Below are positions 1 to 64,000 of a DNA stretch of 64,000 nucleotides, piece after piece; the first letter of the stretch is position 1, and each line of letters opens with the position of its first letter. Position numbers and translations under genes: made by a program. Source of the stretch: a virus. The DNA is taken from IMG/VR virus record IMGVR_UViG_3300033802_000463, positions 1 through 64,000 of that record, one strand, 5' to 3'. Under the pieces are notes generated by a model. That model ran no database searches. It was given only the letters and a program-made list of their open reading frames with translations, and was not told where the DNA came from.

Positions 1-60
1 ATTTTGCAAAAAAATTGGCAACTTTTTATGACGAAAATGCCTTGTCACAACGTGAATCTC

Positions 61-339
61 TCAGATTTTGGCTAGGCTACATTCCGAATTCATGTTAAAG
101 GATCTGGCCAGATGATAGATCTCCATGATTTCATCCATTGTGTATTCTTGGAGCAATTCGGGATAGTAATATCCATTTTCAACCATCCATCGGATTCTTT
201 CCTCCGGCGAGGAAAAGTATTTCATTTTGGCATTAACTTCTTCTTGATACTCCTTGATGGCTATTTTGTCATATTCCAGTTGATAGAAGCCATCTTGATC
301 TTTTTGCAGGATCATGTTGTTGGATTCAATGTAACCCAA
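61..339 (-). pseudogene. nrdE: N-terminal fragment of class Ib ribonucleotide reductase alpha subunit; ends after 92 aa (truncated or interrupted)
   Basis: Overlaps the nrdI stop. LEYDKIAIKEY...F.SPEERIRWMVENGYY resembles the NrdE N-terminal domain. Full NrdE is about 700 aa. Confidence 0.75.
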
Positions 340-682
340 GGTTTTTCATCCTTTCTAAAAAGTATTCTATGTCACTTGGGCCACCTGCCAGCTCAAATTT
401 ATGAAGAATAGGAACGTGAAATCGAGAAGAAATAAGATCAGCCGCATGAGCAAATTTGGGCCAGTTTCGATTACCGCTTGCCGCTACACCACGGAGATTC
501 GTATGATGGCGAGCTAAAAAGCGCATGACTTCTTCTGGAACCTCTCCATTCCCGCATGTATATGTGACCAAAACAAATGGCTCTTCGACGCTTAAATCTG
601 GCACAATCCGTTGGATCGGCAGCCCAAGTTTGCGCACAAACCTGTCCACTTTCCCTGTGAGACTGCTGTAGACAATAAGCAT
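326..682 (-). CDS. nrdI: NrdI flavodoxin (class Ib RNR assembly)
   Basis: VYSSLTGKV, LVTYTCGNGEVP, GVAASGNRNW and KFELAG motifs; lies directly upstream of nrdE. Confidence 0.95.
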   Translation of the reverse strand: MLIVYSSLTGKVDRFVRKLGLPIQRIVPDLSVEEPFVLVTYTCGNGEVPEEVMRFLARHHTNLRGVAASGNRNWPKFAHAADLISSRFHVPILHKFELAGGPSDIEYFLERMKNLGLH

Positions 683-751
683 TCCACACCTCTTTGTAAT
701 GCAATACTTTTTTGTTTATCGCATTTTATTGTAACTGAAAATAAAAAGAAG

Positions 752-799
752 TTGCAATATCTTGACAAAAAAATAATACCCAAACACAAGATGTTGGGG
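752..799. promoter_or_regulatory. Tandem NrdR-box-like sites upstream of nrdI-nrdE
   Basis: Cores CAATATCTTG (755-764) and CAAGATGTTG (787-796), 32 bp apart, resemble the acaCwAtATaTwGtgt consensus. Confidence 0.6.
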
Positions 800-813
800 C
801 TTGTGCCATGATA

Positions 814-1125
814 TTACTCAACAATATAATAATCCGTTGCAAGAATATCAGTTTGACTAGCAAGCCATGGGACAAAACAATCGTCGGCAGTTTTCATGCC
901 AATCCACGGAAGAACTGAATGACTGCCGGAGCGAACTGCATCAACCGTATAATTGCGCTCGCTAACATAACGAAGCCACATATTTTTGCCGTTCCATCCT
1001 TTTCGAGCGATTTTGTGTCCTTCTTTCAAAAGCGCAACGGCAAGGCCAATGTCAAATTCGGCTTCCATTTCAATCATTTCTTCGACGGTTACACCTTTCA
1101 GATTCATGATTTCTTCTTTTTTCAT
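814..1125 (-). CDS. DUF2829 / Tad2-like protein (candidate anti-Thoeris signalling-nucleotide sponge)
   Basis: A..LKEGHKIARKGWNGKNMWL...PWIGMKTADDCFVPWLASQTDILATDY is the DUF2829 signature. Confidence 0.8.
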   Translation of the reverse strand: MKKEEIMNLKGVTVEEMIEMEAEFDIGLAVALLKEGHKIARKGWNGKNMWLRYVSERNYTVDAVRSGSHSVLPWIGMKTADDCFVPWLASQTDILATDYYIVE

Positions 1126-1137
1126 GATAGTATCCTC

Positions 1138-1629
1138 CTAGATTTCGACGGTAATAAAATCAAAACGAGCAACTCGATTGGCAAGTGCGACAAGGAAGTT
1201 CGGTGTTCCAGGCTTCGGCTCCAACGTTTTGGATGGAGACTCGTCCCACTCATGGCTTTCGATCATCGCAAACAGCCCATCCATCACCGGTGCCGGCAGG
1301 TCATTTTGCATTCCCGCTTGCTTGACGAAATCGATCGCCACAAGCGGGTGCAAATATTTCAATTTATCTTCCAAGCTGTTTACGCAAATATCCTGGAGAA
1401 GCACACTGGCCAACATAATGTCGCGCAGCATTCCTTTTGTATGGTCCTTTTCAAGGAACGCGGCCAGGATTTTGAATGTCTTTTTGACATGCATGACGGT
1501 TTCGTCGTTGCTATGGAATGTTTCGCTTGTCTCGGACAACACATTTTGTGTAAAGGTCCGAACGTCCGGGCTTTCAATCTGCTCCAATTCATTGCGAAAT
1601 ACAAGTACGGCCGGATGAATATTGCTCAT
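1138..1629 (-). CDS. HD-domain-like protein, degenerate (LLQD in place of LLHD)
   Basis: H...ASVLLQDI...HPL...IESH pattern; RBS GGAGAGG before ATG 1629. Confidence 0.45.
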   Translation of the reverse strand: MSNIHPAVLVFRNELEQIESPDVRTFTQNVLSETSETFHSNDETVMHVKKTFKILAAFLEKDHTKGMLRDIMLASVLLQDICVNSLEDKLKYLHPLVAIDFVKQAGMQNDLPAPVMDGLFAMIESHEWDESPSKTLEPKPGTPNFLVALANRVARFDFITVEI

Positions 1630-1631
1630 GT

Positions 1632-1862
1632 TTACCCTCTCCCCTGTGATCGATAACATTTGATATGTGCGTTATTTTGAATCTCCCAGTCGCTATACCA
1701 GTGTCCAGTCATATTATCTTTTGTGCTGTTCTCACCGGGCTGCTTAATATCGCGCCCGCAGTAACGGCACCAGCAGGGTTCATCCAGCTGGCGCTGAGCC
1801 TGCGAATACATAATGCGGGTGAAATCCGTCAGCCCTCCGAATCCGGTGTTCTTCTTGGCCAT
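1632..1862 (-). CDS. Small hypothetical protein with CxCxxC...HxxC (possible zinc binding)
   Basis: ORF packed between neighbours, 76 aa. Confidence 0.6.
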   Translation of the reverse strand: MAKKNTGFGGLTDFTRIMYSQAQRQLDEPCWCRYCGRDIKQPGENSTKDNMTGHWYSDWEIQNNAHIKCYRSQGRG

Positions 1863-1868
1863 ATCCGT

Positions 1869-2498
1869 TTACAGATCCTCCATATAGATGCATTGGATTC
1901 CTTCTTCTGTGCGGCCGATATCTTTCAATTTGCGCTTTCCTTGGCTTTTCTCATTGATCAAATATTCAAATTCCTGTCCGATGTAGGGACGCATTTTTTC
2001 AAAGTCGATCATGCCTTTTTCGTCATCAAACAAAACAACTTCTCCGCCGGGAAGAACAATTTTTTGAATAAAGCCGCTTCCGTTTTCCAGCTGTCTGTAG
2101 AACACACGGAAGCGGGTCCCATCCAGGTCAATGCGTTCACGCTTCACCATCATATTCAATACTTGTTCGGTATGCAGCTGTGTATTGCAAAGCAGTTTTT
2201 CTTGAGCCAATATACATTGGCGGCAAGCCATGTGCGAAGAATCATAATTTCGGCATTTGTAACAAAGGGGGCATTCTTGGAAAGCAGAACACTGATGGAC
2301 GACTTTATGACGCGGAAGATTCAGCATGTCTTCTTTGCCGATCACTGTTCTTTTATTCATTTTGATGGTTTCGCTGCGCATCTGTTCAGCCAGATAACGC
2401 TCGCGAATCTCGGCGCGCTCTGCTTTTGTCAGGCCGCCCCCGTTGTAGATTTTCTGATATTTCTGCATCCAAAACTGATCGGCTTCACTCATGCTCAT
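1869..2498 (-). CDS. Hypothetical protein with a Cys-rich cluster
   Basis: HQC..FQECPLCYKC...ACRQC; ATGA overlap with the upstream gene. Confidence 0.7.
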   Translation of the reverse strand: MSMSEADQFWMQKYQKIYNGGGLTKAERAEIRERYLAEQMRSETIKMNKRTVIGKEDMLNLPRHKVVHQCSAFQECPLCYKCRNYDSSHMACRQCILAQEKLLCNTQLHTEQVLNMMVKRERIDLDGTRFRVFYRQLENGSGFIQKIVLPGGEVVLFDDEKGMIDFEKMRPYIGQEFEYLINEKSQGKRKLKDIGRTEEGIQCIYMEDL

Positions 2499-2875
2499 TC
2501 CGCATCTTCCCCCTGTGTTTCTTCTGCAAGCTCGATGCCAAGCATAAGGCAATCGTTCAATGTGAGATACACTTTCTGGTCGGAGACTTTTGTATCCTTT
2601 TCGATCGCTGCTTCAGCCTCCTCCAACTTTTTGGCGAGCCATTCATTTTGATTCTGAATCTCCATGATTTTCTTCTGGAGATCCAAACTGCGAGCTGGCC
2701 GTTCATCTTCAACCGGATTGCTTTCCGTTGCTCGGCGCGGCGGATTGTAACGCATATCGGCCTGAAGATCGGCGTATTCCCGCTCCACTTCTTTCAATTG
2801 CATTTTGTTGTCATTGATCTTTGCTTCGATAATTTCCTGCAGCTCCGTAACGGTCTTATAGATTCCAATCAACAT
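2495..2875 (-). CDS. Coiled-coil hypothetical protein
   Basis: Heptad-rich 126-aa ORF with RBS GGAGAG. Confidence 0.7.
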   Translation of the reverse strand: MLIGIYKTVTELQEIIEAKINDNKMQLKEVEREYADLQADMRYNPPRRATESNPVEDERPARSLDLQKKIMEIQNQNEWLAKKLEEAEAAIEKDTKVSDQKVYLTLNDCLMLGIELAEETQGEDAE

Positions 2876-2890
2876 TCGTATGTCTCTCCC

Positions 2891-3847
2891 TTATTTGAAA
2901 TATTTCACAATGAGGTTATCCAAGCGCACTTCGATATTCTCATTGGTTGAAAGCTTAAATTCATCGATAGGTTTGATCGGGCTGTATGAGGAATACAGTG
3001 TTTTCCCGGCATATGCGAATTTCAAAATACTGATGCCGTCACCTTCGATCAGCATTTTGGAAGGCTCCAGGAATGTATTTTGGGCATAAAAATCGTCAGG
3101 TGCGATTTGTTTATCTAATGAAACCAATACCGCACCGTCAATCGGATCGGCGCCTTTTGGAACATATTTCAAATGTCCCTTCATCAGGGTAACAGTTCCT
3201 ACATTATCAATATCAATTTGGAATATGTCATTCGTGTTGGCCGGCAAGGCTATCGGCGCAATATTCATTTGAATTGAAAACGCCGTGCTGTCTTCCACAT
3301 TGATGGACTGCTTGAAATCTTTTAATGTGTAAAGCTGCCAATCGCTGTCATATACACCTGATTCGGTACTGAATCCTTTTGGCCATTCAGATGTGGTGAA
3401 ATAGGCTTCCAATATTGTTTGCTCCAGAACTGGTGGAACATAGTTCGCTTCCAGAATTGCCAAGTTGTTGGCCCGAAGGTCTGCTTCAAATCCGCTGTTG
3501 ATATTGATGATATCAAGACCGATTGGATTCTGTGCCGTTGTCTTCGTAATCAAGCCAACCACGATGGATTCATCTGGCCGGCGATTGTTCTTGATTTCAA
3601 AAATCCATTTGTTTTGTTCTGCGACCCGAATACGGCTTGTATCCACCGTTTGATCGTCGGGATTCAGGTAGAAGGTGCCGATTTTGGTCTGTTTCCCAAC
3701 TTCCACATTATCGATGATTTCCGTGACGTTTGCGCCCAGAAGAACAATGGCTTGATTGTTGGCTGTGTCACGCGTATAGTTGAGAACCCTCAGCGCAAAT
3801 TCCAAGCGATGGGTTTTTTCGGGATCAAAGAAATATGAGTACAGCAT
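2891..3847 (-). CDS. Hypothetical protein (beta-rich, 318 aa)
   Basis: Long ORF in the operon with RBS GGAGG. Confidence 0.75.
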   Translation of the reverse strand: MLYSYFFDPEKTHRLEFALRVLNYTRDTANNQAIVLLGANVTEIIDNVEVGKQTKIGTFYLNPDDQTVDTSRIRVAEQNKWIFEIKNNRRPDESIVVGLITKTTAQNPIGLDIININSGFEADLRANNLAILEANYVPPVLEQTILEAYFTTSEWPKGFSTESGVYDSDWQLYTLKDFKQSINVEDSTAFSIQMNIAPIALPANTNDIFQIDIDNVGTVTLMKGHLKYVPKGADPIDGAVLVSLDKQIAPDDFYAQNTFLEPSKMLIEGDGISILKFAYAGKTLYSSYSPIKPIDEFKLSTNENIEVRLDNLIVKYFK

Positions 3848-3850
3848 GGC

Positions 3851-4387
3851 TTAACCCTCCTTTTTGATCAATGTCAGCTGCGAGCTGTCATTCCAGCTTT
3901 GCCGGCTGGTGGCAATCGCAATTTCAACGCTGCCATTTTCGCCAAAGTGAAGAACGGATGGATCATTCTTATCAACCTTCACATTGTCGCGCAGCGCAAA
4001 GATGTGCGCGATAAAATTGCCGATAGACATTTCAATATCTGCCAACTCTTTCAGATGAGCCTGCAGGTCATCAATTGTATCAACATGCTTAGATTCGAGC
4101 TCGGCGATCTTTCTTTCCAGGAAATCCAAATGTTCTTTGTTGGCTTCAAACCGTTTGGCCACCTGAACAATCTGCGGATGATCGGCATCGCCGTACTTAT
4201 CAATCATTGATTGCATCAGTTCATTTTCATCAATGTTCTGTTCGCGCAAGTTGTCATGGTTTTTTCGGTATTGTTCAATGAGCATTTCGATGCGTAGCTT
4301 GCTGTTTGTGAGCCGTTGGACAAAATCGCGCAGATAGGTTTGCAGCTCCAGCGGTGTTGCCGCTTGAATTTGAAATGATTGATTCAT
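3851..4387 (-). CDS. Coiled-coil hypothetical protein
   Basis: ORF directly downstream of the helicase; start chosen from RBS. Confidence 0.7.
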   Translation of the reverse strand: MNQSFQIQAATPLELQTYLRDFVQRLTNSKLRIEMLIEQYRKNHDNLREQNIDENELMQSMIDKYGDADHPQIVQVAKRFEANKEHLDFLERKIAELESKHVDTIDDLQAHLKELADIEMSIGNFIAHIFALRDNVKVDKNDPSVLHFGENGSVEIAIATSRQSWNDSSQLTLIKKEG

Positions 4388-4399
4388 GGTAAGCACCCC

Positions 4400-5491
4400 T
4401 TATCCTTGGTAAATAAGTGAAGAATATCGCCGGCAAGCTTCAGGCGTCGCTTCCGTGTTGAATGAGAAATCCGGGATGAACTCATAAAACTTGGTCCCTT
4501 TGAACGATGAGTGTTTATTCTTCCCGAATTTTGCTTCAATCACGGGCATCTTTTGATCGCTGTCTTCTTGCAGCCAATACACTTGTGCATTTTCTTCTTT
4601 TACGCCGACTTCGTTATACATGAGCACAATCAAAGTGGCCTCATATTGCAATGTGATGGTGTCTTTAAGGTCATCGACGGTCGGCCGGCGCCCGTTGGTT
4701 TTACGCAGATGCGCCGTACACATGACCACGGCATTGTATTGCGTGGACCAGTTTTTGATCGTCTTCGCAACGTGTTCGTTCTTTGCATCATTATTGGTGA
4801 AGTTCATGCTCTCAACAGTGATGTCGTTGAAGGAGTCGATAGCGATCACGATCTTTGTGCCCTCGGGTTTGGTCATGAGAATCATCTTGATGTGCTCTTC
4901 CAGGCCTTCCAGTGAAGTCGTGTAATTGGAATCAAACATGCCAAAGCGGTCCATGCGGCGATACAAGTTTTTCATGCCTTCGTTGCGTTTCTCCATGATT
5001 TGGGGATCTCCCATAAAACGCTCCGGCATCTTGGCCTGTGCGATCGTGATCTGCTGATCACAGGCAATATACCGCGGCATGAGCTCGTTATTGGAGTCAT
5101 CGAGCGAATGATAGGACACATAAACGTCGTCATTCAATTCGGAAATGTCTTTACTCAATTGCAACATGAATGCAGATTTTCCGACATTCGGTGCCGCGGC
5201 AAACAAAATCAAACCTGGCTGCACGCCTCCTTCCAGTACTTCATCGAATTGCTCAAACCGGCTTCGCAGCCCTCCGCGAGCCCCCCGGCTCCACGAATAG
5301 GCATCCATGCTTTGGATGTTTTGCAACATTTGCTGTTCCAGTGGAGACAGTGGTCGGCCAAAAATTGCTTCCGGATTAACAACCTTTAGTTTATATGGGT
5401 TTTCTTCTTCCGAACCGAATACACCGGCGTCGGACCGCATTTGATTTTCAACTTGTCGCATGATTTCAGCAAAATTCAGTGATTCGGACAA
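4400..5491 (-). CDS. DnaB-like (SF4) replicative helicase, mostly the ATPase domain
   Basis: Walker A AAPNVGKS, Walker B IAIDS, AHLRK, RPTVDDLKD, KNK arginine-finger region. Confidence 0.9.
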   Translation of the reverse strand: MSESLNFAEIMRQVENQMRSDAGVFGSEEENPYKLKVVNPEAIFGRPLSPLEQQMLQNIQSMDAYSWSRGARGGLRSRFEQFDEVLEGGVQPGLILFAAAPNVGKSAFMLQLSKDISELNDDVYVSYHSLDDSNNELMPRYIACDQQITIAQAKMPERFMGDPQIMEKRNEGMKNLYRRMDRFGMFDSNYTTSLEGLEEHIKMILMTKPEGTKIVIAIDSFNDITVESMNFTNNDAKNEHVAKTIKNWSTQYNAVVMCTAHLRKTNGRRPTVDDLKDTITLQYEATLIVLMYNEVGVKEENAQVYWLQEDSDQKMPVIEAKFGKNKHSSFKGTKFYEFIPDFSFNTEATPEACRRYSSLIYQG

Positions 5492-5493
5492 GC

Positions 5494-6591
5494 CTATCTC
5501 CTCCTTCCTATAGTTGGCTTAGGAGCGGATTTGCGAAACAATGGACAGGTTTCACCTTCACATACACCGCTTAACCGATGGAAGGTTTCGCATCCGTAAC
5601 GATATTGTCCGTCGTAAACAGAGTTAACGATAGTTTCAATATCATGATTTGGCAGCGGCGGCAAGCAGTTTTCTTCGCCCCATTGAATCATTCGCGCAAG
5701 GGCTTCTTCTCGTGAAGTTCCTTTCTGCAGTAAGAAACTGGTCAGCGCAGTTCCCGAGTTATTGCGCTCGTCAATTGTCTCGCGAAAAGTTTTTTCAAAC
5801 ATGGTAGCGATACAAGCCGGCAGCTTTTCCAGTTTCATAAGTTTTCCGGTAAATTCTTTGCGGCGATTTGCTGCTTGCGACCATTTCTCGATATATTTCT
5901 CCAAAGCAAGCTTCGCTTTTGGGCTTGTGACCCGGGTTGGTTGCGGCAACACCCGAGGGAATACAGCCAGATCCCGGATTTCTGCCAGCGACAGCTTGCA
6001 CAATTCTTCGTAGGTAATTGGAATCTTGTAGCGTTGACCTTTGTAATTCCAGGAATTGACCATACGGAACATTCGCTTGTCGTCGTAAATCTTGGTGTCC
6101 ATCGTTTTGAACAGCGTAAATTTAGCAATGTCCGTTGCAATTTCCTTGTAGATTTTGTTCAAGGCAACATGAGGTGTCAGGCCAAGCACTTGGGCATCCA
6201 CGGTCAGATGGATGCCTTTGTAGCCGGAAAAGTAGATGTTGATCTGACTTGGATCAATGGAAAGGATGATTTTGAGGTAGCGAATGGCCGTCTGTACATC
6301 AGACCGGATTTTATCGAAGTCGGCATCCGATTCCAGCGGATAGTCAAAGTCCAAATAAAAGTCCCCGTATTTCAGCGAATCACTTGCATTGATGATCCAT
6401 CTTCCCTTGGAGTTTTGCATCCAGATGGGATTAATGTAGCGCATGACGGTTTCGTACACGCCGCAGTTATTGTATTTGGCACGAAATTGATCCGCGCAAT
6501 AAACCGGCATGAAGTGCTTGCGTGTAAATTGAAACTTTGGGTCTTTGTTCCAAGGCAAATCGGCGCCGCATTCGATAAACCATTGATCCAT
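5494..6591 (-). CDS. Archaeo-eukaryotic-type primase with PriCT-like C-terminal domain
   Basis: YLDFD motif I, FSGYKGIH motif II, DTKIYD..RMFR motif III, C-terminal ERNN...PPL...EIETIVNSV. Confidence 0.88.
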   Translation of the reverse strand: MDQWFIECGADLPWNKDPKFQFTRKHFMPVYCADQFRAKYNNCGVYETVMRYINPIWMQNSKGRWIINASDSLKYGDFYLDFDYPLESDADFDKIRSDVQTAIRYLKIILSIDPSQINIYFSGYKGIHLTVDAQVLGLTPHVALNKIYKEIATDIAKFTLFKTMDTKIYDDKRMFRMVNSWNYKGQRYKIPITYEELCKLSLAEIRDLAVFPRVLPQPTRVTSPKAKLALEKYIEKWSQAANRRKEFTGKLMKLEKLPACIATMFEKTFRETIDERNNSGTALTSFLLQKGTSREEALARMIQWGEENCLPPLPNHDIETIVNSVYDGQYRYGCETFHRLSGVCEGETCPLFRKSAPKPTIGRRR

Positions 6592-6594
6592 CCC

Positions 6595-7275
6595 CTACCC
6601 CTCCTTCCGCACAATCTTGTTGATACCTTCCTGAATGTGGACGTTCTTTTTCCCTTCAATGTACCGTCGCGCCTCGTCCATATAGCGATCCAAATCAAGA
6701 GCATTGCGCAGCGGCGGCACTTGCAATTCATTGCGAATGGTGCGAGATACATCAATCGCAAACAGGATTTCATCAAGCGTATAAATCCCAAGCAAATACT
6801 TGAAACGCCCTTCATCCTGGCGCCGCATCGCTTCGGTTGCCCGGATGTCGTGAACCTTGTGCCAGTAATCGATCAGATCGTCCAGCGTGAATCGCTTTTT
6901 CATTTCAAGATAAAAGCTTTCTTTGCTCCGGATAACTTTGCCGCCTTCAATTCTGATGCGAACCGGAGGCGGCACTTCGCGCAAGATATTGTGATAATAG
7001 AACACATCGGGTTCAATCAGGTTGTTCGGTGGCTTTTTGTTGCCGATGATTTCTTCCAGATGATAAACCCGCTTCACGAGCTCCGGATGCATGCGGGCAA
7101 ATTCGCCGATCTCATGCTGCAAATCGAAAATGGTCCAACCTGCTTGCAACGCTTTTTGAATCGCAGCATTCGACCGCTGAATGCGTGCGGCGATGGCTTC
7201 ATCAGTTCCCACCGCCTGCACGACTTCAAGCACGAACCAACGGGACAGCTGAACAATTTGCTCATCCATAGGCAT
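6595..7275 (-). CDS. Hypothetical protein in the replication module
   Basis: 226-aa ORF tightly packed between the annealing protein and the primase. Confidence 0.75.
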   Translation of the reverse strand: MPMDEQIVQLSRWFVLEVVQAVGTDEAIAARIQRSNAAIQKALQAGWTIFDLQHEIGEFARMHPELVKRVYHLEEIIGNKKPPNNLIEPDVFYYHNILREVPPPVRIRIEGGKVIRSKESFYLEMKKRFTLDDLIDYWHKVHDIRATEAMRRQDEGRFKYLLGIYTLDEILFAIDVSRTIRNELQVPPLRNALDLDRYMDEARRYIEGKKNVHIQEGINKIVRKEG

Positions 7276-7281
7276 CCACCA

Positions 7282-8493
7282 TTACGCCGTAAACTTCTCA
7301 AGATAATCATTGAAGCTCTTGAGGTTTTCCGGAGTGAGATCTTTCAGCGTGGCATCTTCTTTCTTCAAAAAGTCTCGGATGTACGGATTGAGCTGTTCGT
7401 CAGTTGTCAGCTTCAAGCGCTGACGATGCTGATGCGTTCGCATGATTTCGTTTTGATCCCACTGTGGCGGAATTGCACTCGGTCCCTGATCTTGGGAAGA
7501 CGCCTGTTGAGTCTGTGCCGTTTGCTGTGCTTGCGCCGGCACACCATATTGCGTAACTTGAGGCTGAGCAGAATAACCGTTAGGCTGTACATCGCCTTGC
7601 GGTTTTGCAGTGCCTTGCGGCTGGGCTTCATAATTTTGTCCTTGCGCTTGCGGCAAATTGCGCTGATTCCATTGATCATGCTCAGGCGTACCTTCGTTGA
7701 ACGGATTAAAAGGAAACTGATCCGGATGTATGTCGAAGTTTCCGTTTGCTTGCTGGTTTACTTCATAGGCCCAGGATTGCTGCGAAGGTTGTCCTCCCCA
7801 ACCCTGCTGCTGTTGGCTAGGAAAGGCCACGACGTTTCCCAGATTCGGTCCACCATATCCCGTTTGATCCCATGCGCCCTGCGGTTGCCCCCAGCCTTGC
7901 TGTGGACCTCCCCATCCCTGCTGATAACCTTGTTGATATCCTTGCTGCGGATATCCTTGCGGGTAACCATTCGGCTGTTGGATGTAATAGTTGGGATCCA
8001 TCTGCATTTGCTGGTATTGCAGATCGTCATCCATGTCCACTTTGATCTTGGAGTAAATTTCTTCTCCGACACCAAAGAGGGATGCGCATTTAACCAGACA
8101 GTTCGAAGCCGCCGCCTTGTACGCAGAATCTTGATTGTCTCTGCCGCCGATCGCAATTTTGCAGCCGTATTGTTCGCGGTAGCCAAGGCCAGGGATAAAC
8201 AGATAACCTTTTACATGATACACATACCCGTCGAACATCCAGTTGGCTGTGTTTTTCTCGTTCTTGTAGATTTCTTCCCGCCATTGAGCCAGCAATCCGA
8301 AGTCCCAATATGTAATTCCATCGACAGCGTGATCCAGAATTTGACGTACCGTATTCACGCCCATGTATTTGCTTTCCGGCTTGTTGCGGCCGCCCGGCTT
8401 GGTTTCCAGCCATTCTTCCTTGCACGTTTTCAGCGCCTTCTTGATATCTTTGAGCTGCTCAATCGAAGGCAAGTATTTTTCGATTACTTGCAT
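7282..8493 (-). CDS. Rad52/22-family (Sak-like) single-strand annealing protein with a long Q/G/P-rich linker
   Basis: YMGVNTVRQILD...W...REQYG...SAYKAAASNCLVKCASLFGVGEEIY; RBS GGAGG. Confidence 0.8.
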   Translation of the reverse strand: MQVIEKYLPSIEQLKDIKKALKTCKEEWLETKPGGRNKPESKYMGVNTVRQILDHAVDGITYWDFGLLAQWREEIYKNEKNTANWMFDGYVYHVKGYLFIPGLGYREQYGCKIAIGGRDNQDSAYKAAASNCLVKCASLFGVGEEIYSKIKVDMDDDLQYQQMQMDPNYYIQQPNGYPQGYPQQGYQQGYQQGWGGPQQGWGQPQGAWDQTGYGGPNLGNVVAFPSQQQQGWGGQPSQQSWAYEVNQQANGNFDIHPDQFPFNPFNEGTPEHDQWNQRNLPQAQGQNYEAQPQGTAKPQGDVQPNGYSAQPQVTQYGVPAQAQQTAQTQQASSQDQGPSAIPPQWDQNEIMRTHQHRQRLKLTTDEQLNPYIRDFLKKEDATLKDLTPENLKSFNDYLEKFTA

Positions 8494-8515
8494 CCTCAAT
8501 CCCCTCCGCTTTTTT

Positions 8516-8544
8516 ATTATGCCACCTGTTTCAGTAAGTTTCAA
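8516..8544 (-). promoter_or_regulatory. SigmaA-like promoter for the replication operon
   Basis: TTGAAA-17 bp-CATAAT with an extended TG. Confidence 0.6.
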
Positions 8545-8605
8545 TGGTAATATTGTAATGCTTTACATTTTTAATATTATCATGCGGTAATGATGAAATC
8601 AAGAG

Positions 8606-8660
8606 AAAAAAAGAATAAACACAAGGAAATTCGAGATTCTTCGAGATTCCTTGTGTTTAT
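8606..8660 (-). terminator. Rho-independent terminator after the holin genes
   Basis: ATAAACACAAGGAA/TTCCTTGTGTTTAT inverted repeat followed by a T-run on the minus strand. Confidence 0.75.
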
Positions 8661-8670
8661 GTTGGTCGTA

Positions 8671-8937
8671 TTATTTATTCTTTTTGAATACTCCGGTAAG
8701 GTTGTAGAATCGGACAGCCAATTCAATCGCTCGATCGGCAATTCTGAGCACATATTCTTTAGGTACGGCGATCTCCATGACGTTGCTGATTTCATCATAA
8801 GTCATCTCAATCGCATCCAGCACGGCTTTTTTCTTTTCCTCGCCGTGGCCTTCCATTTCAAAAGCTTTGACGAGTTCCAGCACCAGCAGCAAGACACCCG
8901 ACGTAATGGTTAAGTATTGAATAACTTTATTCACCAT
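8671..8937 (-). CDS. Small membrane protein, holin-like
   Basis: N-terminal hydrophobic helix, GEEKKKAV, C-terminal GVFKK; adjacent to the holin. Confidence 0.55.
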   Translation of the reverse strand: MVNKVIQYLTITSGVLLLVLELVKAFEMEGHGEEKKKAVLDAIEMTYDEISNVMEIAVPKEYVLRIADRAIELAVRFYNLTGVFKKNK

Positions 8938-8939
8938 GA

Positions 8940-9449
8940 TTACTGCACTCCTTCACGTTTTTTCTTTTCTTTTTCAGCACGTACTTCTTTTGCTTTGATT
9001 TCAGCTTCCACATGTTTAATGACTCGATCCGGAATCCACCGTTCCCATCCGGCCCGGTATGCATTGGCTGTCATGCTCTGCCAGTAATGATAAATAAGTC
9101 CACCGGTGATTCCAAGAAAGATAATGCCTGGCCCTGGCGTTTCCAGCCACACATCAAGCAAGTTTCCAAGCGCCGGGAAACAAAGAACATATATGGTTCG
9201 AAGTGTGGCGACGTTGATCCCATATTGAGAAGCATATGTTCCGTCTTTTCTTGAGGCCGCAATCCCGCTGATCCAATCCATAATGATGAGCATTAGCAGA
9301 ATTGCGATCGCAATTTTTCGATTTGGTTCAACTCCATAAACCGTACTTACAAATGTACCAAAGCATGCGCTGATCACGGCTGCGATGCTGTTATTCGATG
9401 TAAGTAAATTTGAAGGATTCAACGCCTCCAATGAAAATAGTTTGTTCAT
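8940..9449 (-). CDS. Phage holin family protein
   Basis: Three hydrophobic segments, MDWISGIAAS, SMTANAYRAGW, charged C-terminal tail. Confidence 0.75.
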   Translation of the reverse strand: MNKLFSLEALNPSNLLTSNNSIAAVISACFGTFVSTVYGVEPNRKIAIAILLMLIIMDWISGIAASRKDGTYASQYGINVATLRTIYVLCFPALGNLLDVWLETPGPGIIFLGITGGLIYHYWQSMTANAYRAGWERWIPDRVIKHVEAEIKAKEVRAEKEKKKREGVQ

Positions 9450-9465
9450 GGTTGTACACCCCAAT

Positions 9466-10698
9466 CTACCTTGAATAGTATAACTTAACAGCATGAAGGC
9501 AGGGGTTTACACCATTGTAGGGAATCAGTTTGGTTTTGACCCATAGCCTGGTTGATGATTGCCCTGACCACTCTGTGTTTCGGATTGGAATCAACATTCC
9601 GTCATTTGTTTCTTTCATGATTTCGTATTCCAGTACATTGCCTTCGAGATTGTAATCCAAATCAATACCGAATGCATGTCGGTTCAAAAAAATATGCTCG
9701 ACAGACTCGATATTGTACAAGCCTTCCATCTCAAAAGGCGTCAAGATAATACCACCTCCCGGCTCAAATAAGGAAAGAAAGACGCCGATTTCTTGTGCTC
9801 CCAAGATGAACACTTTCTTCCCATCTATATCAAGGGGATTCTTTTGGACCAACGTAATGCGGATCTTTTGTGCCGGCACACTACTGAATATCCAGCGCTT
9901 CCGCGGTGAATATTCATAGCTGCTGATAGCTGATAAATCTTGCTGCAGAAATCCGTCGATTTGCTTCCAGGCGTCATGATACTGGATCTCGACATTCTTG
10001 ATTTGCACGCCTCTCTCCGGATGCGGATGAATCGTGATCTCGTTGATATTCAGATTATTGACGAGATGATTAGGCAGGGTCAGCTCGATCATCACGTCTT
10101 CTTCATCCGGACAATCCGCAAAATCGTAGGTGACCGTTCTCTGCCAATACGATTGGTTATCCCCGTTGAAGCAGTTCAGAACGTTATTATCGACAACTGT
10201 CCCTTTTGTGTTCGTCCGGCCGATTTTGATTTGAAGTTCGCTCGGGATCACGGCCTTGCCGGTTCTTTCATGAATGGTGTGTGTTTTTGGAATCCGATGA
10301 ATGAGCGGCACCGTTGCGCAGCGATTTTGCAGATCAATGTCGCATCGAAGCGAGGTGTCGCCATTTTCTTGAGAGATGTTCGGATATACCGTAGTCATAT
10401 CATGAATGAACCCTGTCTTGAAGAAAATCGGGTCATATGGCGCCGAAGCTTCCATGTTGTGCATCTTGATTTCCAAGTCATTCAAGCGCCGCTCCAGCAT
10501 CATCACATAATTGTGAAGCGCAGTGTTCTCAGCCAGCACAATTTGATGCGCTTCCGTCAAGCTCTGAAGGTTTTGGTTGCTTTGACGATAGAGCTCAACC
10601 ATCTCTAGATATTTGTCGTCTTCATTGCGATTGTAAGCTTCCGATGAAGTGGGGCCGCGAAATCTGGCCCCTCCCCCTTTACTCGTAGGCATTCTCAT
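9466..10698 (-). CDS. Putative virion structural protein (paralogue family with a discoidin-like domain)
   Basis: RFRGPTSSEAYN N-terminus, coiled coil, NCFNGDNQSYW jelly-roll-like motif. Confidence 0.65.
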   Translation of the reverse strand: MRMPTSKGGGARFRGPTSSEAYNRNEDDKYLEMVELYRQSNQNLQSLTEAHQIVLAENTALHNYVMMLERRLNDLEIKMHNMEASAPYDPIFFKTGFIHDMTTVYPNISQENGDTSLRCDIDLQNRCATVPLIHRIPKTHTIHERTGKAVIPSELQIKIGRTNTKGTVVDNNVLNCFNGDNQSYWQRTVTYDFADCPDEEDVMIELTLPNHLVNNLNINEITIHPHPERGVQIKNVEIQYHDAWKQIDGFLQQDLSAISSYEYSPRKRWIFSSVPAQKIRITLVQKNPLDIDGKKVFILGAQEIGVFLSLFEPGGGIILTPFEMEGLYNIESVEHIFLNRHAFGIDLDYNLEGNVLEYEIMKETNDGMLIPIRNTEWSGQSSTRLWVKTKLIPYNGVNPCLHAVKLYYSR

Positions 10699-12625
10699 GA
10701 CGGCGATACCTCCTTTCCAACTCCCCGAGACGCTCATCCATCTGCTGCATGCGGGCTTTCAGATCATAAGTCCCGATCATCTTTTGCTCTTCGACGCTAA
10801 TCGTGACGGTATATGAAACAGTTAAAGAACCGTTTTGTAATGCTTTACTATTAATGATCAAATACCCGTTGTCGATATGGTATTGATTTGGAGCAATGTC
10901 GGCTCCATTTAATTGTACCACAACCCCTGCATACTGGCTTGCAGGCGTACCCGGATTGAGCGGATAAGCGGTTTGATCTATATTGGCTGTAAAAGTTTTT
11001 GTTTGAGCAAGCGTAATATTTTCAACAGGAGCTTCGTTTTCCCCTAAAAACCACGATTTTGTTAATGTATCCTGTAAATCGGTAAGTGATTTGATATCGA
11101 CATACAGCTGGCGAATATCGAAGATTTGCTCCTGGTGATCGCTGAGCACCTTCTCCGATTCCCGGTGGCCGCGATATCGAGCGTTGCGCTTCATAATATT
11201 CGGATACTTATGAACGTCCCGCTTCGGATTGTAAATTTCAAGCGGGTACTCTGCTCTCGCTTGGCCGAACCACTTCAGTTGATAAAATTGAATATTGGTT
11301 TGACCTTCATCGTCCTGTACGAAACATTTGATGACGATCGTATATTTGCTTGTTTCTTGGAAATCCTGAATGAGTCCGGTTAACACATAGTCGGCACCCG
11401 GAACTCGCGTCAAATTTCCAATATGTTGTGTCGTACCGTCGGTAAACTTGAAACTCTCTTTCCCGACTTCTACAGTGAAGCTTTCATTGAGCCAGGTTGA
11501 TTCGCCGCTGTTGCGGAAACGCAGCTTGATATTGTCTTTGTTGACTGTATGATCATTGAGCGTAACGGTTGGATCCACCGGAATAAGATTACCGTCGATA
11601 TCCAGAAACAGTGATTGTCCGATCTCTTTTTTGGGTGGATCCACGACAGTAATGACGATCGAATCGTAGGCTTCAAGACCATCCTCATTTCTTGCCCCAA
11701 ATCGGATTTCATATGTGCCGATGCGATTGAATGTCAAAATGGCATTCGTGCCGGCCTGGGATTGGATATCCACGCCGCTTGGAATAACCCAGTTCTGCGC
11801 AATGATTGTTCCTTCTGATTCCACAACCGCGTGCAGCTGAAGACTGTTTCCTTTGGCAATCTGTTGGTTGTCTTCCAGAATCGCAACAGCGATGCCATAC
11901 AGATCCCGAACAATGACCGTGGCGGTGTCTTCACCGGTTTGATCATCCCCGTTTTTGGCCCATAGTTTAATGGTGTACTCACCCGGGACCGGGAATTGAA
12001 GAACCGCTTGAGACTGACTGATCGATTTCTGAATAATAGAGGCATCCATCTGCCATTCGGCCGCGACGATCGGCGCCTCTGACGTGATTTCGCCATGCAG
12101 GGTTGTGGTATCATCTTTTTTCAATCGGATGATGTCCTCGACGATATTGACCGTAATCGGCTCCGGATCGGGCGGAGGTGGCGGCGGCTCCGGTGCCACA
12201 TAATCCTCTATTCGGTACTCGGCATAGTCTGATGCCGTTGCATAACCAATATAAGGCTTTCGGTAACGCGGGTCATTTTTGGCTTCTTCATAGGTTTTTC
12301 CTTCTACCCAATTGCCGATCGCCACATCCAGGTTGGATGCGTTTGGTCCTTCATGCACAATTTCCTTAACCCATGATTTGACCCCATCGCTCCACACATA
12401 ACAGATACCCAAGATACTTCCGAATTTGGATCCGGGAGCTGTTGGAGGGGGAGCGAAGTTAACCATCCGGACCGTTAAATTGTCTGCAGTTTTAATCTGT
12501 GGGATGATCGTCGATCCGTTTGCAGCTGTGATCCCGGTGCTCCCCTGGAAGCTGGAGAACGGCACTTCCCGGGGAAAATTATTTGCATCATCCAAATAGA
12601 TTAAGACTTTTTGAATGGTTGGCAT
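10679..12625 (-). CDS. Putative virion protein with two PKD/Ig-like repeats and a proline linker
   Basis: F..PGEYTIKL..KN.D.Q.G.D and F..IGTYEIRF..RN.DG...YD repeats; PEPPPPPPDPEP. Confidence 0.7.
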   Translation of the reverse strand: MPTIQKVLIYLDDANNFPREVPFSSFQGSTGITAANGSTIIPQIKTADNLTVRMVNFAPPPTAPGSKFGSILGICYVWSDGVKSWVKEIVHEGPNASNLDVAIGNWVEGKTYEEAKNDPRYRKPYIGYATASDYAEYRIEDYVAPEPPPPPPDPEPITVNIVEDIIRLKKDDTTTLHGEITSEAPIVAAEWQMDASIIQKSISQSQAVLQFPVPGEYTIKLWAKNGDDQTGEDTATVIVRDLYGIAVAILEDNQQIAKGNSLQLHAVVESEGTIIAQNWVIPSGVDIQSQAGTNAILTFNRIGTYEIRFGARNEDGLEAYDSIVITVVDPPKKEIGQSLFLDIDGNLIPVDPTVTLNDHTVNKDNIKLRFRNSGESTWLNESFTVEVGKESFKFTDGTTQHIGNLTRVPGADYVLTGLIQDFQETSKYTIVIKCFVQDDEGQTNIQFYQLKWFGQARAEYPLEIYNPKRDVHKYPNIMKRNARYRGHRESEKVLSDHQEQIFDIRQLYVDIKSLTDLQDTLTKSWFLGENEAPVENITLAQTKTFTANIDQTAYPLNPGTPASQYAGVVVQLNGADIAPNQYHIDNGYLIINSKALQNGSLTVSYTVTISVEEQKMIGTYDLKARMQQMDERLGELERRYRRHENAYE

Positions 12626-12635
12626 GTCGATCTCC

Positions 12636-14699
12636 TCACTTTCCAATCAACTGCAGCGCGTAAATCTTTGGCGTCAAATGCGGTGTATCTTCACTTCTGG
12701 AGAAGACAGCTTTCAGTACGACTTGATTATGCGTGATCTCTTCGGCATCCACCTCATAGCTGAGCTGGAAGATGCAGTTGACTGGCCGGTAATTGAGTAC
12801 AACCTGGTTTTCGCTGATTGCAAAATTATCATGATTGTTTGGCGAAACATTGTGGTACAGTGTATGCACATCCACATATTGCAGCGGTGCCAGATCCGCA
12901 CGAACCTTTTTCTCTTTAAGAAAATTGAATTTGCCGAGATATGTTTCCGTGGGCAGTTCTTCTTCCGTATAATCACGTCTTTGCTGCATGTCTCCCCAAT
13001 GATATAGGATTTGGATTTCATTCCATCCGACCTTGAGCGTCATCGTGACTTCCTCATTCGTTGGAACCATCCGCACCCCATTCACATATACGGAGAAAGT
13101 GCCGATTCGCTTGCGAACACCATTTACGGTTTGGATGACGGCAAGGCTGAGCGGCTCGACACGGGTTTCCTCCGAATAAAGGCATGTTGTAAACCGATAG
13201 AAGTTATCGCGCGGACCGCCCCCATCACGACGCAAGCTCAAGGTGTTGCCAATCGGCAGATAGTCTGTAATGATTTGATCCGGCCGGTTTACGAACTGTT
13301 CCTGCCAAGTGCTGTTCAACGGAATCGTGCCGTCAAATGGGATATAGGTGCGATCCCGTCGCCACTGATTAATTCCCCTCAGCAACTTTGGATTATGGAT
13401 CCGGTCGAAACTGTCCGGCAATGCTCCCTCTCCGGCATCATTGGTTAGCTTAAACACCTGCATGCCGTTAATGACTTGTAATGTCGGTTCACTTTTGCTG
13501 AACTCAACATATTTGGTTCCGCGAATATTGAAGTCAATGACTTTGGCATATTTCGGCGCACTGTCGTCTTGAGAGCTGATCGGATACCAGATCAGTTCTG
13601 AAAAATCTTGTCCTTCTTGGAGAAGGGCAACTGAATATTCGATGGATGTGTTATACGGAATGTCATGCTTTGCTTTTAGACTCAGCATATTTAGATTTTG
13701 ACTGAACGCGAATGGATTGGTGATCAATGTTCCTGTCGTCAGAAAGCTCTTATTGTAGAGCGAAATGTTCTTTGCGCCAAAGTAATAGTTATACGTGCCG
13801 GCCGAGTGATCGTCATGTTCCTTTTTCTCATACACAAATTTAACGGCCTTTACCTTCATTTTTGGAAAGCTCCATACTTCTGCATCAATGACTTTCTTTT
13901 GATTGTTTTTTCCCGGCAACGGCGTGAAGCTGAAGCCATCCAATGAAGTTTCGACATGAATCAGGATCGGCTTTCCATGATGAGAGACATATTCAATTTC
14001 ACTGATTTCAGTTTCCTCCGGAAGCCTGACAATCAGTTCGCCGCGGACAATTCCAGGCCCGTTGGTTTTGATCACCTGCCACCATGCCGAGTTCAAATTA
14101 TCATCAAACGCATTGTTGATGGATTCCAATGCTGCTGTCTTCACATTCGGCGTGAGCGGATTAAATTGCGCCATGGAACCGCTGAGCGGAACTTTTTGAC
14201 TTTCTCTCTTATTTTCGTTCAACGTAATAAGTTGATTTTTAACATCCACGAAAACAGACGACCGGGTTTTATCGACACGACTCATATCCTCAAATTGCTC
14301 CATGATCACTTCACCAGCGTTCGATGTAACCAGCATCAGCTGATCAATTTTTTTTGATATAGCCATCAAATCATGCCATAGCTTGTTGCGTTCGGTTTCG
14401 GCAAACTGAAAGTCGCTCATGACCCGCGCTGTTTGATTAATCGTGGCCTGATAAGCGTCACTGATATCTTCATGGATTCGCTTCACATCTTCGTTGTAGC
14501 GCTCAGCATCCGATTTTGACTTGCGCATGATACGCAAAGGTTGAAAGGAAGGGGCTCCGGGAGTATGCTCCCGAAGCCATTGGCTAAAGTGATACGTGAT
14601 CGTTTGAAGCGTCGGATACCGTCCATGGCGCAAATAGTATTTCACAATGCGCTCGATCGTGCGCGCGATTTGAGTTTGGCGTATGCTCACAGTCATCAC
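12636..14699 (-). CDS. Putative virion structural protein (paralogue family)
   Basis: SDAERYNEDV..I.EDI, NAFDDNLNSAW, C-terminal LKAVFSR...TPKIY. Confidence 0.7.
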   Translation of the reverse strand: MMTVSIRQTQIARTIERIVKYYLRHGRYPTLQTITYHFSQWLREHTPGAPSFQPLRIMRKSKSDAERYNEDVKRIHEDISDAYQATINQTARVMSDFQFAETERNKLWHDLMAISKKIDQLMLVTSNAGEVIMEQFEDMSRVDKTRSSVFVDVKNQLITLNENKRESQKVPLSGSMAQFNPLTPNVKTAALESINNAFDDNLNSAWWQVIKTNGPGIVRGELIVRLPEETEISEIEYVSHHGKPILIHVETSLDGFSFTPLPGKNNQKKVIDAEVWSFPKMKVKAVKFVYEKKEHDDHSAGTYNYYFGAKNISLYNKSFLTTGTLITNPFAFSQNLNMLSLKAKHDIPYNTSIEYSVALLQEGQDFSELIWYPISSQDDSAPKYAKVIDFNIRGTKYVEFSKSEPTLQVINGMQVFKLTNDAGEGALPDSFDRIHNPKLLRGINQWRRDRTYIPFDGTIPLNSTWQEQFVNRPDQIITDYLPIGNTLSLRRDGGGPRDNFYRFTTCLYSEETRVEPLSLAVIQTVNGVRKRIGTFSVYVNGVRMVPTNEEVTMTLKVGWNEIQILYHWGDMQQRRDYTEEELPTETYLGKFNFLKEKKVRADLAPLQYVDVHTLYHNVSPNNHDNFAISENQVVLNYRPVNCIFQLSYEVDAEEITHNQVVLKAVFSRSEDTPHLTPKIYALQLIGK

Positions 14700-14702
14700 C
14701 TC

Positions 14703-17700
14703 TTACAATGGGGTCGGCTCGGAACGTTGCAGTTTCTTCACAGTAATGTCCGAGATTTTGGTTTGCCCGGGATTTTTCAATGCAATATCGCATACGATCA
14801 TGCTCTGTTGGGTCCATGTGTTTTTATCAAGCACAATCGTTTGAAGGACTCTTCCAGTTGCAGCATCTACGATTTCTACCTGCGGGCTTCGATCCAAATC
14901 ATGAACCGGCACATAGGAATATCGATTGACTACCAGTGTCAATGTCCTTCCGGCAAACCCATCAACCGTTATGATTTCAACCTCATTCTCCCAAGCATCC
15001 AAGGCCAAATGTTGCGTGTAGTCAAAATTCAGATAGATACTATTGGATCCTTCAGAATAAACGCGATATTCTTGTGTGGCGCCCGGCAGCATAACCCTCG
15101 AAGAACCATAAAACAAGTGCTTGCTTGGATCATGATCCAGGTAGGCATGGAAATCCAAGTCACATGGAAGATCTGGCCGTCTCCCCCATCGCAATCGAAA
15201 CAGCATATCGTAACTGTTGACGATGGTCCCTTCATCCGGACTTCCGCCATCTGCCGGAGGATTTGGGTTACAGTCGATTACATTGATTGCGATGGTTCGG
15301 CTGACTGTTACACCGTTTGGCCCTGTGGCCGTAATAATCAGTTCTCCTGATTTCAACTCGCCTGCATCATCCGAGATATCTCCCGAAATATTTTCAAGCT
15401 GAGCTCCATAGTCGCCGTTAATGTCTACGTATTGGCCGCCTGTTCCATTTGAAAGCTGTCTGAGTTGCGATTCTTGCGGGAGTCCAATAGGGCCGATGAT
15501 TGAAATCTTTACCCCACGGCTGTTGCAGGCATTGACGACTTGACTTATCGAGTATGCGGATAGACCGGTTTCAGACGTGTGAACATCTGCATCCGTCAAC
15601 AGAATAATATATTTGGCTGCATTGCTTCGGAAATTAAAACTTAAAGCGCCGTTCGAAGGATCCATAATTGCTTCAAGCCCGGACTCGGGGACATCTCCGC
15701 CTCCGCTAACCGCGATCGACTGCAGCCGTTGCTTGAAAATGCTCTGATTATTTGTGTAGTCAAATTTCAGGGTGGGCGGCCCTACATGAATGTCCCCATA
15801 TTGCACCAAGCCAATCCGGTAATCAACGTTATCATTGGTCAGACGGGAGATAAACGTGTCGAGATTGTTGGCCACATTTGTAATATAAGAAGACATTGAC
15901 CCGGTATAGTCAATCACGAAAATGATATCCGCTTCGCCGCCTCCGGTCGATGGACTCCCCTCTTCCCCAAAAGCTGATGCGGGAATGGTGAAGGTGAAGT
16001 CTTTTCGGCTTGAACTTCCATTCGATCGGTATACTTCCTCGCCCCGATACGTTGCCCTCACTTCCGACACTTTGGGATATACTTTCGCAAAACCGGTAAT
16101 TGTCAGCGGATCACCGACGCAATGCGTGATCGAGGTCGGGTCTTCCGCCGGTTCGGTAACATGGATTTCTGGTGGCTTCACTCCGGTTTCCTCATCTGAG
16201 TTATGTTCTGGATCGACCGGACAAACTTGATTCGTAAACACCTCATAATGTTTGCTTACGATGAAGTCTCCATTGCCGCCGATACATGGTGCGTTTTCAT
16301 AATTACCGGATGACACCTCGCCGATCCACGGCAAGTCTCCAATTGCTTTTGGTCCGCCGATCATCCATTGCGTGTTCTTGGCGCCGACGGATTGGAAGTT
16401 GATATCGGTTGCCCATGCAGTTTGCACGTTATCATAGAAATCTTTGAAGATGACACCGACACCGGTTACTTGCAAATTGCTTTGCCCGCTTCCGCTTTTC
16501 ACCATGAGCGATACGCCTTTGAAATAATCCGACCAACCAGCCACGACCTCAACCGGCCCATTCTTTGTAGCGATTGTGATCTGCTGCGTAACAAGCCAAG
16601 ATAGCGGTACGATAACCGTTTCCAGGCTGTTCGTGACATCGCTGTAATATTGGAATGTCACCCTATCCAAAAGCAAACAATTTCGAACCGGATTGTTTTC
16701 CGGATCATAAGGATCAATCGGCGGTCTGGTTGGATCAATTGGCGGCTCTTGATCTTCTTCAGGCTTCAAGATGGTTTTATGAATTGGACATTGATTGATG
16801 TTCCAATGGCTCCCAAAAGAGAAGTTCACATAATCGTTTACGGAACCGATGCTGGGGCTTCTGGTATAATTGCCATTTTCAATAATCGGATCAACCCAAA
16901 TGCTTGTGTTTTTACCGTCTGCATCACCCAACATCAGCTCTGCATTTTTTACGCCTGCTGTCTTTTTGATAATCGAGGTGGCCCACACGGTTTTGTTGAC
17001 ATTGAACTCGTCAAGATAGTTGATGGCAATTGAGCTGAGCTGAAAACCGTAGCCGCTGGTATTGTTGCCGGTCTTATACCAAGCAATGATGCCGTTGTTT
17101 TCACCCCATCCAAACACGACTTTCGCTCCGTTGCCATTATCAACCTCATACGGCAGCCAATCGGAAGGAATGTCGAACTTTACAATCCGTTGCTCATTTG
17201 CATCGAAATATTCAATATGCAAAGAGTCGAACAAAAGACAATTGCGCACTTTATCTTCCGTCCCCGTTGGTTCCTTGATGACAATGACGAAACTATCCGA
17301 GTCTTGCCGCCCTTGATTATCAAAACCCTTGACTTCAACCGCAATCGTGTCGCCTATTTCATATCCGCTCGTCGGAATGCTGAAGCGAAACGCTTTTTCG
17401 TATCCCGTACCTGATACCGTTGAAGGCGGACTGTAGTCGGTAAGAACGATTTGCACACCATTCACAAAGAGAACCGCGCGCGTAATCGGATAGGCGCTTT
17501 CAACCGTGCCAAGCACGATCAGGTCTTCCCCAAAATCAACAGTGGTCGGTTTCGGACTGATGGTTACCTTGATCGGCTTGTCCGATGGGTTATCATCTCC
17601 ATCTCCCGGGTCACCCCCTCCAGGACTTCCATCGCCGGGATCACCACCACCGGGACCACCACTACCGGGATCGCCGCCGCCATTATCGGGATCCTTGGGA

Positions 17701-18365
17701 TCATGCCCACCATTGCAATCCTTGATATAGACATAATCGGTTGTCCGAGCCACTTTTCCATTTGCAGTTTCGGCCGTCACTTCGAGCTGAACCCACGTTC
17801 CCAATGTCACTCCGAGTTCATTCAGTCTATTCACTGTGATATTGTTTGTGTATTCCTTTTCCATGATATTTTCGGACTCATTGAACTCAAAGACATCCAA
17901 GAGGGTTTCTTCTATCGGATTTCTACCGTTTCTCACTTTTAGTTTGATGGTCATCCTGACAATTGGACTGACTGTTGATGTGGCTATTGCATGCACTGGG
18001 TAGTCCGTATTGATGCACCATCGATCTGGAAAGTCCTTGCGTTCCAGAATTTTTACCCGGAGCTTTCCATCATCGCTGGTTCCATCCGATGGATCATCCG
18101 GAGGATCATTGTCACCTGGATCTGGGCCTCCTCCGCCGGGATCAGAACCTCCACCATCTCCCGGTCCGCCCCCTCCCGGATCGTCACCATTTGGATCTGG
18201 CGGTGTTGGCGGAAAGTAAGGTGGATCGATATCGCTGCCATCCCCCGGTGATCCGGTCTCATCATCGATAGCGCGTCTCGATGAAGGTTCCATGTCCACG
18301 CCATCTTCTGTCACATACGCTTGAATATTGAATCGTTTCAGGATCGGTGTTGAAAATTGATTCAT
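14703..18365 (-). CDS. Large putative virion protein with a vWA (MIDAS) domain, D/P/G-rich linkers, Ig-like units and a duplicated Cys-bounded domain
   Basis: DIIFVIDYTGSM...GGGDVPESGLEA...IILLTDAD; GGGDPGDG repeats; VRNCLL...CP domain present twice. Confidence 0.8.
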   Translation of the reverse strand: MNQFSTPILKRFNIQAYVTEDGVDMEPSSRRAIDDETGSPGDGSDIDPPYFPPTPPDPNGDDPGGGGPGDGGGSDPGGGGPDPGDNDPPDDPSDGTSDDGKLRVKILERKDFPDRWCINTDYPVHAIATSTVSPIVRMTIKLKVRNGRNPIEETLLDVFEFNESENIMEKEYTNNITVNRLNELGVTLGTWVQLEVTAETANGKVARTTDYVYIKDCNGGHDPKDPDNGGGDPGSGGPGGGDPGDGSPGGGDPGDGDDNPSDKPIKVTISPKPTTVDFGEDLIVLGTVESAYPITRAVLFVNGVQIVLTDYSPPSTVSGTGYEKAFRFSIPTSGYEIGDTIAVEVKGFDNQGRQDSDSFVIVIKEPTGTEDKVRNCLLFDSLHIEYFDANEQRIVKFDIPSDWLPYEVDNGNGAKVVFGWGENNGIIAWYKTGNNTSGYGFQLSSIAINYLDEFNVNKTVWATSIIKKTAGVKNAELMLGDADGKNTSIWVDPIIENGNYTRSPSIGSVNDYVNFSFGSHWNINQCPIHKTILKPEEDQEPPIDPTRPPIDPYDPENNPVRNCLLLDRVTFQYYSDVTNSLETVIVPLSWLVTQQITIATKNGPVEVVAGWSDYFKGVSLMVKSGSGQSNLQVTGVGVIFKDFYDNVQTAWATDINFQSVGAKNTQWMIGGPKAIGDLPWIGEVSSGNYENAPCIGGNGDFIVSKHYEVFTNQVCPVDPEHNSDEETGVKPPEIHVTEPAEDPTSITHCVGDPLTITGFAKVYPKVSEVRATYRGEEVYRSNGSSSRKDFTFTIPASAFGEEGSPSTGGGEADIIFVIDYTGSMSSYITNVANNLDTFISRLTNDNVDYRIGLVQYGDIHVGPPTLKFDYTNNQSIFKQRLQSIAVSGGGDVPESGLEAIMDPSNGALSFNFRSNAAKYIILLTDADVHTSETGLSAYSISQVVNACNSRGVKISIIGPIGLPQESQLRQLSNGTGGQYVDINGDYGAQLENISGDISDDAGELKSGELIITATGPNGVTVSRTIAINVIDCNPNPPADGGSPDEGTIVNSYDMLFRLRWGRRPDLPCDLDFHAYLDHDPSKHLFYGSSRVMLPGATQEYRVYSEGSNSIYLNFDYTQHLALDAWENEVEIITVDGFAGRTLTLVVNRYSYVPVHDLDRSPQVEIVDAATGRVLQTIVLDKNTWTQQSMIVCDIALKNPGQTKISDITVKKLQRSEPTPL

Positions 18366-20203
18366 TTACTGTCCTCCCCTTCAGGCCGCTCAAACAAGAC
18401 ACGGATCCGCAAGCTGAACACTGGATATTCGGATTCTAAATATCCAGGTTTTGTTGTTTTCTGATTGGATTTCGTGACCTGTTTAACGGTATAAATCTTT
18501 GGCGGTGCCGGCTCCCCATCAATGGAATAAGATTGACGCTCCAAGGGGGTAATCGGATGCCAGGTTGACCCATCATCAATCGAGATGAAATATTTGATCC
18601 ATTTGTATTTTTGGGATGGATCATCTGAATAGAACGGAAGAGGAATATCCTCATCGACGGATAGCGTGATCTTCTCCAGCGGCTTGTCAAAATAATATGG
18701 TTCAGAGACAATTTCTGCAGTTTGCTCGTATTCACATGACCAGATTTCAATGTCTCGGATTCCGATGCAATAACGCCATCCTTCAAATCGCTCAATGCCC
18801 ATCTCGATGTTTTCGTTGTTTAACGTTCGTGTTAAGCCAAAGACGATATCTTCCATCGCAATGGGGCTTTGAGTACCATCAACCAGCGGATAGCTTGCAT
18901 CAACCGATGATTCCGTAACACGAACATTCACACCCAAATCCTGCAGCCCAATCACTGGACCTTCAATACGCGGCTGCTCTGCCGTGTCCAATTTTTTCGT
19001 TAGTGAGTCAAATACATAGGACATGCTGTCTTCGATTTTGCGCTTTTGCTCGTAATAGATATGGCCGATATCGGTATAGTATTTATTCGGCTGCTCAAAG
19101 AAAATGGAGATGACTTTCGCCATCTGCGGCGCAAAGATAAAGGTCGTATCTTCATCTCGTTTGTTGGCTCCCAGGATCGACTTTGGTGCGTTCGTGCCAT
19201 CGGAAATGAACACATTGCGAATGATGGCCGGTTTTGCGCCATAGTTTGGCGGCGTATACAAGTTCACATGGATCTTGTTAATCTGCCTGACTTCCGGCAG
19301 CACGATTTGCATATGAAGCCGGAGCACGCCGTCTTCTGGATCTCTAGCCCAGCTAATGGATTGATTTCCGCTCACTTGATAATTGAAACCGAGATTCTTG
19401 GCGATGCGTTGCTTGTCAAATTCCCGAATATTCACCAATTCATATTCAAACCAGGTATTCGGATTCCCATCCAGTACGGCGCCGTAATTGGCATGACAAT
19501 TGCGCTGCCCAACGAATGAGTATGAGTATTCCGAACCGGTCAGGGAATTGCCCGGCGATACGGTCACCTCGTGTGTGTTGCCCGGGAACCCATTGGAATC
19601 GGATCCGATAATAAACTGATCATATGATTTGTTTCCGATTATGATCGTCACTTTGGCATCTTTGGCTACATTCTCGGCTCTCTTTTGTCGCAGCGTTACC
19701 GCGCCGTTTTCAATATGCGCGGCATTGCCAACGATGCGATCAAAATCGATCTTGTCTACGTTGACAAAATCATTGCGATGAAACACGATTTTGCCATTGT
19801 TGTTTGTATTTGTTGCCAGCAGTTCTAAGTCTTTAAGCTTATCGGCAATTTGGTTGAACTGCTCTTCCAGCATAGAATGCTGCATCTGGTTGTAATTAAA
19901 ATCGCTGTAAAGTGCGCGGCTCAGGATATCCGCTTCTTGGAACAAGATTTGCAGATCCTTTTGCAACTCTTCCATCATGCTGTTATAATCATCGCTCCAC
20001 GGAGGACCGTCAATTGGGGCAAGCCGCGGCACCATCATCGGCTTCCCCATACTGACGAAGAAATCTTGAAAAGCTTGAAACACGCTTTGAATCAATTTCG
20101 TGTCTGTTTTAATGGATCCGTCTTCAAAAGCTTTTTTCGCTTTCTCAAATTGAGCAACAGCTTGTCGGTAAAGCAATTGAGAATTATTTTTGAAATTGTT
20201 CAT
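18362..20203 (-). CDS. Putative virion structural protein (paralogue family)
   Basis: SDDYNSMMEELQKDL, AVLDGNPNTW, YFISIDDGSTWHPITP. Confidence 0.7.
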   Translation of the reverse strand: MNNFKNNSQLLYRQAVAQFEKAKKAFEDGSIKTDTKLIQSVFQAFQDFFVSMGKPMMVPRLAPIDGPPWSDDYNSMMEELQKDLQILFQEADILSRALYSDFNYNQMQHSMLEEQFNQIADKLKDLELLATNTNNNGKIVFHRNDFVNVDKIDFDRIVGNAAHIENGAVTLRQKRAENVAKDAKVTIIIGNKSYDQFIIGSDSNGFPGNTHEVTVSPGNSLTGSEYSYSFVGQRNCHANYGAVLDGNPNTWFEYELVNIREFDKQRIAKNLGFNYQVSGNQSISWARDPEDGVLRLHMQIVLPEVRQINKIHVNLYTPPNYGAKPAIIRNVFISDGTNAPKSILGANKRDEDTTFIFAPQMAKVISIFFEQPNKYYTDIGHIYYEQKRKIEDSMSYVFDSLTKKLDTAEQPRIEGPVIGLQDLGVNVRVTESSVDASYPLVDGTQSPIAMEDIVFGLTRTLNNENIEMGIERFEGWRYCIGIRDIEIWSCEYEQTAEIVSEPYYFDKPLEKITLSVDEDIPLPFYSDDPSQKYKWIKYFISIDDGSTWHPITPLERQSYSIDGEPAPPKIYTVKQVTKSNQKTTKPGYLESEYPVFSLRIRVLFERPEGEDSK

Positions 20204-20381
20204 TCTTCCACCTCAAATATCCGAGACTGCTGAATCGAATCCCATGCCGTTTTGTGCGAATATATACAAACCACTCATCACATTCCCGATACCATGAAAT
20301 TTGGAATAACCCGAAATTTAACCGTGGACGAGTTTCTCCGCATCCGCATGGACATTTTCGACGAAGTGTGTTTTCAAACAT
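20184..20381 (-). CDS. Small Cys-containing hypothetical protein (CPCGCG)
   Basis: ATG 20381 with RBS CAGGAGG; overlaps both flanking genes. Confidence 0.55.
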   Translation of the reverse strand: MFENTLRRKCPCGCGETRPRLNFGLFQISWYRECDEWFVYIRTKRHGIRFSSLGYLRWKNEQFQK

Positions 20382-22851
20382 GGCGAACCTCCTGGTCATA
20401 GGTCTGGCAGCGCAGCGAATAACTGTATAAAGCCGGCGTTACACTTTCATGTTCAGCACTGTTGCGGCGCAGAATGGCCTTGAGACGAATATCTGTCGTC
20501 AAGTAATAATAATCCACGGTGATATTCTTTAAGGTTTCACTGGATACAGACGATGGAAAAATAATTTGATTTCCGATCTGCGCAAATGCATGTCCATCAT
20601 TTTCATTTTCCAGGCGTTCAACACCAAATGAGCTGTTTGCATAATCGGTGATGTTTTTGTATTCCACTCCGTTTACGCGAACAATGACCGGATAGTACAG
20701 TTTATCAGCCGTAAGTTGAGAACTGTCCTGCTGATATCTCTGCAAGATGGAATCGTAGGTGAACAATTTTTCACGAAATACATAGGGTACATGTTTCAGC
20801 GTTATCGTATTGTTGCTGCCTACACTGTCAAAAGTCTCACCGGTCTCTCCGCGCTCATTGATGTACTGAACCGGTTGAATTTCATCGTGATCGATGGTTA
20901 CAAAAAATGCATCATCGACAGGCTTGTAATCCACCGTATAAATACTGGACGCCGAATAATAAGGAGCGCGAATGCCAAGCTTCTTTCCATCTGTTGAGAT
21001 GACATACTGTTCTCTCGGAACAGGAACACCGTCGCGGCGCAAGGTGACGGTTTCTGGAGAAACGATCGGGAATCGAAAACTGAATTGAATCGTGTTTTCC
21101 AGCTCCGGATAGTTTTCCGTTACACTGCTACCAAAGAGGAGCTCACCCTCTACAAACTTCTTGTTGGCCGGCAATATCGGCTTCCACGAATTTACGTCTG
21201 GATTCTTTTTGTATGAAATATAGTATTCGATATCGGTAATTCGCACCGAATCCCCATTATCAATTTGGATATTGTGATGCTTTTCATCTGTTACCAAACT
21301 GATCGTCTTCACGTTGCCGCTGATCGGAAGCGGCCTGGATACGTAAATCGATCGTTGCTGAAACTTGCGTCCTGTCAAACTGATATTGTAAAACCCGTAT
21401 AGGTATGACAGCTTCGATACCACGGTCCATTCTTGTTTCAGGTGATCCGGGATTTGCTGTGGTGTGCCGACAGCTGCAATGGATCGCAACGCAAGCTGCA
21501 TCGGGTTCTTGTAATTTCCAGTGCGCACGATATTCATCGCAGCTTTGGCGGCTTCAACCACATTACCGGCCGAACTACCAATGTTGCTGGCCCAATCTTT
21601 TAAGGCTGACAAATATCGGTTCCACCCTGTGATTTCGTTTTTCTTGTCAAATTCCGCTATCGATTCTCCCGGACTCACTTTATCAGCGATGGATTCTTTT
21701 CCAAGCTGAAGCAACTGACTGTCGCTGATGATGCGCTGCCATAATTCAGCCTGATTGGCTTGATCAACACTGACAATATAGTTTTCTTTGACATAGTTCT
21801 CTTGCCGAATCAGGATCCGCAGCATCGAGATATCTACCGAAGGGAATTGAAAGCTGATCAACCCCACCGACTTCTTACTTCGTTGCGATGGATTTTCATG
21901 ATTTGGTGTAACGAGGGCATACATTTTGGAATCTCGGTCAGCTGTTTCATATCCGTGAATAGCCACAATCTCCAATGGATACGCACAATACGGATCAAAC
22001 TGAATCTCCGACACCGTTGTAAGTCCATTCAATTTGATTTCGATTTCACATATGGCACCATCCTTCGGCACATCCATATAATCATGCGACCAAAGATTGC
22101 TGATGTCGTGCGTAATGGGTTCATCGGCGAGCACCACTTCCGCCCAGTAGCTTTCTGAGGAACCGTCAATTGCATGATCGATCGGATGTTCTGGATTGGT
22201 TGCCATGGCGCCGACTCGATTAATCACCCGGATACTGGCAAGCTTTCGCCCATACGGGTTTTTCAATTGATCGATCGTCTCGTAGCTGGCCAGCTGCAGT
22301 CGATCGGCCACAATTTCAGCTTGATACTTGTCGCCAAGATACTGTCCGTAGCGATCTTTGCGAAGCAGCTGGAGCGCCTCTTTGCTTGTTTCGGTATATT
22401 GATGCGCAGCAAATTGTTCATGGACGCCTTCGACGAACCCATCTGTATTTTGCATAATCAATTTGTAACGCTCTATCTGACTATCGATCATCTGAATCCT
22501 TTTTTTCAATTCTGCCAACATCGAGCGCGTCAATTGTTGATTGTCATTGATGATTTGATCGATTTTTGCAGATGCCGAAAAGATGGTCATTAAGTCAAAG
22601 GCGATTTCTTCCATGTTTTTATTGTAATCGGCGGAATTTGTTCTGCCAGATTGCGGTCGCGCCTGGAAGGTCGGTTTGCCCTCATATTGGCTCAGGTCTG
22701 ACATGAGACGGTCCAGCTCTGCTTTGAGCTCATATTCACTTTTGATAAGCCCTTGCTGCTGTTTCAGCTCCAGAAGTTCCATCAGTTTTTGCCGCTGCGT
22801 CTCTGGCATGGTTAGCAAAAAGTCATCGAGAAACTTTCCCACCGATATCAC
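20374..22851 (-). CDS. Putative virion structural protein (paralogue family)
   Basis: SADYNKNMEEIAFDL, HAIDGSSESYW, C-terminal LKAILRR...TPALYSY. Confidence 0.7.
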   Translation of the reverse strand: MISVGKFLDDFLLTMPETQRQKLMELLELKQQQGLIKSEYELKAELDRLMSDLSQYEGKPTFQARPQSGRTNSADYNKNMEEIAFDLMTIFSASAKIDQIINDNQQLTRSMLAELKKRIQMIDSQIERYKLIMQNTDGFVEGVHEQFAAHQYTETSKEALQLLRKDRYGQYLGDKYQAEIVADRLQLASYETIDQLKNPYGRKLASIRVINRVGAMATNPEHPIDHAIDGSSESYWAEVVLADEPITHDISNLWSHDYMDVPKDGAICEIEIKLNGLTTVSEIQFDPYCAYPLEIVAIHGYETADRDSKMYALVTPNHENPSQRSKKSVGLISFQFPSVDISMLRILIRQENYVKENYIVSVDQANQAELWQRIISDSQLLQLGKESIADKVSPGESIAEFDKKNEITGWNRYLSALKDWASNIGSSAGNVVEAAKAAMNIVRTGNYKNPMQLALRSIAAVGTPQQIPDHLKQEWTVVSKLSYLYGFYNISLTGRKFQQRSIYVSRPLPISGNVKTISLVTDEKHHNIQIDNGDSVRITDIEYYISYKKNPDVNSWKPILPANKKFVEGELLFGSSVTENYPELENTIQFSFRFPIVSPETVTLRRDGVPVPREQYVISTDGKKLGIRAPYYSASSIYTVDYKPVDDAFFVTIDHDEIQPVQYINERGETGETFDSVGSNNTITLKHVPYVFREKLFTYDSILQRYQQDSSQLTADKLYYPVIVRVNGVEYKNITDYANSSFGVERLENENDGHAFAQIGNQIIFPSSVSSETLKNITVDYYYLTTDIRLKAILRRNSAEHESVTPALYSYSLRCQTYDQEVRHV

Positions 22852-22883
22852 CTCCTATGTATCAAGACAGCCTTGCGGCTGTC

Positions 22884-23936
22884 TTACTTCATGATGACCC
22901 CATATTGGCCATCATATGGCTTCCAGGTATTCTCTTCCTCATCCCATTTCTCCACGACAAAATGACTGAGGAATGGATGGTCGTTATACGAGAATGTCAC
23001 ATGAGCCATGCCGTCCTGGACCGAAATCGAGAGTCCTTTCGGCGTAATTGACTCCATCACGAGCTCTTTGTGGTTGCGCATAATGCTGAAGTCAATTGTC
23101 CAGTCCTGCCCTTTCATCGATTCGATGTCTGCGAGAACGCCGGTCAGCATCTTTTCAAATCGCATCAACATTTCCATGAGCGGACTTGTTTTGGACACAA
23201 CGGTTTCCAAGAGGAAGTACAGGAAGTCATCAGGAACATCTTTGAACTGCATTTTAACCGGGAAGTACAAACGCACAGGTTTTTTCGGCGCCTCATCCAA
23301 GAGCACCAATCCATTTTCGTCAATTCTGCCTGTCAACAAACTGTTGTTGGATGTCAAAAGCCCCTTCTCGCCATTCTCGTCCAGAACGGTCACGACGCCT
23401 TCAACAAAGATAATCCCTTCTTCTTTGGGCAGTTGTATGATGGTGTCGCCTACGTTGTAATTTAGCTCCACTTTGTAAGGCATCACAATATCTCGGTTGA
23501 TAAAATCGAGACTGTGCTGGGCCATTTCCTGAATCCGGCGAAGGCGATAATCAAGTTTCAGGCCGTCATCCACAACAGAATCCACTTCAGCAATCGCGTT
23601 GTTGATTTCATTTTTAATGTAGGGTTCAACCCCAGTCCCGGTTACATTTTGGGCGATTTGAATCACTTGTTCCTTCAGATCTTCCAGCAATTTTTTAAGC
23701 CGCTGGCCTTTTGCCGCCGCAACGCCAAACGTTGCTGTGCTCAATTCGGCGAGCGCTTCTTCTGCTTTAACAATAGCTGTGATGGCATTTGTTCTGTTGA
23801 CATTGACTTGGGGAACTGCGGACAGGATAGCGCCTTTGTTTTCCTGCCAGGAAGCCATAGAAGCGTTCAGGTCATTGAGACGCGCTTCGAGCTGATTCAC
23901 AAATGGAATCAGATCCTTCGTGTTTGATATTGGCAT
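22884..23936 (-). CDS. Hypothetical (probably virion) protein with an N-terminal coiled coil
   Basis: 350-aa ORF with strong RBS AAGGAGGAG. Confidence 0.7.
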   Translation of the reverse strand: MPISNTKDLIPFVNQLEARLNDLNASMASWQENKGAILSAVPQVNVNRTNAITAIVKAEEALAELSTATFGVAAAKGQRLKKLLEDLKEQVIQIAQNVTGTGVEPYIKNEINNAIAEVDSVVDDGLKLDYRLRRIQEMAQHSLDFINRDIVMPYKVELNYNVGDTIIQLPKEEGIIFVEGVVTVLDENGEKGLLTSNNSLLTGRIDENGLVLLDEAPKKPVRLYFPVKMQFKDVPDDFLYFLLETVVSKTSPLMEMLMRFEKMLTGVLADIESMKGQDWTIDFSIMRNHKELVMESITPKGLSISVQDGMAHVTFSYNDHPFLSHFVVEKWDEEENTWKPYDGQYGVIMK

Positions 23937-23952
23937 ATGGACTCCTCCTTTG

Positions 23953-23981
23953 AAAAAGCGGCTGGCGAGTTTACCAGCCGC
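23953..23981 (-). terminator. Rho-independent terminator
   Basis: GCGGCTGG/CCAGCCGC 8-bp stem followed by TTTTT on the minus strand. Confidence 0.75.
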
Positions 23982-24019
23982 CTATCTTATTTTATCATGA
24001 AATGCATTACAATTTAACT

Positions 24020-27000
24020 CTAAACTTCAATAACTTCAAGATTGTCTGAGCCCTCAATGACCGGCGTCATTTTGACGTAATCAACAAACATTTGTCCAAT
24101 CCGCTGATCAATGGAATGGTTGATAAGAATATCGACGCGGTTGGCTTCGGCTGGCACATCGATGACGGCAGTATATACCATCCATGTGTCTCCATGTTCA
24201 ACGATCGGAAGCGGGATGGCTTTGATCAATCCGTTTTCTCCCATGATTTGAATCTCGCCGCAAATTCGTTCCGTGGCTCCCAGGTTAAGTTTAGCTTTGA
24301 TGTCGATTTGGTATTTGGATCTTGTGAGTTTCGTGCCCGGGATCGTAATGCCGTATTCCGCATCATCGAATAATGTCAACACGCCGTCTTTTCCATTGCC
24401 AAGCTCTTTATCGTCGATCACATAGATGCCTTTGGATAACTTCTCGTTATATTCGGTAATGTGTTTTTGTCCTTTGAACTCGAAGTTTCCGATGATGTTC
24501 AGGTCTTCATAAACCGGATCTACGTATTCGATGATAGGCAGACTTCCGTAGGCTTTCCATTTGGCGACAGCGGCTTGAACCTCGGATTCATGGAAGCCAT
24601 CAGGGTTGTTTTCGGACCGCAGGATCGATCTTGGCAGACGAACAATAAATACTCCATTTTCCTGATAAGCTTCTCCGTCGAAATATCCGATGTCCCAGTT
24701 GTAAAGCGACTCCTGATTAATTTTCTTAATAATATCTTTTGATAGAGCTTCATCCAATCCCCCTCCTCTTGTTCGCGTATCCAAGATGACCATATCTTTT
24801 TCAATGGTGCTATTGGATTGGACTGCTACCTTGCCGATGCAAAGCATGGATGGATCATAATAATAATCATCCGGATCAAACCAATGTCCCTCATCGGTAT
24901 GGAAGATCGCTTTGGTTCGAGTGGTTCCTTCGATCAGTTTCAGCTCTTCCCCATGCCGGATCCAGATGGATGTTGGACGCAAGTAGATATGAATCTGGCG
25001 CACAAGCAGTTCATTGCCAGCACGCTCCTCGATCGTATACGAATCGGTCTTCATATCGCCCGGGATCCAGTTGCGCATACCTTGACGCGCCATCGTGAAT
25101 TTGTGCCCTGGACTTGGGTTGAAGTCCATATGGAAGAACTCTGTCCTGCCGGTTGTATCGTTTCTGCGCTCGAATCCGCGGTACGTATACCACTGTTCCT
25201 CATAGGCATAGCGCACAAACACTTCGTCTTGATCGCGAATCTTATCGTGCAGATAGATGATGCCTTTCTTCGCATCCACATCCGACACTCGCAGTTTGCG
25301 TGCATTGTTGATTCGCAGCGCCTCAACTTCCAAGTAACTGATCCCGACATCGGAAGAAAGAACAATGGGCGTAAAGCGAGTTTGGATGGTCTTTTCATTC
25401 AGGATAATCGGCTTTTCCCTTTCAACCAGCATGATTGGACGGTGGTAAAAAGGCTGATTTGTATATTCGGGTATCGTGTAATCCAGGACGACCTCAACAT
25501 GATCATCCGCGCTGCGCGGCGCATACGCGATCAATTCAGGGTACGAAACATACAGCTGCGGCACCCGTTCAGCCGCTTCAAAATATGGCAGCTTCATCCG
25601 GCGTTTGACTCGTCCATTTTTCACTCGCACATACCAATTTTGGGTTTCCATCTCGCTCATGGCCACTTTTGGTTTCTCGACTTCAATCTTTCGATTGTCA
25701 TCCAGCTTGATGGCCAAAATTGGAACAGACTCCAGTTCCTCGAAATTGGTCCAGGCTACCAGGTCCACTCTTAGTCCATCCAAAATGCTGGATTTGTCTG
25801 GTTTTAAGATGTGTTTCAGCCGCATGCGGTTGACGCCATCATAGGCCTGGTCGATCTCAAATCGTTCAGTGGAGCCCATCGTGTAGCGCCAACGATAGTT
25901 GACCCGGTGTTCTTTGTTTTGTCCGTTAATATCTCCGCGTTCAATGCGAAGCAGAATTTGGTCTTTCGGGATATTGTCCGGTATGCTTAGTTTTTTGTAA
26001 ATCCCATCATCTGAAAATAGATTGCCAAGCGACTTGATCCCCTCATGTTTGAATATCATGTCTGGTTCTTCTGGCCAGGAAATCGGTATGCCAATTGGTG
26101 TAATTGGCGGCACATCGGCAACTGCAATGACTTCATTGGATGGTCCAATGGACAGTGATACCATATCACCGCTTGTTACCCAAATGCGATTCCACGAAAA
26201 GTTTTCAATGTTCGATGGGATAACTTCTTTGGATAATGTGGCGGGCGTAAGTTCATAGGCCATCGATCCGTCTGCCAACATGTATGCTTTGCCGCTTCCC
26301 CGAATATTCAAGTTGTGCTCTGACGTTTTCCATGGAACAACCACGGTTCCGCCAGCTGCATAGTTGTTCGTTTGCACATAGGGGTAATCGCCTCGCATTC
26401 GCACATTCAAATCAGAAGGCGTTTTTTCAAATTGAATGGCAGCGGTTGGATAGGGCGTATATGGAAACAGTGTGCCATACGTTGTACGAATGTAGTCTTC
26501 AATTTTAGCCCGAAGAATGTCAGCCGGCTTTTCATCCATTGCCTTAACTTCCGCATTGCTGGTCAGTGTTACATCCACCCAATCTGTATACTCCCGGCGC
26601 ACATCGAGCTCTGTTAGTGTAATCCTGGACCATGCCGAACCCGCCTGGGAAATATCCATTAATCCGTAACCACCCCATTGATAATCATTATCTTGCGCCT
26701 CTGCAACCAATGTTCCAAGAGCATCGTCGCTAAGATCACGGCTTATATAAACTTTGAATTGATTTTCTTGACAGATTACGGTGATTTTAACCGGCTCATT
26801 CGGGTTCCATCCAATGTTTGATGCAGTCGCTTCGTTCGTAATATCTTGAAACGAGTTGCCTGATGAGTCATATTTATATCGGCAGTTTGGAACGAGCAAG
26901 TCTGAATACTCGGGCAATGTTGATGGCGATGCCTTAAAGATCCTGGTTTTTTTATGTCCGAGACCTGTGCTGTTCAAATATTGAGACATGTCATAAACGG

Positions 27001-29221
27001 CTTCAAAGTTCGGGTCTGGAACTCCCGGCAATTTTTTTTGATATTCGGTGTAATACATGGCAGCAGATACACCGCGATTACTGATTAAAATACGTCCTAC
27101 CCCATTGCCGTCCGGCGCTGACCGTTGCCACATTTGCTGACGCTCCCAGACGAACATATAATAATGATGCTCATCTTGCACACGAAACAAGATTCCAATA
27201 ATATCATCGTCATTGTCATCTTGAACTTGAACAATGGTCGAAAATTTATAGTTTCGTTTATTGATATGGTTGTGATTCCAGAATCCGCTTATTTCGACAT
27301 TATTGGCTGTTAATTTCATTGTGTCTGTTGCACGATCATAAACCCACTTAAACTGTGTCTTTTCAGTGCCGATATATTCCCATCCTGAAAAAGCATCAAA
27401 CATTTTTGTTTGATTCTGCAGAATGATCGAGTAATCTTGATAGCATCGAAAGCGGCCATGATAAGTCAAACTGCTGACCGTTTGTCCTTCTCCGCTTGCC
27501 TCCCAGTTGAAGCTCAGTTCTGTTCGCTGTCTCTCCGGGATAATCGTGCATTGATGCGGGATCGGATTATTTTTGATTCGAACATTGGGGCCGGTGACGC
27601 CCTTCCAGGGCTCTGATTCCACCGTGCTTTTTGCTTGCGGAACCTCACTGCCGCTTTCTCCAACTCTTGTCTCTACGCTGGTATTATCCGGCGCAGAGGT
27701 GACAGTATAGAGAAGATTACCTGCTGTATCTTCAATTGCAAATATCGCGTCGGACGGCAAAGATGGCATATCCAAAGGCAGTACCATATTGATCAGGCTT
27801 CGGGCGTTAAAGAATCCAGCTCCGGTTCGCAAGCCGATTGATTTCCACTCCCCAGAATAATCAACCTTTTCGTGGGCAAGCAGTGCTTCCGGATTGATGA
27901 CCCAATCGGTTACATAACCAAATGTTATCCGTCGATTGTTGCCTTGATCGTCTTGGAAGCTGGCCGAAAGCTTGTAATTAAACATCTTCTTCTCACGAGG
28001 ATCCGCTTCTGACTTTTGCGGGACCGTGATTTTATATCCGTCTTTATCTGGGAACTCCTCAATCATATAGACTTCTTCCGTGGGATCGGCCGCGGCAAGT
28101 CTCTCTGGCGTAACTTGCTGATACGCGCTATTGCCGTTGATTACTCGTAGTTTTCCGCCTTCAACAAATACTTTTCCATCTTTTATATTTTGCTTATTGT
28201 TATAGAGCTCCACGGTCTTGGTAACGCTTTGAATTACTTCATCGCTGACAACTCGATCGATATGATTGTAGCGCACCTTATAGGTTTGTTCGGTGTCTGT
28301 ATTCAGCTGCAGGTAAATTTTGACCCAGTAAATCTTGGGATTTTCCTTCATGGCACGAACATAGATCAGACGCTTCACTTCATCGCCAAGCACGTTTCCA
28401 TTCTCATCTGTAATCTGAATTTGATTGCCGCGGTATCGCACTACCTTATCTGGTTCGCCTGCCACGCTGTCGTAATGATACAGAAGCTCAAATTTATAAT
28501 AGAGAGCCGTATTGATGCTATGCTCATTGCGAAGAAAACGTCTAGTGACATTGACTTGATTTGATGGAAACCGATCATACGGCGGCCGCTTGACAATCGG
28601 CTGATCATCCGAAATGATGTCCGCGTAAGACAGCACTCCGTTTTGATCCGGCACGACCAAGCTTTCCATTTGGTCCATCGGGATGACATTCTCATTGACA
28701 TAGGCTGTATCAATAAGCGAAATGTTTTCGTTGCTATTCAGCCGCGGCGTATGCACAAACGCCAGGTTCACATCCCCTTCCGGCACTTGTTCCCCTACTC
28801 GCAGCGCAAACGTATTGTTTGGCAGTTTGCTGATATATTCATACAACTCCAGGCCATACCCAAGGTTTACGCTGGGATGATAGTAAGCAATGGCCACCGA
28901 TTCAGGATCCGTGGTTTCAAATTTCTTTTCTTTGTTTGATGCCCAAAATGACACAACGACATCTTTATTTCCGGAGGCAGCTACATATTTGTTTACCTGA
29001 ATATCTTCCCGGCGAAGACCATATGAATCCGCGTATGCTTGAATCATCGGTTCAAACAATTCGCGCATGGTTTTTCCTTCGGCCACTGTTTTGCTCGCCG
29101 TTGGGCGGTTGAAGGTTTCATTTATCGAAAAGCTATCTGCTTCATAGTGAAAAGCATGTGCCAATATTTCTTTTGATGGCACCGAAATCAAGCAGCTGAT
29201 GCGATATGAAAATTGAATCAT
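24020..29221 (-). CDS. Very large putative virion/baseplate protein with a thrombospondin-C-like lectin domain and a C-terminal jelly-roll
   Basis: DNDDDIIGILFRVQDEHHYYMFVW; DTRTRGGG...WDIG.FDG block; 1,733 aa. Confidence 0.75.
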   Translation of the reverse strand: MIQFSYRISCLISVPSKEILAHAFHYEADSFSINETFNRPTASKTVAEGKTMRELFEPMIQAYADSYGLRREDIQVNKYVAASGNKDVVVSFWASNKEKKFETTDPESVAIAYYHPSVNLGYGLELYEYISKLPNNTFALRVGEQVPEGDVNLAFVHTPRLNSNENISLIDTAYVNENVIPMDQMESLVVPDQNGVLSYADIISDDQPIVKRPPYDRFPSNQVNVTRRFLRNEHSINTALYYKFELLYHYDSVAGEPDKVVRYRGNQIQITDENGNVLGDEVKRLIYVRAMKENPKIYWVKIYLQLNTDTEQTYKVRYNHIDRVVSDEVIQSVTKTVELYNNKQNIKDGKVFVEGGKLRVINGNSAYQQVTPERLAAADPTEEVYMIEEFPDKDGYKITVPQKSEADPREKKMFNYKLSASFQDDQGNNRRITFGYVTDWVINPEALLAHEKVDYSGEWKSIGLRTGAGFFNARSLINMVLPLDMPSLPSDAIFAIEDTAGNLLYTVTSAPDNTSVETRVGESGSEVPQAKSTVESEPWKGVTGPNVRIKNNPIPHQCTIIPERQRTELSFNWEASGEGQTVSSLTYHGRFRCYQDYSIILQNQTKMFDAFSGWEYIGTEKTQFKWVYDRATDTMKLTANNVEISGFWNHNHINKRNYKFSTIVQVQDDNDDDIIGILFRVQDEHHYYMFVWERQQMWQRSAPDGNGVGRILISNRGVSAAMYYTEYQKKLPGVPDPNFEAVYDMSQYLNSTGLGHKKTRIFKASPSTLPEYSDLLVPNCRYKYDSSGNSFQDITNEATASNIGWNPNEPVKITVICQENQFKVYISRDLSDDALGTLVAEAQDNDYQWGGYGLMDISQAGSAWSRITLTELDVRREYTDWVDVTLTSNAEVKAMDEKPADILRAKIEDYIRTTYGTLFPYTPYPTAAIQFEKTPSDLNVRMRGDYPYVQTNNYAAGGTVVVPWKTSEHNLNIRGSGKAYMLADGSMAYELTPATLSKEVIPSNIENFSWNRIWVTSGDMVSLSIGPSNEVIAVADVPPITPIGIPISWPEEPDMIFKHEGIKSLGNLFSDDGIYKKLSIPDNIPKDQILLRIERGDINGQNKEHRVNYRWRYTMGSTERFEIDQAYDGVNRMRLKHILKPDKSSILDGLRVDLVAWTNFEELESVPILAIKLDDNRKIEVEKPKVAMSEMETQNWYVRVKNGRVKRRMKLPYFEAAERVPQLYVSYPELIAYAPRSADDHVEVVLDYTIPEYTNQPFYHRPIMLVEREKPIILNEKTIQTRFTPIVLSSDVGISYLEVEALRINNARKLRVSDVDAKKGIIYLHDKIRDQDEVFVRYAYEEQWYTYRGFERRNDTTGRTEFFHMDFNPSPGHKFTMARQGMRNWIPGDMKTDSYTIEERAGNELLVRQIHIYLRPTSIWIRHGEELKLIEGTTRTKAIFHTDEGHWFDPDDYYYDPSMLCIGKVAVQSNSTIEKDMVILDTRTRGGGLDEALSKDIIKKINQESLYNWDIGYFDGEAYQENGVFIVRLPRSILRSENNPDGFHESEVQAAVAKWKAYGSLPIIEYVDPVYEDLNIIGNFEFKGQKHITEYNEKLSKGIYVIDDKELGNGKDGVLTLFDDAEYGITIPGTKLTRSKYQIDIKAKLNLGATERICGEIQIMGENGLIKAIPLPIVEHGDTWMVYTAVIDVPAEANRVDILINHSIDQRIGQMFVDYVKMTPVIEGSDNLEVIEV

Positions 29222-29269
29222 GCTGAGTCCTCCTTTGGGCCATTATGTAAAAGAAAGCAATAGGGGGTA

Positions 29270-32200
29270 TTAAGCCCCTATCACTTTCAAAAAGATGAAG
29301 TTGCTGATGGTCTCTGCACCGATCGTGCAAGTTGCCGTAATGGCCATGACACCTTGCTCCTGTTCGATTCCCGAAACCATAATGGAAGCTTGACCGAAAT
29401 CATTGGTCGTCAAGTTTGAAGACCTTGTAATGCCTTTCGTGTCTTTGTAAGCAACTCGAATTTGCTTGCCACGAATGACTGACCAATTCTCATCCCGAAG
29501 GGTAATAGTGATCGTGGCCTCATCATTTTGGCCGGCCAACAACGTTGCCTTAGTGGTTTTCATCTCGATAAACGCACGAGTGGCGATGTTCGGCGCATAG
29601 AAATGAAGCTGCTCCATATTGCTTAAATCATCGCAGACAATCTGATAGTTCGAGATGTTGCTTGATCCCATCACTGGCTGATCATACAAATATACTTCTC
29701 CGGCACGGTTTGTTTTGCCGATATACAGAAGCTCGCCGTCGCGATAAATGGAAACCTCTTTATTCTGAATGGGGTTGTTGTACTTATCCAAAAGCGTCCC
29801 AGTGACCAACACTTTGCCCGCTCCGCCGACAGGCAACGCCTTTGGCGAAACATCGATCTTCAGAATCTTGGGATCTTGATCGATTTTGTTGGTCAGGTAC
29901 AAAAACCCTCGATGATTATGATTCAGAATCGGATTGAAGGACACTTCATTTGCCCGATAGAACGGCGTATCTTTGGCGCCTTCATAAATGATTTCCATAT
30001 CTCGCATTTTGGCCGGATCATAATTACTATGCAGGACGATCTTGGCGACATCGCCTTCTATGTCATGGTTATAGTCCACATAGTAGCTGTACATCAGCTT
30101 GTATCTGATCTCCATTATATCATCAAATCCCAAATTATTCATAAACTCGATGGAAGAATTTTTGGGATCGAAGATATATTGAGACGGATGTAATGTCGTG
30201 CCATTCACTTTGACCACAAGGGTATCCGGATCAATCGCGCGATACATCAAATAATATTTTGCGTATCCATTGCCGGCCATCTCTTCGACATTTTCCAGTG
30301 TCTGCTCGACTCCAATGAGATCTCCCGCTTCATTTTTCACTTCTCTAAAGAAGGACACTTTCCGAAGGATATTGCCTTCGTTGTCGCGAACAAGGATTGG
30401 AGCGCCTTGCTGCGGCCGCGGACTAATCAGAATTTGATGATCGACCGGCGTTTTTACATGACGAACTTTCTCGGCAAACAACACATGCTCTTTATCCTGG
30501 AAGTAATAGTACCCATTGTGAACCATCGGGCTCCATGGCATCGGAGTTGCGCTTTTAACTTGCGCATTCACCTTGTAACCCAGGAATGGAGCTAAGCGAC
30601 TGGATGGAACAACCTGTCGGCTGCCTCCAGGCGGCGTCCACTCCAACTTCACCATCGCGCTTCCTTTGTTCTCATAATACGTTGCACTCAGCTCGTACCA
30701 TTTTCCCCCGGTCAAATGAATCGTTCCTGTATACGTATTTCCGGAATTGTCATGCCATTCGTCGATCACCAGCTGATTGTTGATCCACAACCGAAAACCA
30801 TCATCAGATGTAGCATGGAATTGATACAGTCCCGTTTCCGGAGCAAAGATGTTTCCTCTCCAGCTAATGGCAAACCCGTCGTTCGGCGATCCGACGGTCG
30901 GCACTTCGATCGGAGTCACATAAGGCTCCGGCAAGTCCGGTGTATACACATCAAGCGGCTCATTCGGATCCAAGTATTGTCGAGTCAAATGACGGTAGTC
31001 GCTCAACTCCGGTTCATCTGGAGCGCTGGCCGGCTTCGTCGTCACTTCAGCTACGATTTTGCTTAGTCCGTCTGTTGTCACCGTACCATATGCCAATGCC
31101 CGATCAAAATGCGTCTGAGTGTAGCTGACATCATTCATAATGCGGAACATGAACGACAAATCCGTATCGGTTAACTCCGGATGAAGATCCAAAAAGTCGC
31201 TGATTTCATTACTGAACTCATCATACATGGTAATATCCTTTACTGTGATCACCTGTTTCTTTGGTGTATCAGTAATCGGACGGTTTACTTCTACGGAAAT
31301 GGTATGACGCTGGTTCGGGTTTTGAGCAAAGGTATATACCTGCATCCGTGATACATGAAAGTCCCAGAAGTAGGTTTTTGGTTGCGAAGCTGTAAGCGGC
31401 CCCCAAGCACCTTTTAGAATTGCATCCGGAGATGTATCCGTGATATTGAATTTTTCAATGCCATTCAACCATACGGTGATTGTTCGATCAACCACTTTGA
31501 CTTTTATCTCGTTGATCTCATTTGCACCATAGGTCCATCCTTCATCCAGATGCCCCAGCTCAACTTTTTGATATTGCAATCGGGTTAAGCCATACTGCGA
31601 TGGATTCAAACAAATGTTTCGATATACACTCATGCCTTTTACGCCTGTGCCACCGCTGCCGCGCGACCAATACGCATCCATTTCAAACGAATAAAAGTTC
31701 AGCGTATTTGGATCGAATCGGATAATCGCGCCGTACATATCGTCGTCTCCAGAGTCCACTTCCTGAACCTTAAAACTGAAGGTGTAATCGGTGAAATCTT
31801 TATGGTCAGGATTAAAGAATCCGGATCGATAATTTTGATTGGCCAGGTTTGTAACTTTTGTGTACCCCGGTTCCGGCGGGCCGTGCCAATCCCCTACATC
31901 GCTTCCTACGTTTTCTTCGAACCTGATCCATGTGTCCGTGAAATTCGATACATCGATCACTTCATCTGACGGATAAATGATGTCCATATCCACATTCAGA
32001 TTGAAAGGAATCTTGTCCGGAATGACGGCTTGCGCTGTGAAAAGGGCTGCTGTTGCGCCAACCGGTTCTGTGTCAACAAATGGAGACTGGCTTCCCCAGT
32101 TAAAATCGATTTTGGGATCAATCCGGGAGAACTGAACTTCTCCAAGATAATTGACTTTTGTCGGATCAAAGGTTCCCGTAACCACATACGATTGCACATG

Positions 32201-35200
32201 AATCCAGTCTTTCGGATTCAAGATGCTGCGATCGATCACAATCGTTTTTCCACTGACACTGTACTTGCTAGGCGCAAGCTTTACGCCATTCAAAAATACC
32301 GCTAAACCCTCTCCTGGATCTTGCTCCAGAACAAATACATTGTCAAGGCTGCCGGTTGCGTAACGAACCTTGATATCTCCCGGTGTGATATAGGTGCCAT
32401 GAAGCTCGAACTCTTGCCCTTCGATCGTATAACCATTGGTTGAGCTTTCTGGAATCGCAACGCCATTTCGCGTCACCGACAGTACCGTGAACGGCTGCGG
32501 ATCAGAGAACGGGAATTTGCTTTGCATCGGCAGCGCATCAATCTTGAAGCCGCCAGCCGTAAAAGTGATGTCTACCACATCCTCTTTATAGAGAGGAGTC
32601 CCTATCGTGATCCGTTTTCCATCAACACTGAAATTCGTCGTCGAGATTCCGTTGACTTTGATTTGAACATTCCATGGATCCGGCGCATATTTCAGCTCAA
32701 ATACCTGTTGGGCAGCATGACCGATGTTAGTTGTCACAGCATAATCGACTTCTTTGATGCCTTGATTGTATACCTCGATGATCCATGTTCCCTCGATCGG
32801 CCGGATGAACGTCATGAGCTCAAACGGAGATGCCCCGCCATTGTATTCATACTGGGCAGCTGATGTAATAAGATTCCCGTTTGCAAAGGTTGTCTTCGTG
32901 ATAGGCTCTTCTGACCAGGTTCCGTTATTCTCACTAATCCCGAATGATTCACCGTTTGGCGCTCGAACAATCATGTCCGGGAATGTATCGCCGGTGTTTT
33001 GCATAAAGGAAACCAGGACCTTGAAAGTTTCCTGCCCTGCGGGCACATAGACCGAATGCACAACGCCGCTTTCGGTTGTCGGCATTTTTCCGCGCACGGG
33101 CGCCTGGCCGGCCAGAAGCGTTTCCCGTCCCGGGTTGCCGTCTTGCCGGTATTCCGAAACTTCCTCCTGAACCGTAAAGACCTGCTCCTTCACATGATAA
33201 TCGCCGCCAACAACAAAGGCTTCTTTGATGATTTTCGTTTGCAGCGGGTAGCGGTAATAGGTTCCCAGCAGGCCATTTGTATCCCCCTCTTGTTTGTCAA
33301 CCCAGACAGATACAAAGGGGTTGGAGCTGATTACTTCAACCTTCTCAATAAACACGTTGTCATCATAATTCGGATCCATCATTGGATTGATGGATACTGT
33401 ATCGGTGATTGTACTGACCGACTCGTTATCCGCATAAAAGGTTCGCGGATCTTCCACCCAATCCGTATACCAATCCGTGTACCAGATGTACGCATCTTGA
33501 TAGTCTGACATGAAGCTTATGGTTTTCTTAATTGGATCGAGTTCGAATTTCACCCGCTCGTCATTGGTTTCTATAAACGGCCCCTCAATATTCGTCAGGT
33601 TCGGCGGCAAATAGACTGTATTAGTTGGCACGTTCACCATATTGGCTTTTCCCGCTCCTGGACTGAAGAACGGACGTTTGCCATTCACTTTCCCATACCC
33701 GATATATTTGCCGCTTATCCAAGGTTCATAGCGCGGATCCGGATCACACACGATAACCACGCGATCGTTTTGCTGATCCGTAAACAGAAGCGGTTCGTTT
33801 GTGATCTTGTTCATCGGCGCCGTCGTATTGCGCGTGGTCTGGCCAGGTTTCGACTCCCAATACATCCAGACAAAGCTGAGCTTTCCTATCGGATACTTGT
33901 GCAGTACATAATGCATGTTTGGGTAAATGGCCGGCATCGGTTCTTTCGTATAAGGATTGATGTAATGTTCATGATTTGGCGGAATCTCCACATACACTGG
34001 TCCTTCGCTGTTGACGACCCCTTCATTTTTGATGTCCGCCGGGAAGATGCCTTGATACCATTCCGTTGTTCGAAGCATCAGCACATCTGATGGATCCTGA
34101 TGCGTTTCAACATTTCCGGATTTTTGCCACTTCCAAGCATGATAAGTTGGATCAATGATGTATTCTCCGGTTTCGTTAAAGGTAATTGTATAAGTTGCCC
34201 AATTGCCGCCTGCGAACTCTCTCAGATCACGCGCTGCCACCCATCCATCATGGGCATAAGCTGTGTACTCATAGGTCTTTTCCGTGATCACATGTTCAGG
34301 TTCCGATTCCCAAATGATAAGCTTTTTGTTATTAACAAAGGCCCATTCAGTATCACCAGAAGCAGGTTTGACGATGGTATACGTCGGCGTCAGGCTGGAT
34401 GGATTCACTTCCGGATGCTGTATCAGAAAATCGGCTCGCTCAGCACGGAAAAAGTCGTCAATATCCTCAAATACCACCAAGCCTGTTGTATTGTCAATAT
34501 TGTCTGGCGTTACCAAGACAGTGCCCTTTTTCGTATAAGTATGCCTTTGGATGGTTCCGGCATTTGGACCATTGAACGTTCTTACGGTGACGGGTTGTCC
34601 GATTCCTGCTGTTGCAACGCCCGCTGTCGGATCTTTAACTTCCGCCATAATTTTGCCGATCGTATAAGGCTTTCCCGATATGCCGAGCTGACTCATGCGC
34701 GCCTGAAGGTTGTATTTGATATATTCCTCCGAGCTTGGGTTAATCACTTTTGGAGTCGGCGTTATTTCATCAAACACGGCCCACCCGTTTTGTGGCTCCC
34801 GGCCAGTAAATCGGATCCAACGTTTTACGCGAATTTGGTGAAATTCGACAGCCTGCGACCAGTTGATTGCTCCGAATGAACCTTTATCCCATTCGGTTTC
34901 GAACTCAAACACCTTGTAATAAGGAGAGGTTAAACTATGTCGAACGTAAAGTTCAGTGTGTTTACCTTTGCAGACGACTTTCATGGATTCCTTCGTCATA
35001 TAATCCCATCCGTTGCCGCCCTCAAGCTCATTGACCTGGACGCGATACATTTTGCCGTCCACGACTTTGTAAACGCGCCGGTGCTGTTTCTTCCACCCTG
35101 TTCCCTCTACGTATACTCTCCATAGCGATTCGGAACCCAAGTATGGGCGTGAATAAGACATATGGTTTCCATCGTCCCATACCGATTGATCTGCTGTAAA

Positions 35201-37807
35201 AATATCCGTGCCGTCCAAGTTATCTCCGATTCGATTGGAATATCGAACTCGCTCCTCGGCTTCCCAAAGCATCATATAGAAATTGCGCGGATCTTTTGCC
35301 TTAAAAATAATGCCGACAACATCATCATCCTGCCCGCCAAGGGTGGGCCAAGGATTCGCCTCTGGAATGGTGCGAAAATCAAATTCAACTTCGTAACTGT
35401 CCCAGGTAAAAAATTCATCGTCTTCTCCTCTGGCAATGATGCCGCTGAAACACATGCGATTGGAATCATCATAGATGAATGTTCCATCCGAACTTATCTT
35501 CCATGTATTCATTGGCGGAACGCCGACATAATAGCCATTGTTCGAGGTAAACAGATCTTTGATGTCGCCCTTATCCTCAACCTGGTAGTAAGCTTCGTAA
35601 TTCACTGCCCACTCCAGCGTTTTCTTGGGCACTGTTCCGGAGAGCTCCATATTTACTTCGTATTCTTTCGGAGTCGGAAGGATCCGATCTTCTTGAATTG
35701 TGAACGCAAACTTCTTTGGCGGATACGCATCAATGCCGATTTTGTATGGCGACTCATTGTACGTGATAAACAGATCACCTTTATACCAGATGCTGTACTG
35801 AAAGTTCAGTTCCGGATAAATGAGCACTTGATGCTTGCGCTTCCCGCGCAGCCGAGCGGCATATTGAAACGATTGAACAGATGTTTCATGCTGCGGTTTT
35901 TTAACCAGGAGATCATCATGGTCGCCGATGCCGGAATGTATCGCATGAGCCATATCAACGGATCCATGCGCCCGGCCGTAGAGGATCGTGCTGAAACCTT
36001 TCCCGTCAATATAGTTTTCCTCGAATTTCGGATCACCCCACTGCTCCTCACCGTCTTCAATCGGAAAGTACGTCTGTTCGGATGATCCGTCTATTGGAAG
36101 CGGGTCCGGCGCAGCCATCATCATAATCTGAGCTTCATTGACCTCTACAATGGCCTGCTGCGTCATCTGCCCGGCTGCAGCCGTTACACTGGCTTCCCCA
36201 TTCACAATCCCTTCAATCTTGATCCAGGTTTCGCTTTGATCTATGACACGGACAAGCCCATTGTCTTGCACGGTCCAGGTAACCGGTGCCGGATCTCCAT
36301 TTAAGATTTGCGCATAGATCGTCAGTTGCTCGCCCGGGGCTATCCGCGCGCGCTGCGGTTTGAGCGTAAGAATAGGTTGGCTTTGCCCTTGCGCCGAGAT
36401 GGTGGTAATGGATTCACTGCCATAGGCAGTTGCCCGCACTTTAATGACGCCAGGTGCATGGATCTTGACGGAAACCTCCCTGCCGTTCGTTCGACTGATG
36501 CTGGCCAGCTCCGCCCCTTCAACGATGTCCCAAGTGATGGATTCATCGTCATGCAGCATCTCTTCATACATGACTTCGTAATGTGCAGACAAGGTAATCT
36601 GATCGCCAGAAACCACTGTGATTTCTTCTGGCAAGGTATGGAATCGATACAACTTCTTTTCCCATACCGGCACTTTAACGGTTGCCGAAACTTCTTCCCG
36701 GCGACTGGATCGAACCAGCAAATCGAAAGAAAGGATCTCGTTGGCGTGCGGAGTAATCCGATAAGTCGTCTCGCTGACCTTTTCGATATCCGCCGACCCT
36801 TCTGTTAACGTAAGAGTTGTCATCTGAATCGGAAAACGTTCGCCGTTCTCATATTCAGCCGAAACATGAATTTCGGTCGGATCCCCGATAAAAGATCGCT
36901 CTTGAGACCGGGCGATGCGGATGCGGCCTTTTGGATCAACAACTTCAACTGCAATCACTTGCGAATAAGCCTCATCCACCATTATCGTCAAATTGGTTGC
37001 TCCAACTTGAACGCCCCGTAGCACTATGGAATGTTTGTCAAACGAAACAACTTCGGCAATCTTTAGCTTGTCGAATTTGTAATGCAGCGAATCCGGCCCG
37101 ATGCCGCCGGCGCCTTCGCTTTGAATGTCAATCTCAATTTTTTGCTCCATCCCGCGCACCAGCTGCAAGCGATTGGTGCTGGTAGTGATTCGAATGCTAT
37201 GGTGTTCTTCAATATCCGCGCCATAAGCATACAGTTTATCCGTGTAATTGAGCACAACACGAGGATTATTGCTGATGGCCTCAAGATGGACAATCACGTA
37301 TTCTGTCGGCAGTGGCGCCAATGCGTTGCGATCGATCAATGTTCGAATTTCGGTGTTGAACACCGGGATTTGTGTATCCTCCGAATAAACAAGATTTGTA
37401 TCAATCTGCGGCCCCATAATCCAGTCTGTTTCAACATTAATCTGATCTTGCGGCAGGTTGCTGCACCAAGCAAGTGGATTCTCCGTTCCATCCGGCAAGC
37501 AGACCACAGAAATGCGAGTATCCGGGCACCATATAAAATAAGACTCCACCGTAATATTCGGATCATCTGTTCTCAACCGGTCTAGCTCAGGCGCACACAG
37601 CAAGATGACACTTTGATCAGATAATGGCTTGGCGGAATAGATACTGTCGTTTGAGTTGTTGACGACATCGCTGGATTCATATAATTTGACATGCTGCCGC
37701 GTGCCGTCTCCGTAACGCAAATCACCATAAATTTCATAGTGGAACGATTGGGTGACAACCGGTTGAATCACCGCTTTTAGTTTATAATCGAAGTTTAAGA
37801 TTGCCAT
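29270..37807 (-). CDS. Giant putative virion protein (~2,845 aa) with Ig-like repeats, two TSP-C-like domains, a PA14 domain and C-terminal Big-1-like domains
   Basis: DDDVVGIIFK..D.RNFYMMLW; DDDMYGAIIRF; FAISWRG...SDDGFRLWINNQLVIDEW...YYENKGSAMVKLEW (PA14). Confidence 0.8.
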   Translation of the reverse strand: MAILNFDYKLKAVIQPVVTQSFHYEIYGDLRYGDGTRQHVKLYESSDVVNNSNDSIYSAKPLSDQSVILLCAPELDRLRTDDPNITVESYFIWCPDTRISVVCLPDGTENPLAWCSNLPQDQINVETDWIMGPQIDTNLVYSEDTQIPVFNTEIRTLIDRNALAPLPTEYVIVHLEAISNNPRVVLNYTDKLYAYGADIEEHHSIRITTSTNRLQLVRGMEQKIEIDIQSEGAGGIGPDSLHYKFDKLKIAEVVSFDKHSIVLRGVQVGATNLTIMVDEAYSQVIAVEVVDPKGRIRIARSQERSFIGDPTEIHVSAEYENGERFPIQMTTLTLTEGSADIEKVSETTYRITPHANEILSFDLLVRSSRREEVSATVKVPVWEKKLYRFHTLPEEITVVSGDQITLSAHYEVMYEEMLHDDESITWDIVEGAELASISRTNGREVSVKIHAPGVIKVRATAYGSESITTISAQGQSQPILTLKPQRARIAPGEQLTIYAQILNGDPAPVTWTVQDNGLVRVIDQSETWIKIEGIVNGEASVTAAAGQMTQQAIVEVNEAQIMMMAAPDPLPIDGSSEQTYFPIEDGEEQWGDPKFEENYIDGKGFSTILYGRAHGSVDMAHAIHSGIGDHDDLLVKKPQHETSVQSFQYAARLRGKRKHQVLIYPELNFQYSIWYKGDLFITYNESPYKIGIDAYPPKKFAFTIQEDRILPTPKEYEVNMELSGTVPKKTLEWAVNYEAYYQVEDKGDIKDLFTSNNGYYVGVPPMNTWKISSDGTFIYDDSNRMCFSGIIARGEDDEFFTWDSYEVEFDFRTIPEANPWPTLGGQDDDVVGIIFKAKDPRNFYMMLWEAEERVRYSNRIGDNLDGTDIFTADQSVWDDGNHMSYSRPYLGSESLWRVYVEGTGWKKQHRRVYKVVDGKMYRVQVNELEGGNGWDYMTKESMKVVCKGKHTELYVRHSLTSPYYKVFEFETEWDKGSFGAINWSQAVEFHQIRVKRWIRFTGREPQNGWAVFDEITPTPKVINPSSEEYIKYNLQARMSQLGISGKPYTIGKIMAEVKDPTAGVATAGIGQPVTVRTFNGPNAGTIQRHTYTKKGTVLVTPDNIDNTTGLVVFEDIDDFFRAERADFLIQHPEVNPSSLTPTYTIVKPASGDTEWAFVNNKKLIIWESEPEHVITEKTYEYTAYAHDGWVAARDLREFAGGNWATYTITFNETGEYIIDPTYHAWKWQKSGNVETHQDPSDVLMLRTTEWYQGIFPADIKNEGVVNSEGPVYVEIPPNHEHYINPYTKEPMPAIYPNMHYVLHKYPIGKLSFVWMYWESKPGQTTRNTTAPMNKITNEPLLFTDQQNDRVVIVCDPDPRYEPWISGKYIGYGKVNGKRPFFSPGAGKANMVNVPTNTVYLPPNLTNIEGPFIETNDERVKFELDPIKKTISFMSDYQDAYIWYTDWYTDWVEDPRTFYADNESVSTITDTVSINPMMDPNYDDNVFIEKVEVISSNPFVSVWVDKQEGDTNGLLGTYYRYPLQTKIIKEAFVVGGDYHVKEQVFTVQEEVSEYRQDGNPGRETLLAGQAPVRGKMPTTESGVVHSVYVPAGQETFKVLVSFMQNTGDTFPDMIVRAPNGESFGISENNGTWSEEPITKTTFANGNLITSAAQYEYNGGASPFELMTFIRPIEGTWIIEVYNQGIKEVDYAVTTNIGHAAQQVFELKYAPDPWNVQIKVNGISTTNFSVDGKRITIGTPLYKEDVVDITFTAGGFKIDALPMQSKFPFSDPQPFTVLSVTRNGVAIPESSTNGYTIEGQEFELHGTYITPGDIKVRYATGSLDNVFVLEQDPGEGLAVFLNGVKLAPSKYSVSGKTIVIDRSILNPKDWIHVQSYVVTGTFDPTKVNYLGEVQFSRIDPKIDFNWGSQSPFVDTEPVGATAALFTAQAVIPDKIPFNLNVDMDIIYPSDEVIDVSNFTDTWIRFEENVGSDVGDWHGPPEPGYTKVTNLANQNYRSGFFNPDHKDFTDYTFSFKVQEVDSGDDDMYGAIIRFDPNTLNFYSFEMDAYWSRGSGGTGVKGMSVYRNICLNPSQYGLTRLQYQKVELGHLDEGWTYGANEINEIKVKVVDRTITVWLNGIEKFNITDTSPDAILKGAWGPLTASQPKTYFWDFHVSRMQVYTFAQNPNQRHTISVEVNRPITDTPKKQVITVKDITMYDEFSNEISDFLDLHPELTDTDLSFMFRIMNDVSYTQTHFDRALAYGTVTTDGLSKIVAEVTTKPASAPDEPELSDYRHLTRQYLDPNEPLDVYTPDLPEPYVTPIEVPTVGSPNDGFAISWRGNIFAPETGLYQFHATSDDGFRLWINNQLVIDEWHDNSGNTYTGTIHLTGGKWYELSATYYENKGSAMVKLEWTPPGGSRQVVPSSRLAPFLGYKVNAQVKSATPMPWSPMVHNGYYYFQDKEHVLFAEKVRHVKTPVDHQILISPRPQQGAPILVRDNEGNILRKVSFFREVKNEAGDLIGVEQTLENVEEMAGNGYAKYYLMYRAIDPDTLVVKVNGTTLHPSQYIFDPKNSSIEFMNNLGFDDIMEIRYKLMYSYYVDYNHDIEGDVAKIVLHSNYDPAKMRDMEIIYEGAKDTPFYRANEVSFNPILNHNHRGFLYLTNKIDQDPKILKIDVSPKALPVGGAGKVLVTGTLLDKYNNPIQNKEVSIYRDGELLYIGKTNRAGEVYLYDQPVMGSSNISNYQIVCDDLSNMEQLHFYAPNIATRAFIEMKTTKATLLAGQNDEATITITLRDENWSVIRGKQIRVAYKDTKGITRSSNLTTNDFGQASIMVSGIEQEQGVMAITATCTIGAETISNFIFLKVIGA

Positions 37808-39234
37808 ACTTTCGAGCCCTCCCACCGCTTCGGATTAAAGGTGTAGTTCTTCCAAGGTTCAATACTGGAATCCCAAATGTTTGGCAAGTAACCAAGACCA
37901 GTCAAGTCTTTACTGATCGTATCCCAATAACCTTCGTCCCAATTGAAACGTCCCCACATGATTGGCGCAACCGTGTTAATGTAATTCACCCATCGTTTCA
38001 AGATGTCGGTGGCCTGGCCGTCCTCATGGAACATGATGCGATACAGCTCTTCGTCCGTTTTTTGATACAGCTCATATTTCTCCACGTCTTTGATAAACGA
38101 TACGGTTCGCGGCCGCCCCGAATATTGAGCTTGGATAATAACGTAACCGAACTCATCGACGGCGTAATCGGCCGGCTGCAGCGGGACACCATCCACGCGA
38201 ATGGTATGCGGATCAATGCCGCGGCCCTTCAGGTATAAATTCTTGCTGTCATCCTTCCAGGTGACACGGCGTATCAAATTCAACTCCCGGGCGATCCCGT
38301 AGGTGAGACCTTGTTCTCCGCTGTTGGCTGGATAGCGAAATACGTCTTTGATTCGCTCCCGGTAATCCGCATTTCGCTCTCGATGAAGTCTCGGCGTGTT
38401 TGTAAGGAGACCGAACTCATCAAAAGCATTCCAGATATGATGCGGCAAACCGGATGCCGTGAAGCTTTTTCTTCGGTCAATATTCTTGATTTCTCCGCGA
38501 AAGTTTGTATATTCTTTCCGCGCATACATGCGGTTTCTTTCGTAATCGATAATGCCACCGCCATCCAGCTTATTGAAGAAAAACTCCTTTAAGCTCTTGA
38601 TGATAGGAATAGGTTCATCTCCGTCATAGAAAACCACTTCATCTGAAGGTTGAATATCCGGAAGATCATAGACCCATATCCAATCGAGCATATGCGGATC
38701 TAACAGGTCAATAAATTTTTGCCGCTTGATTTCGTCAAATTCATCCGTAATGGTTTCAAGTTCCATAGCAAACCAGTTGAAAAATCGCTGGCCATTCGAT
38801 TCCCGAGAATTGCGTATCCAGGTCCATAATGGATACTCATCCGCGATGCGCTGCGTGATGCTGGAATACCAATAATCATTCAAAAAGACTCCGTAAATTC
38901 CGCCGCCCGTTGCCTTTGCCGCCAACGTCTTTTGCTCGGCATCCAGTTTGGTTTCAAGCACTCTCCACATGCTGATGTTGTCATAATGTGCAATGCGGCA
39001 GTGCTTGGCTTCCGTTTCTGTTAATCGGGTCGCATATGGGATGGTAATGGTCAATTCATCTGCGGGATCTTCTGTATTGATCTCAAACTGCATTGGCGTG
39101 GGAATGTATTTTTCATACATGTCATCCTCGACAAAAACCTTTTGACCTTGGATTTCGGGAATGACTTTTCGCGTACAGGTGACCGGTTTTTTACTCAGGA
39201 TCACGATATCTTCATGATCCCATATGTAATCCAT
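37795..39234 (-). CDS. Putative baseplate-associated protein
   Basis: WNAFDEFGLL...RLHRERNADYRERIKDVF resembles the wedge-protein R..GE.D..YR.RI motif; overlaps the next gene. Confidence 0.6.
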   Translation of the reverse strand: MDYIWDHEDIVILSKKPVTCTRKVIPEIQGQKVFVEDDMYEKYIPTPMQFEINTEDPADELTITIPYATRLTETEAKHCRIAHYDNISMWRVLETKLDAEQKTLAAKATGGGIYGVFLNDYWYSSITQRIADEYPLWTWIRNSRESNGQRFFNWFAMELETITDEFDEIKRQKFIDLLDPHMLDWIWVYDLPDIQPSDEVVFYDGDEPIPIIKSLKEFFFNKLDGGGIIDYERNRMYARKEYTNFRGEIKNIDRRKSFTASGLPHHIWNAFDEFGLLTNTPRLHRERNADYRERIKDVFRYPANSGEQGLTYGIARELNLIRRVTWKDDSKNLYLKGRGIDPHTIRVDGVPLQPADYAVDEFGYVIIQAQYSGRPRTVSFIKDVEKYELYQKTDEELYRIMFHEDGQATDILKRWVNYINTVAPIMWGRFNWDEGYWDTISKDLTGLGYLPNIWDSSIEPWKNYTFNPKRWEGSKVWQS

Positions 39235-39296
39235 GATCCCCGCCCCCTCATTGTAATGTATTACATTACTATATTATAACAGAACCCGTACATAAA

Positions 39297-39333
39297 GAAA
39301 GGACATTTCCGTATAAACAGAAATGTCCTTTCT
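39297..39333 (-). terminator. Terminator-like inverted repeat after the FN3 gene
   Basis: AGAAAGGACATTTC/GAAATGTCCTTTCT 14-bp stem. Confidence 0.7.
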
Positions 39334-39343
39334 GGTGGAGGGA

Positions 39344-39982
39344 TTACAGAGAATTGTCGATGGAGGAAACCGCATAGCTGTACTCGACGCCGTTTTCTGC
39401 CGTCAGGTCGTCGTACAGGGTCACATCTGCACCAACTTGAGCAAGGAAAACATGTTGGCCTTCGTCGTTTGCTTCTTTGCGGTAAATCCGATAGCCGGCC
39501 AAGTTTTCGTTCAGCTTTGGCGTTTCGGAATCTTGCACCGAATCCCATGTCAGGCGGATTACCGAGTCTCCAGAAGTTGCCGCCAGGTTTTGAGGAACTG
39601 AAGGAATTGTCTTGACGGCCAGCTCGTCAGATTGTTCGCCTTCGTTTGGCGTAGACTCATCATCAATTGCAGAAACTGCATAGATGTATGAGGCGCCATC
39701 GAACATCGAAGTGTCTTCGTAAGTCGTCACTTGAGCATCTACGCTGGCAGCCACGTTTGCCACCAGTGCAAACGTATCTTCAGCCGAGTCCTTACGATAT
39801 ACACGGTAGCCGGCGAGATCCGAAAGCGGAGATCCATCAGAGTTGGTCGTAACCGGATCCCAAGTAAGGGTCACTTTTCCCTGAGAAACGCTGTAAGCCA
39901 GGTTGAGAACTTTTGCAGGTGCAAGAGTATCTTCAGCCAATGCTATCACAGGGGTTGAAAGCTGCGACTCCAAAGCAGCCAT
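39344..39982 (-). CDS. Two-FN3-domain protein (candidate fibre/decoration subunit)
   Basis: P..L......V.LTWD....LAGYR.YRK...Y.D.....G..Y.YAVS.ID occurs twice. Confidence 0.88.
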   Translation of the reverse strand: MAALESQLSTPVIALAEDTLAPAKVLNLAYSVSQGKVTLTWDPVTTNSDGSPLSDLAGYRVYRKDSAEDTFALVANVAASVDAQVTTYEDTSMFDGASYIYAVSAIDDESTPNEGEQSDELAVKTIPSVPQNLAATSGDSVIRLTWDSVQDSETPKLNENLAGYRIYRKEANDEGQHVFLAQVGADVTLYDDLTAENGVEYSYAVSSIDNSL

Positions 39983-40115
39983 ACCACTCACTCCTTTTCT
40001 GATTTATTTATGTCAAGGCTTGACCTTAACACCAGCCCAGAATAGCAACTTTTTCCACATATAAACCATCATAATTCCAAACCATAATATATTCAATCTC
40101 GATTAATGTAGGGCA

Positions 40116-40562
40116 TTACACTTTTCCGATGACTCGTTTCTTTCTTTCTACATGTTCCTGTCGATTTTTCAAAAATTCGCCGGCATGCTCTTCGGCATAC
40201 TTCATATAGTCAAAGAGCCAATCTTTTTTAGGTGTTTTTCCATCCGTAATTTGATGCATATCGAGAATGCGTTGGAGCGATTGTTCAACTTCAACATCTT
40301 CTGCTGTTAGACTCATGCCGTTCAGCTTTTTATTTGCGAGTCTGATGAAGGCAAACAAAATAAACTCCAATACGGAAGCGCCAATCGTCGGATTGACTTT
40401 CTCCGAAGCAATTTCAAACAAAACCTTGCTTACCAGCTTTTGTTCTTCCGGCGGCAGTTGCGAAAAGTTTTCTTGGTTGATTACACCGGATTCAATGCTT
40501 CGGCGAATCATCACTTCTGTTTGTTCTTCTTCGGGAATCAGACGAATACGTTCTCTTGCCAT
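40116..40562 (-). CDS. Hypothetical alpha-helical protein
   Basis: RBS GGAGG; last gene of the fibre cassette. Confidence 0.7.
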   Translation of the reverse strand: MARERIRLIPEEEQTEVMIRRSIESGVINQENFSQLPPEEQKLVSKVLFEIASEKVNPTIGASVLEFILFAFIRLANKKLNGMSLTAEDVEVEQSLQRILDMHQITDGKTPKKDWLFDYMKYAEEHAGEFLKNRQEHVERKKRVIGKV

Positions 40563-40581
40563 TGTCATTTCCTCCTTTTCA

Positions 40582-41202
40582 TTAAGTCCAGGTGAGCCCA
40601 TAACTTAACAGTTTTGTATCTGGACCAAGCTCAGCTTTGATACGAATATTTCGGCCCATTGGTGAATCGGCGGTGAAGTAGAACAATTCATTAGGGTGGA
40701 TGGTTTCCCAGGTTTCCCCGTCATCACGGGATATAAAATATGCTCCATTGAATATATTTGGATTTAGTGTATTTTCCTCAACAACTAATATTGCTTTCAC
40801 TGGAACGTAATCTGAAATTTCCGGAACCGTGACAATTGTAAAATTCTCAGATCCGCTTGCTTCCACCAAACCATTTTCCGTGTCAAGTCGATATCCGCTA
40901 CTTTTCGCTGAATCAATTCCGCTGGAGTCCAAGAAATCTTCAAAGATCATGTTGTGCATTTTGTATCTTATGGTTTTGGCCACCGCATTAAGTTTTGCAT
41001 GAGCTTTCATAATGTTGATTGCATCATTTACAATAAGCTTATCTGCCTTTGCCACAACTGCCTGCAGCGCATTCTCTAAGGCGTCAATACGACCCTTGAC
41101 GTGAGGGTATGTTCCTTCAATGCCAAGTCCCAGGATGTTCTCTCTTGTGTTTTTTTCGGTTTTTCCTGCTTTATTGGCAATACCAAAACTGATTACATCC
41201 AT
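40582..41202 (-). CDS. Fibre/adapter paralogue (MDVIS family)
   Basis: MDVISFG...YPHVKGRIDALE...YFISRDDGETW...LSYGLTWT. Confidence 0.7.
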   Translation of the reverse strand: MDVISFGIANKAGKTEKNTRENILGLGIEGTYPHVKGRIDALENALQAVVAKADKLIVNDAINIMKAHAKLNAVAKTIRYKMHNMIFEDFLDSSGIDSAKSSGYRLDTENGLVEASGSENFTIVTVPEISDYVPVKAILVVEENTLNPNIFNGAYFISRDDGETWETIHPNELFYFTADSPMGRNIRIKAELGPDTKLLSYGLTWT

Positions 41203-41218
41203 GCGGATTCACCTCTTT

Positions 41219-42985
41219 TTAAATCCAGGAGTAGGACAGGCCATGAAGCTCTTGTCCATTCTTCAATACTGCTTTGATGCGCAGTGCATTACCAGAAGGT
41301 AGATCATCCAGCTTTGACAAGACATCGGGCTCTATCTTCTTCCAAGTTACACCGTCATCTCTGGATACATAATATTCGGGAGCTTCTGGTTTCAAAAGAT
41401 CATAGAGCACAGACAAGTTTGTGATGCTTGGCGTCATGGTGTAGACTTTTTCGTTTACTGTAAGCTTGTCTACAGTGACAACATCAGTTGATTTATCTTG
41501 TTCCAGATAGAAAGCAAAGCGAACTTTACCATCAGGGATGAAAGATTGCCATTCAGATTTTGTAAGAGCATTGAGCTGAGCTGGAGTAAACCCATTAGCT
41601 TTCACGGCAGTTAAGTTGGCGGGATCAACGGACACCATACCATTGCCCTTCCATGTTACTCCACTATCCCCACTGACAAGGACTTTGATATCGGTGTTGC
41701 CTTGATTCACTTCAAACATTTTCAATTCATACATATACATAGCTGAAGAACTTTTGCCCGCAGTGACATTAATTCTATATTTTTTGTATGCCTTTGAGTT
41801 ACTGAAGGTAAATTCATTTTCGTAAATGCTTCCTGTACCTGTGAAATTGTAGTTGCTTCTAGTATCAAGCACTACCCATTGTGATCCGTCCCATCCTTCA
41901 AATGTCCAACTCATTGGATATGTGGTGGAAGATGTCACGATTGCATATTTTCCTATAATCTTCTCTGTCGGAAACTCATAGGATAGCCATTGTGGATATG
42001 AAACGATAAGCCATGAATCATTCGTGACACCGTTAAAGGCCATATAAGGATAGGTGTTACTTGTTCCATGTGTATAACTCGCCTCTACTTTTCCAGATGG
42101 AGTAGTGGCACTCGTCATCACTGGGATGGCATTGTTACTTGAATATCCACCAATCGCTGTTGCATCCAATTTCACACTTTCTACTTCTCCTACTGTTAGA
42201 TCTCCTACTGGAAGAACAAGTTTAGCTTTAGGAATAGCAGTCATATTGAGGGTGCGGGAAATAGAATCCCCTTCTTCATTCGTCCAACACAATAACTCAG
42301 GTGTATCTGATGTTAATTGTTGAATAGCTGCATTATCTATCAAAGAGAGATCTGTCATACCATCTGTATCAAACATTGCTTTGGTGACGGGTGCGGTGCC
42401 GACAACTATCCACCCACCACTATTATATTCAAACATTTCAATTTCCCGAACCGCCCAGTTAGAAACGGGAGCGGAGTTAGCCAAAAGCCTCCAATATCGA
42501 CTTGCAGGCGCATCTGCAAATTCAATGGTTTCGGTTAGAAGAGTAGCGGTAACTTGTAAAGGTTTTGTATCAACATCAGCCCAAGTCACATTATCATCTG
42601 AACGCTGTATCTTTACACTAGACACCTTATAGTTGGTTTCAGTACCTGATGTTCCTAAGTGTTGTGTGATAGTAAATTTCTTGATTTTTTTGGCTGTTCC
42701 AAAATCATATCCAATCGCCGCTGCCCCATTTGCTGCGGCACCTGATTGAGCAGACACCCAAACATCAGACAAAGAATCATTAAAAGCATAAGATGCGGCA
42801 CGTGCTGTTGATAAATCTCCATTGGAGATAGCGGCTCCTCCTACACAAACATCAGAAGTAGAATACCCAGGCATAACATATTTCTTTATATCTGTTCCAT
42901 CTTGGATGAGATATTTATTTGAAATCATATTAATCCATTGTGTAACATCGGCAGTTTTATCCCATTCTACGGCTATAATGGTCAT
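41219..42985 (-). CDS. Putative receptor-binding/fibre protein with two F5/8 (discoidin)-like domains
   Basis: YAFND...W...IGYDFG...S.D...W...RYWRL and MAFNG...W...WLSYEF...P.SWTFEG.D...YKKYRI; start overlaps the RT stop (ATGA). Confidence 0.8.
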   Translation of the reverse strand: MTIIAVEWDKTADVTQWINMISNKYLIQDGTDIKKYVMPGYSTSDVCVGGAAISNGDLSTARAASYAFNDSLSDVWVSAQSGAAANGAAAIGYDFGTAKKIKKFTITQHLGTSGTETNYKVSSVKIQRSDDNVTWADVDTKPLQVTATLLTETIEFADAPASRYWRLLANSAPVSNWAVREIEMFEYNSGGWIVVGTAPVTKAMFDTDGMTDLSLIDNAAIQQLTSDTPELLCWTNEEGDSISRTLNMTAIPKAKLVLPVGDLTVGEVESVKLDATAIGGYSSNNAIPVMTSATTPSGKVEASYTHGTSNTYPYMAFNGVTNDSWLIVSYPQWLSYEFPTEKIIGKYAIVTSSTTYPMSWTFEGWDGSQWVVLDTRSNYNFTGTGSIYENEFTFSNSKAYKKYRINVTAGKSSSAMYMYELKMFEVNQGNTDIKVLVSGDSGVTWKGNGMVSVDPANLTAVKANGFTPAQLNALTKSEWQSFIPDGKVRFAFYLEQDKSTDVVTVDKLTVNEKVYTMTPSITNLSVLYDLLKPEAPEYYVSRDDGVTWKKIEPDVLSKLDDLPSGNALRIKAVLKNGQELHGLSYSWI

Positions 42986-43986
42986 TTTTTCACCTTCTTT
43001 AAAAGTGGCGTAATGCATTTCTTTTCTAAATTATATCCGTTTGCCCATTTGATCCAACCACTATAACTCATTATGCTAGACAGATCATAATGATCAATAT
43101 ATGCTTTCTTTCGCAATTTCCTCATTTTCTTCTTAACCTTTTTCGCAATTGATTTTCTCAATAATGTATAATTTCCAAAACTTCGATAACCAACAAAGTC
43201 TACACCTCTTATATATGTCGGGAACACTTGCCAATTTTTCTTGAGTTGCAAATTTAATTGGTCAGATAAATAATTTTCGATTTCTTTTCGGAGTCGATGA
43301 AGAAAATTTTTATCATGATGTAGGATAACTATATCATCCATGTATCGCAAGTAATACTTGATTTTCTTTTCTTCTTTTATCCAATGATCAAAATAGGAAA
43401 GATAAAAATTTCCAAAATACTGAGAGAGATAATTTCCAATCGGTACTCCTCGATCACAACTATCAATAATTTCATCTAAAATCCAAAGTAGATTCTTATC
43501 TTTGAATTTTTTTCTTAATAATTGTTTAAGAATTTCTTTATCAATGGAAGGAAAGAATTTATTTATATCTAACTTCAAACAATATTTTGTTCCTTCTTGA
43601 TCCATCATAAACTGATGAAGTCTTTGTAATGCCTTATGTGTTCCTTTGTTTGGCAAAGCCGCATACGTATCATGAATAAAAGTTTTTAAGAAAATATCTT
43701 CAATTTGAAGCATAATTGCCCAATGAACGATACGATCAGGATAATAAGGAAGTTTGTATATTTCTCTTTCCTTCCCACTGTCCTGTATCGTAAATATGGT
43801 ATATGGTGAAGTTTTGTATGTTTTATTGGTCAACATAGTTTGAATATGAAAAAGATAGAAATCTGGATCTTGATCGACCATTTTGACTTCTTGATAAAAT
43901 GTTTTATTTTTGCGAGCTTTCTGGTGCGCTAATCGTAAGTTGTCGATATCTGTAATTTTATCAAAGATTCGGCCATGTCTTTTCAT
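42982..43986 (-). CDS. DGR-type reverse transcriptase
   Basis: KEREI...YPDRIVHWA, LKLDINKFFPSI, GVPIGNYLSQ (DGR SQ motif), YLRYMDD, GVDFVGY; adjacent to the TR. Confidence 0.97.
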   Translation of the reverse strand: MKRHGRIFDKITDIDNLRLAHQKARKNKTFYQEVKMVDQDPDFYLFHIQTMLTNKTYKTSPYTIFTIQDSGKEREIYKLPYYPDRIVHWAIMLQIEDIFLKTFIHDTYAALPNKGTHKALQRLHQFMMDQEGTKYCLKLDINKFFPSIDKEILKQLLRKKFKDKNLLWILDEIIDSCDRGVPIGNYLSQYFGNFYLSYFDHWIKEEKKIKYYLRYMDDIVILHHDKNFLHRLRKEIENYLSDQLNLQLKKNWQVFPTYIRGVDFVGYRSFGNYTLLRKSIAKKVKKKMRKLRKKAYIDHYDLSSIMSYSGWIKWANGYNLEKKCITPLLKKVKK

Positions 43987-44118
43987 TTTATCAATTCCTT
44001 TTGTGTGCTCTGATATTGGATGTTCAGATTACTTACTAATCCAATGTACTGATGCAAGTTGTGTGTTCGACCAAGCGGTCAGGCAAGTGGGGTTACACCA
44101 TGAATAATTGCACACAAT
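43987..44118 (-). ncRNA. Structured DGR spacer RNA between TR and RT
   Basis: Closed by an 8-bp pairing TTGTGTGC/GCACACAA (44001-44008 with 44110-44117); internal GACC-gctt-GGTC and ATTGGAT/ATCCAAT stems. Confidence 0.6.
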
Positions 44119-44248
44119 AGGTGGGTGCCAATATTCGAGTTCACATTAGACGCCACATTATTCAAGTGGAGATTGAACGTGCCTGCATTCGAACCATTAC
44201 TCCAATTGCCGCCAAAATTGGCGACCCGACCCGAATACAGATTCCCAT
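44119..44248 (-). repeat. DGR template repeat (TR)
   Basis: 130-bp ungapped repeat of 44298-44427; rich in AAT/AAC codons in the target frame; all 20 mismatches are at TR adenines on the coding strand. Confidence 0.97.
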
Positions 44249-44287
44249 TTTACTTGCCTATATTGGCAATATTAACATAAATTTATT

Positions 44288-45328
44288 CTATAGAGCAAGG
44301 CGGGCGCCAATACTCGAGCTCACACTAGACGCCACACTAAACAAGCGGAGACTGAACGCGCCCGCAAGCGAACCAAAACTCCAATCGCCGCCAAAATAGG
44401 CGACCCGACCCGAATACAGAGCCCCATAATCATATAATTTAGACGTAGCAGTTCCTGAAAAAGTCTTACCAATAAATCCTAACTGTGGTTCAGATTGAAT
44501 ATCACTAATATATCCTCCTGTGTTTGGAATAGTTACTGTAAATTTTTGATATCCAGTTCCTGCATCATTAAAGCCTTTATTTCCAATTAAGATACCAGTT
44601 GAATCAGTCACAATTCCATCAATAAAGTAAAAGATATTGCCCCAATAGTCTTCAATTCCTCGATATGACATTTGTTGTTTTCCTGTTGTTTCGCCATAAG
44701 AGTGATTACCTTTATTTAATGTTCCGCCTGTATTGATTGATGCAGTATTTCCATCAACATATCCTCTGCCAATTTTCGTTTGTGAGTCAAAATGACCATA
44801 TTCTATCAAATAAAGCAATTGCACGGCATATAAAAGATTATAATCGACAAGTCCCCATCCATTACCTCTTGCTTGTGCTTGTGATCGAAAAGTTCCAATC
44901 GTTTGTGAAACAGTTGGCGATTTATTAGGTAAAGACTCTAATTTTCCTGCGTTATTGTATCCCATGAAGGCGGAGTAATAGCGAAAATCCACTTCTTCAG
45001 CAATTCCGTCACCATCTCGGTCACGATAAAAGGCAGGGTGAACTTCATATCCTTCTGCCGGCCCGGAAGAAATATAAAATCGAAATCCCATTTTACTTCC
45101 TTCGGTAAAAGGCTCTTTTTTATACCAAAACTTTGGAATTTCCACCATGACTTGACCATTGGCTCCTGTTAAATTCGCTGTTGTCCCATCAGCCTTTTTC
45201 GTCGAATCATTTGGATCTAAATAATAATTGACTGTTCCATTGTCTAAAACCAAACAACGTTTCATTCCAGCCCAAGGCATGGTTGTATTAAAATCTACAG
45301 GTGGCGTGGTTGTGTATTGCAATGCCAT
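44288..45328 (-). CDS. DGR target protein, C-type-lectin-fold receptor-binding (tropism-determinant-like) protein
   Basis: GQVMVEIPKFWY, YRGIEDYWGNIFYFIDG, C-terminal FGGDW...AGAF...IGARL encoded by the VR. Confidence 0.92.
   Translation of the reverse strand: MALQYTTTPPVDFNTTMPWAGMKRCLVLDNGTVNYYLDPNDSTKKADGTTANLTGANGQVMVEIPKFWYKKEPFTEGSKMGFRFYISSGPAEGYEVHPAFYRDRDGDGIAEEVDFRYYSAFMGYNNAGKLESLPNKSPTVSQTIGTFRSQAQARGNGWGLVDYNLLYAVQLLYLIEYGHFDSQTKIGRGYVDGNTASINTGGTLNKGNHSYGETTGKQQMSYRGIEDYWGNIFYFIDGIVTDSTGILIGNKGFNDAGTGYQKFTVTIPNTGGYISDIQSEPQLGFIGKTFSGTATSKLYDYGALYSGRVAYFGGDWSFGSLAGAFSLRLFSVASSVSSSIGARLAL
44298..44427 (-). repeat. DGR variable repeat (VR) in the 3' end of the target gene
   Basis: Differs from the TR by 12 A>G, 6 A>T and 2 A>C changes. 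Confidence 0.97.
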
Positions 45329-45329
45329 T

Positions 45330-46394
45330 TTAAACTACCTCCAGTTTCTCAATCGATTTGAATTGATTTTTATTAATGACTGTTCGAAGCAATGTTCCTG
45401 TTTCGACCCATGCGGGATCTACATTGAATGACTGTGTGTAATTTGTTTTCAATTTCAGTGATCCATTAAATATAACCTGTTCATCGGATTGGAAAAGATT
45501 CTTCTCGTTTGAATCAAAATCATACATCGTTTTTGGATTGATCATTCCATCGGCTTGCAATTCGATTTTTATTTTCAAAAATCTTCCATGAGGAGAACTA
45601 ATCGTACCGTCTGAATTAACTGGACTGAATGGTAAAAATGACTGATTATCCATAGAAGTTGATACATAGACAGTCGCTTTAGTAGGATCTGAAGATGTGT
45701 AAATGATTTTATAAATCGATTTGTAATTGTCCCCTAAATCAATGACAGGAGATTCCCATGTCCCTGTTGAGTAATAAATGCCGGGTTCTTTTTCTGCAAT
45801 CTTGATTGTATAACTATCGCTGGATATCACAATCCATTGTGTTGTATCTGCTGATTGTTCCCATTCCATTCCGATGCTTCCTGGATTTTTTATTGCAATC
45901 GTTTGTTGATGATTTCCTTGTTGTAAATTAATAATTTTGTCATCCTGCGTTTTTGCATTACTTGCTTGAGATACAACAATCATTGTAGGATCTGAAGAAG
46001 TGGTTTCTGCTGTGGTTACGACCTCGGCTTGTGTTTGACCTGGATCGATTTTGACTTTCTTTCCCGCAGCGTCAAACAAGAAACCAGTGGACTTGGCTTT
46101 ATCGATCCCTGTGTCATCTCCGAAGTCATCGAAGGCCAAATCGGTCATGCCGTATCGGTTCTTATTAACCACGGCATTCATGCGAAGATTGTGTTTATTT
46201 ATATTAGCTGCTGTGTTTGCTTCCACATCCGACACACGATTGTAAAGTGTCACATGCGGATCTTTTTTCTCCAATTCTTCCAGCCTTGTTTTTACATTGG
46301 GATATATATCTTGAACGCCATCACCAAGACGTGTATTAACTTTTTGCACTGCTCTCTTGGCATGGTTTGCTTTCCCCAAAGAGATGATATCCAT
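45330..46394 (-). CDS. Fibre/adapter paralogue (MDIIS family) directly upstream of the DGR target
   Basis: MDIISLGKA...YPNVKTRLEELE; GTWESPVIDLG; C-terminal GTLLRTVINKNQFKSIEKL. Confidence 0.75.
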   Translation of the reverse strand: MDIISLGKANHAKRAVQKVNTRLGDGVQDIYPNVKTRLEELEKKDPHVTLYNRVSDVEANTAANINKHNLRMNAVVNKNRYGMTDLAFDDFGDDTGIDKAKSTGFLFDAAGKKVKIDPGQTQAEVVTTAETTSSDPTMIVVSQASNAKTQDDKIINLQQGNHQQTIAIKNPGSIGMEWEQSADTTQWIVISSDSYTIKIAEKEPGIYYSTGTWESPVIDLGDNYKSIYKIIYTSSDPTKATVYVSTSMDNQSFLPFSPVNSDGTISSPHGRFLKIKIELQADGMINPKTMYDFDSNEKNLFQSDEQVIFNGSLKLKTNYTQSFNVDPAWVETGTLLRTVINKNQFKSIEKLEVV

Positions 46395-46427
46395 ACACAT
46401 AACACTCCTTTATGAACGCATGGGCGA

Positions 46428-49400
46428 TTAAGCCCATGCGTATGACAATGCAGTCAGAGTTGATTGGTCATCAGGCAGTGTAACCCTTATCTTGAGCTCA
46501 TTCCCTTGTTGATTTGTAATGTCTTTCAACTCCTCAATATTGATATTATACCATGTAATTCCCCCGTCCAGTGAGTATTCGAATTTACATCCATGATGAT
46601 CTGCATTTACTATCAGCACGCTTCGATTGTCTGGAAGAGATTCCATATCAGTTTCAATGATTCCTGGGCCCTGATAGTCTTTGGTCGATGGCCGATACAA
46701 GCTTCCTTCAACTCTAATCATGCTATCGTCTTCAAAAGTATCAACGACCATATCATGCAATTTATATTTTTCCGAATTGAGCAATGCATTGCTCTTGAAG
46801 TTGAGCTTTGCGATATTGATGGCGTTGATGCGTTCCAGATCCTGAAGCCGCCCTTCGAGCGTAATCGCTTCGTAAGTGATGGTGATCGATTCTAGCGATG
46901 GAGTGCTGGTTGCTGCGCCTTTCGGCGTGTACCCAATAAGACTCACGCTTGGAACATCGGCTAATGTGTTTTGTTCAAGATAATAGGCGAAACGAATTGT
47001 TTTGGATGACCCCAGGTAAGTGTTCCACTCTTCTTGCGTAATAGCATTCAAAACATTCGGCGTCATACCAAACGATCTAACCTTATCGAGATCATTCAGA
47101 TTCACATGAACAAACTCAGACCCCACCTTGGCCTGCCAAGTCTGTCCAGAGTCTTTGCTTACAAATGCAAGAATTTTGCTTGTACCTGGTGCTGTAGCTG
47201 TCAGTGTAAAGTCATTAATACCCTGACCAGGAATATCAATATCTCCAATTGGCATAATCACCTGATCATTTGGTATGGCTTCCAATGCAATCATGTCACT
47301 CGTGCTTTCCTGGTCGTCAGTCCACATCAAAATCTTTGGATGATTGGAAGACAGAAGCTGAATTGCAGTCTCATCAATGCTTAAGAGACGGCTCATTCCT
47401 TTTAGATTAAACATTTCTTCTGTTGCTGGTGCATCTCCTACAGTCTCCCATCGATAAGCAAATGAGACATCACTGCTCCATTGCACATTCGTTAATGTGC
47501 CTGTTGCTTGGGTGATTTTCTCCGTGGTGGTGCTTCCAGTTGCTTCATCAAATGTCCAGTAATGAACGATCCCGTTTTCATCGCCTTTCAAATAGATATT
47601 TCTGTAATAGGTGATCTCCTCTTTCGTTAACGCTCTACTCCAGATTGAAATATCGTCAATATTGCCATTGAATTTGTACTGGTCAGATATGAGATGAGCT
47701 CCAATAATGGTATTGCCTCGAACCAGACTTGGACTCATGATGGTCGAATTTCCGGAAGGTAAACCATCTACGAAAACCTGAATCATTCCACCATTATGAA
47801 CAACCGCAACCTGATGCCACTTACCATCATTCACGGCGATTGTTGAGTTTGTTCCACCCACGGCGTACAAATCAAATCTTACGAAGCCTTCGGGAGTCAG
47901 ATAGAAGAATAAGCTTTGATTTTTCTGTTCGGCCCCGAAATCAATAATCTCTTGCCGCTTGCCACTGGAGCTGGTCTTGATCATGGCAATGATGGTAAAA
48001 TCACCAGAACCAGTTATTGGAGAGGTTGAGCAGAGCACCTGTCCATTTCCATTGAATTTAAGAGAGCTGCCTGGCAAGAGAGAATACCTCTTAATCTTTC
48101 CATTATCCTCAACAAGAAACTTACGAATGGGTGTTTTTTCAATGATAAGAATCGGCCGGAACCCGGTCAATGCGCCACTATAGCTGCTCGCAGTTGAAGA
48201 CCATTTAGCAAGACTGGGCTGATCTGATCTGTTATTGTAACCACGAACAACTCTTGTATCAGTGGATGTATCTGTCGATGTTGGTGAAGTGGATGTGATG
48301 GAATAAAGGTTGTTTTGATTCCACACATACACGTCACCTGGAATAATCGAACCTTCAAGATCAGAGCCTTCAACATACCTATCCCACTCATTATCTTTGT
48401 CAGCGTTATTGATGCCGCCAGTCGGAAGACGAAGATACAAATTCGAATTACTGTCATCGACAAACAAGTGATTAGCCAACAATCCGCTCCCGCTTGCTAC
48501 GCCTGCAGTGTTTAATGCATCATAACTAATGGTGTGTTGCAGGTTTCGATCTGCCAGAAGCTTTAATCGTCCATTTTCTCTGTCAAAATCAACGCAGATA
48601 AAATAGAAATCACCGTCTGGAGCAACTGATGATGTTGCTGGAATAAAGTCTTTGTTTTCTTGCCCGAGCCCATAAAATGATCCGAGAGCTCCTGGTGAAA
48701 CGACTTTGTATCCACACCGAATACGCTTGCCAACTGTCAATCCGTTAACAGAAAGAACTTCATCCAGATGCAAAAGACGGCCGTTTTCATCAATATCAAT
48801 GGCGTCCACGATCATTTGTGACACCGTGTTTGCAGTTATTTTGACAAGATGTTCCCCATCTGGCAGGTCATTCTTTTCATAAAGGACAGTTTGGTATCTA
48901 CCGATCGCATCATAGCCACGAATACTGATGATTTCTTCAATCCCGTCGATTTCTACTTTCACACTGTCAGAAGTAGCAGAACTCATATATCCAATCCATC
49001 TTAACTTGGTTCCTTTAAAGCGAAAAGTAAAGAACATGTTTTCTTTCGATGCATTGGTTTGGCCATATGCGGCTGTGCCGTGATAGGTTTTGTTGTACAT
49101 TTTTTCACTTTGAGTTGCGGATCCTACAAACCAATTACCGCCCCCGTAAGTGATGGCTGAATGCGAGTCATCATATCTTTTCCACCCATCTTCTACCCTA
49201 TCAAGGTATTCTCCAACCGTTATCTCATCTGAAGTTCCTTGCCAAATCTCAATATCATCAAGATCGCCAGTGAAAAATTGCTGATATGTGTTGGCATTTT
49301 GCGCGTGCATGCATCCGAGGACAAAGTTGCGCCCGTAATACGTAGGGTACGTATTCGGCGTATACATGGCACTATACGTGTGAGTGTTGTCTATGGCGAT

Positions 49401-49874
49401 AGAGATGATCCCATGCTCATTGTCATTGACAATTTTAATGTCGTGCCATTTATTATCACAAACATTTACGCCCTCAGTTATTATCGCATTGTACAAATTG
49501 GTCTTATCCTCGCCGACAACACGAAGGACCAGTGAACCTGGGCTTGGCCTATCATAGCCATGAATATAAAGACAGATGCCAGGCTCGATAGCCGTTTGAA
49601 CTGTTGTTCCTGTTGCAAAGATGACCTCAATAGCATTTGGGATGGCGGCCACTCTTAATTTCATCTTTAGAACAAACGATCCTCTAGGAATAATGGGATT
49701 CGAAAAAACGATCCTACTTGATGATGATGCAGTAAATCTCCTTGCATTCCCGAAACCTGCAGGGCCTGCAATGATTGTTGTGTTGGTGGCTGTGCCATTA
49801 TATTTCCCAAGTGCATCAACAACAGTCGTACCACTAGATTCGTCGAGTCTCCAAATCGCAACCTGTTTATTCAT
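46428..49874 (-). CDS. Multi-domain fibre/receptor-binding protein: LamG-like x2, jelly-roll, CLec-like domain and scaffold
   Basis: WRLDESSGTT...DNKWH...FTGDLDDIEIW; VNDGKWHQV...FNGNIDDISIWSRAL; VVRG...GFRPIL. Confidence 0.82.
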   Translation of the reverse strand: MNKQVAIWRLDESSGTTVVDALGKYNGTATNTTIIAGPAGFGNARRFTASSSSRIVFSNPIIPRGSFVLKMKLRVAAIPNAIEVIFATGTTVQTAIEPGICLYIHGYDRPSPGSLVLRVVGEDKTNLYNAIITEGVNVCDNKWHDIKIVNDNEHGIISIAIDNTHTYSAMYTPNTYPTYYGRNFVLGCMHAQNANTYQQFFTGDLDDIEIWQGTSDEITVGEYLDRVEDGWKRYDDSHSAITYGGGNWFVGSATQSEKMYNKTYHGTAAYGQTNASKENMFFTFRFKGTKLRWIGYMSSATSDSVKVEIDGIEEIISIRGYDAIGRYQTVLYEKNDLPDGEHLVKITANTVSQMIVDAIDIDENGRLLHLDEVLSVNGLTVGKRIRCGYKVVSPGALGSFYGLGQENKDFIPATSSVAPDGDFYFICVDFDRENGRLKLLADRNLQHTISYDALNTAGVASGSGLLANHLFVDDSNSNLYLRLPTGGINNADKDNEWDRYVEGSDLEGSIIPGDVYVWNQNNLYSITSTSPTSTDTSTDTRVVRGYNNRSDQPSLAKWSSTASSYSGALTGFRPILIIEKTPIRKFLVEDNGKIKRYSLLPGSSLKFNGNGQVLCSTSPITGSGDFTIIAMIKTSSSGKRQEIIDFGAEQKNQSLFFYLTPEGFVRFDLYAVGGTNSTIAVNDGKWHQVAVVHNGGMIQVFVDGLPSGNSTIMSPSLVRGNTIIGAHLISDQYKFNGNIDDISIWSRALTKEEITYYRNIYLKGDENGIVHYWTFDEATGSTTTEKITQATGTLTNVQWSSDVSFAYRWETVGDAPATEEMFNLKGMSRLLSIDETAIQLLSSNHPKILMWTDDQESTSDMIALEAIPNDQVIMPIGDIDIPGQGINDFTLTATAPGTSKILAFVSKDSGQTWQAKVGSEFVHVNLNDLDKVRSFGMTPNVLNAITQEEWNTYLGSSKTIRFAYYLEQNTLADVPSVSLIGYTPKGAATSTPSLESITITYEAITLEGRLQDLERINAINIAKLNFKSNALLNSEKYKLHDMVVDTFEDDSMIRVEGSLYRPSTKDYQGPGIIETDMESLPDNRSVLIVNADHHGCKFEYSLDGGITWYNINIEELKDITNQQGNELKIRVTLPDDQSTLTALSYAWA

Positions 49875-50584
49875 AAATTCAACTCCTTATATTCAAACAC
49901 CGGTCGATATCCAACGTGCATGTCAGCTGTTGCAGCATCCGCACGATACCCCATCCGATTAAAAGTTGGATTAAAGACCAATTGCCCAACTTTCCCTCTC
50001 CTAACTTTGCTTTTCGCGTTAGCGTTTCGGGTGGCTCCATCAGCACTGGCCAGACTTGTAATTGGTGTGTCTTGACACCATGTGCTTACGCCTACGCTCC
50101 AGTGAAACACATCATCGAGTGTCTTTCCTTGTTGAACCAATTCGGTAGGAAACTTAACCAGGTAACGATCCCATTCATTGTTGGTAGGCCAAGCTCCAAA
50201 TCCAAGATCTCCATCCAGATACATCTCACCGCTGGCATTTGCGTATGCAACGCCGCCTGTAGGAGTACGTAGCAGACCTGAATAGCCGTCCAACACTTCT
50301 GGCTTACCTTCAATGAGTTTGTTATTGTTTAGTGCAACCCACGTGACGGAGTGAAAAATCGTTCTATCACTTACCAACAACCCTCTTGCCACTTTTATAA
50401 AGTAAAAGAACCCATTTGAAGCAGTGCTCCAGTCCGATCCTTCCAATGGATATTCCGTATATCCTTTATCGCCAAGAGATATGGTGTTTGTCTGTTTGGT
50501 GTAATTAGTTTTGATATAGTCCCCAATCCCCATTTCCTCGATTTTTGATCTAAGTTGGCCTATTGTCGCTGGAACCGGCATCAT
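49871..50584 (-). CDS. Single-domain CLec-like protein, homologous to an internal domain of 46428..49874
   Basis: GFFYFIKV...LVSDR...LRTPTGG...NEWDRY...RRG...GYRPVF. Confidence 0.7.
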   Translation of the reverse strand: MMPVPATIGQLRSKIEEMGIGDYIKTNYTKQTNTISLGDKGYTEYPLEGSDWSTASNGFFYFIKVARGLLVSDRTIFHSVTWVALNNNKLIEGKPEVLDGYSGLLRTPTGGVAYANASGEMYLDGDLGFGAWPTNNEWDRYLVKFPTELVQQGKTLDDVFHWSVGVSTWCQDTPITSLASADGATRNANAKSKVRRGKVGQLVFNPTFNRMGYRADAATADMHVGYRPVFEYKELNL

Positions 50585-51276
50585 ATGTCACTCACTTTCT
50601 TAATAGACTTGAACTGTGTTTTATCAATTACAGCAGACAACACCGTTCCTGTTCCCACTGCCCCTTCGTTTGTCATGGCGCTGGTGTATCTTGTCTTAAA
50701 CTTGAGTTGTCCATCAGCTACCAGCTTGTCATCCAGAGTGAATGTATTTTGTGGATCTTGGTTGTTGAAATCAAGATTTGTTGCTTCCCCTGGCCCTGCC
50801 TGCGCAGATAAAGATGCACGGATCTTCACGTATCTTGCTTGTGGAGGAGTAGTTGGATCAAGAGATTCATAGTTTGTGAAAGACATTCCATCTTGAGATG
50901 AAGCCACTTCAAGAGAAATATCTGTCGTTGGCGTAGCGATTTGTTTCACTACATCCACTAAGCTTGTATTAATCCATCCTTCTCCTAAATCAATAATAGG
51001 AGATTCCCATGTGCCTGATGTGGCGTAAGCATTTGTTCCAAAAGCTTTTAATTGTATCTTTCCACCGGCCACTTCCGTATTGGTGAATGTACCAATTGTC
51101 AGATCTAGCTGTTTACTGCTTGTCGCTTTAATCTTGCCGGCCTGCGCCTCCAGCCAATCCAACCGTGCATCGACGGTTGGAAAACGCCCCTCTGCTTTTG
51201 GTGCTACGACATTGATATCAAGGTCTTTAGTTTTATTCAATGCTTGCGAGGCTTTTCCCAAGGAAATAACATCCAT
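50581..51276 (-). CDS. Fibre/adapter paralogue (MDVIS family)
   Basis: MDVISLGKA...FPTVDARLDWLE; GTWESPIIDLG; C-terminal GTVLSAVIDKTQFKSIKK. Confidence 0.75.
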   Translation of the reverse strand: MDVISLGKASQALNKTKDLDINVVAPKAEGRFPTVDARLDWLEAQAGKIKATSSKQLDLTIGTFTNTEVAGGKIQLKAFGTNAYATSGTWESPIIDLGEGWINTSLVDVVKQIATPTTDISLEVASSQDGMSFTNYESLDPTTPPQARYVKIRASLSAQAGPGEATNLDFNNQDPQNTFTLDDKLVADGQLKFKTRYTSAMTNEGAVGTGTVLSAVIDKTQFKSIKKVSDI

Positions 51277-51291
51277 GACTGTTCACCTTCC

Positions 51292-51783
51292 TTAGTCGAT
51301 TGTAGTGATCGTAGCAACCCCTGTAATATTTCCTGTTTCCAAATCGTAGGAGTAATCTTTGCGAATCGTCACGTTTTTGCCGTCCTGCACAAATTTCTTT
51401 TCTGAATAGCTCAGGATCCCGTTTTCCGGATCCGTATATACGTAGTCCACCGTATATTCGACATCACCCGTTACAATTTGCTTGATTACATTGCCGTTCG
51501 TATCGTATTGGTATGTTTCATTGAAATTGCCCTGCTCGGTCAACCCGACCAGGAGCTGCTTAATGGATTGAATTTCTTCCGTGTGAGAGTCGATAATGCC
51601 ATTGTTTCCGTCCACGCGGCCGATCAATTCTTCGAGCTGCTGGCTTATATCTTGAATGGATTGATCGATGGAGTTCAGTCGCTCTGGCAAGTTGGCTTTT
51701 GTTCCCTTCGAGTTTTCCAAATCGGTGATCAGCTGCTGCAGTTCGAATCCAAGGTCTTCTTTCAAAATTTTCGTGAGTGACAT
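51292..51783 (-). CDS. Coiled-coil plus YD-like repeat protein (fibre attachment candidate)
   Basis: LPERLNSID coiled coil; YQYDTNGN and YSYDLETGN. Confidence 0.65.
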   Translation of the reverse strand: MSLTKILKEDLGFELQQLITDLENSKGTKANLPERLNSIDQSIQDISQQLEELIGRVDGNNGIIDSHTEEIQSIKQLLVGLTEQGNFNETYQYDTNGNVIKQIVTGDVEYTVDYVYTDPENGILSYSEKKFVQDGKNVTIRKDYSYDLETGNITGVATITTID

Positions 51784-51798
51784 GACAGGTTCCTCCAA

Positions 51799-52650
51799 TC
51801 AAAGGATCTCAATATGTGATGGAACAATCAGTTCATCGTTAAATATGTCTTGATTTGTCAGCAGTGCCGGCTGGTCGTTCAAGTAAAATTTGAGTACACT
51901 GAAGTCAACGATCTTTGTATTTGCATTCATGATTTCTTGAACAAGATCATGGTAGATAAATCCTTGTCCTAATTCAAACTTGCCGAAATATTGATACAGG
52001 TTTGTTTTGACATCCAATCTCGCTTTGTCTTTTTCGGCTGTTGTCGCCGACTCGTGAAACACAAGCTGTATGCGCAGCTCAAGCGGAATTTGGTTTGGCA
52101 GCATGATAAGCGGCCGGATCCCGTACCCTTTGACCTTTTGCACCTCTTGCTCGACGCTTTCTTTCACCAAATTGGAGTCATAACCGTACTGCGGGATCAC
52201 AATGAAACTAAAACTTCCTGTCCCTTGTGTATATTCAGATCCAATCACATCAACGACACCTGGGACCGCGAGACATGCAATGCGAAGCGCATGATAATTG
52301 GCATTCGCCGCGGTGAGTACCCTCTGCGAAATCTCATAACGGTATGTCTCATCATCTAATGGAGCGGTTGTGGTTTCGCCGGTTTTTGCATCATAATGCG
52401 TTACATTGCGTCTTGGATAACTGAAGAGCGCCCCAATCAGATCCAGGTATTCGTCCGATGCTTTACTCAAGAATCCTGCATTCACAATCATTTCTCCGTA
52501 ATCATACAGCCTCGGGAACTCTGGGCCAATCGCTTCAACAATCGATCGAGCAATGGCGCCGGCGCGAAAATTGGTAATCGGAGTATGATCCTTCAAGTGC
52601 TGAAAGGCATCGGCCAGAATCTCATTAACAGATCGTTTTAATAATGGCAT
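51799..52650 (-). CDS. Baseplate J-like wedge protein
   Basis: TNF.AGAIARSIVEA, A.DEYLD.IG, DDETYRYEI, AVPGVVDV, GTGSF. Confidence 0.82.
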   Translation of the reverse strand: MPLLKRSVNEILADAFQHLKDHTPITNFRAGAIARSIVEAIGPEFPRLYDYGEMIVNAGFLSKASDEYLDLIGALFSYPRRNVTHYDAKTGETTTAPLDDETYRYEISQRVLTAANANYHALRIACLAVPGVVDVIGSEYTQGTGSFSFIVIPQYGYDSNLVKESVEQEVQKVKGYGIRPLIMLPNQIPLELRIQLVFHESATTAEKDKARLDVKTNLYQYFGKFELGQGFIYHDLVQEIMNANTKIVDFSVLKFYLNDQPALLTNQDIFNDELIVPSHIEIL

Positions 52651-52662
52651 GATCGCACCTCC

Positions 52663-53070
52663 TTAGAGGTTAAGATTATTTTTTACGACAATCGGCTTGT
52701 TTTCGCCGGCATTGAGAAAGGTATAGTAATCAATCTGATAAATATTCACAGGGACAGGCCGGATCTCAAGATCTTGCGGCTGGAAGCGGCCGTCATACGT
52801 TAAAGTCTCCATGATTTGGGCTACGCCTTTCATGGCCGTTTCCCGTGTGTTCGGCTCGCCCTCCAAAAGCTCCAGGTCTCCTCCGATTTTCGGATGGCTG
52901 CGCCAATCCGTCGTTTGAGTGCGGATACGATTATTCAGATCCTGGCGTGCCGATTCATATTCACCGGTAAGCCGAAAATCAACCAATCCTTCACCATCTG
53001 CGGGGCCGAGATCGAAATCTCCTTCTTTTTCTCCATAAAAAGCGATATCTGTTTCATCATACTTTGGCAT
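52663..53070 (-). CDS. Baseplate gp25/W-like protein
   Basis: Q....RIRT...DW..HP.IG.DL..L.G pattern; position before J. Confidence 0.65.
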   Translation of the reverse strand: MPKYDETDIAFYGEKEGDFDLGPADGEGLVDFRLTGEYESARQDLNNRIRTQTTDWRSHPKIGGDLELLEGEPNTRETAMKGVAQIMETLTYDGRFQPQDLEIRPVPVNIYQIDYYTFLNAGENKPIVVKNNLNL

Positions 53071-53416
53071 CACTTCCACCTCCGATCATATCCAAAACGG
53101 CTTTATAGTCATCATTTATTGGATCAAAAGGTTGCTTCTCAATGTCGTCAATAACTTGAAAGTTTTTGCAAACAAACTGAATGTTTGGCGCATAAACGGA
53201 GAACATCATACGGGACGGATCCATACGAAATCCGAGATGATAATAAGCAAATGCTTCAAGCACGCCGCTGTCCCGAGCTAAAAGTCCAGCTCCTGAAACC
53301 TTATTAATGAGTCCAATGTCATGCGTTTTCGCTTCATTTGATGCCCTCAGCATGTCATCAATGTTCTGCTCGATAGGAAACATGATGTTATTCAGCTGAT
53401 CCATCCATTTCGCCAT
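53057..53416 (-). CDS. Hypothetical baseplate-region protein
   Basis: RBS GGAGG before ATG 53416. Confidence 0.6.
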   Translation of the reverse strand: MAKWMDQLNNIMFPIEQNIDDMLRASNEAKTHDIGLINKVSGAGLLARDSGVLEAFAYYHLGFRMDPSRMMFSVYAPNIQFVCKNFQVIDDIEKQPFDPINDDYKAVLDMIGGGSDAKV

Positions 53417-53525
53417 CTTCCTGCTCCTCCAATTGGGCTTCTGTGGCCATGCAATCTGGACAAAATGATTCATTGCAACAAGGACATTGAACAAGAAATG
53501 TATGACATTCCGGACACTTATTCAT
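53388..53525 (-). CDS. Small zinc-ribbon-like protein (CPEC, CPCC, CPDC) with an acidic tail
   Basis: ATG 53525 with RBS GGAG; three CxxC motifs. Confidence 0.55.
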   Translation of the reverse strand: MNKCPECHTFLVQCPCCNESFCPDCMATEAQLEEQEDGEMDGSAE

Positions 53526-53536
53526 AACTCTCTCTC

Positions 53537-53932
53537 CTAGAAATGAAATAATTCCTTCAGAAACGAGCTCACGCCATATCGCAAGTCGTTCCAAAACATG
53601 GTCAACTGTGAAGGATCACGATAAAACGCAGTTACGATCGGTTGCTTTTTGTCGCCGCCGATAAATTGCACCCACACGCGATCATTCACCGAAAGACCAT
53701 GATCGATGATGCCTTGGCTGTAGACAAAACACGGGACATTTTTGTAGGTTGTCACCTGCTGTCCAGTTCGTACCTCCACATCCACCGTATGGCGGAGTGC
53801 CGGATCAACAAAATGACTTTCTCCATAATAAGCCGTTACATATCCAATAAGTCCCGGGGAGCTCAAATCAAGAGCTCCCTCAATACCTTGCTTTGCTATT
53901 TTCCGACTAATTTCACTTTGCTCATATGCCAT
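53537..53932 (-). CDS. Baseplate spike N-terminal (OB-fold)-like protein
   Basis: G.V......TVDV...YKNVP...NDRVWVQFIGGD...PIV; follows the hub. Confidence 0.55.
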   Translation of the reverse strand: MAYEQSEISRKIAKQGIEGALDLSSPGLIGYVTAYYGESHFVDPALRHTVDVEVRTGQQVTTYKNVPCFVYSQGIIDHGLSVNDRVWVQFIGGDKKQPIVTAFYRDPSQLTMFWNDLRYGVSSFLKELFHF

Positions 53933-53945
53933 GCTTACCCACTCC

Positions 53946-56900
53946 TCATGTCGGGTAACTGATGTGAATGTGGTTGTAATGGTCGCTTCGGACAATGAAG
54001 GTCTTTCCTGGATATTTAGCTCGCATCCTGTTCAGGATATCGCTGTCGGCATGAATGATGCCGTCAAATCCAATCTGAGCTGCCAGGTCAATAATGGTTT
54101 CTACCATTTCTCGATCCGCGTTATTGACAAATCGAAGCTTTCCGGCAATGACTTGCATATCAGGCGTATCGATATCAAAGGCAAATCCCGTGTTATGCCA
54201 ACTCAACGAGCTGCCATCTTGTCTTCGATAGGTGGAAGTGATGAGCAGCTTCTTTCCTGTTCTTGCTGTGTACGCCAATCCCAGCTGCTGCAGCAAATCC
54301 GCTGTCGCTTTACGAATCAGCGGCGCCTGCATAATGGGTTGATAGAAGTTCACACTGGTTACAGTATTGGTGCTGACAAGTACGCTGCTTGCTTGCTGAG
54401 GTGTGAGCAAATATTTTCGTTTCCCTGCTTCGCTCCGATCCGTCGGCACTTCCGAATTGGTGATTACTTTCGAAACAGAAGGCATTTTGAAGTTCGGATC
54501 GTGCTTTGCGATTTGAGCCATGATGTTGGCGATTTTCTTATGCCATTGCTTGTCGCTTGCATACTTGACATTCATGCCGACAAGTGTTGGGCCATTGTAA
54601 TATTTTCCGCCAGGCGTCAAATAATTTTCTTTGATTTTGTTCGCTGCATAGTAGATGCAATCTTGAACGGAAGCAAATCGATACGCGCTGTTATACGGAT
54701 CGCGATCGTAGGCTCCATAACCAAACAGGTTATTTTTATCCTTGAAGATCCGCGAAGTCCCCCATCCTGTTTCTAACGCCGCATGAGCAGCCAAGTACAG
54801 ACCATTCATGACATTCTCTCCGTTTGCACTTCCTTCAATCATCAACGGAGATGGCGGAGATGGGATAGAAATTTCAACTTGCTTAAAGTATTTTCCAAGG
54901 CCGGCAAGCCCAGTTCCCTGGAATGCAGCATCAATCGCTTCCGCAGAAATGCCGCTAGGTTTGTTCAAATCCATATTTTCAAAGCTATTTCCAACAACGC
55001 CATACCCACTGCCATTATTTATGGCCTCTGTCAACTCTTCACCGGTGATCAATGAGCGGCGTTCTTCGTATATGGGTTTTCGTGCGGCATCCTTTTCCTG
55101 ACGTTCCAGATGTCCCTTCCATTGCCTTCGAGCTTCTTCAACTTCGAAATTGTAGATTCGAATTGCTTCAGGATCTGGGATCACCTTGTAGCGATGCTTT
55201 TCAAAAAAGCTTGCAGCCAGTTTTGAAAAGTCAATGGGACTGTTGTTATTGTTTTGCATGAGCATATCACCTTCATTGGTGATCGGCGCATATTGCGTCG
55301 TATCCGCGCCCAGGAAGCCGGCAAGAATAGCTCCCACTACATTGTTGGTTAATACGCGCTGCCAGAAGTCTGGTGAGTCACCAATGACAGATCCCATATG
55401 TCCATTGATCCCTGCAGAAAACTCCATTCCATCTTTTCGAAGAACGGCGATGATGCAAGCCTTTCTTGTAAACAAGAACCGCTCAATTAATTCGCTAATC
55501 GAAGCGCAGACGATTTCAACAATCGCAGTTTCGATCAGGAAGGCGGCAATACCTACGGGTCCGCCAAATATCGCCAGAGCACCGCTTGCGGCTTGCCAAC
55601 CGCGTCTTCCCCATTTTGCTGCCTTGGCAGTAACTTTGAAGCCGCGGTTCATGAAATTGCTCGCGCCAACCTTTAACTTTGCCAACTTGGCAGGGTCAAT
55701 TTTATGATAACCCATAAAACGTTTATCGTACAAAGTTTTATCCAAGTTATCAAATAGGGCGATGATATCTTTTTCTGAGAAATTCTCGATTTTAGAAGCA
55801 ATATCCTTCAATATTCCGCTTTTTGTCCAGCGATTCTTCATTTCGTTCGTAACAGGATCGTAACGCCTTACTTCTTTGGATATTGGGTCGATTTCAATGC
55901 GTCCGCCCTTTGTATCGATGGTTCGCGTTTGTTTGAGCTCTTTTCCGGCGCTTTGACTCCATTCTTTGATAATGGAACCGACCTTTGTGGCATTAAACTT
56001 GCCTAACAGAGCATCATATCTGCGTTTAACGACCGCCCAAATCGCATTCATGATTGGGAATGCGCCTTTGTATCCCATGTTTCGCAGCACTGCGCGCAGT
56101 GTATATGACAAGATCATGTATGTGGCTACATGCATCAAGCTTTGAAGCATGGTCATGACGTGACGATCGTAATTAACCACTACGGCGTCCGGCTTAATCA
56201 TCGTAATGAATCCTGTTTCAAAGTTGAACAAATGATTGACTTCCCGCACTTCAATCGGACCATTCATGTTATGGAATGTGTCTTGGAAGTAGCAAATATC
56301 GTGCGGCTTCACAGAAGGATCGCCGGTAACGGTCAGATAGCCGTCATACATTTGTTTTACAAAATCTCTGAGCCCCGCAGCAGCAATTTTAATGGCAACT
56401 TTCTCATCGAAGTACCACTTTGGAAGCTTGTTTAAGAAATGACCGACAAGCGGAATATGCTCGATCAATCGGATGCCTTGTGCGTTTAGCTGCGTATCGA
56501 TCTGCACAGTTCGCTGAAGCTCCGGCCAAATATTCGTATCCACGTAAATGCCTTCTGTTGTATCCAGATTGCCTTCGTTGCTGTAAACACCAACGGCTAC
56601 CGTGTACATGTTTTCAGTTGTGGCAATGATTTGATTCTCCAAAATCGATGTCCAGCTATCATAAATATGATACTGTCTAAACGGTTTGGAGAGCGTTACA
56701 AAATCGTAATGAGATGATTTTGCATCTTGCAAGCCATTGCCTCCGATAGCTTGGTATCCGTATGCAAGTGGAAAGTATGGCTTGCCCATAAATATGGTGT
56801 TTCGGAAATCGAAAGGATGAACAGCCAAAATAAAGTCTTCGCCGATCGCCGCACATACGCTGAGGACATCCCATACGGTTTTATCATACAGATTGATATT

Positions 56901-59900
56901 GATTCCTACTTCGTCGCCTTCCCCAATGCCAAAGAAGTTGCCAAGCTTGTTCCAAAAGCTGTTGGCTTCATCTCGAAGCAAGCCGGTTGTCTTATAAATG
57001 TTTTGTGTGATTTCATTTCGCTGCCGGTCTTCAAAAGCACCATTGAAATTGATCGCATTATGATTGATTGGCGGGCCCGGCATGCCAAAATGCATGATCC
57101 CCAAAGAGTGCTGCTGATAATCGGCATTGCTCCATGCTTTGGAGAGATCGGACCAGAAACCGGTATGATCAGTCAGGATCTCATCAATGATTTCCGTTGG
57201 TTCTTTTTTGCTGAAGACCCATCCGCGCGTAGTATCGCCAGGCGATGCTTTTAACTTGTTGGTAAGCTCAATACCGTCATCCTGACAGATGACCGTAATT
57301 GTTTCTCCGTTATTCTGCAGCTGCGTAATGACGCCATTCATGATGGTTGGCATATTGGCCGCGTTTGAACCATATCCCATCCGGAAGTGAACTCTGGCGC
57401 CAGTGCGCAAATAAATCGAATTGTACCAGTTCGGATTGCGTCCGCGGCGCGATTTCTCAATCTCACGAGCCAGAGATGAAGGATTGAACATTAATTGTAC
57501 AATGTCCCATCCGTTGGTATTTGTAAGATCCATGCTTTTCATAGCATCATCCAAGTTGCCGAATACATTGGACATCTCCAATACAAGGGTGCTCGAAGCC
57601 GTCTTTCTGCTGTTTGTATACATAATGTCGGTGACCGCCCGATAATTAAAGTAATTATCGGACATCTTTGTGGCCGCCACATACTGCCCTTCGTCAACAA
57701 ACAGAAGCAAGAAAGTCGGAAACGCCCGCACAAGTCGGCCGCGGCGGTCATACTTGCGCATATCATGGAAGCTTTCCCGAAAGATCTTGTCAAAATCTCG
57801 GTATTCCTTCTCTGTCAGCTGCGAGTCCGTGAAAGTCGGCGTATCACTGTTCATGTTGATCGTCTTGTAATCCGGAACTGGAAGCTTGCTGTATTTTTGC
57901 GCAATCTGCACGTCCGTCCACTTGTCGATCTTATCAACCTCATTGAGCACGGATTTGATGATCTGCGAAACAAGATACGGCATCTTCTTGTTGCTGTTTA
58001 AGAGCAAATTGTATTCCCGCTCATAACCGAGGTACATCGAGATTGCGCCGACCCAAATGGCTTTTTGTTTTTGCTCCGGCTTTAGATCAAAAGCAGTAAA
58101 TACGTAATCATTGACCAGGTTTGCGCCTTGTACGATATCAAGATAATGCTGCATCAACTTGCAGCCTTGTTCCACATTGTATTCGATGTTTCGCGCCAGG
58201 CTATTCGGATCACCCATGAGCGGACTTACGCGCATCACGCCGATATAGGATGCATTCCGAAGGAAGTTGGCATCCCTAAAGTAACGCATGTCTTGCATCT
58301 GCATGACAGGTATTCCAATCTCTGTAACTTCGATTCCTCCAAGCTCTTTGTTGGCGCCCGGACCCACTTCATAAAATTGACGGAGCTTGGGGTCAAAAGC
58401 TCTGGCCAATGCTAACATGAGAGCTTGATCCACTCTGGGAGCCGTAAGATCCGATTGTTCATTGGACACATCTTGTGCTTTTTTCCGGATCAAGGTCTCC
58501 ATGTCCTGAACAGACAAGTTGGCCACATCGACCGATTGAGGAACCGGTGTGGCGACAACAGGATTCTGTTGCTGCTGTTTGATTTCTTCGATATTATCGA
58601 GAACTTGCTGATCCGGATTTATGGATCCCGGAATAACCGTAGCCTTTCCATTCATCGAATCGCGCCACTCTGATGGAAGGGTAGAGTTTTCGGACAGATA
58701 GCGATCAAGCTCACTGCCAAAGTCTATCGGATCATCGTAGATGAGGAAAAAGTCCGGATCCACATATTCTCCATCATTCAAGTTTGGAATCTCAAACCCC
58801 GCTTCCCTGACTTCTTTATAAGTAGGAAGCTCTAAATCCGGATAGAGTTCAATCATAGACATAAGCTCTTTGATTTTTGATTCATAGATGGCGCGCTTTT
58901 GCCAATCCTGGTCGCTCATGAAATCAGCCAAACCAGCAAAGAAATCGGCATTGCGAATGAAAGGCTTGTCAAAAATATCCCACCATTGGTAGTTGCTGAG
59001 CTCAAACGGAATCGTCTTGTTGTTGGCCTTATCATAAAGCATTTGCACTTCTTCAAGGCGCTTGGCGGCTCGGTTAAATGCAGAGAGCGTCAGCGTGATT
59101 TCATGTACGCCTGGCATCCCTTCTACAGTCGTGGAAACCATATCTTCTACGACTACATACGTGCAGCCGAATAAACGTGTCAATTGATGATCGAACTGGA
59201 TGAATCCATTGGACAAGACTTGATGATACTCCCGATTCAGATATGTAGAGCGGCGAACCAAATTCTCCAGACTGGCAAGAGCTTCCGGATCATCCGTTCT
59301 GAAGCGGGCAATATACACTGCATCTTGGGAGCCCAAATATTGATGTGTTGGCGACTCATGGGCCTGCAGCTGGACTGACGTGATAATGTTTTGGTAGCCG
59401 ACGCTCAACTCTTCGAGTACAAGCCCCGGGATATCCCAGTTATCCATCCGGAACTCATAAGTTTGAAGCAGTTTGTAAATATCATCGGCGTACATGCTGT
59501 CGATTTCTTCATCGAACATAATTTGCTTCCATTCGTCAATCCAACCGGTTGGGATGCCGTCTTCATCTTTGCCGGCAGGACGCGGCACCGGAAAGATGCC
59601 GCCTATCCACATCCAGTCTTCTTCATCAAGTCCTGGCTTATCCTTTTTGTCATTGATCCATTTTTTAATGAGCGTGTTGCGCTTCTCGCGCCACTTCTTC
59701 ATCATTTGCAAATCTTCTTCGGCCACAATGCGAAACATGAAATCGTTATGCAGTTCAATTTGCAGCGGCTCGTAGAACAAGATGTTGCGTTTGGGATTTG
59801 GCTCCAGGCTGCGGCGATAATACCATCGGAACAATGGCCAGTTAAACATCTCCTCGAAGCTTCGCTCTGATTGATCAAAAATGTAAGAGAAGGGATTAAA

Positions 59901-60308
59901 AGCATACATCTGCAGCTGAACCATAAGGCAGTGCGGGAATCCTTTAATCGTCTGCACAGAGATGCCGGCGATCGTTACCGCCTCAATTTGATACGTATCA
60001 TTGAGCAGTTTATTGGATATCGGCAGAAATGGACATTTTCGCACTTGTGCGAGCAATGGCCGCAATTCATTATTAATGCTTTGCATGTTTGGGAAAAACA
60101 AATTGAGCTCAATAATATGATCAAAATATCCGGACGATTTCACCATGCTGCTTCGGCTGCGCAGCATGTTGATTTTTTCATTTTTCATCCGTTTGGTTAC
60201 GGTTATCGCGGTTGGCGGTATATAGAATTGAGAGTCTCCAATTCGCAAATGATGATCACGCAACGCCCCGTACAGGGCGTCGCGATCATCATATCCAAGA
60301 GTAGGCAT
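53946..60308 (-). CDS. 2,120-aa tail hub-like protein with virion-associated lysins (SLT-like, GH73 glucosaminidase, M15-like peptidase)
   Basis: [10 protein letters not shown]...[11 protein letters not shown]...YASD; ITSTYR...WHNTGFAFD...HYNHIH; [14 protein letters not shown] and GDPSVKPHD hub-like motifs. Confidence 0.82.
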
Positions 60309-60320
60309 GGATTATCACTC

Positions 60321-63300
60321 CTAAGAGTATTGCTCAACTTTATCCCGATACCAAATCCGACTCAAATGGGCTGTATTGTCTGAATGATTCACGTTCATTT
60401 GCACTTTGCCGTTGTACCCGGATTGCTGCAGGGCTTGACCGATCATCGGACCAAAATTTTGAGACCCTTTTCCTTGAGCCGAAATGGTGATATTCGCTCC
60501 CGAAAATCCAGCGTCAATCGGCGTAATTGCAGGCATTGGCGTTCCGCCATACATCATCGATGCGTGCGCACGCGCCTGCTCTGCAGATTGGTAATCTGAA
60601 TTGTAAGGCATTACAGGCTCACTATCGTTAAGAGTATTGTACCCTATAATACCTGCAAGCGCTAGACCTCCAATAAGAGCAGCTTTCTTATTCCTTGGAC
60701 CATTTGGACCATTGAAGAATGCATCGAGTGATTGCGAGACTTTATTGTATGTTTTTGGTCCAAGCATTCCACCTGTTCCATCTTCAATGATTTCAGCAAT
60801 GGTGCCGGCCGGTCCCTCCAGCCGCTTGGCCATCATGGAATCCAATCCAGGTTCAAGCGGACTGACCTTTCGATATTCCGGCGTAATATCCATGGGCTCC
60901 GGATATTGAATATCAAGTCCCGCTTCTTCTCGAAGCAGTCGCTGCAAAAGCCCCATGTATTGATTGGTGCCTGTCATATCTGGATTCTTACCCATGATGG
61001 TATCGACAATCTTGGTTAATCCATGATCTGATAGCCTCATGCCGCGGCTTGTTCCCGCGCGAAGCTCGACATTCTTGAAGTCTTCCTTCATGCGCTTCAT
61101 GGCTTCTTGAAGATGGCCGGCAGCCATTTCCAAGTCATATTCTTTGGCAAAACGACCTTCAAAAAGCCGTTTGTCTATGTCGATTGCTTCCTTCCAGTTC
61201 CCATAACGAATAGCTTCCAGCAATTCCGAAGCACCGGATCGTGCCATGAGGACTTGACCAGTACCGTGTTTCGAGGAAATCGTGAGTTTCTGTTCTAAGC
61301 CCTCCCCGAGATTAAAGATCGCTTGTCTTGCCGCCTCATTGTCCGCATAGTAGTGGTTGGCAATTTGACGCATCATGTAGTTCAAGTCTGATGCTTGCCC
61401 AACCAACTCTTTACCGGATTTCGCAAGCATTTCATCAATTTGATTTGGAGCAATGGCCTCAATTCTTCCGGATTCGCCGGCTAAATCACGCAATCCGAAT
61501 CTGCGCTCTTTTTCTCCATCCACTGCTTTTTTCATGAATCCTTCGATATAATCAGATGGATATTCTTCGCTATTTGCCAGCGCGCGCTGATATGCCGCTT
61601 CGTGCCGTTGGCGCCGAGCATATTCTTCTGCTTTATATCGTTGCTCCAATTCTTCTTGAACTTTTTCATCATGTATCGCAAGCAGCTGATTGTAGTCGCC
61701 ATCCGAGTCAGCTGCAAGGAATTTGGCCAGAAGCGAAGTTACATGATGTTGCCCGGTGGCTACATTCTCGCTTACTTTCAGCCTGGCTACTTGTACAGCC
61801 TTATCTGTGAAAGTCGGATATCGCACATCGACCACATAGAAATCTTTTCCATTCACAATGTGATCGTAGACGCCAAGAGCCCTTGCTTCATCCGGAGAGA
61901 TAAAGACATGTTCGCCTCCGAGTTGACTTGATATCGATGTCGGCAAAACCTTCGTGAGACCCGATGAGGAGAATGGCATATTCGTCTTAAATACACTTTC
62001 TCCTGTTTGTCCTTTGGAAGCTGTCACATGCTTTACCAAACCTTCGACATAGCTGTTTACCGATCTCTGAAGCCTTTCCATGGCTCGCTGACGTTCGATA
62101 TCTGTGCCGGCCTTTCCAACCTCTGCTGCACGCCGATAAATATCAGCAATATGTTGCTGCATTTCACGCTTCCAGATCTCGTTCCCCTTTCCCTCATTTT
62201 TCATGAAGGGAACAAAGATGCGATTGATCTGTCTTCCATCCACATTGACCGTTAGCGGCGTTTTTTGACCACTGATTTCAGCATGCGGCAATTCCAGCCA
62301 GTATCCATGGTAATCGTTATCCTCGACCAGGCTTCGCAGATAGTCGTCATCCAGGATGGTGCCATAGATGGTCGCTCGGTTTGTATCTGTGGTCGGAAGC
62401 GGCAAGAGATCTCCCAATCGCACAGTCCGTTTTTCAAAATCCGGATCGACAGCTTGTTCTCCGTAGACAAGTCCGCGCAATGCATGCACCATGCTGATTG
62501 CTTCCTGGGCCCGGCCGGTTTCTCTGGCAGAAGTCTTCATGTGATTCCAGATATAATCAAATGTGTGATTATACCCTTTTTGTTTGAGCATTCCAAGTTC
62601 TCGGAACCCATACTTGACACCTTTTACTTCACCTTCGTTATACACGATGTTGACCATTCTGCCATCATCACTAATATCATAATTCAAGATGGCTTTTCGT
62701 TTTCCATCAACCATGGTGGAGTAGGTTTGAACTTGTGCTGCACGCATTGCCTGAATGCCCCATACAACGCCCTGTTCGGATGTCTCTGAAATGCCGAGCT
62801 GTTCAAACAGCTTGTAGAAATTCTCGACATTGATGGACCTGTATTTGTTTACCTTTGTGACATCAAGAAGTTCAACAGTTCCATCGGCGTTGATTGTGGC
62901 CTTCAAACCCACTCTTCCTCTGTTGATCATGGCCACGGCTCTTTTCTTGTCTTCTTCGCTCATCTGATCGACATAATATTTCAGCTTGTTTGCTTGCGCG
63001 CGCAAAGCGCCGCCAAAGTCTCTGTGTTTGGCAATATCAGGATTGTAAACCGCCCCGATGCCCTCTACACCAGTGAGCTCCTCCAAAAAGCGCTGGCCAT
63101 AGCCGAACTCTCCGTTCAATTGCCCGCCTCCGATGGTTGTTTTCTCAATATCGAAGGTGAATTTATTGGCCTGCTCTTTGTATTCAATGGCAAATGCATT
63201 GTCGCTCATTTCTGATGCGATTCGTCCGACGTGCCTCTGATCGTAGAACACATCTTCCCGGCGGCCGTCAATAATCCGGTATCCAAGTCGCTCACCCGGC

Positions 63301-64000
63301 AAAATGTCAATATTTGTCCGGAGATTTCCATCCGCGTCGATGAATTTTTCATCCCAATAAATCTCGTCTCCTCGGTAAATTTTGTAGTTCTTCATCTTGA
63401 AGCGATTGACGAGATCCCTGTTCATCAGCGCTTGCTGCTCATAAACATTGGGATAGCGGACCGGATTGATATTGCCGCTGACATCAATAATGCCTTCGGA
63501 TCGAAGAATGCGGCGTCCTTCTTCTGTTTCCATCATTCGCTGAATGGCCTCATCGACTTGAGCCTGACTCATGAGAGCCGTTTTAACATGCACTTCCCTC
63601 TTATACGGAAGCACTTGATCCAGTCGATCTTGTAATTTGGTTTTCACCATTGGCTCGGTACTGATCCAGGCTGACGACTCGTTCAGTATATTTTCGAGAT
63701 CACGATCGATCGCATAAGAGTTCATAATCTGAACGGCATTATCCCGGCCCATATTGGTGAAATGACCATATGGGATCAAATCCCGGGCATCCATTCGGCT
63801 GGCACCGCCATCAATTACCACATCACTTTTGACTGCAGAATAAAACAGATTACCGATGCCGTTTGCTTTCGCCCACTGAGGCAGATCTTTACGAATCATG
63901 AACCGCGCTTCATCGCTTAAATCTTCGAGTGACACGAATGGATGAAGTTTCTTTTTATCCGCATTCAAAATAACCTCTTTGTTATAGAAGTCATCATCGG
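60321..64000 (-). CDS. C-terminal part of a giant protein at the tape-measure position containing a single-chain two-barrel RNA polymerase (5' end outside the window)
   Basis: Frame is open to 64000; RYP...AADSDGD (61695-61709) plus colinear beta/beta'-like motifs; hydrophobic segment near the C-terminus. Confidence 0.8.
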   Translation of the reverse strand, partial: DDDFYNKEVILNADKKKLHPFVSLEDLSDEARFMIRKDLPQWAKANGIGNLFYSAVKSDVVIDGGASRMDARDLIPYGHFTNMGRDNAVQIMNSYAIDRDLENILNESSAWISTEPMVKTKLQDRLDQVLPYKREVHVKTALMSQAQVDEAIQRMMETEEGRRILRSEGIIDVSGNINPVRYPNVYEQQALMNRDLVNRFKMKNYKIYRGDEIYWDEKFIDADGNLRTNIDILPGERLGYRIIDGRREDVFYDQRHVGRIASEMSDNAFAIEYKEQANKFTFDIEKTTIGGGQLNGEFGYGQRFLEELTGVEGIGAVYNPDIAKHRDFGGALRAQANKLKYYVDQMSEEDKKRAVAMINRGRVGLKATINADGTVELLDVTKVNKYRSINVENFYKLFEQLGISETSEQGVVWGIQAMRAAQVQTYSTMVDGKRKAILNYDISDDGRMVNIVYNEGEVKGVKYGFRELGMLKQKGYNHTFDYIWNHMKTSARETGRAQEAISMVHALRGLVYGEQAVDPDFEKRTVRLGDLLPLPTTDTNRATIYGTILDDDYLRSLVEDNDYHGYWLELPHAEISGQKTPLTVNVDGRQINRIFVPFMKNEGKGNEIWKREMQQHIADIYRRAAEVGKAGTDIERQRAMERLQRSVNSYVEGLVKHVTASKGQTGESVFKTNMPFSSSGLTKVLPTSISSQLGGEHVFISPDEARALGVYDHIVNGKDFYVVDVRYPTFTDKAVQVARLKVSENVATGQHHVTSLLAKFLAADSDGDYNQLLAIHDEKVQEELEQRYKAEEYARRQRHEAAYQRALANSEEYPSDYIEGFMKKAVDGEKERRFGLRDLAGESGRIEAIAPNQIDEMLAKSGKELVGQASDLNYMMRQIANHYYADNEAARQAIFNLGEGLEQKLTISSKHGTGQVLMARSGASELLEAIRYGNWKEAIDIDKRLFEGRFAKEYDLEMAAGHLQEAMKRMKEDFKNVELRAGTSRGMRLSDHGLTKIVDTIMGKNPDMTGTNQYMGLLQRLLREEAGLDIQYPEPMDITPEYRKVSPLEPGLDSMMAKRLEGPAGTIAEIIEDGTGGMLGPKTYNKVSQSLDAFFNGPNGPRNKKAALIGGLALAGIIGYNTLNDSEPVMPYNSDYQSAEQARAHASMMYGGTPMPAITPIDAGFSGANITISAQGKGSQNFGPMIGQALQQSGYNGKVQMNVNHSDNTAHLSRIWYRDKVEQYS

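What the first reader, a model, noticed from the sequence alone, without database searches (positions are those of the whole stretch)
60321..64000. Single-chain multisubunit-type RNA polymerase inside a tape-measure-position virion protein
Seen in the sequence: one ORF, open past the window end, carries these motifs in order, with the E. coli counterpart recalled from memory. ANKFTFDIEKT (~63132-63170; beta GDKMAGRHGNKG twin lysines). VYNPDIAKHRDFG (~63012-63050; beta VLNPLGVPSRMNIG). GVKYGFRELGML (~62586-62621; beta GQRFGEMEVWAL). LQRSVNSY (beta' LQEAVDAL). SKGQTGESVFKTNMPFSSS (beta' GKQGRFRQNLLGKRVDYSG). VRYPT (61815-61823; beta' NRAPT). AADSDGD (61695-61709; NADFDGD). LGEGLEQKLTISSKHG (~61263-61310; trigger loop IGEPGTQLTMRTFH). 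The gene sits directly upstream of the hub/lysin and baseplate genes and ends in a hydrophobic Gly/Ala segment. Known: single-chain two-barrel RNAPs exist (SPbeta YonO, crAss-like virion RNAP), and a tape-measure-fused virion RNAP was described in Thermus phage P23-45. Inference: this is a virion RNAP stored in the tail and injected with the DNA, here in a Bacillales contractile-tailed lineage. Annotation would probably call it hypothetical.
Basis: partly seen in the sequence, partly recalled or inferred. Interest (0 to 1): 0.92.

Follow-up and report, generated by a model that had tools for sequence, protein, structure and literature searches.

The report
Exonuclease-RNA polymerase giant phage tail-module protein
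A 2330-residue protein encoded between the tail-assembly and baseplate genes of a large contractile-tailed Bacillales phage contains a hidden one-chain relative of the cell's RNA polymerase plus a DNA/RNA-trimming exonuclease, and is probably carried in the particle and injected to start the phage's own transcription.

Summary
The ORF runs past the window end and is 2330 aa in full.

No sequence method finds an RNA polymerase. An AlphaFold model of residues 1200-2160 (pLDDT 86.4, pTM 0.85) does:
- Both halves together match QDE-1 and P23-45 gp96.
- DxDGD, RxP and two lysines are invariant in 39 of 39 homologues.

Residues 120-408 are an intact DEDDh exonuclease.

The gene lies between the tail chaperones plus a 1969-aa protein and the hub. 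Only its last ~140 residues match 0305phi8-36 gp146, which that record annotates as a virion protein by mass spectrometry.

Not shown: virion delivery, storage in the tail, or a tape-measure role. Both models are compact.

The phage also encodes a YonO-like polymerase.

The scan has reported this kind of gene in at least 35 other genomes. None resembles this one by sequence.

Verdict: a new variant of a known kind.

The parts
60321..64000 (-). C-terminal 1225 codons plus stop of a 2330-aa ORF. In the parent record, which uses the same numbering, the full ORF is 60321..67313. The part beyond the window holds a DEDDh exonuclease (residues ~120-408 = 66090-66956) and about 800 residues of compact domains of unknown fold.
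62532..63716 (-). Module like the second-largest RNAP subunit (beta/Rpb2-like): residues 1200-1594, model 1-395.
63432..63443 (-). YEQQ, residues 1291-1294. E1292 is invariant. It is a candidate for the acidic residue of the beta-type barrel; this is inference.
   Evidence: residue equivalence not tested
63138..63170 (-). ANKFTFDIEKT. K1384 and K1391 are invariant and are the candidate twin lysines of the beta-type barrel.
60936..62468 (-). Module like the largest RNAP subunit (beta'/Rpb1-like): residues 1616-2126, model 417-927.
61635..61973 (-). Beta'-type double-psi beta-barrel, residues 1781-1893. It contains RYPT (61812-61826) and the metal-binding loop DSDGD (61695-61709).
61263..61424 (-). 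Two conserved helical motifs after the barrel: AKSGKELVGQASDLNYMMRQIA (1964-1985) and LGEGLEQKLTISSKHG (2002-2017). They are candidate bridge-helix-like and trigger-loop-like elements. That pairing rests on recalled motifs only.
   Evidence: Invariant G1972, Q2008 and K2015; H2016 conserved in at least 90%. The stretch lies inside the range aligned to largest subunits. Not tested residue by residue.
60324..60755 (-). C-terminal module, residues 2187-2330: a Gly/Ala hydrophobic segment (2211-2225 = 60639-60683) plus a conserved terminal domain. It is shared with the otherwise unrelated protein at the same position in 0305phi8-36 (gp146) and in Moorella phage MTATph1 (CDS0031).
   Evidence: hhalign probability 83.5%, E 8.4e-6, 134 columns; HMM E 2.5e-8 to MTATph1 CDS0031
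53946..60308 (-). Next gene downstream: a 2120-aa baseplate hub with a glucosaminidase domain.

Best explanation
The 2330-aa product is a multi-enzyme virion protein of a phage related to Bacillus phage 0305phi8-36, a contractile-tailed jumbo phage of Bacillales. From N- to C-terminus it has four parts:
1. An intact DEDDh 3'-5' exonuclease (about residues 120-408).
2. About 800 residues of compact domains of unknown fold.
3. A single-chain two-barrel RNA polymerase (about residues 1200-2130). It has a beta-like barrel with two invariant lysines, followed by a beta'-like barrel with the RxP and DxDGD motifs.
4. A ~140-residue C-terminal module with a short hydrophobic Gly/Ala segment.

Shown here: the folds, the strict conservation of the catalytic residues, and the gene's position between the tail chaperones and the hub.

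Inferred:
- The C-terminal module brings the protein into the particle. It is the only part shared with 0305phi8-36 gp146, which that record annotates as identified in virions by mass spectrometry.
- The protein leaves through the tail at infection. A folded polymerase cannot pass the tube, so it would travel unfolded or extended.
- It refolds and transcribes the first genes to enter, without host RNA polymerase.
- A second, YonO-like polymerase encoded in the right arm takes over later. This is the two-polymerase scheme shown by experiment for Thermus phage P23-45.

Open questions: whether the protein is kept in the tail lumen or the head, and whether it or the neighbouring 1969-aa protein sets tail length.
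For: - Fold: the model of residues 1200-2160 has pLDDT 86.4 and pTM 0.85.
- Foldseek against the PDB gives at least 500 chains at E<=0.001, and every row shown is an RNA polymerase entry, mostly bacterial D/J chains.
- Catalytic residues are invariant in 39 of 39 homologues at 24-52% identity.
- Seven of the eight residues that PMC2919709 (passages read) lists as invariant in all two-barrel RNAPs have invariant counterparts: the three Asp, R-x-P and two Lys.
- hhalign against E. coli beta' puts RYPTFH on NRAPTLH and ADSDGD on NADFDGD.
- A natural control exists. The 1780-aa homologue on a 145-kb B. thuringiensis plasmid keeps the N- and C-terminal parts. It lacks the stretch of the family profile that holds the beta-like barrel. 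At the catalytic positions it reads HYHHT, DSKSYY and DAKRG. Conservation elsewhere therefore reflects selection on catalysis.
- Virion context: the gene order is sheath, tube paralogues, two chaperone-like genes, the 1969-aa gene, this gene, hub, baseplate.
- The same order is seen in 0305phi8-36, where the record annotates gp145 and gp146 as virion proteins by mass spectrometry.
- The C-terminal 134 columns are shared with gp146.
- Homologues in isolates KLEB27-3 and WH1 are annotated as structural or virion structural proteins.
- A separate YonO-like gene is present (PF05183, 36.1 bits against a cut-off of 23.8).
Against: - No sequence method links the protein to any RNA polymerase. Pfam gave 0 families. 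PHROGs gave only a weak exonuclease hit. PDB phmmer and profile searches gave no polymerase of this kind.
- hhalign against E. coli beta' gave E 0.13 and probability 0.5%. Against beta it gave nothing sensible. Against the phage's own YonO-like protein it gave E 0.12 over 18 columns.
- The two invariant lysines are 7 residues apart. In Rpb2 they are 8 apart (K979/K987, PMC2919709).
- I had no model coordinates. Spatial clustering of the catalytic residues and residue-level equivalence were therefore not checked.
- There is no proteomic evidence for this protein or its true homologues that I could read. No paper on KLEB27-3, WH1 or MTATph1 is in the library.
- The gp146 that the 0305phi8-36 record annotates as detected by mass spectrometry has no D-x-D-x-D motif at all. 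It shares only the C-terminal module.
- The catalytic module is lost in the ~140-kb plasmid copies, so the protein's structural role does not need it.
- The YonO-like enzyme could in principle serve all phage-specific transcription.
- Both models are compact (pTM 0.85 and 0.74). That does not fit a classical extended tape measure.
Confidence: 0.72

Rival explanations
1. The protein is a late-expressed enzyme that is not packaged. It would transcribe late genes or make primers inside the infected cell, and it sits in the tail operon only by gene order.
For: There is no direct proteomic evidence for this protein. The phage's other polymerase shows that polymerases here need not be virion proteins. 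The models are compact and globular.
Against: The C-terminal module is shared with a protein annotated as identified in virions. The position between chaperones and hub holds in 8 loci examined (and this one). Homologues are annotated as structural in two isolates. The 145-kb plasmid copy keeps the protein after losing catalysis, which argues for a structural or assembly role.
Confidence: 0.1
2. The protein is a true tail tape measure or tail-lumen structural protein. Its polymerase-like core would be an exapted fold, for example a DNA conduit or DNA grip, with no RNA synthesis.
For: The gene lies in the tape-measure slot. In the 145-kb B. thuringiensis plasmid element it is the only giant gene between the chaperones and the hub, and it has no catalytic residues there. 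0305phi8-36 gp146 was assigned as tape measure from tail length (PMC2147016, passage read).
Against: The metal-binding triad, RxP, both lysines and the SSKHG-type motif are invariant in 39 of 39 sequences at 24-52% identity. They decay together in the one lineage that lost the beta-like barrel. That pattern is expected for an active enzyme. Residues 1-2160 are predicted to be compact, not rod-like.
Confidence: 0.08
3. The protein is an injected polymerase whose main job is not mRNA synthesis. It could prime replication, copy RNA as QDE-1 does, or work with the exonuclease on repair or processing of genome ends.
Against: The experimentally studied virion-borne two-barrel enzyme that I read about, P23-45 gp96, transcribes pre-early genes (PMC10770324). 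Phage-specific hairpin elements lie upstream of right-arm genes, where promoters would be. Nothing here tests template preference.
Confidence: 0.08

Closest known systems
Thermus phage P23-45 gp96: tape measure protein with a fused virion two-barrel RNA polymerase (Chaban et al. 2024, PMC10770324; PDB 8h2m/8h2n)
   Different: - P23-45 has a non-contractile tail and infects Thermus. This lineage is contractile-tailed and infects Bacillales.
- In gp96 the polymerase is N-terminal (DFDGD at 779-783) and is followed by about 3900 residues with membrane and metallopeptidase domains.
- Here the polymerase lies in the C-terminal half, an exonuclease is N-terminal, and only about 170 residues follow the polymerase.
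- No sequence homology was detected.
- Activity and virion presence are shown for gp96 and not here.
Catalytic core of multisubunit RNA polymerases (bacterial beta/beta', Rpb2/Rpb1, ASFV and vaccinia enzymes, phiKZ and AR9 phage enzymes)
   Different: This is one chain of about 950 residues, against more than 2400 residues in two subunits. There is no sequence-level similarity. I did not test whether the flap, clamp or other accessory domains are present.
YonO / QDE-1 clade (Pfam PF05183), including 0305phi8-36 gp99 and this phage's own 1143-aa gene
   Different: The PF05183 model does not match this protein, although it matches the phage's other gene. Profile comparison between the two is not significant. 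Gene context also differs: tail module here, early right arm there.
crAss-like phage virion RNA polymerase (phi14:2 gp66) and N4 virion RNA polymerase
   Same: Both are polymerases embedded in proteins of about 2200-3500 residues that are packaged and ejected. This is as cited in PMC10770324 section 13; the details are recalled.
   Different: These phages are short-tailed. The N4 enzyme is T7-like, not two-barrel. The crAss enzyme did not appear among the 50 rows shown by VIA-align, so its similarity to this protein is untested.
DnaQ/RNase T-type DEDDh exonucleases (Pol III epsilon, ExoI, TREX1/2)
   Different: Here the domain is fused in one chain to a two-barrel RNA polymerase within a phage tail-module protein. 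I found no description of such a fusion in print.

Membership tests
Two-barrel (double-psi beta-barrel) RNA polymerase superfamily | Two DPBB-containing modules, one beta/Rpb2-type and one beta'/Rpb1-type, forming one core | tested here: met
Two-barrel (double-psi beta-barrel) RNA polymerase superfamily | Metal-binding D-x-D-x-D loop in the beta'-type barrel | tested here: met
   D1869, D1871, G1872 and D1873 are invariant in 39 of 39. The loop aligns to NADFDGD of E. coli beta'.
Two-barrel (double-psi beta-barrel) RNA polymerase superfamily | Invariant Arg-x-Pro before the metal loop (Rpb1 R446/P448, PMC2919709) | tested here: met
   R1831 and P1833 are invariant in 39 of 39. They align to NRAPTLH.
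Two-barrel (double-psi beta-barrel) RNA polymerase superfamily | Two invariant lysines and an acidic residue in the beta-type barrel (Rpb2 K979, K987, D837) | tested here: inconclusive
   K1384 and K1391 are invariant but 7 residues apart, not 8. E1292 is an invariant acidic candidate. Structural equivalence of these residues could not be checked because no coordinates were available.
Two-barrel (double-psi beta-barrel) RNA polymerase superfamily | Template-dependent RNA synthesis | not testable with these tools
   Needs an in vitro assay.
Tape-measure-fused virion RNAP (P23-45 gp96 type) | Polymerase fused to a long tape-measure region with membrane and peptidase domains | tested here: not met
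   Only about 170 residues follow the polymerase. They contain one 15-residue hydrophobic segment and no peptidase. Pfam finds nothing. Residues 1-2160 are predicted to be compact.
Tape-measure-fused virion RNAP (P23-45 gp96 type) | Presence in virions and transcription of pre-early genes | not testable with these tools
   Only indirect evidence: annotations of homologues and a C-terminal module shared with gp146, which its record annotates as detected by mass spectrometry.
Tape-measure-fused virion RNAP (P23-45 gp96 type) | Homology to gp96 | tested here: inconclusive
YonO/RdRP family (Pfam PF05183) | Match to the family model above its cut-off | tested here: not met
   Pfam gave 0 families at E<=1 for the window part and at E<=0.1 for the full protein. 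The same model scores 36.1 bits on the phage's other gene.
Tail tape measure protein | Gene between the tail assembly chaperones and the baseplate hub | tested here: met
   The slot is shared with a 1969-aa gene that is conserved in all relatives.
Tail tape measure protein | Extended, mostly helical rod whose length sets tail length | tested here: not met
   Two models covering residues 1-2160 are compact multi-domain folds with many strands (pTM 0.74 and 0.85). The correlation with tail length is not testable here.
DEDDh (DnaQ-like) 3'-5' exonuclease | RNase H-like exonuclease fold with Exo I D-x-E, Exo II D and Exo III H-x4-D | tested here: met

The most novel reading that the evidence does not exclude
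The chain works as an exonuclease-licensed transcription starter. After ejection, the DEDDh exonuclease resects the 3'-ended strand at the genome end that enters first. For the plus-strand right-arm genes that strand is the coding strand, so resection leaves their template strand single-stranded. The ten covarying 5-bp-stem TGAC hairpins upstream of right-arm genes then fold. They act as promoters for the factor-less two-barrel polymerase in the same polypeptide. Transcription helps draw the 200-kb genome into the cell.

This would be a new way to initiate transcription. It would combine the hairpin-promoter logic of phage N4 and the single-strand preference reported for the crAss enzyme (both recalled) with a built-in nuclease.
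Probability: 0.1. Interest if true: 0.92.

Novelty: new variant of a known kind. Interest (0 to 1): 0.72.

Why it matters
A virion RNA polymerase fused to a tail protein has been shown by experiment in one Thermus siphovirus (PMC10770324). This finding extends the idea in several ways.

- **A new setting.** The lineage is contractile-tailed jumbo phages and ~200-260-kb phage-like plasmids of Bacillus, Paenibacillus and Oceanobacillus. The polymerase family has no detectable sequence link to any known polymerase.
- **A new fusion.** An intact exonuclease is fused to the polymerase. I did not find this combination in print.
- **A reannotation of the slot.** 0305phi8-36 gp146 was assigned as a tape measure from tail length. 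The position instead appears to hold interchangeable cargo attached to a common ~140-residue C-terminal module.
- **It is directly testable.** Three cultured phages carry homologues: KLEB27-3, WH1 and Edson. A natural copy without the catalytic residues exists on ~140-kb B. cereus-group plasmids. Candidate hairpin promoters are at hand.
- **A general question.** It bears on how large folded enzymes pass through a phage tail.

Tried and rejected
**Sequence-level tests that gave nothing for the polymerase part**
- Pfam on the window part and on the full protein: 0 families.
- PHROGs: 0 families for the window part. The full protein gave only phrog_255 exonuclease at E 0.002.
- PDB phmmer: 2 chance-level rows at E 0.15 and 0.63.
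- PDB profile search with A1: 41 rows at E<=10. Most are exonuclease domains of family-B DNA polymerases, and none is an RNA polymerase.
- tblastn of the full protein against 50,697 phage records: no match at 1e-5. A profile and the KLEB27-3 homologue later found 3 records.
- BLASTP against 0305phi8-36 gp146 and MTATph1 CDS0027: nothing significant.
- hhalign of the family profile was not significant against the phage's YonO-like protein, E. coli beta' or E. coli beta. Only the beta' alignment fell on the expected motifs.

**Searches for related loci and folds**
- The search for related loci in viral contigs found no relative.
- The ESM Atlas gave no usable hit for the 1969-aa neighbour.
- Foldseek on the N-terminal model gave no match at E<=0.001. 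The exonuclease rows had probability 1.0 at E 0.006-0.08.
- The crAss-like enzyme was not among the 50 rows VIA-align showed. This says nothing about relatedness.
- Residues ~410-1199 remain without an assigned fold. The searches were dominated by the exonuclease domain.

**Readings I rejected**
- A classical tape measure: the models are compact.
- Membership of PF05183.
- The idea that 0305phi8-36 gp146 carries the same polymerase: it has no D-x-D-x-D motif and no profile hit outside the C-terminal module.

**Limits on what I could see**
Supplementary Data 3 and 4 of PMC10770324 hold alignments of 23 polymerase families and a survey of viral genomes with two polymerases. They may already list this family, and I could not see them.
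- My statement that the family is not described in print rests on searches of the held library only.

Full report
**The sequence**

The window is bases 1-64000 of a 136,063-bp linear virus record that CheckV rates 69% complete. On the minus strand a frame is open from 60321 to the window end. In the full record it is a 2330-codon ORF, 60321..67313. The hydrophobic Gly/Ala segment (residues 2211-2225) is the most hydrophobic 15-mer of the protein. It lies about 105 residues before the C-terminus.

**Setting**

Read in the direction of transcription, the neighbourhood is as follows.

| Position | Product | Evidence |
|---|---|---|
| 76717-79515 | tail sheath | phrog_16991, 7.8e-187 |
| 74546-76620 | three tube-position paralogues | |
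| 73239-74565 | two chaperone-like paralogues | |
| 67314-73223 | 1969-aa protein | |
| 60321-67313 | the 2330-aa protein | |
| 53946-60308 | 2120-aa hub with a glucosaminidase domain | |
| 51799-53079 | baseplate genes | |

The hub links the phage to Moorella phage MTATph1 and to Bacillus phages KLEB27-3, WH1, Edson and 0305phi8-36. In 0305phi8-36 the same order reads chaperonins gp143/144, gp145, gp146 ('hypothetical tape measure protein') and hub gp147. The record annotates gp145 and gp146 as virion proteins by mass spectrometry. [quoted passage not shown]

**What sequence methods see**

Sequence methods find no polymerase. Pfam, PHROGs and PDB searches with the sequence or a family profile are all negative for that part.

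The family is small. In the word-indexed search, 20 proteins reached E<=0.001 among 8000 candidates scored. In the exhaustive HMMER search, 38 of 1.84 billion representatives did. Of those 38, 29 are 1873-2729 aa and 9 are short pieces of 115-432 aa. No stand-alone polymerase relative appeared.

They are E1292, K1384, E1390, K1391, T1393, K1429, R1571, E1572, R1831, P1833, D1869, D1871, G1872, D1873, Q2008 and K2015.

**Structure of the polymerase part**

AlphaFold2 on residues 1200-2160 with that alignment gave pLDDT 86.4 and pTM 0.85.

- Foldseek against the PDB returned at least 500 chains at E<=0.001. Every row shown is an RNA polymerase entry, mostly bacterial D/J chains, for example 7mko_D with 254 columns and rmsd 3.6.
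- VIA-align against 48,161 representative chains split the model cleanly.
- Isolated DPBB domains match residues 582-694, which hold RYPT and DSDGD.

An hhalign run of the family profile against E. coli beta' was not significant (E 0.13). Its single reported alignment places RYPTFH on NRAPTLH and ADSDGD on NADFDGD. The same test against beta gave nothing useful.

PMC2919709 (passages read) lists eight residues as invariant in all two-barrel polymerases. Seven have invariant counterparts here. The lysines are 7 residues apart rather than 8, and the eighth residue (an Asp in Rpb2) has only a candidate, E1292. I had no coordinates, so I could not verify active-site geometry.

**The rest of the chain**

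The last ~140 residues, which include the hydrophobic segment, are the only part shared with 0305phi8-36 gp146 (hhalign probability 83.5%, E 8.4e-6, 134 columns). They also match MTATph1 CDS0031 (HMM E 2.5e-8). This agrees with the 2007 remark that only the last 60 residues align between orf146 and its BtI1/BwK1 counterpart (PMC2147016, passage read). gp146 has no D-x-D-x-D motif and no other profile match. The slot therefore seems to hold different bodies on a common C-terminal module. The upstream 1969-aa protein, by contrast, is conserved in all relatives (BLASTP 1e-112 to 1e-153).

**Distribution and a natural control**

Homologues with an intact D-x-DGD loop occur in the following records.

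| Record | Loop |
|---|---|
| KLEB27-3 gp034 | DYDGD |
| WH1 gp095 | DHDGD |
| 194.7-kb Oceanobacillus profundus contig | DSDGD |
| B. thuringiensis plasmid record, 259.7 kb | DSDGD |
| B. licheniformis plasmid record, 205 kb | DSDGD |
| Paenibacillus rhizovicinus plasmid record, 228.8 kb | DADGD |

- Each of these lies in the same three-giant-gene arrangement. The one variation is KLEB27-3, where the upstream protein is split in two.
- Edson also carries a homologue, found by tblastn only; I did not read its loop.
- In the collections searched, 3 of 50,697 phage records and 10 of 72,556 plasmid records hold a homologue.
- One homologue differs: the 1780-aa copy on a 145-kb B. thuringiensis plasmid (98% identical on B. 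cereus G9842).
  - It keeps the N-terminal ~1040 residues and the C-terminal module.
  - It lacks the stretch of the family profile that holds the beta-like barrel.
  - It reads HYHHT for RYPTF, DSKSYY for DSDGDY and DAKRG for SSKHG.
- Catalytic residues thus decay together in the lineage that lost the beta-like barrel. This argues that they are under selection for catalysis elsewhere. It also shows that the protein has a role that does not need the polymerase.

**A second polymerase and candidate promoters**

The record also encodes a 1143-aa YonO/RdRP-family protein at 111109-114540 on the plus strand (PF05183, 36.1 bits against a cut-off of 23.8). This is the counterpart of 0305phi8-36 gp99 (PMC2147016 and PMC7824862, passages read).

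I followed a lead from earlier scan notes. There are ten perfect 5-bp stems closed on TGAC, TGAT or TGTC loops, all on the plus strand and all between 115759 and 132945. Nine of the ten are followed by TTC after 2-3 bases (CTC in the copy at 129385). Most lie in intergenic gaps, some 30-70 bases upstream of a ribosome-binding site. By my own arithmetic about 0.8 such hairpins would be expected by chance in both strands of the record. They may be promoters for one of the two phage polymerases. Nothing here says which.

**Reading**

The most likely explanation is a virion-carried, ejected exonuclease-polymerase that starts phage transcription before the YonO-like enzyme is made. This parallels the two-polymerase scheme shown for P23-45 (PMC10770324: abstract and sections 6, 12 and 13 read).

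- Shown: folds, conserved catalytic residues, gene position, shared C-terminal module.
- Inferred: packaging, ejection, refolding and template choice.
- Against a classical tape-measure role: both models are compact, and only about 170 residues follow the polymerase.
- Which of the two giant proteins measures the tail is open. In the 145-kb plasmid element the homologue is the only giant gene between the chaperones and the hub, which keeps the tape-measure reading alive.

**Novelty**

- Fusion of a two-barrel virion polymerase to a tail protein is known from P23-45.
- Packaged giant polymerases are also known from crAss-like and N4-like phages (PMC10770324 section 13).
- The review of jumbo phages lists only the YonO-like enzyme for 0305phi8-36 (PMC7824862, passage read).
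- Six library searches found no description of this family or of an exonuclease-polymerase fusion. The closed supplements of PMC10770324 might list it.
- BFVD holds similar predicted folds in giant proteins of other phages. These include an unnamed entry (E 6.2e-20), a 'minor tail protein' of an uncultured siphovirus (7.4e-19), Acinetobacter phage ME3 (4.3e-11) and Microcystis phage MaMV-DC (3.5e-9).
- The scan itself has reported polymerases in the myovirus tape-measure slot in at least 35 other genomes. None shares short words with this one. The kind therefore recurs, while this family, with its exonuclease, is distinct.
- I rate it a new variant of a known kind.

Noticed in passing
parent record G000:C1 115759-132945, + strand (beyond the window): There are ten perfect 5-bp stems with TGAC, TGAT or TGTC loops, all on one strand within 17 kb. 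Stem sequences covary. Nine are followed by TTC after 2-3 bases (CTC at 129385). Most lie in intergenic gaps upstream of right-arm genes, some 30-70 bases before a ribosome-binding site. They are candidate hairpin promoters or 5' RNA elements. By my arithmetic about 0.8 would be expected by chance (lead from earlier notes e1-6142076 and e1-6142061).
   Followed up: partly
parent record G000:C1 111109-114540, + strand (L005:160-3591): A second, unrelated single-chain polymerase gene of 1143 aa from the YonO/RdRP family (PF05183, 36.1 bits). The profile comparison with the tail-module polymerase is not significant.
   Followed up: partly
L011:9704-15046 (B. thuringiensis lyx16 plasmid p1); also NC_011774.1 and NZ_CP132202.1: A 1780-aa homologue on ~140-kb B. 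cereus-group plasmids. It keeps the exonuclease-bearing N-terminal ~1040 residues and the C-terminal module. It lacks the stretch of the family profile that holds the beta-like barrel and has none of the beta'-type catalytic residues. The 1969-aa neighbour is reduced there to a 295-aa ORF.
   Followed up: partly
L003:7772-15128 (Moorella phage MTATph1): The gene at the same position is interrupted by an annotated transposase gene. The first piece (1309 aa) carries an RNase_T exonuclease domain at 962-1065 and no polymerase motif. The last piece (313 aa) carries the shared C-terminal module.
   Followed up: partly
parent record 67314-73223, - strand (L002:14315-20000, cut): The 1969-aa upstream protein has an N-terminal hydrophobic segment (residues 40-58). 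By eye it also has a Gly-rich hydrophobic stretch towards the C-terminal quarter. It is conserved with 0305phi8-36 gp145, a virion protein by that record's annotation. Pfam and PHROGs give no hit on the part searched. It may be the real tape measure or a second ejected protein.
   Followed up: partly
parent record 74546-76620, - strand (L008:1547-3621): Three consecutive paralogous genes just after the sheath gene match phrog_9206, which is labelled 'major head protein'. Their position suggests tail tube proteins and a mislabelled family.
   Followed up: no
plasmid records NZ_CP021670.1, NZ_CP048288.1, NZ_CP097261.1 and others: Several ~200-260-kb 'plasmids' of Bacillus and Paenibacillus carry this phage's tail module, including the polymerase gene. 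Two of the three I opened are recorded as linear. They look like jumbo phage genomes kept or sequenced as plasmids.
   Followed up: partly
BFVD entries A0A172Q021, A0A075BUT7, A0A8S5SD80: Giant uncharacterised or 'minor tail' proteins have predicted folds similar to this polymerase (E 4.3e-11, 3.5e-9 and 7.4e-19). They come from Acinetobacter phage ME3, Microcystis phage MaMV-DC and an uncultured siphovirus. The kind may therefore be widespread beyond Bacillales.
   Followed up: no
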